Below are positions 1 through 32,000 of a stretch of DNA of 32,000 nucleotides, in pieces. The DNA comes from Candidatus Pacearchaeota archaeon (lineage in GTDB: Archaea; Nanobdellota; Nanobdellia; Pacearchaeales; UBA284). Position 1 is the first letter of the stretch. Every line of letters starts with the position of its first letter. The stretch is taken from contig CP061211.1 of NCBI GenBank assembly GCA_026016245.1, positions 120,001 to 152,000 on the forward strand. The letters run 5' to 3'. The notes under the pieces were generated by a model. The model did not search any database and was not told where the DNA came from. It was given only the letters and a program-made list of their open reading frames with translations. Made by a program: the position numbers and the translations under genes.

Positions 1-141
1 ATATGAATGCCCCTATTTCCCCTTTCTCCTTATTTTTTTCTCTTTTTTTTGCCATGCACTTCCAAGGCAAAATTTGTTTTTAAAACTTTTCATCATAACA
101 AACACAATAAAATTTAAAAATAAATATATCTTTAAGAGAGT

Positions 142-324
142 ATGAGCAAATTACTTAATATTTTGATAGGGGTAATTTTGATATTGGCACCTATATTGAT
201 TGTCTTGAATATACCACTATTTTACAATTGGGGACCAGCAGCAATTGAATTTTTGAAAGGCGGTGTTGTTGTATGTTTAATGATTGTAGGAATTGTTTTT
301 TTAATTCTAGGGATAACAGAGTAA
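142..324 (+). CDS. small hydrophobic membrane protein (hypothetical)
   Basis: 60-aa ORF made of two long hydrophobic stretches (LNILIGVILILAPILIVL; VVVCLMIVGIVFLILGI). No family recognised. Confidence 0.35.
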   Translation: MSKLLNILIGVILILAPILIVLNIPLFYNWGPAAIEFLKGGVVVCLMIVGIVFLILGITE

Positions 325-352
325 GGAAAAAAGGTGAAGGGGAAGTGAAGTT

Positions 353-1576
353 ATGATAGATGAATCTTTATGTATTAGATGTAAAGGTAGGGGGTGGTGT
401 GGCGGGCCTTGCAAGATCTTAGCTAGGCTTAGGGAATTTCAGCCGAAGATATCTAAAGAATTTTCTGGTTCAAGTCCTCCAGAAATTTTTGTTGGTCGTT
501 ACGGCTATCCTAATGTTTTTACAGGGATTCTTGCTCCAACAGAATTTGGAGAGACAGAAGAACTAAGCATGCCTGAAGTGTGGCATGAGCAAGGGGCAGG
601 TATTCAGGATATCCTTGCTTATCGCTCTAGGATGATTTATTCAAGATTTATTTCAAGTATAAAAAGTGCTAGATCAAAACAGCAGTCAAGGCTTCTAGAT
701 TTAATGCAGGAAATAAGTTTAGCGAGCAAGCCAGTTGATGCAAGTTTCAAGTTAAAAAAGAAACCGAGAGTAAGGATACAAATGGATGCTCATGTTCCTA
801 TGATAGGCAATCCTGCTCCTCTAAAGTCAGTAAAACTAGAATCAAATCCTAAAGTTGAGAAGAAAGTAGATTATCTCACAAGTGATACTGATGTTAAATC
901 AACTCAAGCAATCAAAGAACTTTACAAATCAAAGATTCCAGTGAGTAACATCATAAAGATTTTGAGTGGTGGTATGTTAGGTTTGAGGATTCAGAGAAGA
1001 CTTGTTCCGACAAGATGGGCTGTGAGTGCGATAGATGATACAATTTCTAAAACATTGCTGGAAAAAATCAGACACTATCAGGAAATTTCTTCTTATCTTC
1101 TTTTTCATGCCAGTTATCTTGGAAATTATTATAATATTATTCTGATACCCAATTGTTGGTCATTTGAAGTTATTGAGGCGAGTGCGAAAGGATATTTTGG
1201 TAGGAATTATAGGATAGCGACATGGCAGGATTATGAGTTTTTCCAGAAAAGAAAGAAATATGCTTTTAGTGTGACAGGGGCTTATTATGCTAACAGACTT
1301 GCTGTTTGTGAATATTTATATAAGACGAAGAGGCAGGCTTCTGTTCTTGTTTTGAGGGAAATTCGTGATGAATATTGGGCTCCTTGTGGTGTTGGTATTT
1401 TGCGAGAAGTGACAAGAGAGGCCATGCAAAGCAAGCCTGAAAAATTTGACACACTTAAAGGAGCACTAAGTACAGCACAGACAAAATTTAAGTTACCTCT
1501 AGAAATTTATACAACAAAAAGTAAATTATTACAGAATATTAAAACACAGACAAGGCTTTCTAAATTTTTATCTTAA
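353..1576 (+). CDS. Nre-family DNA repair protein (DUF650/DUF651-type architecture)
   Basis: N-terminal cysteine cluster CIRCKGRGWCGGPC followed by SSPPEIFVGRYGYPNV, which I recognise as the archaeal Nre signature. The length (~400 aa) is typical. Confidence 0.65.
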   Translation: MIDESLCIRCKGRGWCGGPCKILARLREFQPKISKEFSGSSPPEIFVGRYGYPNVFTGILAPTEFGETEELSMPEVWHEQGAGIQDILAYRSRMIYSRFISSIKSARSKQQSRLLDLMQEISLASKPVDASFKLKKKPRVRIQMDAHVPMIGNPAPLKSVKLESNPKVEKKVDYLTSDTDVKSTQAIKELYKSKIPVSNIIKILSGGMLGLRIQRRLVPTRWAVSAIDDTISKTLLEKIRHYQEISSYLLFHASYLGNYYNIILIPNCWSFEVIEASAKGYFGRNYRIATWQDYEFFQKRKKYAFSVTGAYYANRLAVCEYLYKTKRQASVLVLREIRDEYWAPCGVGILREVTREAMQSKPEKFDTLKGALSTAQTKFKLPLEIYTTKSKLLQNIKTQTRLSKFLS

Positions 1577-2298
1577 AAACAACCACATTTTAGAAGCCAC
1601 ATCAAAGCTAGGCCAACAAGAATAAAGATAAGTTGTAATAATGATTCTGAAATTTTAATTCTTTTATGTAGTTCAGGTATTAGGTCAGTTGCAGCTATGT
1701 AAATAAAGCCGCCTGCTGCAAATGGAAGAAGAAATGTTGTGTCAATGCTGGCACTTAAGAAATAGCCAACTAGAGCCCCTAGAATTGCTGTCAAGGCACT
1801 AAAGAAGTTATAAAGCATGGCTCTTCCTTTTTTGAAGCCTCCATAGACAAGAACCCCAAAATCACCTATTTCTTGAGGTATTTCATGAAGGATTATTGCG
1901 ATGGTTGTTGTTATTCCTAGTCCTATGTTTATTAGATAGGCTGCAGCGATAATTAAGCCATCAATAAAATTATGCAAGGCATCTCCTATAAGAATTGTAT
2001 ATCTAAATGTGTGCACAGGACATTTTCCTTTGTGGCAATGTCTCCAGTAAAGGAATTTTTCCAGCACAAAGAAGATCAGAATTCCTCCAATTATATATAA
2101 TGAAACTTTTCCTATTCCTAATTCAAGAGATTCTGGTATGAGATGAAAGAAAGCTCCTCCTAGCAAGGCACCTGAAGCTAAGGCTATAAATAGAATGAGA
2201 ATTTTCTTAAGAAATTTTTCCTTGAACGCGAGAAAAAATATACCTACAAAAGCTATGAGGCTTACTATGATTACTGAAATTAAGATCCAGAGTAGCAT
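1573..2298 (-). CDS. ZIP-family divalent metal (Zn/Fe) transporter
   Basis: Polytopic membrane protein with the ZIP motifs HNFIDGL and HEIPQEIGDFGVL in adjacent helices. Confidence 0.85.
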   Translation of the reverse strand: MLLWILISVIIVSLIAFVGIFFLAFKEKFLKKILILFIALASGALLGGAFFHLIPESLELGIGKVSLYIIGGILIFFVLEKFLYWRHCHKGKCPVHTFRYTILIGDALHNFIDGLIIAAAYLINIGLGITTTIAIILHEIPQEIGDFGVLVYGGFKKGRAMLYNFFSALTAILGALVGYFLSASIDTTFLLPFAAGGFIYIAATDLIPELHKRIKISESLLQLIFILVGLALMWLLKCGCF

Positions 2299-2302
2299 TT
2301 TT

Positions 2303-2584
2303 CTATCCAGTTAATTCTTCAACTTCTTTTTTGCCAGCTTCAAGTTCCTTTACTTGCTCAGAGTCATATTTCAATAGTAAAGTTTGGAATTCTCCGAGAT
2401 GAGTTTTTTCTTCTTTTGTTATATCAATAAGAACTTTCTTTATGTCTTCTTTATCTGTTATTGCTGCTAATTGTTCGTAAAGGCTGACTGCATCAAGTTC
2501 TGCAATCATTCCTACTCTAAGGATTTCTGCGTTAAGCTGGTCTTTTGGCACTTTTCTTAAATCTTCTGGTATTTTTGATAACAT
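2303..2584 (-). CDS. small ferritin-like / EncFtn-rubrerythrin-like protein
   Basis: 93 aa with ELDAVSLYEQ ... EEKTHLGEF (an ExxH di-iron type motif) as in ~100-aa mini-ferritins. Lies 4 nt from the ZIP gene on the same strand. Confidence 0.65.
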   Translation of the reverse strand: MLSKIPEDLRKVPKDQLNAEILRVGMIAELDAVSLYEQLAAITDKEDIKKVLIDITKEEKTHLGEFQTLLLKYDSEQVKELEAGKKEVEELTG

Positions 2585-2674
2585 CTGACCTCCTTTTACT
2601 TTTTTATTAGATGTTTTTGGTTTAAAAATTTTTATTAATGTTATATTTAAAAACTATAAAGTGGTTACAAAATT

Positions 2675-2938
2675 ATGAAAGAAGAAATACACCACAAGAT
2701 ATGTCCTCACATAGAAAATTGTCCTATTTACAGAGACTATGCCAAAAGATTGAAAGGAGAAGGAGGACACCCCTTCGTTCCTATAGATGTTATATATTAT
2801 GTTAAAAATAACCTAGAATACAAATGTCTGGCTTTAGAAAATCCTAGTGAAGAACTTAAGGAAAGACTCGTAGACCCTAAACCTTTTTGTAGTTATATTA
2901 GGGAATTGAATAAAATTAACAAATTATTTGTTAGATAA
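2675..2938 (+). CDS. hypothetical Cys-containing protein
   Basis: 87-aa ORF with CPHIENCP plus two further Cys. No family recognised. Confidence 0.3.
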   Translation: MKEEIHHKICPHIENCPIYRDYAKRLKGEGGHPFVPIDVIYYVKNNLEYKCLALENPSEELKERLVDPKPFCSYIRELNKINKLFVR

Positions 2939-3835
2939 TTATTCTCTGATCATTAAAGTTTTACTCCTTAATTTTTCCAATATACTCAAAAATAATTTTT
3001 CAAAGTTTTTTTCATAAACAACTATTGGTTTTAAATTAACTAAAGCTTCAACAAATTTTTTATCATAAGGTATTTTTCCTAATATGGGAATCTTATACTT
3101 ATCAGCAAAATTTTCTATTTTTTTACTAAATTTTCTATTTAGATCATATTTATTTATAATGATTCCATAAGGAATTCTAAAATGTTCAACTACCTGTAAA
3201 ACTCTCTGAAGATCATTTAATGCAGCTGGGCTTGGTTCTGTAATTGCAATAATATAATCAGAACCTTGAATAGAAGCGATTACTGGACAACCAATCCCTG
3301 GTGAGCTATCAACAATAATAATTTCAGCCTTTTCTTTTTTCGCATTCTCCTCTGCTTTATTTTTTACTTCAGTTACAATTTTTCCGCTTCCACTTTCTCC
3401 TATTTTAAGCTGACCAGAAACAATGTTGAAGCCATAAACTGTTTTTCCTGTATTGATGAAACCGTTTTGAACTTTTTCTAGCTTTATATTCTTTGGATAA
3501 AGTAAATGGCAAGAACCACACCCTTCACATAAGAAACGATCGAAAATCAATTTTTTCTTTTTACTATCCCAAGAGATTGCACTAAAATTACAGATTTCTA
3601 TTAACTTTTTAGGATTAATTCCTTTCATAGAAATTAGCCTTGCTTTCTCATTTGTACTTATTTTTTTCTGCTCTTTAAAATGTTTCAAACCAAGAACAAG
3701 AGCTAAATTAGGTGCATCTACATCACAATCAACTGCAATAACTTTGTGTTTTTTTGCAAGCAGAACAGCAAGCGAAGCTGTAATAGAGCTTTTTCCAACT
3801 CCTCCTTTTCCTGATAAAATTGTTAGCGTTTTCAT
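2939..3835 (-). CDS. MinD/Mrp-superfamily P-loop ATPase with degenerate inserted ferredoxin-like segment
   Basis: Deviant Walker A GKGGVGKS at the N-terminus, an inserted CEGCGSC segment, IIVDSSPG Walker B. Paralog of the upstream gene, with a 4-nt overlap. Confidence 0.85.
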   Translation of the reverse strand: MKTLTILSGKGGVGKSSITASLAVLLAKKHKVIAVDCDVDAPNLALVLGLKHFKEQKKISTNEKARLISMKGINPKKLIEICNFSAISWDSKKKKLIFDRFLCEGCGSCHLLYPKNIKLEKVQNGFINTGKTVYGFNIVSGQLKIGESGSGKIVTEVKNKAEENAKKEKAEIIIVDSSPGIGCPVIASIQGSDYIIAITEPSPAALNDLQRVLQVVEHFRIPYGIIINKYDLNRKFSKKIENFADKYKIPILGKIPYDKKFVEALVNLKPIVVYEKNFEKLFLSILEKLRSKTLMIRE

Positions 3836-4671
3836 TTTAACTTCTCTATAAAATTAGCAATCTTATTTATGCTTTCATCTTCTATTGGCTTGCCTCTTGA
3901 AAAAGCTTCGAGAATTTCTTTCTTATAAGGGATTTCAGCAATTATTTTTGTTTTATATTTTTTAACAATTTTTTTAATTAGATTTTTATCTCCAACATTT
4001 GATCTGTTAAGTATGACTTTTGCTGGGATCTTTAGCATTTTAGTTAACTCCAAGATAAGTTCTAAGTCATAAGCTCCTAGGGGTGTTGGTTCTGTAACAG
4101 CAAGAGCAAGATCACAACCTAATAAAGCTGCTATAACATTGCAATGAGTTCCTGCTCCTGTATCAATTATTATAAAATCATAATCTTGCTCTTTTTTTGA
4201 GGCAAAATTTTTTTCTGCATTAACTATAGGAGAAGCTTCTTCATAGCCAATTACCATTTCTCCAGTTACCAAATTAATGTCATGGCCTTTTCCAGAGTAA
4301 ATTGTTCCAATTTGTTTTTTTGTTCTGCTTATTGCTCCTACTGGACAGATTATTGAACAAGCATTACACCCTATACATAAGTCTGAAACAAAAATTGGAT
4401 ATTTTTCTTTTATAGAAAGAATTGCATTTGCTCTGCAAACCTGAGCACATTTACCACATTTAATACATTTTTTATGATTGAACTTTGGAATAGATTGGTA
4501 AATAGCTTGCTCTTTTTTTCTTTTAATTGAAAGAATTATGTGGTCATTAGGGCAGTCAACATCAGCATCTATTAATAAGATTTTCTTTTTCTTTGCTAAT
4601 TCAACAGCAAGTGCTGTAGCCACAGTTGATTTACCTGTTCCTCCTTTGCCTCCTGTTATTGCAATTCTCAT
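3832..4671 (-). CDS. MinD/Mrp-superfamily P-loop ATPase with inserted 2x[4Fe-4S] ferredoxin domain
   Basis: Walker A GKGGTGKS. Two CxxCxxCxxxC(P) motifs (CIKCGKCAQVC, CIGCNACSIICP) inserted after the P-loop. IIIDTGAG Walker B. Confidence 0.9.
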   Translation of the reverse strand: MRIAITGGKGGTGKSTVATALAVELAKKKKILLIDADVDCPNDHIILSIKRKKEQAIYQSIPKFNHKKCIKCGKCAQVCRANAILSIKEKYPIFVSDLCIGCNACSIICPVGAISRTKKQIGTIYSGKGHDINLVTGEMVIGYEEASPIVNAEKNFASKKEQDYDFIIIDTGAGTHCNVIAALLGCDLALAVTEPTPLGAYDLELILELTKMLKIPAKVILNRSNVGDKNLIKKIVKKYKTKIIAEIPYKKEILEAFSRGKPIEDESINKIANFIEKLK

Positions 4672-4802
4672 ATTATTTAATTTATTTGTTATTTATTTAA
4701 TGAAATAAATCTGCTACTTTTAGCCTGTCTTGGATTGTATAGTTATTATAAAGAATAACTAAAGTTATGTGGAACATTTTAATCTATTGGGTTCTGTCTT
4801 TT

Positions 4803-5201
4803 CTAAAATTTCTTCCCTCTTCCTTTATCAGCTCCAGCACCCATAAACATAGGTCCTGTCGATGAACTTATCTTTTTCAACTTTCCATCTATCAATTGTT
4901 TTATAACAGCCTTTATCTTACCAGAGCCTTGATACATTTCAATGCTTAGCTGTTGTAGAACGCCGAATGCTCTAGGACCCAGATTCATTGTTATGATTGC
5001 ATTTACTTTTTCATTTGCAACAACTTGGGCTGCTGTTATACCTGCCCCACCAAATTGGGCTGCAGCTGTGTTTTTTATTGTCTTAATTTTTTTTATTTTT
5101 TTGTTCTCAATTTCAACCACAACAAAATATGGGCAACGACCAAATCTTGCATCAACTTGACTTTCAATACCTTCTCCTGTTGAACTTATAGCTACTTTCA
5201 T
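4803..5201 (-). CDS. NifX/NifB-C/NafY-like (dinitrogenase FeMo-cofactor-binding fold) protein
   Basis: MKVAISS..G....VDARFGRCPYFVVVE N-terminus is characteristic of the NifX_NifB domain family. Strong SD (AGGAGGAAAAA-ATG). Confidence 0.8.
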   Translation of the reverse strand: MKVAISSTGEGIESQVDARFGRCPYFVVVEIENKKIKKIKTIKNTAAAQFGGAGITAAQVVANEKVNAIITMNLGPRAFGVLQQLSIEMYQGSGKIKAVIKQLIDGKLKKISSSTGPMFMGAGADKGRGKKF

Positions 5202-5277
5202 TTTTTCCTCCTTTGTTTAGCATAATTTAGCATATCTACTTTTTTAATTAAAGTAAAAAACAACTTAAAAAGTTTTC

Positions 5278-5484
5278 TTATCCTCGAGTCATAGCGCTTC
5301 CACATTTAGGACATTTCTGCTGATAGCAAGGAATTCCTATTTGGTGAGACATTCTATAGCCACACTTTGGACAGACACATTCACCACCTGGGCCTGCTGC
5401 AAAACCACCCATGCGACCTCTACCAGTCTGGCCTCTACCTGCTCCAGCGCCTGCTCCACGACCAATTCCTCTTCCATTTGACAT
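5278..5484 (-). CDS. Gly/Arg-rich (RGG) + zinc-ribbon mini-protein
   Basis: 68 aa with a GRGxGxGxGRG tract followed by CVCPKCG-x13-C-x4-CPKCG. Paralogous to the C-terminal module of the next gene. SD AGGAGGAAATAAA-ATG. Confidence 0.6.
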   Translation of the reverse strand: MSNGRGIGRGAGAGAGRGQTGRGRMGGFAAGPGGECVCPKCGYRMSHQIGIPCYQQKCPKCGSAMTRG

Positions 5485-5518
5485 TTTATTTCCTCCTGCC
5501 TTTCGGCAATTATTTAGT

Positions 5519-6022
5519 TTAATCTCCTCTTACCATCAAGGAGCTACATTTTTTACACATCATCTGGTTGCATGGTATTCCAGGAACTTTAGTTTCTTTA
5601 TTACCACATTTAGGACAGATACAAAAGCCAGCAGGGCCAGCTCCTCTGCCAAATCCTCTGCCTCTTCCTCTTCCCATGCCTCTACCAAAACCTCTGCCAC
5701 GACCAGGGCCAACTATTGGTGATGTGACAGGGGTAATCATTTCATACCTACCTCCTTGAATTTTTATTATTTTATTATTTACAAGAGCATCAGCTACTTT
5801 TTTCCTTGCAGCTAGAATTAATCTGTGAAAAGTTGGCTGTGAAATTCCCATCTGTTCAGCTGCTTTTTCCTGTTCCATGGCTTTAAGATCTTTAAGCCTT
5901 ATGGCCTCAAATTCATCTAAAGTTAGGATAATTTCTTCTGGCAAAGTAGGCCCACCTACAGGAGCAAAGTGACTGATTCCTGGCATAAAACCAATTCTTC
6001 TTCTACGTCTTAATCTTGGCAT
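5519..6022 (-). CDS. DUF134/UPF0251-like HTH DNA-binding protein fused to RGG + zinc-ribbon module
   Basis: N-terminus MPRLRRRRRIGFMP....F.P and LTLDEFEAIRL.DL....QE.AAEQMGISQPTFHRLI match the DUF134 pattern (sigma-70 region-4-like HTH). The C-terminus is an RGRGFGRG tract plus CICPKCG...GIPC...CKKC. Confidence 0.75.
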   Translation of the reverse strand: MPRLRRRRRIGFMPGISHFAPVGGPTLPEEIILTLDEFEAIRLKDLKAMEQEKAAEQMGISQPTFHRLILAARKKVADALVNNKIIKIQGGRYEMITPVTSPIVGPGRGRGFGRGMGRGRGRGFGRGAGPAGFCICPKCGNKETKVPGIPCNQMMCKKCSSLMVRGD

Positions 6023-6104
6023 TTTTCTTTTTTATTTTATTTTCTCGATTGCTTCTTTAAATCTCTCACTCATTGTTCACTTCTCGTCTTTTTATTTATT
6101 CTAC

Positions 6105-6545
6105 TTATTCTTCTATTTCAAGGTTTTTTAATTTTTCTTGGATCTTCTTTAGTTCAGATTCTAGGGCTTTCATTTCTTCTTGCATTTCTTTTCTGTCTTC
6201 TTTCAGTATTTCTTTTATCTCATCTTTTGCAGGTTCTTCATAGTAGTCTTCATAAGGATATTCATAGTCTCCTTCATAAGCATAAGGTGCATAACCCCAT
6301 GGATTCCAGAATCTTTGTCTTCTGAATCTGAAGCCTCTGCCCCTAAAACCTCTTCCTTGTCCTCTGCCAAAACCTCTGCCTCTGTTCATACCTCTACCAA
6401 AACCTCTGCCAAATCCTCTTCTAGCCATTCCCATGCCAAATCCTGGATTCATAAATCCTGGTACAGAATAGCCTGCACAGTAACCTAAACTTCTTCCTGT
6501 CATTGGTCCTATTCCATCTAGACCTGTTCCATCTCCTCTAGGCAT
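6105..6545 (-). CDS. DUF5320-like protein (RGG tract + C-terminal coiled coil)
   Basis: N-terminus MPRGDGTGLDGIGPMTGRSLGYCAG is the pattern I associate with DUF5320. Followed by a GFGRGFGRG tract, an acidic/aromatic stretch and a heptad-like C-terminus. SD AGGAGGAAATAAA-ATG, identical to the one upstream of 5484. Confidence 0.65.
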   Translation of the reverse strand: MPRGDGTGLDGIGPMTGRSLGYCAGYSVPGFMNPGFGMGMARRGFGRGFGRGMNRGRGFGRGQGRGFRGRGFRFRRQRFWNPWGYAPYAYEGDYEYPYEDYYEEPAKDEIKEILKEDRKEMQEEMKALESELKKIQEKLKNLEIEE

Positions 6546-6560
6546 TTTATTTCCTCCTAT

Positions 6561-6576
6561 ATGAATTTATATTCAT
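6561..6576. promoter_or_regulatory. ATGAAT-N4-ATTCAT palindrome, copy 1 (candidate operator)
   Basis: atgaatttatattcat, located 16 nt upstream of the DUF5320-like start codon. Confidence 0.35.
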
Positions 6577-6626
6577 TTTATATTTAAATTAACTTAAAGT
6601 CTTATTTGATTAAGACTAATAAGCAT

Positions 6627-6642
6627 ATGAATATATATTCAT
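6627..6642. promoter_or_regulatory. ATGAAT-N4-ATTCAT palindrome, copy 2 (perfect 16-bp palindrome)
   Basis: atgaatatatattcat is its own reverse complement. Lies 66 bp from copy 1 in the same intergenic region. Confidence 0.35.
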
Positions 6643-6674
6643 TATACTATTTAAATGTTTCGTTTTAGAAAGAG

Positions 6675-7829
6675 TTATTCAATTTCTATATATTTTACCT
6701 CATCATCAGCTTCATTGCCGTCTTCATCATATACAATAACTTTTATTGCATAAGTTCCTGGACCAAAATCTCCTGCTAAGAATTCCCATTCCCAAGGTTC
6801 TTCTATTATGGTTTCTTCTGGAGATCCATAATCATCACCTTTTTCTCTAATATAGAATTCCACTTCTTTTATATCTGCTGCATTATCTATATCAAGTTTT
6901 ACTGTTATCCAGTCATCTAGACCAAAAATATCATCTTCATCTGGGTCTGTTATTTTTACACTTAACTCTATTTGTTCACAAGCACAGGTTACTGGATCAC
7001 AAACCGAGGTTTCATTGCAACCTGTTGGCATTGCTGCTGGATCACACTCCTCTTCGCCACTTATTATGCCATCACCACATATATTCATATAATAACATTT
7101 GCAATTCAAACATAAAGGATTTAAGCCGTCTTTACAGTCTGTGTTATTCTCGCACTCTTCACCTTTATCTGGCTCAAATTTGCCATTACCACAACAGCAG
7201 TGGTCAGGACATTCTGCATCATCACCTTTACAATTGTTTTCTACGATTTGATCTATCTGACCTTGTGTAGGTGTTGCATTAGCGCCCCAAGTTCTTCCCA
7301 TTATGTTAGGAGGATATGTGCCAGTGCTTGCGTTGTATGTATCATTCAAACCCATCATATGTCCTGCTTCATGAGCAGCATCATGTATTGTTCCATCCAC
7401 ACCTGGTAAAGGATCATTTATAGAAGTCCCCCAAAAACCAGCGGTGCTTGAACCACTTTTTGAGATGCCCCACATAAAACCTCTGTAACGATTACCAGCA
7501 GCTTGAACATAAGTTGTGTTTGAGACATTAATACAATGATAATCAGCTTCATTACTAGAATAATTAGCTTGACATCCTCCTGAGCCAACATTTTTCCATT
7601 CTACCTCAACTTTCACAGGACATTCACAATCTCCAAAAGTATGGCCATTCCAAGTATCTGTTATATCTTTAACCCAGTCCTCTATTGTTGCGTTATCTGT
7701 TCCAGAAAAAGCTATTTTTATCGTGATTGTTATTTCACAATCATCTCTTTTACAAGTTGTTTCAGCTGATGCAAAGCTCATGCTGATAAGAAATATTGCT
7801 AAAAAGATTATTAATAATTTTTTATTCAT
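6675..7829 (-). CDS. secreted zinc metalloprotease (metzincin-like, HExxHxxGxxD) with Cys-rich repeats and C-terminal Ig-like domain
   Basis: Sec signal peptide (..SFASA-ET). Active-site motif HEAGHMMGLND. Two CG(N/D)G...GEEC(E/D) cysteine-rich repeats. Confidence 0.7.
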   Translation of the reverse strand: MNKKLLIIFLAIFLISMSFASAETTCKRDDCEITITIKIAFSGTDNATIEDWVKDITDTWNGHTFGDCECPVKVEVEWKNVGSGGCQANYSSNEADYHCINVSNTTYVQAAGNRYRGFMWGISKSGSSTAGFWGTSINDPLPGVDGTIHDAAHEAGHMMGLNDTYNASTGTYPPNIMGRTWGANATPTQGQIDQIVENNCKGDDAECPDHCCCGNGKFEPDKGEECENNTDCKDGLNPLCLNCKCYYMNICGDGIISGEEECDPAAMPTGCNETSVCDPVTCACEQIELSVKITDPDEDDIFGLDDWITVKLDIDNAADIKEVEFYIREKGDDYGSPEETIIEEPWEWEFLAGDFGPGTYAIKVIVYDEDGNEADDEVKYIEIE

Positions 7830-8434
7830 TCTAAACTAAAAGTGTCTTTATTTGTATCCCACCATGACTGCCATTGAGTTTTGTCAACACCATAATCCTG
7901 TCCTGTAAAATCTATTAGCATTAAAGCGCAATAAGACATGACTGGTAAGGGAGGTTCACTTGGTTTTAGTGTAGCATCATTATCAAGTTCAGCAATCAAA
8001 ATAGGAATACCATCTTTTGAACCATGAGACAGGACTAAAGTAGCAGCAGTAACACGAACATTAACATCAGAATCATCGAGAGCATCTTTTAGATAAGGCA
8101 AAACTTTATCTGATAAATCAAGGTCATGGCCTATAGCACTGATTCCAATAATAGCTGCCCATCTTTGATCAGTTTTTGAAGATTCATTTTTGTATATTTC
8201 AGCAAGAGCATATATCCCAGGTTCGCCAAGAGCAACAATCTTGTCTAGGCTGAGAGTGTATATATTAACACCATCAAATTCTGTAACTATCTCAGTAGTT
8301 TGGTCCATAAGTTCTTCATTTACTTTACTCTTGAAAAGATCAAGCCTGAAGAAAACAATGTAAGCAACAACTATTACAACTATAAGTAATAATACAAAGA
8401 AAATTGTCCTGATAGTTTTTGTCTTTGTTTTCAT
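7826..8434 (-). CDS. membrane-anchored HEAT-repeat protein
   Basis: N-terminal TM helix. DSDVNVRVTAATLVLSHGSKDGIPILIAELDND resembles HEAT/PBS-lyase repeats. ATGA overlap with the protease gene. Confidence 0.5.
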   Translation of the reverse strand: MKTKTKTIRTIFFVLLLIVVIVVAYIVFFRLDLFKSKVNEELMDQTTEIVTEFDGVNIYTLSLDKIVALGEPGIYALAEIYKNESSKTDQRWAAIIGISAIGHDLDLSDKVLPYLKDALDDSDVNVRVTAATLVLSHGSKDGIPILIAELDNDATLKPSEPPLPVMSYCALMLIDFTGQDYGVDKTQWQSWWDTNKDTFSLE

Positions 8435-8478
8435 TCTTTTTTTTCTATTTTTAATTAGAGATTGAGGTTTTTAAATTT

Positions 8479-9066
8479 TTATTTTCTTTTCTTCAACTTT
8501 AATTTTTTTGTTATTTTATTAATTTGTCTCTGCATGTCTTTTATTGTTCCACTATTATCCACCTTGAAATTAGCCATCTTTTTTGTCTTATGAAAATCAA
8601 AAATTGCATTTTCAAGAGCTTCTTCATGCAAAAATTGTTCATATGTTTTTGCAAAGCCACCTCTGCGTCTTGACTTTGCTCTCTTATAACGGATAAAAGG
8701 ACCAGCATCAACAAAAATAAGTTTGAGTTTTAATTTTTCCTTAGCGAGCTTTGTTTCTGCTTGTGTTCTCAAACCAACTATGACAACATTTTTCATCCTA
8801 AGATGATCTTTTACAAGGATGGTATTTATGATTTTAGAAATTAAATATTCATCCCCATATTCTTTTCTCAGTTGAGCTTGTAATTTTCTTAAACTTTTTC
8901 TACTACAATTTTTACCTCTTTTAATTGCTTCTTGTCTTAAATAATTACTAAGAGTTATTTTTTTAAAGTTATATTTTTTAACAAGATAATTAGCAACAGA
9001 ATCCTTGCCAGAAGAAGCAGAACCAGTAACTCCTAGAACATATGGTCTGAATGTTAATTTTTTCAT
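8479..9066 (-). CDS. P-loop nucleotide kinase (archaeal UPF0200 / CoaE-like)
   Basis: GVTGSASSGKDSV Walker A near the N-terminus. ~190 aa with an LSNYLRQEAIKRG segment as in small archaeal kinase-like ATPases. Lys-rich C-terminal tail. Confidence 0.55.
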   Translation of the reverse strand: MKKLTFRPYVLGVTGSASSGKDSVANYLVKKYNFKKITLSNYLRQEAIKRGKNCSRKSLRKLQAQLRKEYGDEYLISKIINTILVKDHLRMKNVVIVGLRTQAETKLAKEKLKLKLIFVDAGPFIRYKRAKSRRRGGFAKTYEQFLHEEALENAIFDFHKTKKMANFKVDNSGTIKDMQRQINKITKKLKLKKRK

Positions 9067-9155
9067 TTTCCTCTTTTAAATTTTCAAGAGAGAAGGATTT
9101 AAAAGGTTTTTTATAGAATCAAAAAATTTATTAAATTTGGAATTACTAACTTAAT

Positions 9156-9545
9156 ATGAGAAAACCTTACTTTATTGGAACTTGGGGTGCATGGGAAAAA
9201 AGTCCTGAACAGCTTATTCCAGGAACATTTAGACTATATCTTACAGAGATGGTGAAGATTGAGGATAAAAAAATTATAAAAGGAACAATAGAAGATTGTT
9301 TTGGGGAAGCAACTTTTGAGGGCGAAATGTGTTCAAGTCATATTAAGTTTACAAAAAGATATTCTAAAGAAGCTATTGAAAAGGGAGGTCATTGGGATAA
9401 AATTGAATATAGAGGAGCAGAGGTGAACGGCCTTTATGCTGGAAAATTCATTATTGTAAATGGAATACTTGATAATATCGGCACAGTTGGTAATTGGGAA
9501 GGCACTTTTTATATGTCTCAGTATTTTGGCCCTTCTTTAAATTAG
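9156..9545 (+). CDS. hypothetical protein
   Basis: 129-aa ORF. TATA-like tttattaaat ~25 nt upstream of the ATG. No family recognised. Confidence 0.4.
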   Translation: MRKPYFIGTWGAWEKSPEQLIPGTFRLYLTEMVKIEDKKIIKGTIEDCFGEATFEGEMCSSHIKFTKRYSKEAIEKGGHWDKIEYRGAEVNGLYAGKFIIVNGILDNIGTVGNWEGTFYMSQYFGPSLN

Positions 9546-9549
9546 GAAA

Positions 9550-10350
9550 TTAAAGAATCCTCAATCTTCCAGGCTTAGGTTCATAAATTGTTCCTTCTTC
9601 AAGAAGTTCAGTAATTTTATTATTAATTTCTTCTACTTTATAGCTGTTTAGTTGCATTATTATTTTATCTATATTCACTCCTTCCTCTGCCTCTGCTGCA
9701 TTGATTATTTCTATAATTTTTTCCCTAACCCCCAATTCCTTATCTTGTTTTTGTTCTGTTGTTTCTATTTTCTCTTCCTTTATCTCTGGTTTTTCTATGA
9801 CTGGTTCTTGTTGAGTTGTTGTTTTTGATATTTCTGGGCTGGGTATTGGTTCTGGGTTTGGTTGAGGGACTGGCTCTGATTTTGGTTGGGCTTGTAGCTG
9901 TGTTGGCTGCTCAAGATTTTTGTATAATTCACCATATTCTTTTTCTAGCTCCAATTTGCGGACAAGAAGCCATTTTACATTAAGCTGCTTAACTATTTCA
10001 GGAAGAATATAAATTTCATTATTAAAGTATCTTAATGTTCCAATTATAAGAATGGTATCTCCTGGTTGATTATTTTCTAAAAGTTTTATATTGTCTGAGA
10101 AAGCTCTGACTCTGATTTGGCCAGTTCCATCATCTAGAGTAAGTGTAATATAATTTTTTTCATTTGATCTAAAAGTGTCTATGACATTCGCTATGAGATT
10201 TATTCTATTAATTTCTTTATTATCTAGAGTAAGAAATCTGAATCTTTGTTTTGTAGGGTCATTCTTGTCTGTCTCTAGCTGAATGTTTCCTTTTGCTATC
10301 AATCCTGCTGAGATCTTATATGCTGTGTATCTCTTGATTTGTCCATTCAT
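9550..10350 (-). CDS. RPA32/Stn1-like OB-fold ssDNA-binding protein with C-terminal winged helix
   Basis: OB-fold pattern INLIANVIDTFRSNEKNYITLTLDDGTGQIRVRAF...GDTILIIGTLRYF, a Pro/Glu/Gln-rich linker, and a C-terminal wH-like ending EEGTIYEPKPGRLRIL. Confidence 0.55.
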   Translation of the reverse strand: MNGQIKRYTAYKISAGLIAKGNIQLETDKNDPTKQRFRFLTLDNKEINRINLIANVIDTFRSNEKNYITLTLDDGTGQIRVRAFSDNIKLLENNQPGDTILIIGTLRYFNNEIYILPEIVKQLNVKWLLVRKLELEKEYGELYKNLEQPTQLQAQPKSEPVPQPNPEPIPSPEISKTTTQQEPVIEKPEIKEEKIETTEQKQDKELGVREKIIEIINAAEAEEGVNIDKIIMQLNSYKVEEINNKITELLEEGTIYEPKPGRLRIL

Positions 10351-10357
10351 TTTAAAG

Positions 10358-10648
10358 TCAAGTTAATGGTTTAAGTCCAGCCTCTTTTAAGAGGGCTAAA
10401 ATTTTAGATTTGTCATAAGTTGAAATAAAACTGATTTTATAAAAATATTCCTCAGGACTTTTTCTTCTTTTTTCTAAATTAGATTCTGGAATAGGGATTG
10501 GTCTAAAACAATAACCCCCCCCTATTTCTTGTTTTATCTGTTCTAATCTTTCTATATTTTGTCCATAATTAAGATCATTAAGGATAATTATGTCAAGGGT
10601 TGTCTTTCCTTCAAAATCTAATTCCTTTTTTAAATGTCTCTTTTCCAT
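10358..10648 (-). CDS. hypothetical protein
   Basis: 96-aa ORF co-oriented between the MazG-like and RPA-like genes. No family recognised. Confidence 0.35.
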   Translation of the reverse strand: MEKRHLKKELDFEGKTTLDIIILNDLNYGQNIERLEQIKQEIGGGYCFRPIPIPESNLEKRRKSPEEYFYKISFISTYDKSKILALLKEAGLKPLT

Positions 10649-10669
10649 TCTAAATTCTTTATGATTTTT

Positions 10670-10972
10670 CTATAAATTATGGATTTCCTTTATTTTTTTA
10701 ATTTTATTTTGGACTGTTTTTTCTAGATTTATATCATGTATCTTAGCTAATCTCATAACTAATATCAAGACATCCCCTATTTGTTCTTTAAGATTTTCCA
10801 TATCAATCTGTTCATTTTTTCTTATATTTGGTTTATTTATTTCTCTTGCTATTTCCCCGACTTCCTCTGCTAAATGGAGGACTGTATTAGTTGAATTATG
10901 GTCACAATTAAACTTTTTATAAAGTAAATCTAAAAATTCATTTGCTTTGTTTTTTAAATCTTCAACTTCCAT
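10670..10972 (-). CDS. MazG-type nucleotide pyrophosphohydrolase (small all-alpha NTP-PPase)
   Basis: LHLAEEVGEIAREI ... EQIGDVLILVMRLAKIHDINLEKTV (EExxE and D motifs of the MazG domain). I chose the internal ATG (MEVEDL) because the longer ORF overlaps the mcm 3' end. This start abuts the mcm stop. Confidence 0.65.
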   Translation of the reverse strand: MEVEDLKNKANEFLDLLYKKFNCDHNSTNTVLHLAEEVGEIAREINKPNIRKNEQIDMENLKEQIGDVLILVMRLAKIHDINLEKTVQNKIKKIKEIHNL

Positions 10973-10973
10973 T

Positions 10974-12974
10974 CTAAATTCTTTGCACAAATCCTTTTTT
11001 TGGTTGGAAAATATCCCCACTTCTTTTTAGTCTATCTATAATTTCATCTAGTTCATGTTCTGAAATTTTCTCACTTAGTTCTGCTTTAAGATCATTTACT
11101 GGAATTAGTTTGCCGAGTCTTGATTCTAATCTTACTAGTGCTTCTCTTACAAGAACAATCCTGCCTCTCTCGCTGGCTGGTATTCCTGTGGCTATCCTAT
11201 CAATATCTATGGCTCCTGTTTCTGTATCCATCCCTACTTGAAGAAGGCAGAAGTGCATGATCTGGATTGCTCTTTTTGCATCATCTTTTGTTATTTTCTT
11301 GCTTAGCCTGGCTCTTGCACTTGCCTCACTTAATCTGATTAATGCTTCAAGTTGTCTTGCACTTATTGGAATAGGTCTGATAACATCTTCGCTAACTGCA
11401 GGAGCATTTCTTAAATCAACATAGAATTTCTTGATTTCAAATACTGCCTTTTCTGATAGCTGTGGCTTAATTTTTTGTTTAGCATAAGCAACATACTTCT
11501 TGAATAATCCTGGGTCAATAGGTGGTTTCTCACCTGCTTTTCTATGTTCTAGCAAGACGTGTGTGGCTATTGCTTCATCTCTCATTCTTTCTGGGATATC
11601 TTTCATTGTGAATATGAGGTCAAAACGATTTAATAATGTTGGAGACATTTCTATCTGCTTGGCTATTGGTTCATATGGATTAAAACGGCCGAATTTTGGG
11701 TTTGCTGCTCCAAGAACTGAAGTTTCTGCTCTCAGTGTTGCTTGGACATTTGCCTTGCTTATTGTCACTGTCTGCTGTTCCATTGCTTCATGCATGGCAC
11801 TTCTGTCTTGTTCTGCCATTTTTTCCATTTCATCAAGACATGCTATACCTTTGTTGGCAAGAACCATGGCACCTGCCTCAAGAGCCCAGCCTCTTAGATA
11901 TTCATCTCTTACAACAGTGGCAGTAATTCCTGCTTGGGTAGCTGCTTTTCCAACCACATAACGGCCTTTAGGGGCAGTACTTGAAACAAATTTTAACATC
12001 ACAGATTTTGCAACGCCAGGATCTCCTACAAGAAGGACGTGCATGTCGCCTCTTGACCAAGTTCCATCACTTCTTTGTTTTCTTACCCCTCCTAGAAGTT
12101 GTAAAGCAATTGCAAACTTGATTTGTTCATAACCAAATATACTTGGAGCAATACTAGCTGTAATTTTTTTATAGATATCTGGGTCTGATGCTAGTTCTCT
12201 GATCTGTCTTTCTTCTTCTTCATCAATCTCTAGTTCTTCGAAAGTCTCTTCTAAAGGAATAACATTGTTTGCTTCAATAGCAAGATCAAATCTTGTACTG
12301 ACAGCTCCACTTCTTAAAGGGATAGGCACTTCTTTTAACACACCCACCACCATGACTTTAGAGCCAGGTGTTGTTCTTTCTTCCATCCTTGGCTCTACAA
12401 GGTCTTCTTTAAGAAAAATATTAAGACGTCTTGGCTGCTCTCCTCCTTTCAAGCTCTCTGGACTTTCCTCAATAACTAATCTTTGGGCATCAACCATTTC
12501 CTTGCTTACTAACTTGAAATTAGTACGCCTTCCACAAGAGCATCTCATAGGTTCTTTAAAATGTTTATCTATCTGTAGGACACTTATTACTGTCCCACAA
12601 CTTGGGCATTCAAATTTAGCATTAACAATCTGAGGCCTTACATCAGAGGCTTGTCTTACAATACCCTCAACAACAATTAACTGCCCAAGATGTTTGGCCC
12701 TAATTTCCCTGATTAGAAGATGCTGTGATTTTGGTAGGTCACTAAGTCTGACCTTAGCTTTAGTTATCAAACCTATTTCTTCAAGAGCCAGCTCGAGGAT
12801 AGATGAAACTTCTTCTGGTTTCAAAAGCAATTGGTCAGCTAGAATATGGCTAAAACTGGCTATATCCTGAAATGATACTTGGATTGTTTTCTTACCTTTT
12901 TTAGCATACTTACCTATTTCTTGCTTGTAAAGTTCGAAAAATTCTTTTGCCTCTATAATTAAATCTTCAGGCAT
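10974..12974 (-). CDS. mcm: MCM replicative helicase
   Basis: Zinc finger CPSCG..(x21)..CSCG, Walker A GDPGVAKS, Walker B IACLDEMEKM, arginine finger SRFDLIF, C-terminal wH. 666 aa. Confidence 0.97.
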   Translation of the reverse strand: MPEDLIIEAKEFFELYKQEIGKYAKKGKKTIQVSFQDIASFSHILADQLLLKPEEVSSILELALEEIGLITKAKVRLSDLPKSQHLLIREIRAKHLGQLIVVEGIVRQASDVRPQIVNAKFECPSCGTVISVLQIDKHFKEPMRCSCGRRTNFKLVSKEMVDAQRLVIEESPESLKGGEQPRRLNIFLKEDLVEPRMEERTTPGSKVMVVGVLKEVPIPLRSGAVSTRFDLAIEANNVIPLEETFEELEIDEEEERQIRELASDPDIYKKITASIAPSIFGYEQIKFAIALQLLGGVRKQRSDGTWSRGDMHVLLVGDPGVAKSVMLKFVSSTAPKGRYVVGKAATQAGITATVVRDEYLRGWALEAGAMVLANKGIACLDEMEKMAEQDRSAMHEAMEQQTVTISKANVQATLRAETSVLGAANPKFGRFNPYEPIAKQIEMSPTLLNRFDLIFTMKDIPERMRDEAIATHVLLEHRKAGEKPPIDPGLFKKYVAYAKQKIKPQLSEKAVFEIKKFYVDLRNAPAVSEDVIRPIPISARQLEALIRLSEASARARLSKKITKDDAKRAIQIMHFCLLQVGMDTETGAIDIDRIATGIPASERGRIVLVREALVRLESRLGKLIPVNDLKAELSEKISEHELDEIIDRLKRSGDIFQPKKGFVQRI

Positions 12975-13112
12975 TTTCCTCTTTTCCTCCTAGCCTTGCC
13001 TTAGCCTAGAATATCTAATTATTTTTTCCAATATATTTATAGTTTATTGTTTTAGAATATAGAGAATATAAATAAAATAAAGAAAAAAGAAATTAAAGGG
13101 AATTAAATGAAA

Positions 13113-13721
13113 TTATCTTCGTTTTTTTCTTGGTTTTAATACTTCTTTAGTTGTCTTCATCAGTTTTTTCATAGCTTCATCCAATTGCTTCCTGTTCTTG
13201 GTTCCTGTACATACTAGTTTGCCATTACTGAACAACAAAAAAGTGGCATTTGGTTCATCTAATTTGTAAACTAAACCAGGAAACTGCTCTGGCTCATATT
13301 CTGTGTTTTCTAGTTTTAGAGCAAGCTCATTGAGATTCAGAATTAAATTTATAGAGCCACTAGCAACAATGTTTTGAACACTTATCTTTGGCTTTTCCTT
13401 AACTCTTACTCCTATTTTTCTTAGCTGTTTTATAACCTGCTTTATGACTTCTTCAACCTGCTTAATGCTTTTTGTGCCTGTACAAACAAGATTGCCTGAA
13501 CTGAATACTAGAACAGCTGATTTTGGTTTCTTTATTCTAAGAACAAGACCAGGAAACTGTTCTGGGTTATATTCTGTATTTGTCTGGCTTCTAACTAGCT
13601 TAACTAGAGGAACTTTTGTGTAGAGACTTGTTGTAGCTACGATGTTCTGAATCTTAAGGTTAGATCTTTTAGGGATTCTGGTTTTTTTAGCCTTTTTCTT
13701 GGTTTTCTTTTTCTTTGGCAT
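13113..13721 (-). CDS. tbp: TATA-box binding protein with basic N- and C-terminal tails
   Basis: Two TBP repeats (IQNIVATTSL..PEQFPGLVLRI..LVFSSGNLVCTGTKS and VQNIVASGSI..PEQFPGLVYKL..LLFSNGKLVCTGTKN). N-terminus MPKKKKTKKKAKKTR, C-terminus KPRKKRR. Confidence 0.95.
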   Translation of the reverse strand: MPKKKKTKKKAKKTRIPKRSNLKIQNIVATTSLYTKVPLVKLVRSQTNTEYNPEQFPGLVLRIKKPKSAVLVFSSGNLVCTGTKSIKQVEEVIKQVIKQLRKIGVRVKEKPKISVQNIVASGSINLILNLNELALKLENTEYEPEQFPGLVYKLDEPNATFLLFSNGKLVCTGTKNRKQLDEAMKKLMKTTKEVLKPRKKRR

Positions 13722-13778
13722 TGAAATTTTAAAGAAAAGTGGCTTTTTAAAGCTTTTTAAAGGTCTCGTCGAGCTTGT

Positions 13779-14519
13779 TTATTTAAAATATCTGTCAAGC
13801 ACAGCTACTTTTTTCTTGTATTTATATCTGAGATAGAATCCAAAAATCATTCCAGCTACCAAGCCGCCGAGATGTGCAGCATTACCAATAGGAAGACCAG
13901 CTGCAGCAGTAATTACCCACATTACAACAAATATTAATGCAATGCCAAACCATAATGGCATGGGTATAGGAATGAACATGATAAATACAGGAACTTTAGG
14001 AGTAAGGATAGCTAAAACACCACCAACACCAAAAATAGCTCCACTTGCGCCCACTGCAAAATTTTCTGGGGATATGCCTATTCCAGGAATAGAGCTTAAA
14101 GGTGATATTGCAAAAAGGACAAAAAATAATGATGCAATAATTCCAGATATAAAATAAATAGCTAGGAATTTCTTATTGCCTATCAATCGCTCAAGAAAAG
14201 AGCCCAGGAACATGAGAGAGAGCATGTTAACAAAAAGATGCATAAACCCGCCGTGAGCGAACATGCTCGTTATTATTGTCCATAAATAATTCCCTTCTAG
14301 AATTGAGGTTGGTTGAAGAGCAACAATTTTACATATCCCAGAACACTGTGTAGGATCTTTAAAAAATCCTAGAAGCATCAAAATAAAAAAGATAACAACA
14401 TTCAAAATTATCAGTATTAAAACAGCGCTTATCTTTTTTCTAGGTTTTTTTCTTGGTTTTTTGTAATGATAAGAATAAGAATAATAACCTCTTTTTGGAT
14501 TTGATTTTCTTTTTATCAT
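13779..14519 (-). CDS. rhomboid-family intramembrane serine protease
   Basis: Multi-TM protein with HGGFMHLFVNM, the catalytic GASGAIFG motif and AHLGGLVAG. Confidence 0.85.
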   Translation of the reverse strand: MIKRKSNPKRGYYSYSYHYKKPRKKPRKKISAVLILIILNVVIFFILMLLGFFKDPTQCSGICKIVALQPTSILEGNYLWTIITSMFAHGGFMHLFVNMLSLMFLGSFLERLIGNKKFLAIYFISGIIASLFFVLFAISPLSSIPGIGISPENFAVGASGAIFGVGGVLAILTPKVPVFIMFIPIPMPLWFGIALIFVVMWVITAAAGLPIGNAAHLGGLVAGMIFGFYLRYKYKKKVAVLDRYFK

Positions 14520-14520
14520 A

Positions 14521-15204
14521 CTATCTTTTCTTTTTCTTTCTTTTTTTCTTAAATCTTTTCTTTGTCTTCTTTTTGACTTTCTTCTTTTTCTTTGTTATTT
14601 TTTTAAATTTTTTCCTTGGTTTTTTCTTTACTTTTTTGATTTTTATTTTTGGTTTTGGAGTTATTTTTTCAAGTTCTTCCCTTATTATCTTAATTTCTTT
14701 TTTGAGTTGTTCTATTTTTATGGTTATTTCTTTAATTCTTTTTTCTTTTGGTATGATTTCAAGTAATTTAGCACATTCAGGACAAAGGAAGCTGTGATGC
14801 ATGGCTGTTTCCTCACTCATTTCTATCCTATCTGCAGGGCATATGTAGAAATTTTTCATCTTTCTGCTTTTCAATAAAGCATACATCGCTCTGATATCCT
14901 TGAGTTTTAACCTAGCAAGAGTATTTAGGGCTTTTATATTATTCAAAGTCCAGAAATAAGTATACCATCCTTTGCGTTTGTCTTTTTTTCTCGTGTAATC
15001 CATTATATTAAAATTAGAAATTCTATAAAGGATATTGCGGGTCTGATTTATTGTTATACCTAATTTTTCAGCAATCTTGAACTCATTAATATTTTTCTTT
15101 TTGAATAAGATATCTACTATAGGTTCGGAATTCTTTCCAGCCACAATCCTAATTAATTCCTTAACCAAACTAAAAAGCCTTCTATCTTTCACCTTAATAA
15201 TCAT
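14521..15204 (-). CDS. tfe: transcription factor E alpha (TFIIE-alpha homolog) with long Lys-rich tail
   Basis: wH region NEFKIAEKLGITINQTRNILYRI...RKKDKRKGWYTYFWTLN, a zinc-ribbon remnant YICPADR...FLCPEC, and a 45-aa C-terminal tail with 33 K/R. Confidence 0.75.
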   Translation of the reverse strand: MIIKVKDRRLFSLVKELIRIVAGKNSEPIVDILFKKKNINEFKIAEKLGITINQTRNILYRISNFNIMDYTRKKDKRKGWYTYFWTLNNIKALNTLARLKLKDIRAMYALLKSRKMKNFYICPADRIEMSEETAMHHSFLCPECAKLLEIIPKEKRIKEITIKIEQLKKEIKIIREELEKITPKPKIKIKKVKKKPRKKFKKITKKKKKVKKKTKKRFKKKRKKKKR

Positions 15205-15281
15205 TTTATCCCCTTTTATGATTTTGCTGTAACAATCTAATGAATAGAAATCTTTTTATATTTTAAATAGTTTTCCGTCAT

Positions 15282-15854
15282 ATGCCTGTTTTAAAGAAAA
15301 AAAAGAAAAAAGAGGTTAAGATGCCAGAGACCCCAGAAATAGAGACCCCTGAGTTTTCATATCCTGAAATTGAAGAGATTAAGAAAGGAATAGAACCTAT
15401 AACAGAAGCAGGAGTTTCAGAATTGCCAGAACTGCCAGAAATGCCTGAACTTCCTGAACTTCCGCAGATGGTAGAAGATGGTATTTCAAAGGAAGAGGAG
15501 AAAAAAATTAAAAAGAAACTTCCATCAAAACTTACTCAAGAGATAGGAATACCAGCAAGGGCAAAGCTTCCAAAGAAAAAGCAGCCAAGAGCAAAAGAGA
15601 TAAAAGAAATGGAAATAAAGATGCCAAAAGCTAGATCAAGGGCACTTTTTATAAAAATTGATAAATTTAAGGAAATTCTTGCTAGTGTTGATGAAATAGA
15701 GAAAAGAATTCAGGAAGTTTCATCTGTCATAAGAAAATTAAAAGAAATTAGAGATAGGGAAGATAGTGAAATGGAAAAATGGGAGAGAGAGATTAGTGAC
15801 ATCAGGGCAAAATTAGAAACAATAGAAGAGACTCTATCAAAGGTTGAAAGTTAA
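15282..15854 (+). CDS. hypothetical coiled-coil protein with PEL repeats
   Basis: 190-aa ORF. N-terminal acidic/Pro region, basic middle, heptad-like C-terminus. No family recognised. Confidence 0.45.
   Translation: MPVLKKKKKKEVKMPETPEIETPEFSYPEIEEIKKGIEPITEAGVSELPELPEMPELPELPQMVEDGISKEEEKKIKKKLPSKLTQEIGIPARAKLPKKKQPRAKEIKEMEIKMPKARSRALFIKIDKFKEILASVDEIEKRIQEVSSVIRKLKEIRDREDSEMEKWEREISDIRAKLETIEETLSKVES
15420..15467 (+). repeat. in-frame 9-nt tandem repeat encoding (E-L/M-P)n
   Basis: gaattgcca gaactgcca gaaatgcct gaacttcct gaacttccg, encoding ELPELPEMPELPELPQ. Confidence 0.8.
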
Positions 15855-15865
15855 ATTTTTCTAAA

Positions 15866-16249
15866 ATGGCTGTCTATGTCAGATTAGAGCCAAGCGAAGA
15901 ATTAGCTATCAAAAAAGCTATTCACGAAGCTAGAAATTCTTCTATCATATTTGAAGAAAAAGGAAAAAATGTAGCTAAGCTCAAGAGAAGTAAGAAATAT
16001 ACTATAAGAGGTTTGGCAACATCTATGAAAAGTATTAGTGAGGAAATTGAGAAGATAAAAAATATGTTGCCAGAGCTCGAGAAAAAACAAATAAGAAAGA
16101 GAAAAAAAGTAAAAGTAACAAGGAAGAGAAAAAAAATAAAGACAAGGAAAGAAGAGAAAGTAAAAACAAAAAAGGCAAAGAAAACAAAAAAGGCAAAATA
16201 TGAAGAAGAATTAGAAAGTATTAAGGAGAGGATAGCTGATCTTGGTTGA
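15866..16249 (+). CDS. hypothetical Lys-rich protein
   Basis: 127-aa ORF 11 nt after the previous gene. The C-terminal half is a K/R-rich tract. Confidence 0.4.
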   Translation: MAVYVRLEPSEELAIKKAIHEARNSSIIFEEKGKNVAKLKRSKKYTIRGLATSMKSISEEIEKIKNMLPELEKKQIRKRKKVKVTRKRKKIKTRKEEKVKTKKAKKTKKAKYEEELESIKERIADLG

Positions 16250-16856
16250 GCAGGTCTAACAAACTTACAGAATCTTTTCCTACTTCTGTTATGTAATATT
16301 CATTATCTACATTAAATCTGATTGCTTCTTTATCATTATACTTATGTATGAAAATTTTTGCCCTTGGGAATAATGTACAGAGTATATCTGCAAAATTCTT
16401 AAAATTTTGTTTGTATTTTTTCCTATACTGTTCTTCATCCTCACCGCCTTTTGGTAAATAATCATCAGCCTGTCTGAACGCGACTAACACAGCTGAATCA
16501 TAGTCTTGCATTTGTGGCCAGAAGTCTCTTACAATCCTGATAGTATTTAGATGTTCGTCAACCTGTGTTGATTGATAATGTGACATAAGCCCAAACTTCT
16601 TTCCATCTTTTATATACAAACCTACAACACAAAAACAACCCCTAAGACCATCTGTTTCTAGAGTTCCTTTGGTCCATGTTTTTATGTCTGGAAAAGAAAC
16701 TCGCCTTACTAATTCTCCTTTTTCACTTTCCTGTATTCTCTGTACGACTTTTATGTCTAATTTATTTCCGTATTTATCTATGTATACTTTCTTTGCACAA
16801 TCAATGCTTCCTAGAGTCAATAGTAATATTAAAGGTATGGATAATCTTTTTGCCAT
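16221..16856 (-). CDS. hypothetical exported / lipoprotein-like protein
   Basis: N-terminal hydrophobic signal ending LGSIDC. No family recognised. Confidence 0.4.
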   Translation of the reverse strand: MAKRLSIPLILLLTLGSIDCAKKVYIDKYGNKLDIKVVQRIQESEKGELVRRVSFPDIKTWTKGTLETDGLRGCFCVVGLYIKDGKKFGLMSHYQSTQVDEHLNTIRIVRDFWPQMQDYDSAVLVAFRQADDYLPKGGEDEEQYRKKYKQNFKNFADILCTLFPRAKIFIHKYNDKEAIRFNVDNEYYITEVGKDSVSLLDLLNQDQLSSP

Positions 16857-16905
16857 AGAACAAAAAAAATAGAAAGCTTTTATTTTTTTATGTGATTATC
16901 CTCTA

Positions 16906-17406
16906 CTATCTTCTACCTTCCAGAGCAAGAAATGATTTTGCTTGGGCAATAACTTCATCTACTTCTGTTACAAGCCTGTCCTCGTAAGCTTCTATTCTGC
17001 TTGTTATTATATATTTGTCATAGATTCCTCTGAAGAACTTGGTTACAGGATTTACTTCCCATCTGTTTTCCCAGTCACGTTCAAGAAAACTATTAAATTT
17101 TATTTCCATCTCACCTTTATCTTTCTTTATTTTTGTTCCTCCTCTTGCAAGTTCTACTGTAGCCATGTGCAAAATCCTTATTGTTATCTTAACCCTGAAT
17201 CTGAAATAATCACTTATCTTTCTCAAACAGAGCCATTCAATTCCAACATCCTTACCTTCTGCTTTTATTTTCTCGCTATACTTTTTTTCTAGAACAAGAT
17301 AATCATAAGACTTAAACCACTCATACAAAAATCTATAGACATCTTTAAAATCAAAAAGCCCTTCATAAGCAACTTTACCCTCATATACTGGACTTAACTC
17401 TGACAT
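16906..17406 (-). CDS. hypothetical protein
   Basis: 166-aa ORF, soluble. No motif recognised. Confidence 0.4.
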   Translation of the reverse strand: MSELSPVYEGKVAYEGLFDFKDVYRFLYEWFKSYDYLVLEKKYSEKIKAEGKDVGIEWLCLRKISDYFRFRVKITIRILHMATVELARGGTKIKKDKGEMEIKFNSFLERDWENRWEVNPVTKFFRGIYDKYIITSRIEAYEDRLVTEVDEVIAQAKSFLALEGRR

Positions 17407-17498
17407 CTTCCACCTTTTTTCTATTTTGATAAGCTAAAGAGCATTTAAATATTTTTTTGAAATAAGAATGCGCCAGCCGTGCAAGAGATCTTTAGTTT

Positions 17499-17885
17499 CT
17501 ACGCTTTTTGAAGTAAACTTTCCGGCATTATTGGTTTTTGGTTCCCATGGCCAAAATAACCATAGAAAGTGTTATAATTTATGCCAGAAGAATGAGAAAA
17601 TTCATGTAAGTATTTTTTAATTTTCTCTGTCTCTTTTAGGAAGTTAGAATTTAGTGCACAACCCAGCTGTCTTGTTTCTTCAGAAGTATTTTTCTCATGG
17701 CTTATCCATTCATCAATTATTGTCGCAATGTAAACCCCAGAGCAGATGACTCCAATTTCATGTTCATCTAATTTTAATCTATAACTTTTTCCCAAGATTT
17801 TATCAAGAATTCCTCTGTCTTGATTTAGATTAGCCACAACTTTTTCTAGACATTCTTTCAATGATGTGTATGCTTTAACATCCAT
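17499..17885 (-). CDS. hypothetical protein
   Basis: 128-aa ORF lying between the tRNA-3'-end-like repeat (17469) and the left inverted repeat (17929). Confidence 0.4.
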   Translation of the reverse strand: MDVKAYTSLKECLEKVVANLNQDRGILDKILGKSYRLKLDEHEIGVICSGVYIATIIDEWISHEKNTSEETRQLGCALNSNFLKETEKIKKYLHEFSHSSGINYNTFYGYFGHGNQKPIMPESLLQKA

Positions 17886-17928
17886 AAAATTGTTACTATT
17901 TTATAGTTTATAAATGTTGTTATAATAA

Positions 17929-17955
17929 GGTTCTGTAAAGTTATCGGTTGGTAGA
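17929..17955 (+). repeat. left terminal inverted repeat (IS6-type GGTTCTGT terminus)
   Basis: GGTTCTGTAAAGTTATCGGTTGGTAGA matches the reverse complement of 23374-23400 at 23/27 positions. Confidence 0.65.
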
Positions 17956-17988
17956 AAAGGTTAAAAGGTTAAACTTTCTTTAATTCTT

Positions 17989-18177
17989 ATGGCTACATTA
18001 AGCACAAGGAAATTAAATATAGCAAGACATAGGCAGGGTTGGTTTGCACACCAAGAAAGTGAAGAGAGAAAAAGAAGGTTAGAGGAACAGAAAAATAGAA
18101 AACCAGTAAGCAAAGAAGAACATAAAAGAAGGGTAGAAATGCTAAAGAAAATTGGGTTGTTAAAAGAAAATGAGTAA
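17989..18177 (+). CDS. small basic hypothetical protein
   Basis: 62 aa, rich in R/K/E. 8-nt overlap with the next ORF. BRE/TATA-like aaaaggttaaaagg ~29 nt upstream. Confidence 0.35.
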   Translation: MATLSTRKLNIARHRQGWFAHQESEERKRRLEEQKNRKPVSKEEHKRRVEMLKKIGLLKENE

Positions 18178-18805
18178 AGCCAAAGCGAAATTAAAGGGTA
18201 ATACTATAATTTTACAATTACATTATTCTCAAGGTGGAACAAGAATTGCAGATAAAGAGGGAAATCATCTTCCAAAGCCAACACAGGTAATAAATGATAA
18301 AAGATATTACATTGAATGGATGATAACTAATGATGAGATTAAGTTACTATCAAAACTTTTTAAGAAGGAAGAGGACATTACTGGTTTGATAAATTTATTA
18401 CAAAAAATAAGTAAATTTGCAGAAGAAACAAAATACTCTAAGAGAACAACATCTTTTGAGAAAAAAGAAATAGATAAATTTGAAGGTTTTAAGATATATC
18501 ATTATACTGATGATTTTAATTCTTTTGAAAAGATTCTTGATTCTGATTTAAGAGTAAGATTAACCTTTAAATTAGGAGATTTTGGTGTTACGGCTCATCC
18601 TCATATGTATGTTTTAATTCCTTTTAATTTCAAATCATTAAAGATAAAAAACATAGAAGGCAAAGTTAATGAAAATAAGCCATTAGGAAAAGGTTGTTTT
18701 GGGGAATTAAATTTAAATGAAGAAGAACTCAAAGAAATAATCTTAACTCTTGCTCACGCTTCAAATAATCACAGAAATGCTTTAATTGAAATTCTTAAAT
18801 CTTAA
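18170..18805 (+). CDS. hypothetical protein (possible partner of the adjacent methyltransferase)
   Basis: 211-aa ORF, convergent with the MTase gene and overlapping it by 11 nt. No nuclease motif confidently seen. Confidence 0.4.
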   Translation: MSKAKAKLKGNTIILQLHYSQGGTRIADKEGNHLPKPTQVINDKRYYIEWMITNDEIKLLSKLFKKEEDITGLINLLQKISKFAEETKYSKRTTSFEKKEIDKFEGFKIYHYTDDFNSFEKILDSDLRVRLTFKLGDFGVTAHPHMYVLIPFNFKSLKIKNIEGKVNENKPLGKGCFGELNLNEEELKEIILTLAHASNNHRNALIEILKS

Positions 18806-19943
18806 TTTTAAAATCTAAAATATCAGATTTTTTTATTGATTTACTGCCAACTCTAATTGTAGAATTTTTAAAATGCTCTTGATTTTCATTTATCAATTTA
18901 CATATTCTTTCCTTTAACTTTTTGTCTTTGTTACATTCTTCTTTAAATTCAAAGACAAAAAACATATCATTCAAAATATCTTCTTCTTTATTGATTAATC
19001 CTGTTTTCCCTACACTTACATTCCCAACTCTCACAACAGCAAGGTAATAATCAGAAACATTTTTGTCTTGTGGTATCTCTTGTCTTTCTAATATATTCGC
19101 CCCAGAAACATTATTGTTTTCATAACTCCTGTTATATTTCACTCTCCTCTCAGATAAGAATTTTGAAAGGGGTATGCCTTCTTGTTTGTTGTTTTTCTTG
19201 TATAAAAAAGATTGAGGTATTAATTCTTCTGTTGATAGTTCTTGTTTGTTTAATATCTCTTTTACACTTTTATCATCTTCGTATAATAATATTATTTTAT
19301 CTTTGTATTCTAGAATGTTTGTGAAAATAGCAAAACAGCAGGGGATTGGTTCATCAAACCAATTTTTATCATTTTGATAAATAATAATTGTAGAAAAATT
19401 ATTTATAATTTCTTTCTTAATTTCTTTGTTCTTTTTTGCTATAAAAAAAGAAATAGGTAAAACGAAAGCGATAGAAGAATTTTTGTCCTTAAAATGTTTT
19501 ATAGATTTAAGAATAAATACATTTTCCATTTGAATTTTTGGTTTTTTAATAAGAACATTTGTTAAATACTCTTCTGGCTTAATCTCCTTATTTTTATAAT
19601 TATCTGAATAATAATAACTATTTTTAACATTATATTTAGTAAAGGGTGGATTTCCAATAATTAAATCAAATTTTTCTTTTAGAGGAAAAAGAAAGAAATC
19701 ACAAGGGTTATTAGTTAAATCTGTGTCTATTTCACAATCCACTATATTTTTAAAATCCCTATCTTTAAGCCCTCTTACAAAATTTTTAGTGCCTGAAGAT
19801 GGCTCTAAAATTCTTATATTTTTATCATACTTTTTATATTCTAATAACAAATTTAAGACTCTCTTTACAATATTCCTTCTTGTGAAATATTGCCCCCAAA
19901 CAAATTTCTTCTCTTTTTCCATATTGGGATTACGCTTTGCCAT
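18795..19943 (-). CDS. N6-adenine DNA methyltransferase (gamma-class, TaqI/Eco57I-like)
   Basis: Order of motifs: GQYFTRRNIV (X-like), ILEPSSGTKNF (motif I), IIGNPPFTKY (motif IV NPPF), followed by a ~250-aa putative target-recognition region. Confidence 0.85.
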   Translation of the reverse strand: MAKRNPNMEKEKKFVWGQYFTRRNIVKRVLNLLLEYKKYDKNIRILEPSSGTKNFVRGLKDRDFKNIVDCEIDTDLTNNPCDFFLFPLKEKFDLIIGNPPFTKYNVKNSYYYSDNYKNKEIKPEEYLTNVLIKKPKIQMENVFILKSIKHFKDKNSSIAFVLPISFFIAKKNKEIKKEIINNFSTIIIYQNDKNWFDEPIPCCFAIFTNILEYKDKIILLYEDDKSVKEILNKQELSTEELIPQSFLYKKNNKQEGIPLSKFLSERRVKYNRSYENNNVSGANILERQEIPQDKNVSDYYLAVVRVGNVSVGKTGLINKEEDILNDMFFVFEFKEECNKDKKLKERICKLINENQEHFKNSTIRVGSKSIKKSDILDFKIKI

Positions 19944-19946
19944 TTT

Positions 19947-20849
19947 TTAATTCTTTTGACTTGCACAATATATCAAATCAAGCCATTTATTTTTACCAAG
20001 ATTTAGATTAACCCCAGCTTCTTCAATAGGGGTTTTATTAATGCCCTGATGAACACGAATAAAATTATAATAAACCACAAATAAAGATAATATTGCTTCT
20101 GCACTTTTCTTATCCTTAAAATTTCTCATAACTTTTATTCTTTGCCTAATTGTTCCTTGTATTCTCTCAACAATATTATTTCGTTTATCCTTATCTGCTT
20201 TTAATTTAATCCAAATTTTTTTGTCCTCTTTTCTATTTCTTGAACCCCAAACTTTCCTAAATGCTTTATTATATGAAGGTAGAGAATCTGTAAATAGATT
20301 AATAGGCTTGTTTTCTGTTTTTAAGAAAAGTATTTTTGCAGATTGATAATCTCTTTTTTCTGAATAATGAGAAGAAACCAAAACTCTTGTTCCTTTATCA
20401 ATCATATCCCAAAAATAATGCTGTTCTTTTTTACATTTAACAAAAATCTCGTCAGCATGATATTGTCCTGAAAGTTTTAAATCAAACTTTCTCTGAAAGT
20501 CTTTTAACAAGATAGCATATCTTCTTATCCAATTTAGAACAGATTGATGACTTACCCCATAATCTGAAAATTGATTAAAATGTTCTTTGATTTTTCTTAA
20601 ACTTAATCCATTCATATAAAGAGAAATACATTGAGTTACAACTTCTTTTTTATGTTTCATCTTGAAAAATCCATCATCAAGAGTAAATGTTTCAGAACAA
20701 GATTTACATTTCCATCTCTGTTTTTTTGTTGTATGATTAAATCTAAATCCCCATTTAATTAAAGTTTTAGATTTACAGAAGGGACATGCCTTCGGCTTTA
20801 TAACCGATACATTTTTATATTTCTTTGATTTATTGTTTTTGTATTTCAT
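19947..20849 (-). CDS. IS6-family-like DDE transposase with N-terminal zinc ribbon
   Basis: CPFCKS..(x19)..CKSCSETF zinc ribbon. HADEIFVKCKK..YFWDMID (cf. IS6 DETYIKIKG..YLYRAID), TDSLPSYNKAF, NNIVERIQGTIRQRIK (cf. IS6 NNxIExxHxxIKxR). ATG at 20849 is preferred over the GTG at 20864. Confidence 0.85.
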   Translation of the reverse strand: MKYKNNKSKKYKNVSVIKPKACPFCKSKTLIKWGFRFNHTTKKQRWKCKSCSETFTLDDGFFKMKHKKEVVTQCISLYMNGLSLRKIKEHFNQFSDYGVSHQSVLNWIRRYAILLKDFQRKFDLKLSGQYHADEIFVKCKKEQHYFWDMIDKGTRVLVSSHYSEKRDYQSAKILFLKTENKPINLFTDSLPSYNKAFRKVWGSRNRKEDKKIWIKLKADKDKRNNIVERIQGTIRQRIKVMRNFKDKKSAEAILSLFVVYYNFIRVHQGINKTPIEEAGVNLNLGKNKWLDLIYCASQKN

Positions 20850-20862
20850 TAGCGTGGGATAC

Positions 20863-20880
20863 ACAGCCCTTCGGGGCTGT
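20863..20880. other. GC-rich perfect hairpin ACAGCCC-UUCG-GGGCUGU
   Basis: 7-bp stem with a 4-nt loop, followed on the + strand by TTTTTATTT. Lies 13 nt upstream of the transposase ATG on the - strand. Confidence 0.7.
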
Positions 20881-20931
20881 TTTTATTTAATTATCTATTA
20901 TTAGTTATTAACTAATTATATTAGGATATAC

Positions 20932-21162
20932 CTATTTATAAATCTTTCGGTTCAAACTGGCTAAAGAAAAAATCGTCAGAAATAGGTGTCTTTTTAGAAT
21001 TAAATCTGATTCTTGCTTTAACCTTCTATCTAAAAATCTATTAAGTTTTTGAGAATAATCTTTAATATTTATGCCATGCTTTTTGTCAAATTCTTCTTTT
21101 AATAAAATTGCCTTTTCTCTTGTTTCCATAACTTTTAAATCGTGCTGATTCCAAAGATTCAT
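20932..21162 (-). CDS. hypothetical 76-aa protein, downstream partner of the AbrB-type gene (candidate toxin/effector)
   Basis: ATG overlaps the TGA of the upstream AbrB-like ORF (ATGA). GGAG ~10 nt upstream. No toxin family recognised. Confidence 0.4.
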   Translation of the reverse strand: MNLWNQHDLKVMETREKAILLKEEFDKKHGINIKDYSQKLNRFLDRRLKQESDLILKRHLFLTIFSLASLNRKIYK

Positions 21163-21338
21163 TTTTTCCTTTTCTCCTTTTTATTTTGTTGCCCAATTTT
21201 TTCTATAAACAGAATTTCTTCACCCTTGCTTTTTCCAACATAAACCTTATCTCCATTTTCCCACCCAGTCGCTTCTATTACGTCTTTAGGAATGGTTATT
21301 GTTGCTTGTCCATTTTTGTTTATAGTTAATCTTCCCAT
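21159..21338 (-). CDS. AbrB/MazE/SpoVT-type DNA-binding protein (59 aa; below the ORF-track cutoff)
   Basis: My translation: MGRLTINKNGQATITIPKDVIEATGWENGDKVYVGKSKGEEILFIEKIGQQNKKEKRKK. The ..ATITIPKDVIEATGWENGDKV.V.. segment is the classic swapped-hairpin AbrB pattern. Confidence 0.7.
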   Translation of the reverse strand: MGRLTINKNGQATITIPKDVIEATGWENGDKVYVGKSKGEEILFIEKIGQQNKKEKRKK

Positions 21339-21367
21339 AACGTTATATTAACGTTAAATTAACGTTA
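21338..21367. promoter_or_regulatory. three phased TAACGTTA palindromes (candidate operator array)
   Basis: TAACGTTA at 21338-45, 21349-56 and 21360-67, with exact 11-bp spacing. The first abuts the AbrB-like start codon. The third overlaps a TATA-like TTTATAA on the - strand. Confidence 0.55.
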
Positions 21368-21400
21368 TAAACCTTTCTATTCTCAAATTTTTCCAAAAGG

Positions 21401-21408
21401 TTTAAATA
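21401..21408 (+). promoter_or_regulatory. TATA box candidate for the wHTH gene (leaderless spacing)
   Basis: aaaggTTTAAATAgc centred ~27 nt upstream of the ATG at 21431. Confidence 0.4.
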
Positions 21409-21430
21409 GCCATTTGCTAATTATATTAGT

Positions 21431-21709
21431 ATGGCTAAAGCAATTCCAAAATGGGTGATGGAAAGGTTATCACGACTTTGGAAAAAGTATGGCGATAGTC
21501 AAGCAATAACTTTCAAACAAATAAAGGATGTTTTAAAGATGGATGACGAAAACACAATAAGGGTATTCATAAATGAATTGAAAAAAGCAGATTGGATAGA
21601 AGTTCAATTAAGCCCAGAAAGTTCAAGAGAAAGAATCTATATTCTGAAAGAACCAAATAAAATTATGATGGAGATTGTTTCAAATGGAAATAAAAGAAGT
21701 AAAGGTTGA
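21431..21709 (+). CDS. small winged-helix DNA-binding protein (putative)
   Basis: 92 aa. ITFKQIKDVLKMDDENTIRVFINELKKADWIEVQ...RERIYIL resembles a wHTH (helix-turn-helix plus wing). Confidence 0.45.
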   Translation: MAKAIPKWVMERLSRLWKKYGDSQAITFKQIKDVLKMDDENTIRVFINELKKADWIEVQLSPESSRERIYILKEPNKIMMEIVSNGNKRSKG

Positions 21710-22796
21710 ACTTGTTGATAAAAATTCAAGATTTGTCCTTAAAAAGATAATAACTAATAAAGGGGAATTTTATAATAGGCAACTTGCAGTATCAAATTCT
21801 ATTTATGCTTGTGAGAAAAAAAGATTAATTTATGGAAAAGCTTTATTTGATTCTATTTTTCAAACTTTTCATATAATGTGGAATAGTGATGAAGAAGAAT
21901 GGGATTTTATAGGATTAAAAAAAGCAAAAGAACACTCAAAAAATAATGGAAGAATTTTTATCCCATACAAACAAAGAAATGAAAAGCAGTGGAATGAATT
22001 AACTTGGAAAGAAGCCGAAGAAGAATTTAAGAAATTTCAGAAAAAAGTAAATATTGTTCCTTATCCAATTCCTTTAAATGCTTCTTTAGAAGAATGGAGA
22101 ATAAAGAAAAAGGAAGCATTAGGATTATTAGAACCAAATCAAAAACTAATTTCTATACTTTCATCTAAACATCATAATATTAATAATTTCCTTTTATTAG
22201 TAAAAGAAGAATTAAAAAATTCATTTTTTCTTGGAATTTGTTGTTATGGATTAAGCACAACTTTAGAGAAAATAAATTTATCTTTACTTAATTCAATAAA
22301 TTCCTCTTTTAATGTAGAAGATAAAACTGCTTTAATAGGTTATTTTGATTATGCGAGGATGTTAATGAACCATTCAAATATCGCTGGTTCTTTCGCTTAT
22401 TCTTGTTTTGCTGGAGATTTCTTTTCAGAAAAATCTTATTTTATTCCGAGAATGTCTAAAAAAGCAAGAGAAAAAATGTTTAATAAAAAACCAGAGGATT
22501 TTTATTTTTATGATATAAAAGAAAAAAAATTCAATAAATCCCTTCCACAATCAGGATGGTATGGTTTTGATTTAACAAGAAATTCTCTAAAAATGATTTC
22601 TGTAAATGAAGGTTTAACTGGCTATCAAACAATAAAATGGATTAATCATTTTTTACAGCAGAGAGATTTAAAATTAATTAATGAACTTCTTATTTCTAAA
22701 AAGAATGTTCTTAAATCATTAAAAAATTATACTGGTTGGAATGTTTTTTGGGATACAATAAAACCAAACTCCCCTGAAATTCAAAGAACTTTATAG
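21675..22796 (+). CDS. hypothetical 373-aa protein
   Basis: Long ORF overlapping the end of the wHTH gene (alternative start at 21684). No catalytic motif recognised. Confidence 0.5.
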   Translation: MFQMEIKEVKVELVDKNSRFVLKKIITNKGEFYNRQLAVSNSIYACEKKRLIYGKALFDSIFQTFHIMWNSDEEEWDFIGLKKAKEHSKNNGRIFIPYKQRNEKQWNELTWKEAEEEFKKFQKKVNIVPYPIPLNASLEEWRIKKKEALGLLEPNQKLISILSSKHHNINNFLLLVKEELKNSFFLGICCYGLSTTLEKINLSLLNSINSSFNVEDKTALIGYFDYARMLMNHSNIAGSFAYSCFAGDFFSEKSYFIPRMSKKAREKMFNKKPEDFYFYDIKEKKFNKSLPQSGWYGFDLTRNSLKMISVNEGLTGYQTIKWINHFLQQRDLKLINELLISKKNVLKSLKNYTGWNVFWDTIKPNSPEIQRTL

Positions 22797-22820
22797 TCAC
22801 GTGACGCAAAGGATAAAACA

Positions 22821-22862
22821 TTAAGGGGTTGCTTGTTCTTTCCAAGCAAGTTAATCCCTTAA
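22821..22862. terminator. two-segment hairpin between convergent genes
   Basis: TTAAGGG(22821-27)/CCCTTAA(22856-62) and TTGCTTG(22829-35)/CAAGCAA(22843-49), with loop ttctttc. Confidence 0.4.
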
Positions 22863-22970
22863 CGCCTTCTTTAAATTATTAATTCTTTCTACCTTTTAAT
22901 CTTTTCTATGATTTTGGCTTTGTATATAAAGTCTGAATAAGGGCTTACTTTTTAAACAAAATTTATTTTA

Positions 22971-23315
22971 TTATTTCAAGGTTAACATTTGTGCCATTAT
23001 GACAAAATTAACTTTAAAAGATAATTCTGGAAAATCTTCTTTGATTTTATTCCATATCCACATTTCTTCTTCAAAATAAGGTATAAAATTTCCTTTATCT
23101 TTCTCTTTAAATGATTCTACTTGGTCTATTCCAAAAATTTTGTGATAAGCTTCATGTATTACAATAACTTCAATTGATTCTAAAGGATTATCCCTTCCAA
23201 CCCATATTTCTTCTGGTTGAAGTGAAGCCCCTTCACCATCAACAATTTTTACAGGAAATTCAAAATTGTATTTCTCTTTAAGTTTTTTCTTAGCAGATTC
23301 TATTTCTTTTTTCAT
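22971..23315 (-). CDS. small HExxH protein (putative minimal Zn-metallopeptidase-like)
   Basis: 114 aa with VIVIHEAYHKIFG. No other motif recognised. Confidence 0.4.
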   Translation of the reverse strand: MKKEIESAKKKLKEKYNFEFPVKIVDGEGASLQPEEIWVGRDNPLESIEVIVIHEAYHKIFGIDQVESFKEKDKGNFIPYFEEEMWIWNKIKEDFPELSFKVNFVIMAQMLTLK

Positions 23316-23373
23316 AACAAATAAAATATTCTCTCTACATATAAATTTTTTGATTTAAATTATATAATTAAAA

Positions 23374-23400
23374 TCCACCAACCTAAGACTTTACAGAACC
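23374..23400 (-). repeat. right terminal inverted repeat (IS6-type GGTTCTGT terminus)
   Basis: The reverse complement reads GGTTCTGTAAAGTCTTAGGTTGGTGGA. Ends 10 nt from the tRNA-Gly 3' end. Confidence 0.65.
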
Positions 23401-23410
23401 AATAAAAACA

Positions 23411-23521
23411 TGCGCCAGCTGGGATTTGAACCCAGGTAACAACCTATCTCCAAAGTTTAGGGTTGATAAGGGATATGCCCTTATTTGGGAGGGTTGTGTC
23501 TTACCACTGGACTACTGGCGC
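23411..23521 (-). tRNA. tRNA-Gly(CCC) with 40-nt intron at the canonical 37/38 position
   Basis: Manual fold: acceptor GCGCCAG/CUGGCGC, discriminator A, D arm GUCC-AGUGGUA-AGAC, anticodon stem CAACC/GGUUG, loop CU-CCC-A[intron]A, T arm CUGGG-UUCAAAU-CCCAG. The intron contains UUUGGAG, complementary to the anticodon region (BHB-like). No encoded CCA. Confidence 0.8.
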
Positions 23522-23544
23522 TTGCATAATTGAGAGCAAAAATG

Positions 23545-23552
23545 TTTATAAA
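23545..23552. promoter_or_regulatory. palindromic TATA box TTTATAAA upstream of tRNA-Gly
   Basis: Centred ~27 nt upstream of tRNA position 1 (23521) on the - strand. Could also serve the divergent + strand operon. Confidence 0.45.
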
Positions 23553-23592
23553 TCTTGATTACTTTTAATATTGGAGGTTGAGGGAGAGAAGT

Positions 23593-23946
23593 ATGAGGAT
23601 AAAGACAGCATACATGCTAATACCTGTTGGAACAAAACAGAGAGATGATCCAGGAGAATATATTGAATGTCCTAGAGAGAAGAAAGTTTTTGGGGAATCA
23701 AGACTAATTACTAAGAAAGGAAGAAATAAACACACTCAAAGTACTTTAGAATGTCAATGTTTTATTGTTTTATCTAACACTCTTGATGCAAGACTTATAA
23801 TTGAATTTGAAAAAAGTGTTAATTTACAAATGTGTCGTGCTGCTGTTCATTATGAAAGAGATAGAGATGTAGAAAGCATAGAAAAAATTTTAAAACCTAT
23901 TAGTGTTTATGGGGCTGAGTATAAGAAGGCTGGGGAAGGAAAATGA
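23593..23946 (+). CDS. hypothetical protein (first gene of SWIM operon)
   Basis: ATG at 23593 is preceded by GGAGGttGAGGGAGAG; the ORF track starts at a TTG at 23578. 4-nt overlap (ATGA) with the next gene. Several Cys (CP..; ECQC). Confidence 0.45.
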   Translation: MRIKTAYMLIPVGTKQRDDPGEYIECPREKKVFGESRLITKKGRNKHTQSTLECQCFIVLSNTLDARLIIEFEKSVNLQMCRAAVHYERDRDVESIEKILKPISVYGAEYKKAGEGK

Positions 23947-25091
23947 ATGTATGGGATAGAATAATTGATGCTAGCAAACTACCAAATATAAGTGATTTTT
24001 CTACAGTTTATGATATGAATGAAAATGAGGAAATGGAAATAAAAGAATCAGGCAAACCAACACTTGAGCAGACTGTTGAAATATTGCATTTAGTGGCTGT
24101 GCTTGACAGTGAATCTGCTATTATTTTACCTAATGGTTTTACTTATAGGGTTGATGCTCGCACAGTAAGGAAGAATGTAAGGCCTATAATGTTAAAAAGA
24201 ATTAGAACTAAAAGGGAAGCTATTGAACAAGAAATTACACCTAGCAAACTTGCCAGAGAAAAAATAGAGAAGATGCGTTTTAGGTATCAAATAAAGCCAG
24301 AAACATTAAGGGAGGATTATGCTGGTATTAATTTTGTTGGTATAACTGACAAGAAAATCAAGAATTATTTGATTTCTGACGCAATTGAAGGTTATTTACA
24401 TGCAAAAAATGCTAGCAGTTTAATTGAAATCCAGAGATGGGATACACTTGAAAGTCTTTTGAAAGAAAGGAAATACCAAGAAAGATTATCTTTTCAAGAA
24501 AAACTGGCATTAAAACGTGTTACTATGAGGAAAGAAATCCTTAAGATGGGGTCTAGAAAAAAGACCCTGACAGAAGTTCCAGAAAAACCTCGCAGAATTA
24601 TTTTAACAAGAGAAGCAGTAAGGGTTGCTAAGAAAGTTCCATCCACAAGTGAGAGGGGAAAATTTTACAAGGAAATAAGATTTAGAAGACTTCCTGAAGT
24701 GTTTCCAGATAATGAATATCCAGAACTTAACAAGGAATTTTATGCTGCATGGACAGATTTTTGGATAGAGCCACCTTGTACATGTCAAGACAAGACATGG
24801 TTCATTTCTTACATAAGGCCTAATCAAGTATGGTATTGTATTCATGAAATAGCTGCTTTTAGAAAGGCTTTGAGCATGGATTGGCAAGAAGGTAGACCAG
24901 TAACTTATCCTGATCCTTATATTGCCACATCTCCTTTTTTGAGACTGTCACAAGATTACATTAATTATTATATGAAATGGAAAAAGCAAGTATTTATTAA
25001 AAAAAGAAATAGTTATCAACACCTTGCCAAAGTTTATCTTGATATATGGCCTGAAAAACAAGTTAGGCGGGGAAAAATAGAATTATTGTAA
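23943..25091 (+). CDS. SWIM zinc-finger-containing protein
   Basis: C279-x-C281-x17-C299-x-H301 (PPCTCQDKTWF...WYCIHEIAAF) fits the SWIM CxCxnCxH signature with the usual C-x-H-hydrophobic-A-A context. The rest is unrecognised. Confidence 0.6.
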   Translation: MNVWDRIIDASKLPNISDFSTVYDMNENEEMEIKESGKPTLEQTVEILHLVAVLDSESAIILPNGFTYRVDARTVRKNVRPIMLKRIRTKREAIEQEITPSKLAREKIEKMRFRYQIKPETLREDYAGINFVGITDKKIKNYLISDAIEGYLHAKNASSLIEIQRWDTLESLLKERKYQERLSFQEKLALKRVTMRKEILKMGSRKKTLTEVPEKPRRIILTREAVRVAKKVPSTSERGKFYKEIRFRRLPEVFPDNEYPELNKEFYAAWTDFWIEPPCTCQDKTWFISYIRPNQVWYCIHEIAAFRKALSMDWQEGRPVTYPDPYIATSPFLRLSQDYINYYMKWKKQVFIKKRNSYQHLAKVYLDIWPEKQVRRGKIELL

Positions 25092-25093
25092 AA

Positions 25094-25429
25094 ATGACAA
25101 AATTTTTTAAGGTTAAGGCGGAAGAAGGATCACTTATTTATTTTTTAGACCTCTATAATTTTTTAAAAAGAAATGATTATTTTCAGGTTGCTGTTCCAGA
25201 AAATAAAGAATATCATCTTGATGCTGTTTTTTCAGCATTATGTCGTATGGGTAGTCTTCCAGATAATCCTTCTGAAATATCTTTTTTTGAGCAACATAAT
25301 GAGCTTGTAGGAAAAGTCTTGACAACTTACAAGATTTTAAAAGATGGTATGGTTACTAGCGTGAGAAGCATCATAGAGATAGCAGAACTTCTAAATATAG
25401 ATATGAATCATCAATTAGAGAAATTTTAG
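25094..25429 (+). CDS. hypothetical protein (third gene of SWIM operon)
   Basis: 111-aa ORF starting 2 nt after the SWIM gene's stop codon. Confidence 0.4.
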   Translation: MTKFFKVKAEEGSLIYFLDLYNFLKRNDYFQVAVPENKEYHLDAVFSALCRMGSLPDNPSEISFFEQHNELVGKVLTTYKILKDGMVTSVRSIIEIAELLNIDMNHQLEKF

Positions 25430-25475
25430 TTTTTATTTAAGAAACTTTTTTAAGTCTCTTTCTCTTGGATTTTTT

Positions 25476-26978
25476 ATGGCAAAGAAATTTTATATAACGA
25501 CAGCAATAGACTATGTGAATGATGAGCCTCATATTGGCCATGCCTATCAAAAAATCATAGCTGATGTTCTTGCAAGATGGCATAGAATTATAGATGATAA
25601 AGTTTTTTTTCTAACAGGTACTGATGAGCATGGGCAGAAGATTGCAAGAAGTGCCTCTGAAAAGGAAAAGGAGCCAAAAGAATTCTGCGATGTTATGTCT
25701 AAAAAATTTAAAGAGGCATGGAAAGCCCTAAATATAGAATATGATAAGTTTATCAGAACAACAGACTCAGATCATGAAAAATTTGCTCAAGAATTCATTA
25801 AAAAAGTAGATAAGAAGGGAGATATCTACAAAGGAAAATATGAAGGATTATATTGTGTTTCTTGTGAGGCTTTTTATACAGAGAAAGATCTTGTTGATGG
25901 AAAATGTCCCATTCACAAAAAACCTGTTGAAGAAGTAAGTGAGGAAACTTATTTTTTTAAATTAAGTAAATACAAAGAAAAACTTCTTGAGCATTATAAA
26001 AAAAATCCTATTTTTATTTTGCCAGAATCAAGGAGAAATGAAATTATAAATAGGGTTAAGGAAGAACTGAAAGATTTAAGCATAACAAGAACAACCCTTA
26101 AATGGGGAATCTCTTTTCCACTTGATAAAAAACATGTTATTTATGTTTGGTTTGAAGCTCTGTTGAATTATCTTTCAGGAGTCCAGGGAAAAGATTTTTG
26201 GCCAGCTGATGTTCATGTTCTTGGAAAAGATAATGGGTGGTTTCATGCTGTAATATGGCCAGCAATGCTACTTTCAGCTGGTTATGAGTTGCCTAAAACT
26301 GTTTTTGTTCACGGTTTCTTGACATTTAATGGAGAAAAGATAAGTAAGAGTTTGGGTAATGTTATCTCTCCTAAAGTCCTTGTTAAAAAATATGGGGCTG
26401 ATAGTGTGAGATATTTCTGCTTGAGGCAGATCCCTTTTGCAGAAGGAAGAGATGGTGATTTCAATGAGAAGGCTTTGATAGAAAGACATAACAATGAATT
26501 AGCAGATAAGTTGGGTAATCTAATTTCAAGAGTCAGTGCATTAACAGAAAAATATGGATTAGAAAAAGAAGAAAATAAACTTCTTAAGGATTTAAAACTC
26601 CTAGAAATTGAAAAATATGTTGAAAATTTTGAATTTGATAAAGCCTTAAATGAAATTTTTTCTTTTATAGATAAGTGTAATGCATATGTGCAGAAAAAAC
26701 AGCCTTGGAAGACAGGAGACAAGAAAGTTTTGTATGAGCTAGTTGATTCAATTAAAGCTATTGCAATCTTATTATGGCCTTTTATTCCTGAAACAAGTGA
26801 GAAGATATCTAAAACCTTGGGTTTTGAGATTAAATCTTTAGGACAGATTAAAGAATCTCTTGAAGTAAAAAAAATTAAAAAGAGTGAAATTCTATTTAAA
26901 AAAATAGGTTTAGAAGATGGATTAAAGAAGGGTTTGAAAAGAGGAGAATTAAAAAAAGGCCTTAGAAATGGATTATAA
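25476..26978 (+). CDS. metG: methionyl-tRNA synthetase, catalytic core (no fused C-terminal tRNA-binding domain)
   Basis: HIGH motif EPHIGHAY, KMSKS motif KISKSLGN, zinc knuckle CVSCEA..(x10)..CPIHKK, anticodon-binding helical domain. Ends in a GL(K/R) repeat tail. Confidence 0.95.
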   Translation: MAKKFYITTAIDYVNDEPHIGHAYQKIIADVLARWHRIIDDKVFFLTGTDEHGQKIARSASEKEKEPKEFCDVMSKKFKEAWKALNIEYDKFIRTTDSDHEKFAQEFIKKVDKKGDIYKGKYEGLYCVSCEAFYTEKDLVDGKCPIHKKPVEEVSEETYFFKLSKYKEKLLEHYKKNPIFILPESRRNEIINRVKEELKDLSITRTTLKWGISFPLDKKHVIYVWFEALLNYLSGVQGKDFWPADVHVLGKDNGWFHAVIWPAMLLSAGYELPKTVFVHGFLTFNGEKISKSLGNVISPKVLVKKYGADSVRYFCLRQIPFAEGRDGDFNEKALIERHNNELADKLGNLISRVSALTEKYGLEKEENKLLKDLKLLEIEKYVENFEFDKALNEIFSFIDKCNAYVQKKQPWKTGDKKVLYELVDSIKAIAILLWPFIPETSEKISKTLGFEIKSLGQIKESLEVKKIKKSEILFKKIGLEDGLKKGLKRGELKKGLRNGL

Positions 26979-26983
26979 TAAAA

Positions 26984-27319
26984 ATGACTGAAACAATACC
27001 ATTCAAAGAATGGCAAAAACTTAACTTGAGAATTGGAAAAATTCTTGATGTGAAAGACCATCCAAATGCAGAAAAACTTTATTTGCTTGATGTTGACTTA
27101 GGAACTGAAAAAAGAACTCTTGTAGCTGGTCTAAAGCAATACTACAAACCAGAAGAGTTGAAAGGTAAGCAGTGCGTGATATTCACAAATTTAGAACCAG
27201 CGACTATCAGAGGAATTAAGAGCGAAGGTATGATACTGGCTGCTGTCAGTAAAGACAAGAGCAAAGTTATTTTAATTAGCCCTGAGAAAGAGGTTGATTT
27301 GGGAAGTAAGGTTGAGTAG
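26984..27319 (+). CDS. Trbp111/CsaA-like tRNA-binding OB domain (free-standing MetRS C-terminal domain homolog)
   Basis: LNLRIGKILDVKDHPNAEKLYLLDVDLG...RTLVAGLKQYY.PEEL.GK.CVIFTNLEPATIRGIKSEGMILAA is the EMAP/Trbp111 pattern. Starts 5 nt after the metG stop codon, in another frame. Confidence 0.85.
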   Translation: MTETIPFKEWQKLNLRIGKILDVKDHPNAEKLYLLDVDLGTEKRTLVAGLKQYYKPEELKGKQCVIFTNLEPATIRGIKSEGMILAAVSKDKSKVILISPEKEVDLGSKVE

Positions 27320-27464
27320 GTTTATAATCTGGATGCTTTTTACAATTGATATCATAACCATCACAACTTATACAGTTTAATTTCTGCTTATTAACATCAT
27401 CTTCAGTTATAGAACCATTATCTAAACCTATTCTCCATATGCATTTTTCTATTCCATTTTTCAT
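27276..27464 (-). CDS. hypothetical Cys-containing mini-protein (uncertain)
   Basis: 62-aa ORF starting 9 nt downstream of tRNA-Val. Overlaps the 3' end of the convergent Trbp111-like gene by 44 nt. Confidence 0.25.
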   Translation of the reverse strand: MKNGIEKCIWRIGLDNGSITEDDVNKQKLNCISCDGYDINCKKHPDYKPTQPYFPNQPLSQG

Positions 27465-27472
27465 TTTAGTGA

Positions 27473-27545
27473 TGGGCCTGCTCGGAATTGAACCGAGGAT
27501 CTTTGCTGTGTGAGAGCAACGTCCTAACCATTAGACCACAGGCCC
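27473..27545 (-). tRNA. tRNA-Val(CAC)
   Basis: Manual fold: GGGCCUG-UG-GUCU-AAUGGUUA-GGAC-G-UUGCU-CUCACAC-AGCAA-AGAUC-CUCGG-UUCAAUU-CCGAG-CAGGCCC-A. TATA-like atttaaaaat centred ~27 nt upstream. Confidence 0.9.
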
Positions 27546-27583
27546 TGTTACGATTAGATATAGAGAATTTAAAAATTATATGA

Positions 27584-28318
27584 TTATCCTTTGTAGATTA
27601 TTATATTGCCTCTTCCTCTCTTGATTTTTTTAACCTTGCCTTGGTCTTCAAGGTCTGCTATCACAAGACTTGCTTTTGCTTCACTTATTCCTAATTCCTT
27701 TCTTATAGCTTTTTGCGTGACTCTTTTTTCACGCTTGAGTATTTTTAATACTGCTGTCATAACTTCATCACCTACAGGTTTTATTTTTTCTTTAACTTTT
27801 CTTTTTTTCTTTCTTTTTTTAATCTTTTTTTTGCTTTTTGATTTTCTGGATATAAGATAGATAATAAATCCTATAATTGTGATTGCAATAATTATTCCTA
27901 TAATCAACCAGATATTAACTTTTGATCTTTCTTTTAACAAATCTTCAATCATCTTAAGTTCTGATTCATCAAATTCAAGCTCTTCTATGTCTAGAGTTTC
28001 AAACAAAATCAAATCAAGGACAAAATTACCTTCTGCTGGTAAAGTAATTGTTTCTTTATCATAAAGTAAAATACCTTGAGTTGAGTAAAAAGCTTCAATT
28101 TCATAAGTACCTTCAGGAACAGTGAAAGAATATGTACCATCATGAGCAACAATGCTTTGTTTTGGGGTGCTATTTATTTCTACTATAGTTTTTATTGCCA
28201 ACTCAAGATCAGGGCCATAGATACTGCCGTAAACAGTCGCAGCTTGAGCTTGTGTTAACAGAATTGTGAATAGAAAAATGAATGCAATTATTCCTATCAT
28301 TCCCTTAGCCTTTATCAT
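27584..28318 (-). CDS. single-pass membrane protein: extracellular CarboxypepD_reg-like beta-sandwich + cytoplasmic winged-helix DNA-binding domain
   Basis: Signal/anchor peptide. VYGSIYG...DGTYSFTVPEGTYEIEAF beta-sandwich pattern, a TM helix (WLIIGIIIAITIIGFIIYLI), a K-rich linker, and a C-terminal wHTH (RVTQKAIRKELGISEAKASLVIADLEDQGKVKK). Confidence 0.6.
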   Translation of the reverse strand: MIKAKGMIGIIAFIFLFTILLTQAQAATVYGSIYGPDLELAIKTIVEINSTPKQSIVAHDGTYSFTVPEGTYEIEAFYSTQGILLYDKETITLPAEGNFVLDLILFETLDIEELEFDESELKMIEDLLKERSKVNIWLIIGIIIAITIIGFIIYLISRKSKSKKKIKKRKKKRKVKEKIKPVGDEVMTAVLKILKREKRVTQKAIRKELGISEAKASLVIADLEDQGKVKKIKRGRGNIIIYKG

Positions 28319-28449
28319 AACATTAAAAATCGATGATGCTTTAAAAACTTTACCAAATTTTGTGGATATAAAGCTTAAAAAAGCATTTTTTAAGTTTCTT
28401 CTGAAAGTTTATTTATAAATTAAATAAATTATACAAAATTGTGAAAAAG

Positions 28450-28461
28450 CTGGCTAGCCAG
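28450..28461. promoter_or_regulatory. perfect 12-bp GC-rich palindrome CTGGCTAGCCAG between the TATA-like region and the operon start
   Basis: Self-complementary, followed by GCCGGC. Lies 21 nt upstream of the ATG at 28482 in an otherwise AT-only intergenic region. Confidence 0.4.
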
Positions 28462-28481
28462 TGCCGGCTTTCATAGTTAAA

Positions 28482-28949
28482 ATGGAACAAAACATAATAA
28501 CACCCCCATACGAAAAAGAATATCTAGATATAACAGATTTAGAATATCCAGATATAACAGATTTTGGTATCCCGATGCCTTCAAAACCTTATGAATCAGT
28601 AGAGCTTAGAGTACTTGGTAGAGAAAAGAAGATATCTCTCTTAGAAACATTCGTGAATATAGAAAAAAGATTTAGTGGATTTGTTTGGTTTAGAGAGAAT
28701 GAAAAAAACGGAAGAAAAGTGACTTTACAATGTGTGAATGGTTATGTGTATGATATTAGAGAAGAAAGTAAAAGTGTAGTGGATGATTCTGAAAACGGGG
28801 CTAGAATTTATGAAGCACTTGAATACCCAATTTTTGGATATATCAAAAAAAATAACAAGTATGAGGGAGCCCCCAAACTAAAACCAGGTCTTCATTTAGC
28901 AAGCGTGGTAAGTAAATTAAAAAAGGCATTAGAATTTGATAAACTTTAA
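28482..28949 (+). CDS. hypothetical protein (gene 1 of five-gene operon)
   Basis: ATG at 28482; the ORF track starts at a GTG at 28461 inside the palindrome. Contains the internal repeat YLDITDLEYPDITDF. Confidence 0.45.
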   Translation: MEQNIITPPYEKEYLDITDLEYPDITDFGIPMPSKPYESVELRVLGREKKISLLETFVNIEKRFSGFVWFRENEKNGRKVTLQCVNGYVYDIREESKSVVDDSENGARIYEALEYPIFGYIKKNNKYEGAPKLKPGLHLASVVSKLKKALEFDKL

Positions 28950-28969
28950 GGGATTGGGAGAAAATTAAA

Positions 28970-29770
28970 ATGGAAATAGATGAAATAAATCAAGAAGCAA
29001 TAAATTTAGATGAACTTTTAGGGAAAGGGGAGATTAAGAAAGAAGAGATAGATAGGCAGATTCAAGAAATGGAGAAAGAACCACAAAGAATTTTTTACAA
29101 ACATGAAAATTTGGATGAAATTGAAAAGAGTGTTGAATCTGAAGAAGAGGATCCTACTTGGGGAGGACCAGTAATCCAAAAACCAAAAAAAGAACTAGAA
29201 AGAATAATGTTTTGGTTTTCTGATAAGTTAAAAGTTGAGGATCATGAATTCGAGGCTCTGAGAAGATTGTTTAGATATAAGGGGGTGGGTACATTTCTGA
29301 TTTATAAACGAGAGATATGTGATAGTTTTTCAAAAATATACAAAAGAAAACCAGAAGAAAAAATCCCTATTGCTGTACTTGGTGATCAAGATATCCTTAG
29401 TGAACAAGAGATTTATAATTTTTTAAATGAAAAAGATAATGAAGCAATTTATGTGCTCTTGAAATATGAGAATCCTAGACAATTTCTGAGAGAATTTAAT
29501 AGATATTATCAAAAAACAGGTATTGAGATAAGAGTTAAGAGTATTAGAGAGGAAAGAAGATGTGAGGGTAATTTTGAGGAGGAAAATAAAAAGATAAGAG
29601 AAGAGATAGAATTAATTGGTGATAAGAGTATTATTGACCTTGATAAAACTAAAAAAAAGCCAAAAAAAGATTTTGTTGAAGAAATTCTAAATGAAAATGT
29701 TAGTGAGATTGAAGATATATTTGGAGATAAAAAAAGTAAATCAGATTCAGATAGAGTGAATTATATTTAA
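28970..29770 (+). CDS. hypothetical charged protein (gene 2)
   Basis: 266-aa ORF with highly charged termini. No family recognised. Confidence 0.45.
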   Translation: MEIDEINQEAINLDELLGKGEIKKEEIDRQIQEMEKEPQRIFYKHENLDEIEKSVESEEEDPTWGGPVIQKPKKELERIMFWFSDKLKVEDHEFEALRRLFRYKGVGTFLIYKREICDSFSKIYKRKPEEKIPIAVLGDQDILSEQEIYNFLNEKDNEAIYVLLKYENPRQFLREFNRYYQKTGIEIRVKSIREERRCEGNFEEENKKIREEIELIGDKSIIDLDKTKKKPKKDFVEEILNENVSEIEDIFGDKKSKSDSDRVNYI

Positions 29771-29771
29771 A

Positions 29772-30773
29772 ATGGTAGATGAAAAGAAAGAGACAAGTAG
29801 ACCAAATATCCCTGGATTTCAAACAGAAGAAGAGTTATTAGCAGAGATGCTTGGTGGTGCAAATGTTAAGAGACATACAGTGACACGTTATGAAAAGAAA
29901 ATTCCTATGAGCAGGGAACAAATAGAGAGTCTAAATTTAGCAGCTTCTAAATTAAGTAAATTATGGCCAGGATATGAAATAGAGACTTCTTTTCGCGATT
30001 CAGTTAATGTAAGTACTGGCTATGGAATGAGTGAAGTAGTACCTGCCACTTCCTACTTTACTAAATGGAAGGGAAAGCTGACCCAAGATAAATTAAGCAT
30101 TGGTTATAATGAAGAAAAAAATATTGGAGCTATAAAATTTGAAGCTGATGGTAACAGAGAAATAAGAGATACAGGAGTTTATTATTTATCCAATGTCATA
30201 AATCTTATTGTTTTTAAAGGACGTAGGTTGGATGAGTCTAATTTGGATAGGTATACAAATCCCCTCATAAAAGAAGCTTTAGAAATTTTAAGAAAAGATC
30301 TTGAACCAGTAAGGACAAACAGAACAATTCAACAAGTAATAGAAAATACAAAAATAGATGAGCCTGAGAGATTAAAGTGCGAACCTAAAAAATTTGATTT
30401 TTTGGGGGAACTAGGAGACTTGGTTGGATATATGGATAATCTTGTTGCAGAGAAAGGTGGGTTTGCTGGCATGAGCATAGTTGATCAGCAATATGAGGCT
30501 CCTGACAACAAGAATGCTGGAGAAATTATTATTAAAAAGAGATCTGAAATTTCAGATTTTGTTGATAAGTATCAATTAAGTGAGTTAGGTGCAATAGCCA
30601 AAGGAGCGATCATTATTAATGCTCTTCTTGAAAGCAGGATAGATGAAGCTCTAGCTCTTGCTAAGTATCTTCCTGATAACTATAAAGAAAAAGTTTATTC
30701 AATTGTTGAGGATATCCAACAGAATTATTCTCAAAATAATAAATTAAATCAAAACAACTTGAAAGGGGGTTAA
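29772..30773 (+). CDS. hypothetical protein (gene 3)
   Basis: 333-aa ORF starting 1 nt after the gene 2 stop codon. No family recognised. Confidence 0.45.
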   Translation: MVDEKKETSRPNIPGFQTEEELLAEMLGGANVKRHTVTRYEKKIPMSREQIESLNLAASKLSKLWPGYEIETSFRDSVNVSTGYGMSEVVPATSYFTKWKGKLTQDKLSIGYNEEKNIGAIKFEADGNREIRDTGVYYLSNVINLIVFKGRRLDESNLDRYTNPLIKEALEILRKDLEPVRTNRTIQQVIENTKIDEPERLKCEPKKFDFLGELGDLVGYMDNLVAEKGGFAGMSIVDQQYEAPDNKNAGEIIIKKRSEISDFVDKYQLSELGAIAKGAIIINALLESRIDEALALAKYLPDNYKEKVYSIVEDIQQNYSQNNKLNQNNLKGG

Positions 30774-30776
30774 AAA

Positions 30777-31664
30777 ATGAAATTTATAGCTTTATTAATG
30801 GCCCTTGTTTTAGTAATTGCAATGCTTCCTTCAACTTTTGCTGTTGGAGTAAAGCCTATATGGACAACTGAAAGTGTTAAAAGTATAAGAGAGAAATTTA
30901 CAGAGCAGAGCACTTTTAGAGAACAAATCAAGCAGCAGATTCAGGATTGTAAAGACAGGGAGGATGAAGAGTGTATGGCTATAAAAGAGGCTGCTCAACA
31001 ACTTACAAAAAATATTCTTTTGAGAGTATGTTCAAGAAGTGAGGATATTTTTGAGAGGTTTGAAGATAGGATAGAGAAGGATCCAAAACTGACTGAGGAA
31101 GAGAAAGATGTATTGAAAGAATCTCTACAGAACCAGAAAGACCAATTAGAAGAGATCTGCGAAGATATTGAAGATGCAGATGAAGAAAGACTTAAGGAAA
31201 TTGTTGCAGAGATTAGGGCCTTGATAAAAGGAACTCATCTGAAATTTAGGATTGCAAGAAAACTTGTCCTTTTGCATAGAATGGGCTTGATTATTGAGAG
31301 GGCTGAACATCTTGAAACAAAACTAGATGATTTTATAGAGAAATGGAATTGTACAAATACAACCAACATAGATCCTCTTGTAGAACAATTTAACAGCCAG
31401 ATAGCAGAGGCAAGAGAATCTTATAATGAAAGCAGAGATTTATGGGGCCAGTTTATAGAAACTGTACAAAATCATGAACCAGACACTGAAATACTTAGAG
31501 AAGCTCAGTCAAAGATGCAAGAAGCTCAGTCAAAGCTAAAAGAAGCTCATAAAACTCTTAAAGAAATAATTCAGGAATTAAGAAAGTGTAGAGAAGCTAG
31601 TGGAGAGGAAGAAGAGCCTGAAGAAGAACCAGAGGAAGAGGAAGAAGAGGAGCCAGAAGAGTAA
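30777..31664 (+). CDS. secreted helical/coiled-coil protein with poly-Glu/Pro tail (gene 4)
   Basis: Signal peptide MKFIALLMALVLVIAMLPSTFA, an internal duplicated EAQSK(M/L)(Q/K)EA, and a C-terminal EEEEPEEEPEEEEEEEPEE. Confidence 0.5.
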   Translation: MKFIALLMALVLVIAMLPSTFAVGVKPIWTTESVKSIREKFTEQSTFREQIKQQIQDCKDREDEECMAIKEAAQQLTKNILLRVCSRSEDIFERFEDRIEKDPKLTEEEKDVLKESLQNQKDQLEEICEDIEDADEERLKEIVAEIRALIKGTHLKFRIARKLVLLHRMGLIIERAEHLETKLDDFIEKWNCTNTTNIDPLVEQFNSQIAEARESYNESRDLWGQFIETVQNHEPDTEILREAQSKMQEAQSKLKEAHKTLKEIIQELRKCREASGEEEEPEEEPEEEEEEEPEE

Positions 31665-31672
31665 ATAAGAAA

Positions 31673-31882
31673 ATGGAATCAAGAATACTTATGATAGTTT
31701 TAGTTATTATGCTCCTCTTGACACTTTTTCTTGTTTCAGGTGCTGGTTGTGGTGAAGAAGAAGTCAGTGCAGAAAGTCTAGATTCAGAATTAAGTGATTT
31801 GGAAAGCATGAGTCAGGCTCTTAATGATTTGGAGTTTGATATGAATGAATCAGAGTTAGATGATTTAGAAGGGATTATCTAA
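31673..31882 (+). CDS. small acidic lipoprotein-like protein (gene 5)
   Basis: Hydrophobic N-terminus ending LVSGAGC (lipobox-like), followed by an acidic D/E/S-rich sequence. Confidence 0.4.
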   Translation: MESRILMIVLVIMLLLTLFLVSGAGCGEEEVSAESLDSELSDLESMSQALNDLEFDMNESELDDLEGII

Positions 31883-32000
31883 TCTCTTTCTTTTTATTTT
31901 TATAAATACCCTCAACTATCCCTTCTGCGAATTTTTTTGAATCTTTTGGGGTTGAGTCATAAAAAGAAATTTTATATTCATGAGGAATTTCACTTAATAT

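Follow-up and report, generated by a model that had tools for sequence, protein, structure and literature searches.

A six-cysteine ribbon module, free-standing and fused to a DUF134 protein, in an ORP/IssA-like gene cluster of a Pacearchaeota archaeon

In the genome of a Candidatus Pacearchaeota archaeon, three adjacent genes encode proteins with dense Gly-Arg tracts. Two of these proteins also share a small cysteine-rich ribbon, which forms most of a free-standing 68-amino-acid protein and the C-terminal end of a DUF134 helix-turn-helix (HTH) protein. What kind of domain is this ribbon, what might the tracts do, and why would one copy be attached to a putative DNA-binding protein? The window that we analyzed is a stretch of 32,000 nucleotides (positions 120,001 to 152,000 of contig CP061211.1), and all coordinates below refer to it. 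The host genome consists of 710,724 bp in a single contig with a GC content of 31.9%; it contains an archaeal Nre gene and matches the archaeal SSU model at full length. The ribbon genes lie in a cluster of six minus-strand genes in the same orientation that spans positions 2939-6545.

6105-6545, minus strand: first gene of the cluster, encoding a DUF5320 protein of 146 aa (PF17253, 72.8 bits against a cut-off of 27)
5519-6022, minus strand: DUF134 protein with a C-terminal extension, 167 aa (PF02001, 93.7 bits against a cut-off of 27)
5278-5484, minus strand: free-standing ribbon protein, 68 aa (open reading frame)
4803-5201, minus strand: NifX/IssA/ORP-like carrier (Nitro_FeMo-Co; PF02579, 76.5 bits) with a short GRGKKF end
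3832-4671, minus strand: MinD/CbiA-type ATPase with two 4Fe-4S motifs (Pfam/NCBIfam)
2939-3835, minus strand: second MinD/CbiA-type ATPase, with a 4-nt overlap with the ATPase gene at 3832-4671

The DUF134, DUF5320, and Nitro_FeMo-Co genes occur once each in the whole genome, all of them inside this cluster. The DUF5320 protein starts with MPRGDGTG, continues with a GRGF tract that contains aromatic residues and an acidic Tyr-rich stretch, and ends in a coiled coil. Next to the cluster are a gene for a ferritin-like protein and one for a ZIP transporter. In the literature, we found no functional study of DUF134, DUF5320, UPF0251, or COG1342.

We divided the two ribbon-bearing proteins into the following parts, which are listed with the pLDDT values of their AF2 models where these apply.

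5281-5394, minus strand: six-Cys ribbon of the 68-aa protein, residues 31-68, with the conserved His present (pLDDT 80-89)
5395-5484, minus strand: GRGx tract of the 68-aa protein, residues 1-30, ending in GRGRMGG (pLDDT ~50)
5519-5632, minus strand: six-Cys ribbon of the DUF134 protein, residues 131-167 plus the stop codon, a divergent subtype
5633-5731, minus strand: GRGx tract linking the HTH and the ribbon of the DUF134 protein, residues 98-130, predicted to be disordered (pLDDT ~40)
5732-6022, minus strand: HTH domain of the DUF134 protein, residues 1-97, PF02001 (pLDDT 80-93)

The original prediction that the two ribbons are paralogous modules was upheld. Residues 33-68 of the 68-aa protein align without gaps to residues 131-166 of the DUF134 protein, with 19 of 36 positions identical (BLASTP, E = 2e-11). 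The accompanying description of a four-Cys zinc ribbon was right about the ribbon but not about the number of conserved cysteines. There are six, spaced CxCxxC-x11-C-x4-CxxC, together with a nearly invariant His, and the module is therefore not a plain four-Cys ribbon. Among 150 representatives with a mutual identity of at most 50%, each of the six Cys and the His is conserved in at least 90%, as are a GPGG lead-in and a closing M-x-R. In an alignment of 40 rows, no variation is seen at G21, G23, or any of the six Cys, and R22 is almost constant. The copy fused to DUF134 deviates from this pattern. Its conserved His is replaced by Lys, and its second knuckle reads CKKCS, without the Pro and Gly.

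Zinc ribbons and rubredoxins are characterized by a pair of CxxC knuckles, located at β-hairpin turns and together supplying four Cys, and this arrangement is present in the module. CPKCG occurs twice in the free copy, both knuckles are conserved across the family, and AF2 sets short strands around each of them. Structure searches with the model of the 68-aa protein placed zinc ribbons, rubredoxins, and desulforedoxins at the top, with scores at chance level (best Foldseek E = 0.27; VIA Z = 2.8). Like rubredoxin, desulforedoxin, and the ribbons of MCM, aIF2-gamma, and PolD, the module carries two CPxCG-type knuckles on short hairpins. It differs from them by two additional invariant Cys (in CxCxxC and GxPC) and the conserved His, by the lack of a significant sequence or structure match to these proteins, and by a gene context specific to Fe-S and metal genes. 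A PDB sequence search with the module profile and the fusion protein returned only chance-level or compositional matches and no related solved structure, and nothing in Pfam or NCBIfam matched at the cut-off. The module thus has no named or characterized family in these resources, as had been presumed. We consider it very probable that the module is a small metal-binding domain with Cys ligands.

The family is large and widely distributed. A word-indexed search retrieved 72 near-length homologues of the 68-aa protein, and HMMER, run exhaustively against 1.84 billion representatives, returned 1454 representative clusters at E ≤ 1e-3, 191 of them at E ≤ 1e-10. A pattern scan in which each species was represented by a single genome located the module in at least 585 species genomes, and among those listed are DPANN archaea, Bathyarchaeia, Thermoplasmata, Desulfobacterota, Chloroflexota, Planctomycetota, and other anaerobic bacterial phyla. 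Among named organisms, DPANN archaea have the closest relatives of the module. The arrangement had been regarded as unusual for a prokaryote, a view that did not survive the search, given that the same genes recur over many phyla of anaerobes. ESM Atlas clusters of the family are automatically named "Ferredoxin family protein," which we took as an annotation lead and not as evidence. A precomputed assignment of one homologue to PF24292 (DUF7479) was rejected; it fell below the cut-off and lay on a C-terminal extension, not on the ribbon.

A rival account holds that the two copies arose by a recent local duplication and that the Gly-Arg tracts are functionless products of slippage in low-complexity DNA. 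Such an origin would be compatible with the translation initiation regions of the 68-aa and DUF5320 genes, whose predicted identity we confirmed. The same 16-nt sequence, AGGAGGAAATAAAATG, stands in front of both genes, and none would be expected in shuffled sequence.

5482-5497, minus strand: Shine-Dalgarno sequence, spacer, and ATG of the 68-aa gene, identical to 6543-6558
6543-6558, minus strand: Shine-Dalgarno sequence, spacer, and ATG of the DUF5320 gene, identical to 5482-5497

The two 5′ ends remain alike past the ATG and into the opening codons (76% over 38 nt), and a DUF5320-type N terminus, MPRGDGTGP, begins 38 of the 218 module-family proteins that we retrieved. The shared initiation region and these DUF5320-type starts suggest that the 5′ ends may be homologous. 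One protein, P0043, scores 26.6 bits against the 27-bit cut-off of PF17253, and positions 35-58 of that profile align with the DUF134 protein's tract. Membership of the 68-aa protein in DUF5320 was rejected, with no PF17253 match at E ≤ 1 and no coiled coil. The ribbons themselves tell against a recent event. The free copy shares 76-83% identity with modules found in other organisms, whether fused or free, versus 54% with its own neighbor, and we rejected a recent local tandem duplication on this basis. We read the pair as an old paralogy with frequent fusion and fission.

We then considered the Gly-Arg tracts. In a density scan of 2014 open reading frames of at least 50 aa across the whole genome, the three adjacent genes had the three highest RG/GR densities (15, 14, and 9 per 30 aa; the next had 5), in agreement with the original prediction. 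Their designation as RGG/RG boxes was half correct: the tracts are real, but the RGG triplet occurs 0 times in all three proteins, and the repeated unit is GRGx, where x is F, M, R, or L. The proteins contain 5, 8, and 10 RG dipeptides, in the form of GRGx; for the DUF134 protein, the counts are 8 RG, 0 RGG, and 7 GRG, and its tract has a pI of 12. None of them has the clustered RGG triplets (tri- or di-RGG) of the eukaryote-type RNA-binding box.

Could the tracts nevertheless be the debris of slippage? Their DNA repeats on a 12-nt period, and the tracts of the DUF134 and DUF5320 proteins match at up to 87% over 39 nt, a partly common periodicity that points to slippage or conversion. The distal part of the tract also varies in length from 0 to ~40 aa among orthologues. 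Against this, the ribbon-proximal GRGRMGG is nearly invariant, and at least two RG/GR precede the ribbon in 73% of 207 module instances, which places the tracts beyond low-complexity drift. A density of at least four RG/GR per 30 aa was reached by 79% of DUF5320, 72% of DUF134, 72% of ribbon, and 23% of NifX-like proteins, compared with 2.6% of the other open reading frames of the same loci, so the enrichment extends over four protein families across phyla. With the module identities already speaking against it, we regard recent duplication combined with functionless slippage as highly improbable. About a sixth of the module instances have no tract, including all membrane-anchored (multi-ribbon) and signal-peptide forms, and the tract is therefore separable from the ribbon.

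To describe the genetic context of the module, we searched the open reading frames of 80 loci from different species with HMMs iterated from the window's own proteins. In 66 of these loci, a gene for a NifX/IssA-like protein or a MinD-type ATPase was located no more than 3 kb from the module; DUF5320 lay within that distance in 44 loci and DUF134 in 36. As an internal control, the density of partners per kb was more than 20-fold lower at 5-8 kb than at 0-1.5 kb. Fusions point in the same direction. Among the 150 best representatives, the module was joined to Nitro_FeMo-Co (12), PDZ (9), and DUF134 (9) domains, and others carried ferredoxin (Fer4), rhodanese, or trypsin-like protease domains. 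A single-cluster ferredoxin (Fer4) is fused to the module in one related genome (L014), and the ribbon is inserted into DUF5320 in another (L020). In 9 of 89 loci, a CDF metal exporter encoded within the cluster ends in a basic linker of Gly and aromatic residues followed by the ribbon. In two loci (L030 and L033), a gap of 5-7 bp separates a ribbon-less DUF134 gene from a free ribbon gene that comes after it, and in bacteria without a fused DUF134, free ribbon genes abut MinD and NifX-like genes. The partners and neighbors that we found were all metal or Fe-S proteins or the cluster's own HTH protein. We are confident in assigning the module to the iron-sulfur and metal-handling genes of the ORP/IssA type in anaerobes.

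Two systems from the literature provide points of comparison. The first is the ORP complex of Desulfovibrio vulgaris Hildenborough (Orp3, Orp4, Orp5, Orp8, and Orp9), the role of which is unsettled (PMC6345978, PMC8359166). The window resembles it in the co-location of two MinD-type ATPases bearing ferredoxin motifs with a NifX-like carrier and in its restriction to anaerobes, and the architecture of the ATPase pair matches the description of Orp3 and Orp4 (PMC6345978). The cluster contains neither an Orp9-type Mrp/NBP35-NifX fusion nor the sigma-54 activator OrpR; the genome's sole Nitro_FeMo-Co match is a stand-alone protein, and the candidate regulator is instead DUF134 with its ribbon. Six-Cys ribbon proteins and Gly-Arg proteins are not described in the ORP literature that we searched.

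The second system is IssA of Pyrococcus furiosus, in which a NifX-like domain is followed by a cationic tail of Gly, Arg, and aromatic residues; binding of anionic thioferrate by this tail is a proposal only, IssA forms large particles, and MTH1175 has been placed in the IssA clade (PMC5524996). The closest solved chains to the window's carrier are MTH1175 (E = 2.4e-23) and then the ORP structure 2wfb (E = 4.6e-12). In composition, the tails also resemble that of IssA. NifX-like proteins in related loci bear GRGx tails, with at least three RG/GR per 30 aa in 44 of 123 such open reading frames, and the window's tracts combine Gly, Arg, and aromatic residues with a high pI and predicted disorder. 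In contrast to IssA, the tails here sit on the DUF5320, DUF134, and ribbon proteins while the carrier has nothing longer than its GRGKKF end, and the six-Cys ribbon of the window has no counterpart in IssA. The chances seem about even that the tails bind an inorganic polyanion or drive co-assembly rather than binding RNA.

The competing view is that the tracts are nucleic-acid-binding or condensate elements of the RG/RGG type, that the three proteins bind or phase-separate with RNA, and that the ribbon is an RNA-binding zinc finger. The tracts share with eukaryotic RGG/RG elements, such as the SmD1 tail and those of the FUS type, the repetition of Arg-Gly in a disordered basic stretch. They also fit a loose "tri-RG" pattern at a pI of 12, and the sole sequence similarities in the PDB are to the RG tail of SmD1. 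Moreover, the DUF5320 protein pairs a cationic/aromatic with an acidic/aromatic stretch and could self-associate, and the assembly of IssA itself into large particles (PMC5524996) would fit this view as well. However, the SmD1 matches are compositional (E = 0.16-0.8), and the window's unit differs from the eukaryotic one in having no RGG triplet and a hydrophobic or aromatic residue in the x position of GRGx. The setting differs too: the same tails occur on NifX-like carriers, the partners are metal or Fe-S proteins or an HTH protein, and no RNA-related neighbor or fusion partner turned up among 89 loci and 150 representatives. RNA binding or condensate formation of the eukaryotic type thus receives no contextual support, and we think this view quite improbable.

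If the module belongs to a metal-handling gene set, the copy attached to DUF134 could link that set to transcription. In the AF2 model of the fusion, a folded HTH (pLDDT 80-93) is connected by a disordered linker (~40) to the ribbon (~80). Foldseek superimposed the DUF134 domain on sigma-70 region 4 and on the DeoR HTH with an rmsd of 0.6-1.0 Å over 40-51 residues (probability 1.00, E = 0.03-0.4). Upstream of the DUF5320 gene, we found a candidate operator for such a protein.

6561-6576 and 6627-6642, no strand assigned: two ATGAAT-N4-ATTCAT palindromes upstream of the DUF5320 gene, candidate operator

Of 89 loci, 19 had the palindrome; in shuffled versions of the 1.03 Mb searched, 0.16 matches would be expected. 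By type of locus, it accompanied 16 of the 24 with a DUF134-ribbon fusion and 18 of the 46 with any DUF134, compared with 1 of the 43 without DUF134; the loci with the palindrome all come from related, AT-rich DPANN genomes, and these co-occurrence counts are therefore not independent events. Most instances (17 of 21) lie 5-83 bp upstream of a DUF5320 start codon, and the palindrome was kept 12/12 where the proteins are only ~50% identical. These observations argue that the DUF134 fusion probably regulates the cluster through the palindrome, to which it would bind as a DNA-binding protein. Another protein could also bind the site.

Zinc ribbons are often purely structural, and RGR is the core of the AT-hook. 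The ribbon might do no sensing of metal or cluster at all. It could be a structural zinc ribbon that only dimerizes DUF134 or adds contacts to DNA, with GRGR segments acting as AT-hook-like arms in the minor groove of AT-rich sequence flanking the operator and the free copy as a decoy that titrates the regulator. A palindromic target site implies a dimer, the RGR core is contained in the tracts of a genome with 32% GC, and split DUF134/ribbon gene pairs do exist. This account leaves unexplained the fusions of the ribbon to CDF, ferredoxin, NifX-like, rhodanese, and PDZ partners, the adjacency of free ribbon genes to those for MinD and NifX-like proteins in bacteria lacking a DUF134 fusion, and the two extra invariant Cys and the His beyond four ligands. 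For these reasons, we consider it unlikely.

On balance, we lean toward a role of the module in metal or Fe-S hand-off or sensing within an ORP/IssA-type system, with one copy fused to a regulator. In such a scheme, the module would bind either a metal ion or a small Fe-S moiety. Docked on the NifX-like carrier and on the Fe-S ATPases of the MinD type, it would serve in hand-off or sensing, with the free-standing copy acting as a partner or subunit. The second copy, tethered to the DUF134 HTH by the disordered Gly-Arg linker, would make a metal- or cluster-responsive regulator. Since the fused copy has neither the conserved His nor an intact second knuckle, it may bind differently or not at all. 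The fusion, probably as a dimer, would bind ATGAAT-N4-ATTCAT ahead of the DUF5320 gene and thereby control the cluster. The GRGx tracts would be polycationic disordered tails, common to all components of the neighborhood, of the kind that IssA is proposed to use for an anionic iron-sulfide polymer, and they most likely hold the components and an anionic inorganic cargo together. A bolder version is that the module is a novel domain for iron-sulfide or Fe-S sensing and hand-off, which anaerobes attach to a regulator (DUF134), a metal exporter (CDF), NifX-like carriers, and ferredoxin, that DUF134-ribbon proteins are a new family of transcription regulators of DPANN archaea that respond to metal or cluster and have ATGAAT-N4-ATTCAT as their operator, and that the tails build an IssA-like storage particle from separate polypeptides. 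We offer it tentatively, as a possibility that may well prove wrong.

Gene sets of the ORP/IssA type occur widely among anaerobes, and their role in the cell is unsettled. With the ribbon delimited as a domain family, its fusions to a regulator, an exporter, a carrier, and a ferredoxin known, and a candidate operator at hand, the orphan DUF134, DUF5320, and ribbon families become directly testable. A search for SufBD gave no match in the 0.71-Mb genome, and the retention of a six-gene cluster under these circumstances suggests that the cluster is important for the iron and sulfur economy of reduced genomes. We also searched 40 related genomes for the module. A single copy was present in 8 of the 23 genomes of the same family and in 1 genome of the same order, and in the eight same-family carriers it takes the form of a DUF134-ribbon fusion, with the genes of the surrounding cluster retained in rearranged form. 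The divergent subtype of the fused ribbon is common to genomes of that family (L016-L019). Among the 40 related genomes searched, the free-standing copy is particular to the genome described here.

The six-Cys ribbon was also found at the C-terminus of CDF cation-efflux transporters, where it follows a basic Gly/aromatic linker in ORFs of 356 to 400 aa (loci L023, L029, L031, L034, L036, L045, L066, L078, and L085). Most of these genes lie within the same cluster, and wherever a CDF-ribbon gene and a DUF134 gene directly abut (5 loci), the former is immediately 5' of the latter. The ribbon recurs in multiple copies in giant proteins of 772 to 1430 aa (P0073, P0075, P0082, P0084, P0096, P0108, and P0205), which combine a membrane helix at the N-terminus with two PDZ domains, 2 to 5 six-Cys ribbons lacking Gly-Arg tracts, and 1 to 3 NifX-like domains. 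P0106 additionally carries a trypsin-like protease; P0076, P0099, and P0172 have 2 to 3 ribbons and a signal-peptide-like start. The giants and the signal-peptide-like forms are possibly extracytoplasmic.

Some NifX-like ORFs run on into a GMGRG-type tract and then a DUF5320-like coiled coil; these are fused versions of genes that are separate in the window:

L047, 4886-5449
L060, 6557-7078
L062, 8952-9593
L072, 409-1035
L090, 7223-7864
L092, 3762-4364

In the window, the sequence TTTAGCATA is repeated in tandem at 5216-5234, immediately 5' of the NifX-like gene.

Upstream of the DUF5320 gene, the window carries two copies of an ATGAAT-N4-ATTCAT palindrome:

6561-6576, first copy
6627-6642, second copy

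In DPANN loci with DUF134, this palindrome is kept 5' of the DUF5320 gene. It was present in 19 of the 89 loci, all from related AT-rich genomes and thus not independent events, compared with 0.16 matches expected from shuffles (the window, L012, L013, L015-L018, L022-L024, L028, L029, L032, L034, L035, L045, L073, L078, and L085). The palindrome is the candidate operator.

Bacterial DUF134 proteins (Dehalococcoidia and relatives) that lack the six-Cys ribbon bear a different one of the type RFRC..GHEWE...CPxC, after which comes an Arg-Gly tail (L057, L060, L068, L081, L090, L094, and L099).

The SufBD core had no match in the whole single-contig host genome (estimated completeness, 91.8%), which encodes one IscU/NifU_N gene (C1:688034-688423), distant from the cluster. 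Two genes adjoin the cluster:

1573-2584, minus strand, one gene whose 93-aa product is ferritin/rubrerythrin-like and one for a ZIP metal importer

Ferritin/rubrerythrin-like and ZIP genes again lie beside the DUF134 gene in the related loci L017 (4983-6009), L013, and L019.

Follow-up and report, generated by a model that had tools for sequence, protein, structure and literature searches.

A probable family of modular unit transposons in DPANN archaea, with an IS6-like transposase and exchangeable restriction-modification cargo

Insertion sequences of the IS6 family are typically 0.8–1.7 kb long and carry one gene. The sole member on record with a passenger gene is ISDsp3 of Dehalococcoides, which is 1456 bp long, contains one hypothetical passenger gene and is known from one copy (Varani et al. 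2021, PMC7986276). IS6-type enzymes also move adjacent genes in the pseudo-compound transposons and translocatable units of IS26 and IS257; these require a pair of IS copies in direct repeat, or one IS together with flanking DNA, and their target duplications are often lost via deletions and recombination. Restriction-modification (R-M) genes enclosed by inverted repeats and flanked by short duplications have been described in Xanthomonas and Neisseria, where the transposon-like units have 8-bp duplications, encode no transposase and are presumed to be non-autonomous (Furuta, Abe and Kobayashi 2010, PMC2853133). Here, we have analyzed a window of 32,000 nucleotides from a Candidatus Pacearchaeota genome, in which a single IS6-like transposase gene and nine other ORFs are located between one pair of inverted repeats at positions 17929–23400. 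We consider it highly probable that DPANN archaea have a family of modular unit transposons and that this segment is one of its copies.

The initial annotation had placed the inverted repeats at 17929–17955 (GGTTCTGTAAAGTTATCGGTTGGTAGA, the right-end 27-mer) and 23374–23400 (reverse complement GGTTCTGTAAAGTCTTAGGTTGGTGGA, the left-end 27-mer). These coordinates are correct, with matches at 23 of 27 positions and identity at all 13 positions of the tips. No other pair in the window combines a 13-nt exact seed with at least 23 of 27 matches within 10 kb. When the window was simulated 100 times with a first-order Markov model, such pairs occurred at a rate of 0.09 per window, with at least one pair in 4 of the 100 windows. 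The statistical support is thus modest (p of approximately 0.04), and on its own the pair is suggestive, not decisive. The heptamer GGTTCTG does not occur between 17929 and 23400 other than at the two ends, so that the transposase lacks any nearer repeats, in agreement with the annotation. Likewise, neither an 8-bp nor a 9-bp target duplication is present at the window copy; the flanks read ...GTTTTTATT / element / TTATTATAA... and have 5 nt in common. Both junctions were recovered in two Logan contigs, L045 and L046, that had been assembled independently.

The right end (IRR, plus strand, downstream of the transposase gene) is extended to position 17967 by a family-conserved stretch, GGTTCTGTAAAGTTATCGGTTGGTAGAAAAGGTTAAAAG, and is identical or near-identical in L001, L007, L008, L012 and L018; the corresponding block of DNA homology spans 17928–17966. 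The left end (IRL, 23374–23400, minus strand, upstream of the transposase gene) differs by three substitutions from the family consensus GGTTCTGTAAAATCTTCGGTTGGTGAAAAT. The four mismatches between the two arms mostly reflect a left/right difference that is conserved in the family, and not decay.

Related elements in independent metagenome and genome contigs showed the same ends surrounding homologous transposases that are 71–94% identical to the one in the window. Repeats of the window type were found in L001/L009, L006, L007, L008, L012, L018 and L057, and four IR subtypes (GGTTGGT, GGCATA, CGGTTGATAA and CTTGTCGGGACTT) each had two matching ends. The complete relatives are 3.4–5.0 kb long and are flanked by perfect duplications, which measure 9 bp at five sites; one further duplication, of 8 bp, is ambiguous. 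The 9-bp direct repeats are located exactly outside the inverted repeats in L001 (CTGTCCCGT), L006 (CTATACTCC), L007 (CTCTTGCAT), L008 (TATTAATAA) and L018 (AACCCATAG), and also in L052 (CTACATTTT), the transposase of which is only 38% identical. Repeats of 8 bp flank L020, L021 and L057; units with 8-bp duplications include two of 2.4 kb with a 58% identical transposase. No target duplication was found for L012. Members of the close clade duplicate 9 bp of target, as opposed to the usual 8 bp of IS6, and the initial annotation, in looking for 8 bp, therefore slightly missed the expected length. Its central claim, that the distant repeats are the true ends of a unit moved by a single IS6-like transposase, is borne out by the multi-gene units with perfect duplications in the relatives. 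The ends and duplications are observed directly in the relatives, whereas the transposition chemistry is inferred by analogy.

The transposase gene (19947–20849, minus strand) encodes a full-length protein of 300 amino acids with an N-terminal zinc ribbon, a helix-turn-helix (HTH) domain and an IS6/IS240-type DDE domain, in which the residues D133, D188 and E228 and the motifs HADE, FTDS and NNIVER are all present. Its description as IS6-like was confirmed by a match to Pfam DDE_Tnp_IS240 (69.5 bits) and by IS6 as the best NCBIfam model, with a score of 118 bits that falls below the cut-off of 125. For the N-terminus, the NCBIfam model of the IS1/IS1595 zinc domain gave 37 bits, above its cut-off of 28. 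All 1181 of 1181 plasmid matches were annotated as IS6 family, and 146 homologues, most of them of approximately 300 amino acids, were found in DPANN archaea. On sequence grounds, the enzyme is a divergent IS6 relative.

The nearest described group is the long ISCpe7-type clade of IS6, the enzymes of which have a zinc finger at the N-terminus (Harmer and Hall 2019, clades VII/VIII, PMC6807381). Like the elements analyzed here, its members have a single transposase gene for a protein with a zinc-binding domain, an HTH and a DDE_Tnp_IS240 domain, and terminal repeats that begin with GG, have a G at position 7 (GGTTCTG) and continue with an AAAG motif. In contrast, the identity to the clostridial ISCpe7-type enzymes is only about 29%, the score is below the NCBIfam IS6 cut-off, the hosts are DPANN archaea, and the elements are 3.4–5.5 kb long with 4–10 genes. 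Given the 9-bp duplication and the score below the cut-off, strict membership in IS6 is uncertain, and so is an IS26-like mechanism. The GGnnnTG tip and the InsA-type N-terminal zinc ribbon are shared with IS1. The target duplications of IS1, at 8–9 bp, are also comparable, whereas the catalytic domain scored much higher against IS6 (118 bits) than against IS1 (64 bits), and the transposase is an uninterrupted single ORF, unlike the frameshifted insA/insB of IS1.

A GC-rich hairpin with a 7-bp stem and a CGAA loop is located 14 nt upstream of the transposase start codon (20863–20880, minus strand), and was also found in L052 and L057. Among 12 distinct sequences, compensatory changes were observed in 5 of 5 core pairs and 98% of the cells were paired. 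None of 500 shuffles matched the hairpin in cells paired, in cells changed on both sides or in covariation score, and its two pair-count measures were attained by 1–2 of the 500. Its position suggests a role in expression of the transposase gene.

The transposase stop codon is followed directly by the methyltransferase gene (18795–19943, minus strand), and the 3-nt spacing given in the initial annotation is correct (TAAaaaATG). The predicted product is a gamma-class N6-adenine DNA methyltransferase, with profile matches to Pfam N6_Mtase (1.9e-10) and Eco57I (1.6e-7) and to PADLOC MTase_II (3.5e-22), and a weak match to M.TaqI. It converges with orf211 (18170–18805, plus strand) with an overlap of 11 nt. 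The start of orf211 is in turn overlapped by orf62 (17989–18177, plus strand), a small basic protein with a 37% identical homologue in L001/L009 and no match in protein-family searches that included Pfam, NCBIfam and PADLOC. A profile built from 31 orf211 homologues matched the R.PabI chains 3waz, 6l2n and 2dvy over the full length (E 3e-6). The AF2 model (pLDDT 90.4) matched only R.PabI and R.CcoLI (E 3e-12, TM 0.63–0.67), with the following match already at E 0.07. The R-M pair is thus predicted to consist of the methyltransferase and a PabI-family restriction DNA glycosylase. As in R.PabI, R.CcoLI and R.HpyAXII, a half-pipe fold of approximately 210–230 amino acids is paired with an adenine methyltransferase, and the YYIEW and C-terminal H-x-N-D motifs are held in common. 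Unlike these enzymes, orf211 shares only about 18% identity with the family and has an invariant Asn throughout its subfamily at the position of the catalytic Tyr68, for which reason glycosylase activity is putative only. The location in a transposon of mesophilic DPANN archaea also sets it apart; a 2023 review places the PabI family only in Campylobacterales and a few hyperthermophiles (PMC10273834).

The initial annotation placed approximately ten ORFs between the repeats. The ORFs are there, including the one intact transposase gene, but the relatives show that they are exchangeable modules, chiefly R-M pairs, and not a miscellany. An N6 methyltransferase with a PabI-like enzyme is present in L001, L014, L018 and the window. 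The same slot is occupied by a C5 methyltransferase, Vsr and a Bsp6I-like enzyme in L007, by an EVE domain protein, an N6_N4 methyltransferase and RE_TaqI (2e-26) in L023, by an N6_N4 methyltransferase and a MwoI_N-like enzyme in L057, and by N6_N4 methyltransferases with unannotated convergent ORFs in L008, L012 and L016. At least seven different methyltransferase/restriction pairs were found in the slot, which is fixed by TAA(N3-5)ATG junctions between the transposase and methyltransferase genes and by a first inward ATG located about 61–63 nt from the IRR tip in all elements. No recognizable methyltransferase was found in L006 and L052, so R-M genes are frequent in the cargo without being obligatory.

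The other arm contains a second exchangeable module, the boundaries of which were defined by blocks of DNA homology. It includes orf76 (20932–21162, minus strand), a small protein conserved in L018, L006, L014, L023 and L001 with no match in family searches including Pfam and NCBIfam, which overlaps by 4 nt with a gene for a small DNA-binding protein of AbrB/MazE fold (21159–21338, minus strand). The latter matched Pfam MazE_antitoxin just below the cut-off (22.8 bits) and the NCBIfam AbrB domain (5e-6), and may be either a regulator or antitoxin-like. Divergent from it is wHTH92 (21431–21709, plus strand), a putative winged-helix protein with only weak Pfam matches (E 0.02–0.06) that is retained in the same five relatives as orf76. 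The adjacent orf373 (21684–22796, plus strand; 370 amino acids from the ATG at 21684) has 37 homologues, none of them annotated, and did not match tRNA-guanine transglycosylases (TGT) at the sequence level. However, the best 50 Foldseek matches in PDB to its AF2 model (pLDDT 93.5) were all TGT (E 9e-6 to 2e-4, TM 0.42–0.53, about 10% identity), and the predicted fold is most similar to these enzymes. The orf373 module is 85–89% identical in L052 despite the 38% identity of the transposase. Homology to other elements ends at 22903, and the following 470 bp (22904–23373) are unique to the window copy; they contain HExxH114 (22971–23315, minus strand), a small protein with a HEAYH motif for which neither related loci nor family searches provided a match.

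We propose that the transposase recognizes both terminal repeats, of about 27–40 bp, and would move everything between them as a single piece while duplicating 9 bp of target. By analogy with IS6/IS26, transposition is probably replicative via a cointegrate, which would then be resolved when the two long copies of the element recombine. Gene order suggests fixed expression slots, in which the covarying hairpin precedes the transposase gene, the methyltransferase, starting 3–5 nt past the transposase stop, is probably co-expressed with it, and the restriction gene reads inward from the conserved sequence next to IRR, which probably contains a promoter for the restriction-side genes. Different R-M pairs fill the same slot in different copies, and the cargo most likely stabilizes the element by post-segregational killing and host defence. 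A comparable arrangement is seen in Tn3-family transposons with toxin-antitoxin genes in the transposition module (PMC7157771), where an addiction-type module is located beside the transposase gene and is probably co-regulated; the elements here differ in transposase family, in the lack of a resolvase and res site, and in having R-M as the main module. Like ISDsp3 and transporter IS (tIS), they have one transposase gene and non-transposition genes within one repeat pair, but they carry as many as nine passengers, their modules are exchangeable, and many of their insertions are independent and have target duplications. Unlike the IS26 and IS257 units, the cargo is bounded by a single pair of inverted ends with one transposase gene inside. 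An IS6-like transposase that moves whole gene packages, most often with a complete R-M system, would extend far beyond the known cargo of the family. The likeness to the Xanthomonas and Neisseria units lends support to the idea that R-M systems behave as selfish mobile units, here in archaeal, autonomous elements with R-M pairs swapped in a fixed slot.

Three other explanations were considered. It is possible, though we are doubtful, that the window copy is a fixed remnant or domesticated defence island, which arrived by transposition and is now immobile or never moves. The missing target duplication, the single copy seen in 32 kb and the three substitutions in IRL are consistent with this, and such decay does occur: L048–L051 lack the transposase but retain the PabI-type R-M pair (R 99% identical) and a fossil right end with the tip changed from GG to AG. 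Yet the window transposase is full length with its DDE motifs and zinc ribbon, both 13-nt tips are perfect and the hairpin is intact. Loss of one duplication is, moreover, a known result of IS6-type activity (PMC6807381), and its absence from the window copy fits a later rearrangement, for which intramolecular transposition of the IS6 type, adjacent deletion or recombination between copies are candidates.

An integrated plasmid- or virus-like small replicon, with the DDE enzyme as integrase and wHTH92 and orf373 for replication or maintenance, is improbable. The non-R-M backbone (orf373, wHTH, AbrB and orf76) is common to many copies, palindrome avoidance and lower GC (see below) are typical of plasmids and viruses, and the L052 contig, possibly itself mobile, contains a DUF5906 primase-like gene and very large ORFs. 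However, no replication, capsid or partition proteins were recognized in family searches, orf373 resembles transglycosylases and not replication initiators, L007, L008, L012 and L057 have transposed although they lack the orf373 module, and the short contigs have flanking duplications and no circular overlap. Finally, the repeats could be a chance match, and the locus an ordinary genomic island with a solo transposase gene beside a tRNA gene, where integration classically occurs. The frequency of equally good pairs in the simulations (about 4%) and the lack of a duplication at the window copy would agree with this reading, but the element has no integrase, the tRNA gene is intact and unduplicated, and in many independent contigs homologous transposases are enclosed by the same ends. 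These recurring ends, with their exact target duplications, effectively refute a chance match, which we regard as exceedingly unlikely. The adjacency to tRNA-Gly noted in the initial annotation holds for the window copy, in which an intron-containing tRNA-Gly(CCC) (23411–23521, minus strand; Rfam 54 bits, missed by ARAGORN) is located 10 nt from the repeat tip. It is not a feature of the family, since other copies have no such neighbour, and the location looks incidental.

The unit transposon also differs from its surroundings in base composition, as the annotation had suggested from spot counts of 9 G+C in 19381–19440 and 27 in 11701–11760, both of which are right. The GC content is 0.268 in the element and 0.330 in the remaining window. 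Elements with long flanks have a GC content of 0.26–0.30 as compared to 0.29–0.36 in the flanks; higher values were obtained for L007 (0.347) and L012 (0.329), the flanks of which are too short for comparison. In total over seven elements, GATC was observed 0 times versus approximately 93 expected, and GTAC, TCGA, CTAG, GGCC, CATG and AGCT were likewise depleted in most of the seven. The low GC content and the depletion of 4-bp palindromes are signs of an independent mobile history.

We rate the element at window positions 17929-23400 as a unit transposon of IS6-like type whose restriction-modification (R-M) cargo is exchangeable. Its two terminal 27-mers match at 23 of 27 positions, including all of the outer 13, and the tip GGTTCTG occurs nowhere else in 17929-23400; both results bear out the initial annotation, which had described the repeat pair and a transposase without repeats of its own. 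No other pair in the window combined a 13-nt seed with at least 23 of 27 matches within a spacing limit of 10 kb. Equal pairs arose in Markov-simulated windows at 0.09 per window, with at least one pair in 4 of 100 windows; taken alone, the inverted repeat of the window is only moderately unlikely.

We compared the element with related loci on genome and metagenome contigs (denoted L). Pacearchaeota, Woesearchaeota, Nanoarchaeota and Aenigmarchaeota together contributed 146 detectable transposase homologues, almost all with a length near 300 aa, and a single scan each of genomes and metagenomes yielded 44 loci. The terminal sequence of the window was found again around transposase homologues in L001 (7885-12900, 5016 bp; L009 is the same insertion), L006 (4889-8854, 3966 bp), L007 (69-4316, 4248 bp), L008 (56-3888, 3833 bp), L012 (112-4175, 4064 bp), L018 (7867-12687, 4821 bp) and L057 (7629-11011, 3383 bp). 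Perfect 9-bp direct repeats were located directly outside the ends in L001 (CTGTCCCGT), L006 (CTATACTCC), L007 (CTCTTGCAT), L008 (TATTAATAA) and L018 (AACCCATAG). The 9-bp repeat CTACATTTT also flanks L052 (7516-11373, 3858 bp), which has ends of another subtype and a transposase only 38% identical to that of the window, so that 9-bp duplications are known from six independent insertions: L052 and five that have the end type of the window. Duplications of 8 bp were observed in two 2.4-kb units, L020 and L021, whose transposases are 58% identical to that of the window, and an ambiguous 8-bp duplication lies inside a homopolymer in L057. Because the duplications lie in unrelated flanks, the whole repeat-to-repeat unit has transposed repeatedly. 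The relatives thereby have the make-up of a transporter IS or unit transposon, in which a single repeat pair encloses a transposase and passengers, with duplications at more than one site. The ends and the transposase family are established, as are the module boundaries and the insertion of whole units with duplications of 8 or 9 bp.

Both ends of the window element carry GGTTCTGTAAAG, a tip of the IS6 kind; IS6 ends have been described as short repeats that start with GG, have G as their seventh base and contain cTGTt/caaa-like motifs (PMC7986276, PMC6807381). The end sequences fall into four subtypes among the elements, and both ends of any one element are of the same subtype, as expected if the ends co-evolve with their own transposase. 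The left and right ends of the family differ at conserved positions, so that most of the four mismatches in the window represent family asymmetry and not decay. A scan of viral contigs with the right-end 25-mer gave no match.

The transposase gene (19947-20849, minus strand) encodes 300 aa when read from the ATG that almost every homologue uses. Its product matches PF13610 at 69.5 bits (cut-off 27), IS6 is the best NCBIfam model, and 1,181 of 1,181 plasmid tblastn matches are annotated as IS6 family, which confirms that the enzyme is IS6-like. The NCBIfam IS6 model NF033587 itself scores 118 bits, below its cut-off of 125, as compared to 64 bits for the IS1 model and 26.9 bits for the ISC774 exception model (cut-off 200). 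An N-terminal zinc ribbon matches the NCBIfam IS1/IS1595 zinc domain above cut-off (37 bits), and D133, D188 and E228 are the candidate catalytic residues. The nearest annotated plasmid relatives are clostridial ISCpe7-type IS6 transposases, at approximately 29% identity; this clade carries an N-terminal zinc finger according to Harmer and Hall, who also report that the GGnnnTG tip is common to IS6 and IS1 and doubt that the long clostridial and archaeal groups belong to IS6 (PMC6807381). The duplications are mostly of 9 bp, not the 8 bp of IS6, and the window element spans 5472 bp with 10 ORFs, and its relatives 2.4-5.0 kb, as compared to approximately 0.7-1.7 kb and a lone transposase gene in IS6. 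Of the features of IS6, the element shows the catalytic domain and the tip, and it lacks a score above the NF033587 threshold, the 8-bp duplication and the small size. The 9-bp duplication adds to the family ambiguity, and we therefore call the enzyme IS6-like, not a strict member.

The window copy has intact ends, transposase and leader hairpin, and its bordering DNA reads ...GCGCATGTTTTTATT on one side and TTATTATAACAAC... on the other, with no target duplication, in agreement with the initial annotation. Loss of one duplication through adjacent deletion or recombination between copies is a recognised outcome for IS6-type elements (PMC6807381). Both element junctions are spanned by independently assembled Logan contigs from run DRR463595, which are exact substrings of the window. 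In L019 (8991-11589), the same 2.4-2.6 kb element as in L020 and L021 is bordered on the left as in L020 and on the right as in L021. Either two copies recombined or the assembly is chimeric across the repeat, and this mixture of flanks shows that target duplications can be erased by recombination between copies or by assembly across them. Exact-protein look-ups with the 305-aa and 300-aa versions of the transposase gave no match, and those with the flanking 128-aa protein and the methyltransferase retrieved nothing beyond fragments of the same genome, all from a single sample, and gave neither an empty site nor a second copy. A transposase with 64% identity (P0033) is encoded on the same 710-kb source contig. 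We also considered whether L008 occupies the target of the window copy and rejected this, as the flanks are alike over only about 22 AT-rich nt and then diverge. Circular replicons were likewise rejected as the origin of the short contigs L007, L008 and L012, which have no terminal overlap; L007 and L008 have flanks and duplications, and L012 has flanking DNA and lacks a target duplication.

A gene for tRNA-Gly(CCC) (23411-23521, minus strand) lies intact 10 nt from the element. The abutment initially described is thus correct as a position, but it is not a feature of the family: tRNA genes were rejected as a preferred target, since a tRNA was present within 1.3 kb at only two of eight related loci. 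As other copies have no tRNA neighbour, we treat the adjacency as incidental. The tRNA-Gly(CCC) gene is interrupted within its anticodon loop by an intron of about 40 nt and is detected by Rfam and missed by ARAGORN in default mode, so that tRNA counts based on ARAGORN only will be low for the source genome.

DNA homology with other elements divides the window element into a right end (17928-17966), an R-M block (18168-19915), the transposase with its leader (approximately 19935-20900), a left module (20932-22903) and a fifth part (22904-23373) that only the window copy has. The window transposase gene stops 3 nt ahead of the ATG of the methyltransferase gene, as the initial annotation had it, and in every element with a methyltransferase, the ATG of this gene, or of a preceding EVE-domain gene, is located 3-5 nt past the transposase TAA. 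The first inward-reading ATG is located about 61-63 nt from the right tip and follows a conserved AGAAAAGGTTAAAAG. The slot between these points contains a gamma N6-adenine methyltransferase and a PabI-like enzyme in the window, L001, L014 and L018; a C5 methyltransferase, Vsr and a Bsp6I-like enzyme in L007; an EVE protein, an N6_N4 methyltransferase and a TaqI-like enzyme (2e-26) in L023; and an N6_N4 methyltransferase with an MwoI_N-like enzyme in L057. N6_N4 methyltransferases with unannotated convergent ORFs are found in L008, L012 and L016, and other genes occupy the position in L006 and L052. Thus, the elements carry exchangeable modules, and complete R-M systems are the preferred cargo of a fixed slot. 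The window has the gene pair of a type II R-M system, in which the methyltransferase gene and the PabI-family gene convergent with it share 11 nt, and the identities of the R-M genes are demonstrated at the level of homology and predicted fold.

Two further observations concern R-M genes elsewhere. In L048 (4390-6199) and in L049-L051, a PabI-type restriction gene 99% identical to that of the window occurs with its methyltransferase and without a transposase, inside multi-system restriction islands; a fossil right end, with its tip mutated from GG to AG, is located 60 nt before the start of the restriction gene. These loci illustrate decay and domestication of the elements. The 289-aa protein P0157, encoded on a contig of 958 bp, is similar in its N-terminal half to the TaqI-like restriction enzyme of L023; its C-terminal half shares 61% identity with the C-terminal part of orf373, a protein of the left module. 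P0157 is either an assembly chimera or the product of a deletion that fused the two arms of an element.

The restriction gene of the window encodes orf211. A profile of 31 sequences of the orf211 family aligned with R.PabI over its full length (E 3e-6), and the AF2 model of orf211 (pLDDT 90.4) matched only R.PabI and R.CcoLI, with E values of 3e-12 to 3e-5 and TM scores of 0.51-0.67. Judged from the profile and the modelled half-pipe fold, orf211 is a member of the PabI family. The catalytic residues of R.PabI are Tyr68, His211 and Asp214. In the HMM alignment, the C-terminal 'nhrnd' of the family (profile consensus) is opposite 'thknd' of R.PabI, with H-x-N-D conserved, and the R.PabI position changed in the Y68F crystal variant aligns to an invariant Asn (profile 'mitnd'). 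The sequence GTAC, for which base-excising PabI enzymes are specific, occurs 0 times in the window element, as compared to 3.8 expected, with many other palindromes likewise absent. PabI enzymes were placed only in Campylobacterales and a few hyperthermophiles in a 2023 review (PMC10273834); the range of this restriction glycosylase family now includes mesophilic DPANN archaea.

The left module, which consists of an AbrB-like gene, orf76, a putative winged-helix gene (wHTH92) and orf373, is common to the window, L001, L006, L018 and L023; L014 has the module minus orf373, and a PIN-domain gene takes the place of the module in L008 and L012. The orf373 module of L052 is 85-89% identical to that of the window despite the divergent transposase and ends; the left module, too, moves between transposon lineages. 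The first 14 residues of the window and L052 transposases are nearly identical, suggesting that a recombination breakpoint lies within the 5' end of the gene. The contig that hosts L052 also contains a 1315-aa ORF and a DUF5906 primase-like gene; this contig may be a mobile element or virus in its own right.

The orf373 gene (21684-22796, plus strand) has 37 homologues, all on DPANN contigs, and its product showed no match to Pfam, NCBIfam or PDB profiles and weak matches to the viral library. The best 50 PDB matches of its AF2 model (pLDDT 93.5) were all tRNA-guanine transglycosylases (TGT), with TM scores of 0.42-0.53 at approximately 10% identity. The Cys/His cluster of the TGT zinc site is missing, with one nearly invariant Cys (C43) among 30 homologues. 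The protein is regarded as a probable TGT-like barrel on the basis of the modelled fold. The AbrB-like gene and orf76 were considered as a candidate type II toxin-antitoxin pair. The AbrB-like protein matches AbrB/MazE at 22.8 bits, just under the cut-off of 24.7, and its gene overlaps by 4 nt with orf76, which has no family match. Positions 22904-23373, which separate the orf373 module from the left end, contain HExxH114, an ORF of 114 aa with an HExxH motif. This 470-bp stretch is missing from all related elements and is thus a recent addition to the window copy. PADLOC, PHROGs and NCBIfam gave no function for orf62, orf76, wHTH92, orf373 or HExxH114.

A GC-rich hairpin with a CGAA loop (20863-20880, minus strand) is located 14-17 nt upstream of the transposase ATG. 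It was also identified, with an invariant loop, in L001, L006, L007, L008, L012, L013, L014, L016, L018, L023, L052 and L057. Compensatory changes were observed in five of five core pairs, and 98% of cells pair. Among 500 shuffles, none reached the observed values for cells paired, both-side changes or covariation score, and two pair-count measures were reached in 1-2. The hairpin has no match in Rfam and may be a leader element that keeps read-through expression of the transposase low. A sigma-70 promoter scan, with a model that is uninformative for an archaeon, performed no better than on shuffles.

Palindromes were counted in the window element, L001, L006, L007, L008, L012 and L018, and also in L052. 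GATC was found 0 times in the seven elements summed, as compared to about 93 expected, and 0 times in L052 (8.6 expected). Most elements were also depleted in GTAC, TCGA, CTAG, GGCC, CATG and AGCT, the host flanks much less so, and the 2.4-kb relatives L020 and L021 showed no such depletion. The composition shift suspected from spot counts was confirmed, with a GC content of 0.268 in the window element and 0.330 outside; where long flanks permit comparison, the elements have values of 0.26-0.30 and the flanks of 0.29-0.36. Palindrome avoidance and lower GC content both suggest that the elements have moved between hosts possessing type II restriction.

By analogy with IS26, the elements would move by replicative cointegrate chemistry. 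The methyltransferase would be co-expressed with the transposase, the restriction gene would be read from a promoter in the right end, and post-segregational killing might stabilise the element. Modules would be exchanged by homologous recombination within the conserved transposase and end sequences. We consider it quite possible, if somewhat short of probable, that the elements represent an undescribed autonomous family of archaeal transposons that serve as a plug-in platform for R-M systems. In such a platform, the methyltransferase slot would be coupled to the transposase translationally or transcriptionally, a promoter built into the transposon end would serve the restriction gene, and whole R-M pairs would be swapped between lineages that differ in transposases and ends, as would the second module, with a TGT-fold enzyme possibly modifying nucleic acid bases. 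If so, the elements would be a main route of defence-system spread among DPANN archaea, and the IS6 catalytic core, IS1-type zinc ribbon and 9-bp duplication would link IS1 and IS6. As candidate regulatory parts, the leader hairpin and the promoter-like sequence close to the end may link transposition to methylation and restriction.

The IS6 family is known for minimal one-gene IS that mobilise other genes only as pairs, and ISDsp3 is the only recorded member with a passenger gene, a single one (PMC7986276). The closest known counterparts of the window element are ISDsp3 and the zinc-finger-bearing IS6 clade; pseudo-compound transposons of the IS26 type need two IS copies. Related in concept are the inverted-repeat R-M units without transposase of Furuta et al. 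(PMC2853133) and Tn3-family transposons with embedded toxin-antitoxin pairs (PMC7157771). Passenger-carrying transposons were undetected in archaea in a 2019 survey (PMC6563490) and are not mentioned in a 2026 census of archaeal IS (PMC13343696), and we found no earlier description of the element family in open-access papers. The window locus and its relatives show that an IS6-like enzyme moves multi-gene units of 3-5 kb in DPANN archaea, and provide concrete, testable cases of R-M systems travelling on autonomous transposons. They also add data to the debate over whether the IS6 family should include the archaeal and long groups.

Unrelated to the element, the window contains arrays of CCTCT(G/T)CC-like repeats with a 12-nt period, in two blocks about 650 nt apart (5432-5711 and 6343-6423), of which the minus strand would encode Arg/Gly-rich repeats.

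Follow-up and report, generated by a model that had tools for sequence, protein, structure and literature searches.

An AbrB-type gene pair with a phased operator array in a unit transposon of Pacearchaeota

Temperate-phage immunity modules consist of a repressor gene and its cognate operator repeats, which are exchanged as a unit between similar elements. A comparable arrangement of a small, separate repressor and a short array of phased repeats upstream is that of the omega repressor in the omega-epsilon-zeta operon, where the second gene encodes a small helical protein. AbrB and RHH are the two commonest DNA-binding folds of antitoxins. The mobile elements of DPANN archaea are, to our knowledge, almost uncharacterised.

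In Tn3-family transposons, toxin-antitoxin pairs with ParE, PIN, Gp49 or HEPN toxins are integral to the transposition module, and a stabilising role has been proposed for such pairs beside transposition genes (PMC7157771). Members of the IS6 (IS26/IS257) family are regarded as simple single-gene insertion sequences that are essentially free of passengers: they are 0.7–0.9 kb long, with a single transposase ORF and 8-bp target repeats, and one passenger-carrying member is described (PMC7986276). Their transposases contain HTH and DDE domains, with a zinc finger in some members (PMC7986276).

The unit transposon and its conserved core

The gene pair described here, which encodes an AbrB-type DNA-binding protein and a 76-aa orphan protein, was analysed in a 32-kb window, the whole stretch of Pacearchaeota DNA under study. 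Its terminal repeats delimit a previously undescribed 5.47-kb unit transposon of Pacearchaeota (DPANN) that carries the pair. The element (17929–23400; 5,472 bp) is bounded by 24-bp terminal inverted repeats, coincides with a low-GC island in the window, and contains a transposase gene and eight other ORFs. Its repeats and the ORFs discussed below, with P1, P2 and P3 denoting three predicted promoters, are as follows:

17929–17952, plus strand: terminal inverted repeat GGTTCTGTAAAGTTATCGGTTGGT
18170–18805, plus strand: 211-aa ORF, convergent with the methyltransferase gene; possible restriction enzyme
18795–19943, minus strand: cargo gene for a gamma-class N6-adenine DNA methyltransferase, starting 4 bp after the transposase stop
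19947–20849, minus strand: IS6/IS240-type DDE transposase, 300 aa, with an N-terminal zinc ribbon
20932–21162, minus strand: conserved 76-aa orphan protein, its own ATG overlapping the TGA of the AbrB-type gene
21159–21338, minus strand: AbrB/MazE/SpoVT-type DNA-binding protein, 59 aa, subtype AbrB-A; predicted P1 repressor
21431–21709, plus strand: 92-aa protein with weak winged-helix matches only, divergent from the AbrB-type gene
21684–22796, plus strand: 370-aa core protein with a predicted TGT-like TIM-barrel fold
22971–23315, minus strand: 114-aa ORF between the core and the inverted repeat
23377–23400, minus strand: second terminal inverted repeat GGTTCTGTAAAGTCTTAGGTTGGT, 23/24 identical to the first

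The search for this inverted repeat in the window returned two matches, in inverted orientation, where none is expected. The repeat at 23377–23400 ends 10 bp from a tRNA gene. No convincing inverted repeats were found in the window around the transposase gene alone, the true repeats lying 2–2.5 kb further out on each side. The same inverted-repeat pair is present in the related loci L005-8, L021 and L030, and it is accompanied by perfect 9-bp target duplications in L005, L030 and L014; the duplications in these relatives (CTATACTCC, CTATGGGTT and ACGGGACAG) certify three insertion sites. The copy in the window is without a clean target duplication, 6 of the 8 flanking bases matching. Its ends (GGTTCTG...) presumably resemble those of IS257.

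The transposase scores 69.5 bits against Pfam DDE_Tnp_IS240 (PF13610; cut-off 27) and 117.9 bits against NCBIfam transpos_IS6 (cut-off 125), and it also matches the IS1/IS1595 Zn domain; its start was chosen by comparison with 300-aa relatives. The gene pair adjoins the transposase gene directly upstream, a context that lay beyond the view of the original prediction. The cargo methyltransferase matches Pfam N6_Mtase and Eco57I and a type II methyltransferase (E=3.5e-22). It is found together with the 211-aa ORF in L014-16 as well, and L009, L010 and L024 carry methyltransferases of other classes at the cargo position. The 114-aa ORF gave no family match in Pfam, NCBIfam or a further family search.

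About 24 related loci have a four-gene core in common, in which the genes for the 370-aa TGT-fold protein and a winged-helix-like protein of ~90 aa are divergent from those for a small DNA-binding protein and a ~75-aa protein. The transposase gene comes after the core and is followed by cargo, mostly restriction-modification genes. The core recurs with differing flanking genes and differing cargo, and it turns up beside transposases and inverted repeats unlike those of the window copy, the transposases being of at least three different DDE types. In L019, an IS4/5-type variant, the search for inverted repeats of the whole unit gave only a 10-nt tip match on either side of the transposase gene.

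The structure model of the 370-aa protein (pLDDT 91.7, pTM 0.91) retrieved only tRNA-guanine transglycosylases among its top 50 PDB fold matches, at probability 1.0 with TM scores of only 0.36–0.55, and it matched generic TIM barrels in BFVD. A PDB sequence search with the protein gave no match. None of its 38 homologues has a Pfam match in the region shared with it, no member of the family matches the TGT Pfam family (PF01702) even at E<=10, and no CxCxxC...H zinc site or C-terminal Cys cluster is visible in its sequence. A viral origin was rejected, the protein having no viral or plasmid relatives in IMG/VR, the INPHARED phages or the PLSDB plasmids. A role as restriction enzyme was also set aside: only P0054 hints at it, a chimeric protein in which a TaqI-like N-terminus is joined to the C-terminal half of the 370-aa family, and the fold search indicates a TGT-like barrel.

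Promoters and operators around the gene pair

Both ORFs of the pair are located and translated as the original prediction had them, the 59-aa product beginning MGRLTINKNGQATITIPKDVIEATGWENGDKVYV and the junction being an ATGA overlap with the local sequence AAAAATGAATC. The AbrB-type assignment of the 59-aa protein is probable: it matches Pfam MazE_antitoxin (PF04014) with 22.8 bits (E=8.9e-5; curated cut-off 24.7) and NCBIfam TIGR01439 with 26.1 bits (E=5e-6; curated cut-off 28.3), significant E-values at scores slightly below the cut-offs. Several of its close homologues carry precomputed PF04014 matches, and the AbrB-B proteins that replace AbrB-A at other loci clear the PF04014 threshold with 25.6–38.4 bits. 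The 28 homologues of the 59-aa protein are 51–59 aa long and all come from DPANN-type metagenomes or MAGs. The dN/dS ratios of the AbrB gene (0.04–0.19) and the 76-aa gene (0.15–0.26) point to purifying selection on both. The regulatory features predicted around the pair are:

20863–20880: GC-rich hairpin separating P3 from the transposase ATG, ACAGCCC-TTCG-GGGCTGT
20900–20948, minus strand: predicted transposase promoter-operator P3, with BRE/TATA GAAAG ATTTATAAATA (20933–20948) encoded by the final codons and the stop codon of the 76-aa gene, and an operator made up of the palindrome CTAATATAATTAG (20912–20924) and ATTAG-N7-CTAAT (20900–20916)
21338–21345, 21349–21356 and 21360–21367, minus strand: P1 operator, three TAACGTTA palindromes at 11-bp spacing, from the TATA box to the start codon
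21365–21377, minus strand: P1 core promoter, with purine-rich, BRE-like GAAAGG (21372–21377) and TATA box TTTATAA (21365–21371)
21401–21429, plus strand: P2 TATA box TTTAAATA (21401–21408) and palindrome CTAATTATATTAG (21417–21429)
22796–22864, plus strand: palindrome GTCACGTGAC (22796–22805) and a long hairpin of ~46 nt (22819–22864), directly 3′ of the 370-aa gene

The three evenly spaced palindromes at P1, noticed at the outset, are beyond chance: the 32-kb window contains exactly three copies of TAACGTTA against an expectation of 0.11, none of 100 shuffles reaches three, and the boxes contain the only AACGTT sites in the window. Their proposed contacts with the start codon and the promoter are also borne out, the last base of box 3 (21338) being the A of the AbrB ATG and box 1 (21360) overlapping TTTATAA. 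The centre of this TATA box lies ~30 nt 5′ of the ATG, so that the predicted 5′ leader is ~3–4 nt long. A bicistronic, coupled and near-leaderless P1 mRNA is supported, with its start placed from sequence geometry. The core-promoter consensus GAAAGGTTTA(T/A)A is invariant across the AbrB-A loci and is seen again at P2 and P3.

The divergent intergenic region between the AbrB and 92-aa genes is 92 bp long, and the P2 palindrome stops one base short of the 92-aa ATG. An identical 13-mer palindrome occurs exactly twice in the window, at P2 and at P3, each time 8 nt after the TATA box (expectation 0.05). The P3 TATA box and ATTAG-N7-CTAAT are kept 3′ of the 75-aa gene in all 8 loci compared, before three transposase families, and P3 is present in L013 too. 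Of the 20 distinct related loci in which the small DNA-binding gene is kept, 19 have the 92-aa gene as well, and the exception, L012, is a 531-bp contig. The 92-aa product matches Pfam HTH_27/HTH_34 weakly (E about 0.03–0.05) and may bind the constant palindromes of P2 and P3.

On the minus strand, the GC-rich hairpin falls in the predicted 5′ UTR. Read on the plus strand, its cUUCGg loop and the T-run after it give it the look of an intrinsic terminator. Its stem shows compensatory changes in L001 (GAACCC/GGGTTC), L005 (CTGCCC/GGGCAG), L009 and L010. In the hairpin at 22819–22864, 5 of the 23 predicted pairs show compensatory changes among 10 loci. Neither hairpin matched a known RNA family in Rfam.

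Exchange of DNA-binding genes and operators among related loci

Four classes of DNA-binding protein, AbrB-A, AbrB-B, AbrB-C and RHH-like, are found at the core, each with its own repeats. Boxes of the TAACGTTA type, 11 or 22 bp apart, occupy a fixed place between TATA box and ATG at all 10 AbrB-A loci and at none of the 11 AbrB-B, AbrB-C or RHH-like loci, where other repeats take the equivalent position. Among the AbrB-A loci, boxes 1 and 3 are nearly invariant and the middle box is variable; the two outer boxes persist while the dS of the adjacent AbrB gene is 0.85–2.1, with synonymous sites near saturation. Since the array covaries with the class of DNA-binding protein across loci, the autorepression of a leaderless transcript that had originally been suggested is well supported as a prediction for the near-leaderless bicistronic mRNA, with AbrB expected to act through the TAACGTTA array.

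In comparison with L001, the exchange covers exactly the promoter, the operator and the DNA-binding ORF: it begins ~14 nt 5′ of the TATA box and ends ~6 nt short of the 76-aa ATG. Unrelated DNA-binding proteins precede nearly identical 75-aa genes, as in L001 (partner identity 17%, 75-aa identity 83%), and the converse is also seen, as in L036 (81% and 29%). L013 has an intact 73-aa gene behind a truncated AbrB remnant. Of the 20 distinct cassettes with a DNA-binding ORF upstream, 19 retain the ATGA overlap, and the proposed check for co-occurrence found the ~75-aa gene paired across relatives with a small upstream DNA-binding gene of the AbrB or RHH-like type. Comparison of the loci shows joint exchange of the predicted repressor gene and its putative operator as one cassette. 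This cassette appears to behave like an immunity or specificity module, with recombination probably moving it between variants of the element while the flanking 75-aa gene and P2 stay constant.

The 76-aa protein and the role of the cassette

The 76-aa protein is basic (pI 9.9; family median 9.4). Structure prediction with AlphaFold2, one of the checks first proposed, yields a two-helix hairpin (pLDDT 83; helices 3–29 and 36–75) that has no toxin-like fold match, and no recognisable DNA-binding motif is seen in the model. Searches of Pfam, NCBIfam, PADLOC and PHROGs, of PDB sequences and of PDB structures with Foldseek gave no match to a toxin or any other family, in agreement with the earlier statement that the protein fits no recognised toxin family. 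An exhaustive profile search with the family returned 30 matches, 29 of them 57–90 aa long; the remaining one, to a repetitive protein of 2552 aa in which 18 stretches matched, was taken as spurious. Identity within the family is 26–83%.

Two other identities of this gene were considered. A gene truncated by an IS was rejected, 14 of 16 close homologues being 75–76 aa long (the other two 73–74 aa) and the C-terminal codons encoding the conserved P3 BRE/TATA. A protein like pRN1 ORF80/PlrA was dropped, the PlrA homologue Stf76 being reported as a winged-helix protein (PMC4027180). The 76-aa family is a real protein family: it evolves under purifying selection, is basic and is modelled as a helical hairpin. 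Tentatively, the likeliest role of the 76-aa protein is regulatory, as an accessory of the element rather than a toxin. It may be the partner of the constant regulator of the P2/P3 palindromes or its antagonist, or may itself bind DNA there.

Taken whole, the model we favour, in which the AbrB gene, the 76-aa gene and the operator form a self-repressed control cassette of the mobile element, has in our judgement an even chance of being right. P1, a BRE/TATA promoter, would drive the AbrB and 76-aa genes; P2, divergent from it, would drive the genes for the 92-aa winged-helix-like and 370-aa TGT-fold proteins; and P3, inside the last 76-aa codons, would drive the transposase gene and cargo. AbrB dimers would sit on the three TAACGTTA palindromes, one helical turn apart and on the same face of the DNA. 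With box 1 over the TATA box and box 3 over the start site and the ATG, bound AbrB would keep out TBP/TFB and RNA polymerase. AbrB would in this way shut off its own near-leaderless bicistronic mRNA, and the negative feedback would set the level of the 76-aa protein, which may couple the AbrB-controlled switch to transposase expression.

A wider proposal, which we consider rather unlikely, makes the four-gene core a new transposon control switch in DPANN, composed of a TGT-fold enzyme and a winged-helix-like protein together with an exchangeable repressor-operator cassette and a ~75-aa helical protein. The AbrB and RHH cassettes would be interchangeable immunity modules, the 75-aa protein an anti-repressor gating the transposase or the first of a new class of helical toxins, and the TGT-fold protein a DpdA-like base-exchange or glycosylase enzyme. 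If these roles are true, the element would be a mobile DNA-modification or anti-restriction platform that recruits various transposases and restriction-modification cargo.

The antitoxin-toxin module of the original prediction is not supported. A genuine type II addiction module, with AbrB as antitoxin and autorepressor and the 76-aa protein as a new helical toxin that stabilises the transposon or its host replicon, is unlikely, even though its canonical layout is present: two small, co-oriented genes overlap at ATGA, the promoter-proximal one encodes a DNA-binding protein, and a palindromic operator array is present. The alternation of the upstream partner between AbrB and RHH-like folds, the automatic annotation of close homologues as PrlF-type antitoxins by some sources, and weak PDB matches to ‘addiction module antidote’ chains also agree with it, and pairs embedded in a transposition module have precedent (PMC7157771). 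However, the second gene, which in a type II system encodes a protein of toxin family or fold, here encodes a plain two-helix hairpin with no catalytic fold, matching neither the family databases searched (Pfam, NCBIfam, PADLOC and PHROGs) nor solved folds. Neither is there a cognate neutralising region co-evolving with a toxin: the DNA-binding partners (48–62 aa) are scarcely larger than the DNA-binding domain, end in short Lys-rich tails without mutual homology, and are swapped independently, the identities of partner and 75-aa protein being uncoupled in L036 and L001. The intact gene behind the AbrB remnant in L013 and the basic character of both the AbrB and the 76-aa protein also argue against an antitoxin-toxin pair.

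The 76-aa protein might instead be a second sequence-specific repressor, dimeric and helical, that binds P3 (and in this lineage P2) and represses the transposase directly, with AbrB only setting its level. The constant ATTAG-N7-CTAAT behind the constant 75-aa gene at every locus compared, whatever the transposase, fits such a role, as do the basic pI and the 13-mer palindrome on either side of the cassette. We nevertheless hold it to be distinctly unlikely, as the 92-aa protein is equally constant and, with its weak winged-helix matches, a more conventional candidate, the 75-aa family is far more divergent than the P3 repeat, and the AlphaFold2 model is without a known DNA-binding motif. That the TAACGTTA array is not an AbrB operator and serves the 92-aa regulator, partition (as a centromere-like site) or restriction-modification at AACGTT is highly improbable. 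In its favour are the position of the array in the divergent intergenic region common to the 92-aa gene, the absence of AACGTT elsewhere in the window and the methyltransferase cargo of the element. Against it, the array follows the AbrB-A class without exception (10/10 versus 0/11), whereas a similar 92-aa protein accompanies every class and the methyltransferases carried as cargo vary from one AbrB-A locus to another. With 1.77 AACGTT sites expected and three present, there is no depletion elsewhere, and a partition ATPase is absent.

With the control-cassette model as the preferred reading, the locus offers a natural archaeal example of a modular swap of repressor and operator, and ready-made cognate pairs for studies of archaeal promoter occlusion (AbrB-A with three TAACGTTA boxes, plus the three other classes). 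Restriction-modification systems are plausibly carried between ultra-small archaea by the transposon, with its many kinds of methyltransferase cargo. The ~75-aa hairpin and the TGT-fold protein represent two orphan families open to testing, and the case cautions that toxin-antitoxin-like layouts can be control cassettes of transposons.

Among known systems, the AbrB/MazE/SpoVT autorepressors (MazE, PrlF, AbrB-type VapB and the AbrB N-domain) share with this locus a small domain of predicted swapped-hairpin type, encoded by the first gene of a two-gene operon with palindromic sites over its own promoter. The locus differs in that the protein has only 48–59 aa, a tail for toxin binding cannot be recognised in it, the gene downstream encodes none of MazF, PIN, YhaV and Doc, and the setting is a DPANN host with a BRE/TATA promoter, a near-leaderless mRNA and three phased 8-bp palindromes. 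Phage immunity modules and the omega repressor resemble it in the joint exchange of repressor and operator and in the phased repeats upstream of an operon with a small helical second gene, whereas the present locus, in an archaeal host, lacks lysogeny functions and a zeta-type toxin and has a transposase gene in third place. The 370-aa protein may be like TGT and DpdA (PMC10164549, PMC6884629) in its predicted TIM barrel with an N-terminal three-stranded sheet, and is like DpdA in that its gene lies on a mobile element amid restriction-modification genes; it differs in having no TGT Pfam match and no visible zinc motif, with preQ0 synthesis genes and DpdB absent nearby.

As in Tn3-family pairs, a two-gene cassette with a predicted autoregulating DNA-binding gene first lies beside a transposition gene inside the inverted repeats, which may allow co-regulation; the second gene here encodes an orphan helical hairpin in place of a protein from a known toxin family, the transposase is of the IS6/IS240 or another DDE type, and the host is an archaeon. 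The DDE_Tnp_IS240 transposase, the short terminal inverted repeats starting with GG and the short target duplication are shared with the IS6 family. Unlike the members of that family, the elements described here are 4–5.5 kb long, make 9-bp duplications in relatives of the window copy, score below the NCBIfam transpos_IS6 cut-off in the copy analysed, and combine cargo with a conserved four-gene core that also travels with other transposases and inverted repeats.

The AbrB-type gene and its operator

A 59-aa AbrB-type ORF and a 76-aa ORF are encoded on the minus strand, the ATG of the latter overlapping the TGA of the former in ATGA, as the original prediction had it. The features of their promoter (P1) region are as follows.

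21159–21338, minus strand: 59-aa AbrB-type ORF, beginning MGRLTINKNGQATITIPK
20932–21162, minus strand: 76-aa ORF
21338, 21349 and 21360: the three TAACGTTA boxes of the window, at exactly 11-bp spacing

The 59-aa protein matches MazE_antitoxin (E=8.9e-5) and TIGR01439 AbrB (E=5e-6), both just below the curated cut-offs, in keeping with the fold first recognised by eye. The three phased TAACGTTA palindromes compare with 0.11 expected by chance, and no shuffle gives three. The predicted overlap with a TATA-like element and contact with the start codon are both present: box 1, on the TATA side, overlaps TTTATAA (21365–21371), which is preceded by GAAAGG, while box 3 has one base in common with the ATG. 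Archaeal TATA boxes usually lie ~26–27 nt from the start of transcription. Since the P1 TATA centre is ~30 nt ahead of the ATG, a leader of 3–4 nt is predicted.

Four classes of small DNA-binding protein, assigned by reading translations, are encoded before the ~75-aa gene in related loci (L001, L005 and so on). Automatic labels misfile L005, L014 and L031 as RHH-like, which leaves the counts for AbrB-A versus the others unaffected. RHH_1 is matched only by L028, and weakly (E=0.018); L001 was read as RHH-like on its strand-helix-helix pattern.

Classes of DNA-binding protein, their distinct loci, and the repeats between TATA and ATG
AbrB-A; 10 loci (window, L011, L012, L017, L024, L029, L030, L036, L039, L040); TAACGTTA-type boxes
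AbrB-B; 7 loci (L005, L009, L010, L014, L031, L034, L035); GTAGGTATTA...TAATACCTAC in L009, L010 and L035, ATATATTAA...TTAATATAT in L005
AbrB-C; 2 loci (L019, L038); ATGTATTTAC...GTAAATACAT in both
RHH-like; 2 loci (L001, L028); two GTAGCAYACTT copies, 21 nt apart, in L001

Boxes of the TAACGTTA type (at most one mismatch), 11 or 22 bp apart, occupy the same place between TATA and ATG in 10/10 AbrB-A loci, compared with 0/11 AbrB-B, AbrB-C and RHH-like loci. Within AbrB-A, the middle box drifts, in contrast to boxes 1 and 3 and the BRE/TATA, which show essentially no variation. As the adjacent AbrB gene has a dS of 0.85–2.1, the near-invariant boxes are under more constraint than silent sites. 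The segment that is non-homologous between the window and L001 (21168–21385) comprises exactly the promoter, the operator and the DNA-binding ORF, so that repressor and operator travel as one cassette. The 59-aa protein is predicted to bind the TAACGTTA array and repress its own promoter, as originally proposed, and the joint movement of repressor and operator is the strongest available evidence for this short of experiment.

The 76-aa protein and its partners

A protein identical to the 76-aa product (IB618_00845) is encoded on a 710-kb contig of a Candidatus Pacearchaeota MAG, and its close homologues (n=15) are 73–76 aa long. When 1.84 billion representative proteins were searched with a profile, 30 matched; 29 of these are of 57–90 aa, and the remaining one, a repetitive 2552-aa protein, was taken as spurious. 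AlphaFold2 models the 76-aa protein as a two-helix hairpin (helices 3–29 and 36–75; pLDDT 83), for which no meaningful PDB structural neighbour was found. With a pI of 9.9 the protein is basic; it evolves under purifying selection (dN/dS 0.15–0.26), and its C-terminus is poorly conserved and of low pLDDT. A T6CT3 run (20963–20972, minus strand) is found within the 3′ part of the gene, at codons TIFSL, and a T-rich run is kept at this position in relatives. Located ~30 nt ahead of the stop codon, the run looks like an oligo-T terminator of archaea, and overlapping DNA signals may shape the C-terminus. Between the 76-aa stop and the ATG of the following transposase gene the window has no T-run, so read-through from P1 into the transposase is possible, although there is the T6CT3 run at 20963–20972 within the 76-aa gene.

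The antitoxin-toxin layout originally described stands as a layout. The ATGA overlap occurs in 19/20 distinct cassettes having an upstream DNA-binding ORF, and the search for homologous pairs shows ~75-aa homologues adjoining AbrB-type or RHH-like genes across loci, both folds being in line with a toxin-antitoxin pair. There is also precedent in Tn3-family elements, where such pairs are embedded in transposition modules (PMC7157771). Toxin-antitoxin function is nevertheless unlikely. As first noted, the 76-aa protein belongs to no recognised toxin family, and no relatives of any kind were found in Pfam, NCBIfam, PADLOC, PHROG or PDB sequences. The DNA-binding partners are only 48–62 aa long, with short, Lys-rich, mutually unrelated tails, and the AbrB and 76-aa proteins are both basic. 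Partner identity is uncoupled from 75-aa identity: in L036 the AbrB protein is 81% identical and the 75-aa protein 29%, whereas L001 pairs an unrelated RHH-like protein with an 83%-identical 75-aa protein. In L013, a 15-codon AbrB-A remnant precedes an intact 73-aa gene.

The transposon, its conserved core and its cargo

Alignment of the relatives' flanks revealed that the two ends of the core block share a 24–28-bp sequence, one copy inverted relative to the other. The 5,472-bp unit so delimited in the window (17929–23400), which houses the AbrB-type and 76-aa genes, is a transposon, and has the same extent as a 26–28% GC island in a genome of ~32% GC.

17929–17952, plus strand: terminal inverted repeat GGTTCTGTAAAGTTATCGGTTGGT
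18170–19943: cargo (gamma-class N6A methyltransferase and a possible restriction enzyme)
20863–20880: GC-rich hairpin between P3 (promoter of the transposase gene) and the ATG of that gene
20912–20924: CTAATTATATTAG in P3
21417–21429: CTAATTATATTAG in the divergent promoter (P2)
21684–22796, plus strand: 370-aa core protein without a Pfam family
22796–22864, plus strand: palindrome GTCACGTGAC, at the 370-aa stop codon, and hairpin
23377–23400, minus strand: second terminal inverted repeat, matching GGTTCTGTAAAGTTATCGGTTGGT at 23/24 positions (0 expected by chance)

Perfect 9-bp target duplications flank relatives with the same repeats (L005 CTATACTCC, L030 CTATGGGTT, L014 ACGGGACAG); the bases flanking the window copy match at only 6/8. 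The inverted repeat stops 10 bp from the 3′ end of a tRNA gene overlooked by ARAGORN (23411–23521, minus strand; Rfam, 111 nt, intron-sized, 54.4 bits). Phage and plasmid records yielded no relative of the 370-aa core protein.

In the window the locus lies among MCM, Nre and a gene set of archaeal type, and homologue-bearing contigs carry the same block with cargo and flanking genes that differ. Scanning metagenomes with the 370-aa family yielded a further 23 loci; all loci were annotated by HMMs and an ORF script. On one strand the block has ~370-aa and ~90-aa genes; divergent from these, the small DNA-binding gene and the ~75-aa gene complete a four-gene core and are followed by a DDE transposase. 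The window transposase is DDE_Tnp_IS240/IS6-like with an N-terminal zinc ribbon. The same four-gene core is found with a 396–412-aa SWIM/IS240/IS66-like transposase, as in the L017 unit (3995–9514; 412 aa), which has its own 24-bp inverted repeats (GGGAGTGTTAGG...), differing from those of the window, a perfect 9-bp target duplication (TCTAATTCC), and an AbrB-A gene with three perfect TAACGTTA boxes. A third transposase with this core is of the IS4/5-type DDE_Tnp_1; no unit ends were found for that variant. L014 and L019, with differing transposase families, occupy the same neighbourhood in different genomes (thymidylate synthase/DHFR/thioredoxin genes on one side, rpoH-rpoB on the other), which suggests that the site is favoured for insertion, or that modules were exchanged after one old insertion.

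The P3 BRE/TATA, GAAAGGTTTA(T)AAATA, is formed by the final codons of the ~75-aa coding sequence (..NRKVYK*). It is followed by an ATTAG-N7-CTAAT inverted repeat in 8/8 loci examined; because this repeat is kept before all three transposase families and in L013, P3 is part of the core and not of the transposase module. In L013 (1400–1830), whose contig bears a terminal tyrosine-integrase gene, the AbrB-A remnant ends ..GEESIFIEKIKEVKK* and retains the ATGA overlap, and a complete P3 after the 73-aa gene drives an unrelated 57-aa ORF; here another element captured part of the core. The 13-mer palindrome CTAATTATATTAG is found just twice in the window (0.05 expected by chance); both copies lie 8 nt downstream of a TATA box, and together they flank the AbrB–76-aa cassette on both sides. 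Its sharing by P2 and P3 implies a constant regulator, for which the 92-aa protein, with weak winged-helix matches, is the conventional candidate and the 76-aa protein an alternative one. The stem of the 20863–20880 hairpin shows compensatory changes in relatives, and its plus strand gives a cUUCGg hairpin and then TTTTATTT, a terminator-like arrangement antisense to the transposase, which hints at a 5′-UTR regulator or an antisense RNA.

The 370-aa model is confident (pLDDT 91.7), and every one of its best 50 fold matches in the PDB is a tRNA-guanine transglycosylase (TGT; TM 0.36–0.55); the protein has neither a zinc-site motif nor sequence similarity to TGT. It may act as a DpdA-like enzyme, either in base exchange or as a glycosylase. 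A homologue, P0054 (289 aa; 958-bp ENA contig), is a chimera of a TaqI-restriction-enzyme-like N-terminus (PF09573) and the C-terminal ~150 residues of the family. The hairpin of ~46 nt after GTCACGTGAC is conserved, with 5 covarying pairs across 10 loci and no Rfam family; possible roles are those of a terminator, of a stabiliser or of a site specific to the element.

The cargo of the elements consists mostly of DNA methyltransferases, which belong to unrelated classes, are often accompanied by a putative nuclease, and start a few bases from the preceding stop or overlap the preceding gene. After the transposase these are gamma-class N6A (window, L014 and L030), Dam-like (L009, 3132–4175), N4/N6-type (L010, 7218–8513) or C5-type (L024, judged by eye from its FxGxG motif). 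L017 differs in that its cargo, an EcoRI-type methyltransferase with a GmrSD/HNH protein (7088–9166), follows the 370-aa gene, whose product has a TGT-like predicted fold. The elements are carriers of restriction-modification systems.

Working model and comparison with known systems

AbrB autorepression would set the dose of the 76-aa protein, which in turn may modulate the constant regulator or P3 and thereby control the transposase. According to a review, members of the IS6 family are single-gene elements of 0.7–0.9 kb whose repeats measure 8 bp, and a single member is known to carry a passenger gene (PMC7986276). AbrB-type autorepressors acting at palindromic operators are a known kind of system. 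From the literature and libraries searched, four features appear to be new: the setting, which is archaeal in its BRE/TATA, near-leaderless and equipped with three phased palindromes; the modular exchange of a repressor together with its operator; the ~75-aa partner family, an orphan; and the location of the cassette in the conserved core of a DPANN unit-transposon family with changing transposases and restriction-modification cargo.
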